Origin: Pristiophorus japonicus
Lineage: Eukaryota
Assembly: GCF_044704955.1 (NCBI RefSeq)
Contig: NC_091996.1
Span: 2,852,001-2,916,000 of the forward strand
DNA: 64,000 nucleotides
Direction of reading: 5' to 3'
Within the stretch, counting starts at the first letter, position 1. Every line of letters begins with the position of its first letter. Shown piece after piece: positions 1 through 64,000 of the stretch. The translations under genes were made by a program, and so were the position numbers. The notes under the pieces are model-generated. The model was not told where the DNA came from. It did no database searches and saw only the letters and a list, made by a program, of their open reading frames with translations.

Positions 1-503
1 GCAGAAGGGGAGTGAGAGGGAGGGTGTGTGAGATAGGAGGGAGGGAGGAGAGGAGGAAATGTGAGAAGGGAGGAGGGGAGGAGCGGGAGTGTCAGTGGGG
101 AGGAGGGAGTGTGAGAGGGGAGGACGGAGGGAGTATGAGAGGGGAGGAGGGAGGGAGTGTGAGAAGGGAGGAGGGGAGGAGGGAGGGAGCGTGAGAAGGG
201 AAGGAGGGAGGGGGCGTGAGAGGGGAGGAGGGAGGGGGCGTGAGAGGGGAGGAGGGAGGGGGCGTGAGAGGGGAGGAGGGAGGGGGCGTGAGAGGGGAGG
301 AGGGAGGGGGCGTGAGAGGGGAGGAGGGAGGGGGCGTGAGAGGGGAGGAGGGAGGGGGCGTGAGAGGGGAGGAGGGAGGGGGCGTGAGAGGGGAGGAGGG
401 AGGGGGCGTGAGAGGGGAGGAGGGAGGGGGCGTGAGAGGGGAGGAGGGAGGGGGCGTGAGAGGGGAGGAGGGAGGGGGCGTGAGAGGGGGAGGAGGGGGC
501 GTG
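1..503. repeat. Purine-rich 24-bp minisatellite (gtgagaggggaggagggagggggc), degenerate at left, running into a gap
   Basis: About 12 near-perfect units visible at ~216-503; the ORF track shows an 8-aa period (GVRGEEGG). Confidence 0.9.
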
Positions 504-703
504 NNNNNNNNNNNNNNNNNNNNNNNNNNNNNNNNNNNNNNNNNNNNNNNNNNNNNNNNNNNNNNNNNNNNNNNNNNNNNNNNNNNNNNNNNNNNNNNNN
601 NNNNNNNNNNNNNNNNNNNNNNNNNNNNNNNNNNNNNNNNNNNNNNNNNNNNNNNNNNNNNNNNNNNNNNNNNNNNNNNNNNNNNNNNNNNNNNNNNNNN
701 NNN
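504..703. other. Assembly gap (200 N)
   Basis: Run of n characters. Confidence 1.
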
Positions 704-2165
704 GGGGGAGGGGGTGAAGGGGGGTGTGAGGAGGGAGGGGGGCAGTACCTGGTAGTGCTCCATGGTGCAGGGTGTGAGGGGGATGGGGTGAGGGGGAGGG
801 GGATGGGGTGAGGGGGAGGGGGATGGGGGGCGGGGGCAGTACCTGGTAGTGCTCCATGGTGCAGGGTGTGAGGGGGATGGGGGTGAAGGGGGGATGGGGG
901 TGAGGGGGGGTGAGGAGGGGGATGGGGGTGAGGAGGGGGATGGGGGTGAGGAGGGGGATGGGGGTGAGGAGGGGGATGGGGGTGAGGAGGGGGATGGGGG
1001 TGAGGGGGGGTGAGGAGGGGGTGAGGGGGATGGGGTGAGGAGGGGGATGGGGTGAGGGGGAGGGGGAGGGGGATGGGGGGAGGGGGCAGTACCTGGTAGT
1101 GCTCCATGGTGCAGGGTGTGAGGGGGATGGGGTGAGGGGGAGGGGGTGAAGGGGGGTGAGGAGGGGGATGGGGTGAAGGGGGGGTGAGGAGGGGGTGAGG
1201 AGGGGGTGAGGATGGGGGTGAGGAGGGGGGTGAGGGGGAGGGGGGGGGATGGGGTGAGGAGGGGGATGGGGGTGAGGGGGGGTGAGGAGGGGGATGGGGG
1301 TGAGGGGGGGTGAGGAGGGGGATGGGGGTGATGGGGGGTGAGGAGGGGGATGGGGGTGAGGGGGAGGGGGGTGAGGAGGGGGTGAGGGGGAGGGGGCAGT
1401 ACCTGGTAGTGCTCCATGGTGCAGGGTGTGAGGGGGATGGGGTGAGGGGGAGGGGGTGAGGGGGGGGATGGGGGGGATGGGGGGGAGGAGGGGGAGGGGG
1501 ATGGGGGGGAGGGGGCAGTACCTGGTAGTGCTCCATGGTGCAGGGGGTGAGGGGGATGGGGGTGAAGGGGGGGGATGGGGGGGAGGGGGAGGGGGATGGG
1601 GGGGCGGGGGCAGTACCTGGTAGTGCTCCATGGTGCAGGGGGTGAGGGGGATGGGGGTGAAGGGGGGGGATGGGGGGGAGGGGGAGGGGGATGGGGGGGC
1701 GGGGGCAGTACCTGGTAGTGCTCCATGGTGCAGGGTGTGAGGGGGATGGGGTGAGGGGGAGGGGGTGAGGGGGGGATGGGGGGGGATGGGGGGGAGGAGG
1801 GGGAGGGGGATGGGGGGGAGGGGGCAGTACCTGGTAGTGCTCCATGGTGCAGGGGGTGAGGGGGATGGGGGTGAAGGGGGGGGATGGGGGGGAGGGGGAG
1901 GGGGATGGGGGGGCGGGGGCAGTACCTGGTAGTGCTCCATGGTGCAGGGTGTGAGGGGGATGGGGTGAGGGGGAGGGGGTGAGGGGGGGGATGGGGGGGA
2001 GGAGGGGGAGGGGGATGGGGGGGAGGGGGCAGTACCTGGTAGTGCTCCATGGTGCAGGGTGTGAGGGGGATGGGGTGAGGGGGAGGGGGTGAGGGGGGGG
2101 ATGGGGGGGAGGAGGGGGAGGGGGATGGGGGGGAGGGGGCAGTACCTGGTAGTGCTCCATGGTGC
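704..2165 (-). repeat. G-rich (+)/C-rich (-) minisatellite whose unit carries the STKLD1 start codon and first splice donor, 11 copies
   Basis: Identical 26-nt core cagtacctggtagtgctccatggtgc with minus-strand ATGs at 2160, 2050, 1940, 1845, 1726, 1631, 1536, 1417, 1107, 857 and 763, separated by G-run spacers. Confidence 0.92.
2146..2160 (-). CDS. STKLD1: Probable first coding exon (MEHYQ) of STKLD1/SgK071 kinase-like protein; the rest of the gene would lie left of the window
   Basis: Seen: minus strand cagcaccATGGAGCACTACCAG|GTACTG (strong Kozak, donor) at the edge of a unique CpG-rich promoter. Recalled: human STKLD1 is head-to-head with SURF4 and has MEKYQ-V at the start of its kinase-like domain. 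Only 5 codons, so the call leans on synteny. Confidence 0.62.
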
Positions 2166-2455
2166 TGTGTCGGATGCTCCTTGCTCCGGGACCCGGGCCG
2201 ACAATCCCCCGTCGCCTTGGCAACGCGGCCCACGCGGCCCAGCTTATCATCGCCCCAAACCCCGCTTTCTCCCACACACACCACTGCAATCGCGATTATT
2301 GACAAATCAGTCAGTCCCTTCGCTTTCTGTACTTTATATAAAAATATATATGTAGTAAAAGCTCTGACGTCATGTGGCGACAGGGAGCCAGTGCGCATGC
2401 GCGGGGCGGGAGCCAGTGCGCCTGCGCCGGGAGGGAGGTTGGAACACCACGTGTC
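2165..2455. promoter_or_regulatory. CpG-rich promoter of the putative STKLD1: RFX X-box, full CRE, NRF1 sites, GC box, E-box
   Basis: gtcgccttggcaac 2211-2224 (X-box); aatcgcgatt palindrome 2288-2297; AT-rich tatataaaaa 2335-2344; tgacgtca 2365-2372; tgcgcatgcgc 2392-2402; ggggcggg 2403-2410; tgcgcctgcgc 2417-2427; cacgtg 2448-2453. Motif matches only. Confidence 0.65.
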
Positions 2456-3800
2456 CCAGGTGGGGGCCCAAGGCTCAGGGAGGGTTCTAGGGGCCAAGAC
2501 CCAGGGAGGGTGCTGGGGGCCCAGGGAGGATGCTGGGGTCCCAATGCCCAGGGAGGGTTCTAGGGGCCAAGACCCAGGGAGGATGCTGGGGGGCCAAGAC
2601 CCAGGGAGGGTGCTGGGGGCCCAGGGAGGATGCTGGGGTCCCAATTCCCAGGGAGGGTTCTAGGGGCCAAGACCCAGGGAGGGTGCTGGGGGCCAAGACC
2701 CAGGGAGGATGCTGGGGCCCCAAGGTCAGGGAGGGTGCTGGGGGCCCAGGGACAGTGCTGGGGGCCCAAGGCCCAGGGAGGGTTCTCGGGGCCAAGACCC
2801 AGGGAGGATGCTGGGGCCCCAAGGCCAGGGAGGGTGCTGGGGGCCCAGGGACAGTGCTGGGGGCCCAAGGCCCAGGGAGGGTTCTCGGGGCCAAGACCCA
2901 GGGAGGGTGCTGGGGCCCCAAGGTCAGGGAGGGTGCTGGGGGCCCAGGGACGGTGCTGGGGGCCCAAGGCCCAGGGAGGGTTCTCGGGGCCAAGACCCAG
3001 GGAGGGTGCTGGGGCCCCAACGTCAGGGAGGATGCTGGGGCCCCAAGGTCAGGGAGGGTTCTAGGGGCCAAGACCCAGGGAGGGTGCTGGGGCCCCAAGG
3101 TCAGGGAGGATGCTGGGGGCCAAGACCCAGGGAGGATGCTGGGGGCCAAGACCCAGGGAGGATGCTGGGGCCCCAAGGCCAGGGAGGGTGCTGGGGGCCC
3201 AAGACCTAGGGAGGGTGCTGGGGCCCCAAGGTCAGGGAGGATGCTGGGGGCCCAAGGCCCAGGGAGGGTGCAGGGGGCCAAGACCCAGGAAGGGTGCTGG
3301 GGCCCCAAGGTCAGGGAGGATGCTGGGGGCCAAGACTCAGGGAGGGTGCTGGGGGCCAAGACCCAGGAAGGGTGCTGGGAGCCCAAGGCTCATGGAGGAT
3401 GCTGGGGGCCAAGACCCAGGGATGGTGCTGGGACCCCAAGGCCAGGGAGGGTGCTGGGGGCCCGGACCCAAGGAGGGTGCTGGGGGCCCAGGGAGGGTTC
3501 TAGGGGGCCCAGAGACGGTGCTGGAGCCACAAGGCCCAGGGAGGGTGCCGGGGGCCCAGGGCGGGTGCTGGGGGCCCAAGGCTCAGGGAGGGTGCTGGGG
3601 GCCCAGACCCAAGGAGGGTGCTGAGGGCCCAGGGAGGGTGCTGGGGGTCCAAGGCTCAGGGAGGGTGCTGGGGCCCCAGGGATGGTGTTGGGGCCCCGAG
3701 GCCCAGCGAGGGTGCTGGGGGCCCAGGGAAGGTGCTGGGGGCCCAGGAAGGGTTCTGGGGCCCCAAGGCCCAGGGAGGGTGCTGGGGGCCCAAGACCCAG
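2455..3800. repeat. Mosaic GC-rich minisatellite (~19-27-bp variants of cccagggagggtgctgggggccaaga)
   Basis: Direct reading; repeated GGCWGP/GRVLGA translations. Confidence 0.9.
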
Positions 3801-3874
3801 CCTCTGCTGCTCATCCCCAGTGGAGGCTCGCCAACCGCTGCCGTCGCAGGCTCAACTTACCCAACACAGTAACA

Positions 3875-4315
3875 GCAACAACTTGCATTGATATGCCATC
3901 TTTAATACAATAAAATATTCCAAGGCGCTTCACAGGAGAGCAAATCAGACAGAAATGTGACACCGAGCCAAAGAAGGTGATATTAGGGCAACTGACCAAT
4001 AGCTTGGTCAAGGAGCTCAGTTTTAAGGCACGTCTTAAAGGAGGCGAGAGAGGCAGAGAGGTTTAGGGAGGGAGTTCCAGAGCTTGGGGCCCAGGCAGCT
4101 GAAGGCACGGCCAGCGATGGTGGAGCGATTAAAATGGAGGACATGCAAGAGACCAGAATTGGAGGAGTGAAGAGATCATGAGGGTTCTGGGGCTGGAGGA
4201 GATTACAGAGATAGGGAGGGGCGAGGCCTTGGAGGGATTTGAAAATAAGAATGAGAATTTTAAAAGCGAGGTGTTGCTCAACTGAGAGACAATGTTGGTC
4301 AGCGAGCACGGGCTC
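3875..4315 (-). mobile_element. L2-like LINE 3' fragment
   Basis: Minus-strand peptide FKILILIFKSLQGLAPPYLCNLLQ followed by a GRAFS...PKLWNSLP-type segment and tail; same family recurs at ~12700-13200, 22630-23180, 32630-33020. Confidence 0.7.
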
Positions 4316-4319
4316 ATAG

Positions 4320-4655
4320 TCACGTTAGGGAGTGAATTCCGCTATTTTGATCAAGCAACAATGAAGGATCGGTGATATATCTCCAAGTCAGGGTAGTGTG
4401 TAACTTGGAGGGGAACGTGGAGGTGGTGGTGTTCCCATGCGCCTGCTGCCCTTGTCCTTCTAGGTGGTAGAGGTCACGGATTTGGGCGGTGCTGCCAAAG
4501 AAGCCTTGGTGAGTTGCTGCAGTGCATTTTGTAGATAGTACACACTGCAGCCACGGTGCGCCGGTGGTGGAGGGAGTGAATCTTGAAGGTAATGGATGAG
4601 TCACCAATCTAGCGAGCTGCTTTGTCCTGGATGGTGTCGAGTTGCTCGAGTGTTG
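4320..4655 (-). mobile_element. LINE ORF2 C-terminal fragment (CR1/L2 group)
   Basis: Encodes HSLHHRRTVAAVCTIYKMHCSNSPRLLWQH-like peptide; a related copy lies on + at ~31460-31700. Confidence 0.6.
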
Positions 4656-4869
4656 TTGTCCTCTGCAGATTTCCCAATTTAATGCAGTGTTCTATTTTTC
4701 ATATTATCTGTGGAGAGTTGCATCATCCATATCACTTTTAAATGTTATTTGAAAACTGACATTCAATTAGATCATGGCTGATCTGTATCTCAACTCCATT
4801 TACCCGCCTTGGTTCCATAACTCTTATTACCTTTACCAATAAAAATCTATCTGAACCTATGTGTATCTA

Positions 4870-6422
4870 TGTCCTTGTATTATCTGGGTCTGTATACAGG
4901 TCTGTGTGTCTGGGTATGTGCGTGTCTGGGTCTGTCTGTGTGTGCCTGGGTCTGTGCGTGTATCTGGGTCTATCTGTCTGTCTGGGTATGTGTGTCTGGG
5001 TCTGTGTGTGTATCTGGGTCTGTGTGTGGCTGGGTCTGTCTGTGTATCTGGGTCTGTGTGTGTGTGTGTGTGTATCTGGGTCTATGTGTGTCTGGGTCTG
5101 TCTGTGTGTCTGGGTATGTGTGTGTCTGGGTCTGTGTTTGTGTGTGGGTCTGTCTGTGTGTGTGTGTATGTCTGGGTCTGTGCATGTATCTGGGTCTGTG
5201 TGTGTATCTGGGTCTGTGTGTGTCTGGGTCTGTCTGTGTGTCTGGGTATGTGTGTGTGTGTGTATCTGGGTCTATGTGTGCCTGGGTTTGTGCGTGTATC
5301 TGGGTCTATCTGTCTGTCTTGGTATGTGTGTCTGGGTCTGTGTGTGTGTGTGTGTGTATCTGGGTCTATGTGTGTCTGGGTCTGTCTGTGTGTCTGGGTA
5401 TGTGTGTGTCTGGGTCTGTGTGTGTGTGTGTGTCTGGGTCTGTGTGTGGGTCTGTGTGTGCCTGGGTCTGTGTGTGTATCTGGGTCTATCAGTCTGTGTG
5501 TGTATCTGGGTCTATGTGTGTCTGGGTATGTGTGTGTCTGGGTCTGTGTGTGTATCTGGGTCTGTGTGTGGGTCTGTGTGTGCCTGGGTCTGTGTGTGTA
5601 TCTGGATCTGTGTGTGGGTCTGTCTATGTCTGTCTGTGTGTGTATCTGGGTCTGTGTGTGCCTGGGTCTGTGTGTGTATCTGGGTCTATCTGTCTGTCTG
5701 TGTGTGTATCTGGGTCTGTGTGTGTCTGGGTCTGTGTGTGTGTGTGGGTCTGTCTGTGTGTCTGGGTCTGTGTGTGCCTGGGTCTGAGTGTGTATCTGGA
5801 TCTGTCTGTGTGTGTCTGGGTGTGTGTGTGTGTGTGGGTCTGTCTGTGTGTGTCTGGGTGTGTGTGTGGGTCTGTGTGTGTCTGGGTCTGTGTGTGCCTG
5901 GGTCTGTGTGTGGATCTGGGTCTGTCTGTGTGTGTCTGGGTCTGTGTGTGTGTGTGGGTCTGTCTGTGTGTGTCTGGGTGTGTGTGTGGGTCTGTCTGTG
6001 TGTCTGGGTCTGTGTGTGCCTGGGTCTGAGTGTGTATCTGGGTCTGTCTGTGTGTGTCTGGGTCTGTGTGTGTGTGTGGGTCTGTCTGTGTGTGTCTGGG
6101 TCTGTCTGTGTGTCTGGGTCTGTGTGTGCCTGGGTCTGTGTGTATCTGGGTGTGTGTGTGTGTGTGTCTGGGTCTGTCTGGGTCTGTCTGTGTGTGTCTG
6201 GGTGTGTGTCTGGGTCTGTCTGTGTGTCTGGGTCTGTGTGTCTGGGTCTGTGTGTATCTGGGTGTGTGTGTGTGTCTGGGTCTGTCTGTGTGTGTCTGGG
6301 TGTGTATCTGGGTCTGTCTGTGTGTGTCTGGGGGTGTGTGTGGGTCTGTCTGTGTGTCTGGGTCTGTGTGTATCTGGGTCTGTCTGTCTGTCTATGTGTG
6401 TCTGGGGGTGTGTGTGTGTGTC
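4870..6422. repeat. Complex (TG)n/tctggg microsatellite directly upstream of the SURF4 core promoter
   Basis: ~1.55 kb of tgtgtg/tctgggtc/tatctg modules. Confidence 0.95.
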
Positions 6423-6424
6423 TA

Positions 6425-6560
6425 ATGCCTGATTTGCATATCTCCCCGCCCCTGATCAGCATAGCCCCGCCCCTCCCCAGACGTGGCAGCGGGCTGGCTC
6501 CGCCCCGTGAGCGTCACTTCCGGCGGGAGGCCGAGCGGCGGCGGGAGCGAGAGCGGCGCC
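6425..6560 (+). promoter_or_regulatory. SURF4 core promoter/5'UTR: octamer, GC boxes, overlapping ETS-CRE half-site
   Basis: atttgcat 6432-6439; ccccgccc at ~6444 and ~6464; gcgtcacttccgg 6511-6523; CpG-rich, TATA-less; Kozak ggcgccATGG. Confidence 0.7.
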
Positions 6561-26678
<20,118 letters not shown>

Positions 26679-26699
26679 TCGGTGTGTCATCTCCCAAAC

Positions 26700-28797
26700 C
26701 TCAGCCCCCCTCCTCTTCTCCACCTACCCCCCACCCCCAAACCTCTCCTCTCCCTGCCCCCCCCCCACATCTCCTCCCCCCCCCACATCTCCTCCCCCCC
26801 CCCCCACATCTCCTCTCCCCCCCCCCCCACATCTCCTCTCCCCCCCCCCCCCACATCTCCTCTCCCCCCCCCCCCACATCTCCTCTCCCCCCCCCCCCAC
26901 ATCTCCTCTTCCTCTCCCCCCCCTCCCCCCACATCTCTCCTCCCCCCCCCACATCTCTCCTCCCCCCCCCACATCTCTCCCCCCCCACATCTCTCCTCCC
27001 CCCCCAACATCTCCTCCCCCCCCCCACTCTCCTCCCCCCCCCACCTCTCCTCCCCCTCCCACCCCACCTCTCCTCCCCCCCCCACCCCACCTCTCCTCCC
27101 CCCCCCCACCCCACCTCTCCTCCCCCCCCCCACCCCACCTCTCCTCCCCCCCCCACCCCACCTCTCCTCCCCCCCCCACCCCACCTCTCCTCTCCCCTTT
27201 CCCTCCCTCTCTCCTCTCTTCTTTCCCCCCCCAACCTCCTCTCCCCTTCACCTCTCCTCTCCCCTTCACCTCTCCTCTCCCCTTCACCTCTTCCCCCCCC
27301 CCACCTCTTTCCCCCCCCACCCACCTCTTTCCCCCCCCACCCACCTCTTCCCCCCCCCCCCCCCACCCACCTCTTCCCCCCCCCACCCACCTCTTCCCCC
27401 CCCCCCCACCCACCTCTCCCCCCCCCCCCACCCACCTCTCCCCCCCCCCCCCACCCACCTCTTCCCCCCCCCCCCCACCCACCTCTTCCCCCCCCCCCCA
27501 CCCACCTCTTCCCCCCCCCCCCACCCACCTCTCCCCCCCCCCCCACCTCTCCCCCCCCCCCCCCCCACCCACCTCTCCCCCCCCCCCACCCACCTCTTCC
27601 CCCCCCCCCCCACCCNNNNNNNNNNNNNNNNNNNNNNNNNNNNNNNNNNNNNNNNNNNNNNNNNNNNNNNNNNNNNNNNNNNNNNNNNNNNNNNNNNNNN
27701 NNNNNNNNNNNNNNNNNNNNNNNNNNNNNNNNNNNNNNNNNNNNNNNNNNNNNNNNNNNNNNNNNNNNNNNNNNNNNNNNNNNNNNNNNNNNNNNNNNNN
27801 NNNNNNNNNNNNNNNCACCTCTTCCCCCCCCCACCCACCTATTCCCCCCCCCACCTCTTCCCTCCCCCCCCCCCCCCCCACCCACCTCTTCCCCCCCCCA
27901 CCCACCTCTTCCCCCCCCCCCACGAACCTCTTCCCCCCCCCCCCCACCCACCTCTTCCCCCCCCCCCCACCCACCTCTTCTCCCCCCCCCACCCACCTCT
28001 TCTCCCCCCCCCACCCACCTCTTCTCCCCCCCCCCACCCACCTCTTCCCCCCCCCCCCCACCCACCTCTTCTCCCCCCCCCCCCCACCCACCTCTTCTCC
28101 CCCCCCCCACCCACCTCTTCTCCCCCCCCCCCCCACCCACCTCTTCCCCCCCCCCCCCCACCCACCTCTTCCCCCCCCCCCACCCACCTCTTCCCCCCCC
28201 CCCCACCCACCTCTTCCCCCCCCCCCCACCCACCTCTTCCCCCCCCCCCCCACCCACCTCTTCCCCCCCCCCCCACCCACCTCTTCCCCCCCCCCCACCC
28301 ACCTCTTCCCCCCCCCACCCACCTCTTCCCCCCACCCACCTACCTCTCACCCCCCCCCCCCCCAAACCTCTCCCCTTTCCCTCCCCCTCTCCCCTTTCCC
28401 TCCCCCTCTCCTCTCTCTCCCCCTCCGCTCCTCCCCCCCCACCTTTCCTCTCCCCTTCCCCCTCTCCCCTCCCCATCTCTCTCCTTCCCCCACCCCTCTT
28501 CTCCCCACCCCCCATCCTCCCCTCTCCACTTCTACTCCTTGCCCCTCACCTCTCCCCTTCCCCCCCCTCCCTCATCTCTGCCCCCCCCTCCCTCATCTCT
28601 GCCCCCCCCTCCTCTCCCCTTCCCTCCGCCCCCCCTCCTCTCCCCTTCCCTCCTCACCTCTTTCCCACCCCTCATCCTCACCTTGCCCCCACTCACCTTT
28701 CCCCCTCTCTCCTCTCTCTTCTCCCCTCTCCCCTCTCCCCTCTCCCCTCTCCCCTCTCCCCTCTCCCCTCTCCCCTCTCCCCTCTCCCCTCCCCCCA
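26700..28797. repeat. C-rich polypyrimidine array immediately 3' of the SURF4 stop (ccacatctcct / cacccacctctt / ctctccc modules)
   Basis: Direct reading; interrupted by a gap. Confidence 0.92.
27616..27815. other. Assembly gap (200 N)
   Basis: Run of n characters. Confidence 1.
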
Positions 28798-29934
28798 GAA
28801 ACCCACTGTTTTGTACAGTTTGTGTAATTTTACCCAGGTCTCTCAGCATTCGCATATTCAGGGCACGTGTTGTTCCACCTGCTCCTGTTGGTAACTTCAC
28901 AAAACACAGCCTTATTTTTGGGTTTCATATAAAAACAAACTGAGTGAATTTAAAATGTCCCAACAAAAAAAGTATTTATCGTTCCCACTTTAACACTGGC
29001 TGTGTACTAAAGAATCGAGCGTCTCCCTTTTTATATAAAAAATATAGTTAAACTAAAGTCCCAATTCAGGCTCCTGTTGCTGTGCAGAGTTTATCCTTCT
29101 GTTTGTTGGCAGCCCGAGTGGGGTAAGGGCAGGAGTAGCAATATTCTCCCACCCTCCCGAGTCACAATCCTTGGCTGTCAAACTGATAAAAATGTCTTAT
29201 TTAATTACTGCAGGTTACATTTCAGTATAATGGATAGGTTCTCCAGTAGGGTTGGAACAACAGCTCTTAAACTAATAGAGCATTAAGCTGTGCCAAAGTG
29301 AGGTCGCCCTGTTGTTTAAACCCTCCCTCCCTCCCTGGGTCAGCCTCTGCAGGCTAACGGCTCGGGACTGGGTGTTCCGATTGTAAGTCGATGCAGTGTC
29401 GCTCCCTCCTCCCTCCCCCAGTGAACGCAGTTCCCGTACTCGCTGCCCACCAAAGCTCTTCGCCCCCTCCTGCCGGGCAGGGCAGGGGTCATGCACGCAC
29501 ACCGGCAGCATCCCCACGGCCCAGCCCGGCCCTCCTCAGCGAAAGGATTGCGCGTGTGCGGTGTGGGCTGCCCGTATAGTTGGTGCACAGAGCAGGTCAG
29601 GTCAGGCAGCTCGGGAGGGGCCAGGATTCCATCTCCCTGCGTCTGTGTTGAGATAAATGATCGGGGCCAAGTAACTGGTGGGGGGGGCAGTGCGCCCCGC
29701 ACTAAGGGCCGATGAGGGGGGAGGGGGGTGGAATTGACAGGGATTCAAGGTCATTATCCATTAGTCCACGCAGAGCGCGGGTGTGCGCATGTGCTCAGTC
29801 CACCCGTACACTGGATTGGGCTTGACTGCGATTACCCTCTCCCCGCCCTACCTCCCACTGAATGCCCCCACCGTCACTCTCAGGGGCTCTTACATGAGGA
29901 ATCCGCCCCCCCCATCCCCCATCCCCGGCTGAGG

Positions 29935-30410
29935 TCATCATCACAGGCAGTTCCTCGAAATCAAGGAAGACGTGCTTCCACTCGAAGTGACTTCTCAGGT
30001 GACTGAACAGTCCAATACGGGAATTACAGTCTGTCACAGGTGGGACAGACAGTGGTTGAGGGAAGGGGAGGGTGGGACTGGTTTGCCGCACGCTCCCTCT
30101 GCTGCTGCGCTTGGTTTCTGCACGCTCTCGGCGACAAGACTCAAGGTGCTCAGCGCCCTCCCGGATGCACTTCCTCCACTTAGGGCGGACTGGTCTTTGA
30201 CCAGGGACTCCCAGGTGTTGGTGGGGATGTTGCACTTTATCAGGGAGGCTTTGAGGGTGAGGGTGTCCTTGAAACGATTCCTCTGCCCACCTGGGGCTCG
30301 CTTGCCGTATAGGAGTTCCGAGTAGAGCGCTTGCTTTGGGAGTCTTGTGTCGTGCATGCTGATGATGTGGCCCTGCCCAACGGAGCTGGTCGAGTGTGGT
30401 CAGTGCTTCA
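29935..30410 (-). mobile_element. RTE-clade LINE 3' fragment
   Basis: QLRWAG..DTRLPKQALYSEL..GGQRNRFKDTL..WESL..RPKWRKCIREG and C-terminal zinc-finger remnant RIGLFSHLRSH; (gat)n tail. Confidence 0.8.
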
Positions 30411-31124
30411 CTGCCGCCCTCACTCTCCGGCATTCTCGCATGAAGAATTCTATCCCCCCCCCCCCCCAGGGACCAGATAGCGATCGCCCCTTCCGCAGAG
30501 GATCAAAGCTGAATGTCACTGACCGCCGCCAAAACAGAGTTTAAATGTGTGGAGGGCAGCTCGAGAGGCAGTGGACCCCTGCATGTGTAAGTGAAGTGTG
30601 CAAAACAATTCTGATCATGCTACCGATGGAATTGGCATTAACCTTGTCACCCACACTGCCACCAAGTATCTGGGGTTTAAAATGAAACTCTCACCCGGGG
30701 TCGCGCACATCCCGACTCCCAAAGGGCCACTCTCCGAGCCATGTGTTTTCAGCAGCAGTCGGCCCATTTCTCTCTCCAGTCTTCCCCTTCACCCGAGTTC
30801 TGGTGTCCTGCTCAGTGAGCAGCAGCAGAGAAGGCGATTCTCACGCGGCCGCTGTAAAAGTGTGTGTATCTGTTTTAAACAAAACTCTAAATATGTCTGC
30901 CCTGCTCCTGGGCCGGCATTCCTGCTGCTGTTCACCCGCCCATGCCCCGGTTTGTGGAATGTGGGGGGGTTGGCGTTCAAGACCGGCTGTGACGGCCTCT
31001 GCAGTTAAATAGCCGTCCGACGCTCACTGTTCAGGCTGGCATGTGAAGCACCCACGGAATTGGACATCCGTGGCAAAAGTCAACTGCGGGAGGGAGGGGG
31101 AAGGATTTATTTATAAAGGTCAGT

Positions 31125-31130
31125 AATAAA
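31125..31130 (+). terminator. Candidate SURF4 polyadenylation signal AATAAA (second candidate 31342-31347)
   Basis: Canonical hexamer followed by GT-rich tcttgttcgtgagt; no transcript evidence. Confidence 0.45.
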
Positions 31131-31699
31131 GCTGGACTCTTGTTCGTGAGTCACTCGGTGCAGTAGCTGTGTCAGTATTAGGCGCTGTGCCTGACTGGGA
31201 GGAGTGGGTGCAGTCAGCTGGGCAAGGTCCAGGTTCAGTGGAGCGGTGATCTGAGCTCGCCCTGCAGACCACTGTTGCTGCAAAAAGTCAGGAACCTCCC
31301 ATTCCTTCAGAAAATGTGGTGTTTAATTTGTTAGTTGTTGAAATAAAAGCCGTGAATTTTCCCCCCCCCTCCCCTCACATTGTTGACTTTCGTATGATTT
31401 GTTTGTCAATTGACCGACCTGAAGGTTCTGCGATCCCAGTCCGCACTCGATTCACGATGCACCGTAGCACCCTCCCAAACCCGCGACCTCTACCATCTAA
31501 AAGGTGCATGGGACCACCACCACCACCTCCCGTTCCCCTCCACGTCACACACCATCCTCACCATTTCTTCATCGTCGCTGGCTCACAATCCTGGAACTCC
31601 CTCCCTAACAGCACTGTGGGAGCACCTTCACCACACGGACTGCAGCGGTTCAAGGCGGCGGCTCACCACCACCTCCTCAATGGCGATTGGGAATAGGCA

Positions 31700-32335
31700 G
31701 CAACATGCAGGTACAGCAAGCAATTAAGAATGCAAATGGTATGTTGGCCTTTATTACAAGAGGATTTGAGTATGAGAGTAAAGACATCTTAATGCAATTA
31801 TACAGGGCCCTGGTGAGACCACACCTGAAGTATTGTGCACAGTTCTGGTCTCCTTAACTAAGGAAGGATATACTTGCCACAGAGGGAGAGCAACAAAGGT
31901 TCACCAGACTGATTCCTGAGATTGAGTGGACTAGGTCTATATTCTCTCGAGTTTAGAAGAATGAGAGGTGATCTTATTGCAACGTACAAAATTCTTACAG
32001 GGTAGATGCAGGGAGGATGTTTCCCCCGGGCTGGGGAGTCTAGAACCAGGGGTCACAGTCTCAATAAAGGGTCAGCCATTTAGGACTGAGATGAGGAGAA
32101 ACAACTTCCCTCAGAGTGTGGTGAATCTTTGGAATTCTCTACCCCAGAGGGTTGTGGAGACTCAGTCTTTGAGTATATTCAAGACACAGATCGATAGATT
32201 TTTGAATATTAAGGGATATGGGGACAGTGCAGGAAAGTGGAGTTGAGGTCGAAGGTCAGTTGTGGTCTCAATGAATGGCAGTGCAGGCTCGAGGGCCAAA
32301 TGACCTCCTACTGCTCCTAATTCTTATGTTCTTAT
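31700..32335 (+). mobile_element. CR1 3' fragment
   Basis: LYRALVRPHL..., VVNLWNSLPQR; 3'UTR and ttcttatgttcttat tail. Confidence 0.85.
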
Positions 32336-33219
32336 AATAAAAACAGCTGGATTGGATTATCCCACGATCTCTTGGCACGGAAGGTTGGGTGCCATGGCTG
32401 TGCCCAGTTAACCCATCTCAGCCGGAGCTGGAGATAGTATTCCTGGATTGGCATGATGGAGGATATGAGCAAGGCTACCTACTAATCACTGGTTGAGCCA
32501 GGCCTGGATTGAAACAACTAATCAACTGATGCACATGGCAGTTCAATATCCCCCACACACAAAGAACAGCCACGTGGGCATCGTACTCATGCAAAACTCT
32601 GCTCCCCCACCCCCCCCCCCACCCGTGTCCTAACTCGCACCAAGTCCCCCTGTGCTCGTCGACCTACATTGGCTCCCGATCCTGCAACGCCTCGATTTCA
32701 AAATTCTCACCCTCGTCCTTATCAAATCACTCCGTGGCCTTGCCCCTCCCCATCTCTAACCTTCCCTCAGATGTCTGCTAACCTTCCCTCAGATGTCTGC
32801 ACTCCTTCCAATTCCGGCCTCTTGCATATTCTCAATTTCCATCGCTCCACCATTGGCGGCCGTGCCTCGGCCCCAAGCTCTGGAATTCCCTCCCGAAATC
32901 TCTCCCTCCACCTTTAAAACTACCTCTTTCACTCAGCGGTGGCTCGGTGTCGATCCTTGTCTGTGAAGCGCCCTGGGATGTTTTTATGATATTAAAGGCG
33001 CTACAAAAAGCAATTTGTGGTTGAGCCCAGGTCTCCTCCCCGTGAGAGTCTGCATCACCGGAAGATGAGCGGGAATAACTCATCCTTCACTTAGTTGATT
33101 AAAGCAAGTGTAAAAACAACAGTTAAAGGCCCTGGTGCATTTATCAGATCAGCTTTACTTAACACACAAAAACAAATTGAAACTGTACAGTTAACGCCCA
33201 TCACGAGTTGCTCCTGCAA

Positions 33220-62592
<29,373 letters not shown>

Positions 62593-62900
62593 GGCGGCGG
62601 CGGCGTTCCGACTAGAATCGAAAAAGGTCGCGACTGAACTTCCGGGTCAGACACATGGGCCGCCAGCAACCCGGAAGTGCCATCCACTTCCAGGTATTTA
62701 AATGTCTTTTTTAAATGACCCCAATCCTGGAAAATTCAAAATGCCCCCAAACCCCAAAGGCCGAGGCCCCCAGTCCGCCCCGCCCCTGGCCCCGCCCCAA
62801 CACCCGGGAACTTTAACCAGATACAGCTTTTCATCCCTTTGGAGAGTAAATGGTGCACTTCCGGGATAATGGCGGATGTGAAAGTGCCCTATCTTCCGCA
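62593..62900. promoter_or_regulatory. SURF2 promoter: ETS/GABP sites, GC boxes, YY1-like motif
   Basis: acttccgg 62638-62645, ccggaagt 62671-62678, cacttccggg 62856-62865; GC boxes ~62774-62797; aatggcgg 62868-62875. The mammalian Surf1/Surf2 promoter is known to use ETS factors and YY1. Confidence 0.7.
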
Positions 62901-63154
62901 CATGGAACCTGGGCCACTGCAGAGGCTGAGACACATCGTCACTCCCTCACACTCAATCCTCAACTCAACTCCACCAGCCTTAACTCAACTCCACCAGCCT
63001 TAACTCAACTCCACCAGCCTGACATTCCAAAAAATGCAGGGAGGAGGGGGTTTCTTGTAATTCTTGTTTTTACACAGACTTTACAGCACAGAAACAGGCC
63101 ATTCGGCCCATCAGGCTCATGCCATTGTTTATCGGCTGTTGGCCGTGATTCACT

Positions 63155-63350
63155 GGCTAGCGCCCTCGCCTCAGAGTCAGAAGGTTGTGAGTTCAAGCCA
63201 CTCCCAGTGCAGGATTGAGGGAGCGCCGCACTGTCGGAGGTGCCGTCTTTCAGATGAGACGTTAAACCGAGGTCCCGTCTACCCTCTCAAGTGGACGGCA
63301 CTATTTCGACGAAGAGCAGGGGAGTTATCCCTGGTGTCCTGACCAATATT
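63155..63350 (+). mobile_element. DeuSINE 5' part with a single unexpanded 33-bp motif
   Basis: tRNA-like gagtcagaaggttgtgagttcaag, then gagggagcgccgcactgtcggaggtgccgtctttcagatgagacgttaaaccgagg. Confidence 0.78.
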
Positions 63351-63469
63351 TAGACATAATAAAAACAGTTTATCTGGCCTTGAATTCAGCCCTCCTGAGC
63401 ATCCCTGATTATAATCGCTCAACCATTCGTGGCCGTGCCTTCTGTTGCCTGGGCCCCAAGCTCTGCAAC

Positions 63470-64000
63470 TGTAATGTATGTACATAAGGGGGCACTACCG
63501 TCGGAGGTCCTGGGGTCAAAGGTACACTCATAACCTGGTATGAACTTCACCTTTGTATCTTCACTTCTGGAAGCCATTAAAGACTGACCAGGTTACACCG
63601 AGTCACTGGCTCACAGTACGGAGTTCATTGTATCATTTCACACACTACAACTGGCGACGGGGCAAATACGAACCCACACAAACGTATGGCGAGCACAGCA
63701 CAATCGAGTACTGTTGGAATTCTCGAGAGACTCAATGAGGGAGAGGATTGGGGAGATTTCACGGATTGTCTTCACAAGTATTTCGTGTCAAACGACCTAA
63801 ACAAAGACAAGGATGCAGAGAAGCGCAGGGCAGTTCTTCTCACCGTCTGTGGCCCCACGATCTATGCACTCATCAAGAATCCGCTCTCACCCACTCTTCC
63901 TACAGAAAAGGATTATGAAGAACTGTGTGCTCTAGTTCGGGAACACCTTAAACCCACGGAAGGAATCATCGTATCCAGATATCACTTCTATACACATGTT
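63470..64000 (+). mobile_element. Gypsy-type LTR retrotransposon 5' end: 180-bp LTR (63470-63649), PBS, start of gag
   Basis: TGTA...TACA termini, internal ATTAAA 63576-63581, tggcgacg PBS at 63652; interrupts an L2-like fragment. Confidence 0.82.
63686..64000 (+). CDS. Gypsy gag N-terminus, open to the window edge (105 codons)
   Basis: MASTAQSSTVGILERLNEGEDWGDFTDCLHKYFVSNDL...KRRAVLLTVCGPTIYALIKNPLSP...YEELCALVREHLKP..IVSRYHFY; missing from the ORF track because no stop is reached. Confidence 0.8.
   Translation, partial: MASTAQSSTVGILERLNEGEDWGDFTDCLHKYFVSNDLNKDKDAEKRRAVLLTVCGPTIYALIKNPLSPTLPTEKDYEELCALVREHLKPTEGIIVSRYHFYTHV

What the first reader, a model, noticed from the sequence alone, without database searches (positions are those of the whole stretch)
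743..2165. Start codon plus first splice donor of the putative STKLD1 amplified into an 11-copy tandem array
Seen: the minus-strand cassette gcaccATGGAGCACTACCAG|GTACTG occurs 11 times with no substitution in the 26-nt core, while the C-run spacers vary (about 95-310 nt between copies). The array has no stop codon in any minus frame. Donors of the copies with ATG at 1845, 1536 and 1107 are in frame with the authentic ATG at 2160 (offsets 315, 624, 1053). Inference: the pre-mRNA offers 11 identical competing 5' splice sites. Distal in-frame use would add Pro/His/Ser-rich N-terminal inserts, and out-of-frame use would make the first ATG a uORF and lower output. Each CAG|GT after a pyrimidine tract also has the shape of a recursive splice site. 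Copy number could act as a heritable expression or isoform dial. It may equally be neutral slippage, and frames depend on error-prone homopolymer lengths.
Basis: partly seen in the sequence, partly recalled or inferred. Interest (0 to 1): 0.75.

Follow-up and report, generated by a model that had tools for sequence, protein, structure and literature searches.

The report
Stuttered first exon in shark STKLD1
The last 20 bases of the first exon of a shark STKLD1 gene (a sperm-tail protein in mammals), start codon and splice signal included, are copied ten more times into the first intron, but the one assembled transcript seen uses only the first copy, so this is likely a near-harmless repeat of a kind already known from human genes and chicken dot chromosomes.

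Summary
Observation confirmed: 11 identical 26-nt cores, periods 94-310 nt, no stops, in-frame offsets 315/624/1053. The gene is STKLD1: window codons match P0001 (UniRef, Pristiophorus japonicus), head to head with SURF4. The only spliced contig (run X3) leaves the genome at 2146, the first donor, and continues with the next ten codons of P0001. The dial reading is not supported: 3 of 10 distal donors are in frame (3.3 expected), no unit length is a multiple of three, and the copied CAGs are poor acceptors. The window is 38% tandem repeat, and 5 of 10 neighbouring donors also have arrays within 100 nt. A DNA contig (X1, depth 3) crosses the first core unbranched with a different spacer, so copy number is either polymorphic or unconfirmed. 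Closest known: human F7, LMNB2, PDGF, CBS and 6-16 exon-boundary minisatellites, and 'exon stuttering' on chicken dot chromosomes. This scan noted the same class before in other sharks (GIPC1, EMILIN1, MRPS18C). Verdict: new member of a known kind. What is somewhat new is the captured start codon and a stuttering-like locus outside birds. Minor leak to distal donors is not excluded.

The parts
704..2165 (-). Compound minisatellite: 11 units, each 20 nt of exon 1 end (Kozak-like context, ATG and 4 further codons) + donor + C-rich spacer of 68-284 nt; 34 non-overlapping G-quadruplex motifs on the template (+) strand
2146..2374 (-). STKLD1 exon 1 as covered by the spliced contig of run X3 (a contig end is not a transcription start)
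   Evidence: residues 1-35 of P0001 map to 2250-2146
2158..2160 (-). Conserved start codon (M31 of P0001), A at -3 and G at +4
2248..2250 (-). Upstream in-frame ATG used by the database model; a 30-residue extension not seen in the six other chondrichthyan hits whose models include exon 1
2140..2145 (-). Authentic 5' splice site (first six intron bases); 6 of 9 consensus positions
743..2055 (-). Ten pseudo-donor copies, each with its own ATG in frame with exon 2 (first intron G at 2035, 1925, 1830, 1711, 1616, 1521, 1402, 1092, 842, 748); copies 4, 7 and 9 are in frame with 2160
504..703 (.). 200-N assembly gap that cuts the array
102..503 (.). Second, purely intronic 24-bp C-rich (sense) minisatellite of the same intron
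2211..2224 (.). Palindromic X-box-like (RFX-type) site in the 5' leader; the label is recalled from consensus and untested
   Evidence: sequence
6561..6608 (+). SURF4 coding exon 1, head to head with STKLD1 (context)

Best explanation
This is a tandem array made of the exon 1/intron 1 boundary of shark STKLD1, copying the last 20 exon bases (start codon included), the splice donor and C-rich intron sequence at least ten times; the one spliced contig seen uses the first donor, and the extra donors are likely silent or nearly so, making the array a probably neutral, probably length-polymorphic by-product of local repeat instability. Shown: structure, gene identity, first-donor junction, repeat-dense surroundings. 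Inferred: an initial duplication joined C-rich intron sequence to a point 20 nt upstream of the donor, and repeated slippage or unequal exchange in a G-quadruplex-rich tract then built nested unit types; the most upstream of identical donors wins, as shown experimentally for human F7 intron 7. Predicted: any leak to 7 of the 10 distal donors would frameshift the message read from 2160 and likely be degraded, and leak to the other 3 would add 105, 208 or 351 residues that are 45-48% proline.
For: Spliced contig X3 (728 nt, depth 38.7) matches 2374-2146 with no other letters and its loose end encodes residues 36-45 of P0001, with no insert. None of the 120 listed homologues has a repeated start motif at its N-terminus; the second motif in 13 of 120 lies 83-84 residues further on, inside the kinase domain. 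3 of 10 distal donors in frame against 3.3 expected; 0 of 10 unit lengths (6 distinct lengths) divisible by three. Tandem repeats cover 37.7% of the window; 5 of the 10 SURF4 and SURF2 donors have an array within 100 nt, against 5% of random positions (post hoc, small sample). SURF2 intron 3 holds 36 donor-like motifs in an unrelated array. Units fall into discrete nested types (1=2; 3=5=6; 4~7) with diagnostic substitutions. None of the array's 63 complex 16-mers occurs elsewhere in the window, so it is locally born. X1 shows a different first spacer, and X1 and X4 both show a longer form of a 25-nt promoter repeat. Precedent: only the most upstream donor is used in F7, LMNB2 and PDGF (PMC1557585).
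Against: The RNA evidence is one assembled contig from one sample (S2) whose array allele is unknown; the run is not on record as RNA, contigs drop rare forms, and the database model may rest on the same data. In 6-16 and CBS two downstream pseudo-donors are used (PMC1557585). The donor is only moderate (6 of 9 consensus positions, the lowest of ten sites compared). The core has 0 substitutions in 286 bases; at the rates of two control arrays this has P = 0.034 and 0.002 if copies were independent, 0.29 and 0.11 for about four independent copies, so mild constraint is not excluded. No independent DNA record confirms a second copy: the X1 contig crosses the 31-mer that all 11 copies share without breaking.
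Confidence: 0.68

Rival explanations
1. Copy-number dial: distal donors take a real share of splicing, so longer alleles send more message into frameshifted, decay-prone or proline-extended forms and lower STKLD1 output.
For: Ten perfect donor copies 110-1397 nt downstream. The authentic donor is moderate. Human 6-16 and CBS use two pseudo-donors (PMC1557585). The 2160 ATG has A at -3 and G at +4, so out-of-frame leak would cost protein. Alleles appear to differ.
Against: The X3 contig runs unbroken from exon 1 into exon 2 at the first donor. No frame enrichment. No orthologue shows a matching insert. Neighbouring genes show the same repeat growth next to donors without capturing them.
Confidence: 0.14
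2. The array is an assembly or read artefact, or its copy number is inflated, at a low-coverage G-rich contig end beside the gap.
For: The array abuts a 200-N gap. In the assembly the shared 31-mer has 2 predecessors and 3 successors, yet the 330-nt X1 contig bridges it unbranched and continues with a spacer start found in none of the 11 units.
Against: Seven distinct unit sequences with nested, diagnostic differences are not what collapse or simple duplication errors produce (inference). The X1 contig has depth 3.1, under the tool's error warning of 5; contigs show presence, not absence; sample S1 shows two forms at 2458-2460, so the contig may be another allele. Similar arrays in chicken were verified in raw nanopore reads (PMC12954441).
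Confidence: 0.13
3. Each CAG|GT is a recursive (zero-length exon) site, so the intron start is removed stepwise; the mature message would be identical to first-donor splicing.
For: AG directly followed by a regenerated donor; branch-point-like CTCAC words in the spacers about 30 nt upstream (sequence; consensus recalled). The X3 junction cannot tell this apart.
Against: Positions -20 to -4 hold 2 T and 9 purines of 17 in all 10 copies, against 5-11 T and 2-7 purines in 7 of 7 real acceptors of the window; T in -40 to -4 is 5 against 11-19; a competing AG lies 9 nt upstream.
Confidence: 0.05

Closest known systems
Human F7 intron 7 37-bp VNTR (Borensztajn et al. 2006, PMC1557585; seen: abstract, synopsis, introduction, passages)
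   Same: First unit spans an exon-intron boundary, so identical donors are reiterated in the intron; only the most upstream one is used.
   Different: F7 copies 4 exon bases of an internal exon in 5-9 regular units; here 20 exon bases of a first exon, including the start codon, in at least 11 irregular units of 94-310 nt.
Human LMNB2 (10-15 x 100 bp), PDGF intron 4 (16-18 x 81 bp), CBS intron 13, 6-16 intron 2 (known here only second-hand from the introduction of PMC1557585)
   Same: LMNB2 matches in unit size and copy number and uses the authentic donor only.
   Different: CBS and 6-16 also use two pseudo-donors; that introduction does not describe any of them as copying a start codon.
'Exon stuttering' on chicken dot chromosomes (Hron et al. 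2026, PMC12954441; seen: abstract, passages, section 7 part 1, section 9 part 2; supplements not read)
   Same: Direct, imperfect tandem copies of an exon edge plus splice site in the adjacent intron, mixed with purely intronic expansions; exon piece 20 nt (their range 20-187), 10 copies (1-44), span at least 1.4 kb (median 1,751 bp); GC-rich and G4-rich.
   Different: [quoted passage not shown] The 20-nt hits score 40.1 bits, under their 42.1 cut-off. Ten of the 22 arrays in this window share words with other places, so part of the repeat load is dispersed satellite, not local stutter.
STKLD1 (kinase-like protein on radial spoke 3 of mammalian sperm; PMC11779644, passages seen)
   Same: Host gene: P0001 hits STKLD1 proteins from sharks to mammals and chain 9fqr_Xr at E 7e-60 (the PDB file labels that chain with another molecule name).
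   Different: Location and role in sharks are untested.

Membership tests
STKLD1 gene | Exon 1 peptide continues into an STKLD1 kinase-like domain | tested here: met
   Window 2250-2146 equals residues 1-35 of P0001; the X3 loose end encodes residues 36-45; Pkinase E 7e-40
STKLD1 gene | Neighbour of SURF4 and SURF2 (surfeit locus order recalled) | tested here: met
   PF02077 and PF05477 hits and intact spliced frames
Exon-intron-boundary minisatellite (F7/LMNB2 type) | First unit spans a real exon-intron boundary | tested here: met
   Junction at 2146 inside unit 1
Exon-intron-boundary minisatellite (F7/LMNB2 type) | Identical donor reiterated in the intron | tested here: met
   10 further exact copies
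Exon-intron-boundary minisatellite (F7/LMNB2 type) | Most upstream donor dominates | tested here: inconclusive
   One contig of one sample uses it; minor forms and that sample's allele cannot be seen
Exon-intron-boundary minisatellite (F7/LMNB2 type) | Copy number varies between alleles | tested here: inconclusive
   X1 carries a different first spacer at depth 3.1; no allele was spanned
Exon stuttering (Hron et al. 2026) | Direct tandem copies of at least 20 nt of a coding-exon edge in the adjacent intron | tested here: met
   10 hits of exon 1 bases 210-229, same strand; 0 hits in 20 shuffles; 1 of 11 introns examined shows this
Exon stuttering (Hron et al. 2026) | BLASTn bit score at least 42.1 (their screen cut-off) | tested here: not met
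   40.1 bits per copy; the cut-off is a noise filter set on chicken shuffles
Exon stuttering (Hron et al. 2026) | High intronic simple-repeat cover in the region | tested here: met
   96% of the visible STKLD1 intron; median 18.5% over 10 complete neighbouring introns, 3 of them 0%; chicken dot medians 7-93% (my repeat-finder settings, not theirs)
Exon stuttering (Hron et al. 2026) | Extensive intron-length variation among individuals | not testable with these tools
   No long reads were served; only contigs
Exon stuttering (Hron et al. 2026) | Location on a dot-type chromosome | not testable with these tools
   No whole genome held
Recursive splice site | AG followed by a strong donor | tested here: inconclusive
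   AG|GT present; donor moderate, 6 of 9
Recursive splice site | U-rich polypyrimidine tract directly before the AG | tested here: not met
   2 T of 17 against 5-11 of 17 in 7 real acceptors
Recursive splice site | Splicing intermediates or lariats at the site | not testable with these tools
   No nascent RNA reads available

The most novel reading that the evidence does not exclude
Sharks carry the bird-type 'exon stuttering' instability, and at STKLD1 it has produced a heritable copy-number dial: every extra unit is a complete mini first exon (strong start codon plus donor, in frame with exon 2), so allele length sets how much message leaks into frameshifted or proline-extended forms of a sperm radial-spoke protein.
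Probability: 0.1. Interest if true: 0.6.

Novelty: new member of a known kind. Interest (0 to 1): 0.27.

Why it matters
As most likely read, it is one more natural example of first-donor preference among identical splice sites, with a small twist: the start codon is copied too, so each distal copy could encode the normal protein on its own. Its wider value is comparative. A 2026 paper describes exon stuttering as confined to bird dot chromosomes (and gerbils); this shark locus meets its structural description, and unchecked scan notes list three more first-intron cases in cartilaginous fishes. A genome-wide screen in sharks would show whether the instability is an old property of small GC-rich vertebrate chromosomes. 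If distal donors were used in proportion to copy number, it would be a rare repeat-length control of a fertility gene.

Tried and rejected
No whole genome is held, so exon 2 could not be located in DNA; its start is known only from the X3 loose end and P0001. No holder is on record as RNA: no RNA holder listed; not used as evidence on expression. X5 and X6 hold next to none of the words and X5 gave no laid contig: no proof of absence, tissue unknown. X3 has no cover on 2116-2145, X4 none on 2116-2379 (72% of the run read), and no contig with the assembly's own first spacer was laid: holes prove nothing. PDB search with the 35-residue leader: 0 hits at E 10. Search of PMC9149355 for the human exon 1 boundary: 0 passages. 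Paper searches for SgK071/C9orf96, for VNTR plus alternative donor, and for the species gave nothing used (listings only). My first test of core invariance returned only exact matches through a best-match setting and was discarded; one search replaces it. The U1 duplex energies (recalled U1 end) did not separate real from pseudo donors and carry little weight. Breakpoint microhomology is weak (8 of 20 positions). Rejected: selection for in-frame inserts (chance level); recursive splicing (no tract); a dispersed satellite or transposon origin (0 of 63 words shared, within this window only). Scan look-ups by place, near and relatives: nothing.

Full report
Observation. The cassette is present as described. 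A search with up to three mismatches returns 11 matches, all exact, on the minus strand between 743 and 2165; 100 shuffles give none. Periods are 110, 110, 95, 119, 95, 95, 119, 310, 250 and 94 nt; the three minus frames from 2160 to the gap contain no stop; copies 4, 7 and 9 (ATG 1845, 1536, 1107) are in frame with 2160. The array runs into a 200-N gap at 504-703, beyond which a different 24-bp C-rich array continues. The only AG, GT and ATG words in the array lie in the cores, so the lack of stops follows from the C-rich composition.

Gene identity. The open frame upstream of the first donor (window 2295-2146) found one protein, P0001, named STKLD1 of Pristiophorus japonicus by UniRef, 100% identical over 35 residues. 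P0001 retrieves 294 proteins at E 1e-20 or better; the 120 listed are mostly named STKLD1, from sharks to mammals and sea urchins, and it has a Pkinase domain. Of those 120, 61 begin at an M[ED]xY motif, 39 have it behind an extension and 20 lack it in the first 200 residues. All six other chondrichthyan hits whose models include exon 1 begin at the methionine that aligns with 2160; the other six listed begin further in. So 2160 is the conserved start, and the model's start at 2250 is an in-frame, unconserved extension. SURF4 lies head to head on the plus strand and SURF2 further right. In mammals STKLD1 is described as a sperm-specific kinase bound to radial spoke 3 (PMC11779644, passages).

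Which donor is used. Six runs were listed, four holding the stretch, none on record as RNA. Four were laid on 2116-2460. X3 gave one 728-nt contig, depth 38.7, matching 2374 to 2146 on the minus strand without other letters; its loose end, read on from the exon, encodes residues 36-45 of P0001. It is therefore a spliced transcript that uses the first donor, with no spacer, extra codons or micro-exon. The database model agrees but may rest on the same data. Limits: one contig, one sample (S2), allele unknown, and contigs drop rare forms.

Is the array real and variable? X1 gave a 330-nt contig, depth 3.1, from 2427 to 2117. It has three inserted bases just inside the intron and a 16-nt loose end, giving a spacer start that none of the 11 assembled units has. 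In the assembly the 31-mer at 2165-2135 is shared by all 11 copies, with 2 predecessors and 3 successors; the X1 contig bridges it without a break. This fits another allele with a different or shorter array, loss of G-rich words or pruning in the contig builder (recalled behaviour), or an inflated assembly. X1 and X4, one sample, both show an extra unit of a 25-nt promoter repeat at 2383 and two forms at 2458-2460, so the sample carries sequence that differs from the window close by. For a real array: seven distinct unit sequences with nested relations (1=2, 3=5=6, 4~7) and diagnostic substitutions. I put the artefact reading at 0.13.

Tests of the functional readings. In-frame distal donors are 3 of 10, against 3.3 expected; 0 of 10 unit lengths are multiples of three (6 distinct lengths, P = 0.09), which is the opposite of what selection for inserts would give. 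The inserts would be 105, 208 and 351 residues, 45-48% proline. Three of 120 homologues have a proline-rich window near the N-terminus, none resembling the array. As acceptors the copied CAGs are poor: 2 T and 9 purines in positions -20 to -4 in 10 of 10 copies, against 5-11 T and 2-7 purines in 7 of 7 real acceptors, with another AG 9 nt upstream. Core invariance is inconclusive: two control arrays in SURF2 have 76 of 89 and 29 of 36 exact cores, with runs of up to 16 and 6 exact copies; zero changes in 286 bases has P = 0.002 and 0.034 if copies are independent, 0.11 and 0.29 for about four independent copies.

Context. Tandem repeats cover 37.7% of the window, in 22 merged arrays; 12 of the 22, this one included, share no complex 16-mer with any other place in the window, while 10 do and look like dispersed satellites. 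Five of the ten SURF4 and SURF2 donors have an array within 100 nt (15, 46, 56, 61, 91), against 5% for random positions (P about 6e-5, post hoc). The SURF2 intron 1 unit begins with sequence just behind its donor, and the SURF2 intron 3 array holds 36 donor-like motifs. In an exon-versus-intron screen modelled on Hron et al., 1 of 11 introns shows copies of an adjacent exon edge: STKLD1 intron 1, 10 hits of 20 nt at 40.1 bits, 0 in 20 shuffles; one weak opposite-strand hit in SURF4 intron 5 (18.3 bits) is at shuffle level. The STKLD1 array holds 34 G-quadruplex motifs on the template strand. Smaller shark chromosomes are reported to be richer in GC and simple tandem repeats (PMC10620051, passages); which chromosome this window lies on is unknown.

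Mechanism. Shown: structure, host gene, first-donor junction, repeat-dense setting. Inferred: arrays are born often at GC-rich intron starts here; at STKLD1 the unit boundary fell 20 nt inside the exon, so the start codon and donor were carried along, and slippage or unequal exchange then amplified both whole units and C-rich sub-units (units 8 and 9). [quoted passage not shown] Predicted: leak to seven of the copies would frameshift the message read from 2160; each such message still has an intact frame from its last ATG, reachable only by leaky scanning past up to ten strong upstream starts.

Comparison and novelty. It works like, and structurally belongs to, the exon-intron-boundary minisatellites of human F7, LMNB2, PDGF, CBS and 6-16 (the last four known here only from the F7 paper's introduction). 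It also meets the structural description of exon stuttering on chicken dot chromosomes, while missing that screen's bit cut-off by one base and lacking population data (PMC12954441; supplements not read and may list comparable start-codon cases). Searches for the stuttering terms returned four papers, three listed, all on birds; a search joining minisatellite, shark, exon-intron boundary and splice donor listed no shark case; searches for STKLD1 listed nothing on this array. Subscription journals are largely missing from that library. Unchecked scan notes report the same class in shark GIPC1 and EMILIN1, an elephant-shark-type MRPS18C and two annelid genes; I saw them after reaching the F7 comparison and did not test them.

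Verdict. Observation confirmed; interpretation partly supported; new member of a known kind; interest 0.27. The boldest reading not excluded, a copy-number dial on STKLD1 in a shark locus with bird-type stuttering, has probability about 0.1 and would merit 0.6. The weaker half of it, that stuttering-like instability is common in shark genomes, I would put near even odds, on this one window and unchecked notes.

Noticed in passing
window 59893-62437 (SURF2 intron 1, minus strand): An 87-copy 29-bp array whose unit begins with the sequence just behind the SURF2 exon 1 donor; 43 G-quadruplex motifs on the template strand. A purely intronic stutter at a first-intron start.
   Followed up: partly
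window 55572-56945 (SURF2 intron 3, minus strand): A 36-copy 39-bp array starting 15 nt behind the exon 3 donor, each unit carrying a donor-like motif with 7 of 9 consensus positions that is not a copy of the exon.
   Followed up: partly
window 26720-28796: About 2 kb of C-rich arrays with a 200-N gap begin 40 nt behind the SURF4 stop codon, apparently inside the 3' UTR (poly(A)-signal-like words near 31130 and 31345).
   Followed up: no
window 2382-2437: A 25-nt tandem duplication of an NRF1-like site (label recalled) in the STKLD1 promoter; contigs of X1 and X4 indicate a form with at least one more unit.
   Followed up: partly
window 2461-6417: The STKLD1-SURF4 bidirectional promoter is split by two locally born arrays (1.3 and 1.5 kb), putting the two first exons about 4.2 kb apart.
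   Followed up: no
window 2373-2311 (minus strand): A 20-codon upstream open frame begins one base inside the 5' end of the X3 contig, in the same frame as the main start, and stops before 2250.
   Followed up: no
P0001: The database model is 502 residues and ends where most orthologues continue to about 650; two other shark models (P0002, P0005) are also cut short, which may reflect assembly or annotation gaps at this locus.
   Followed up: no
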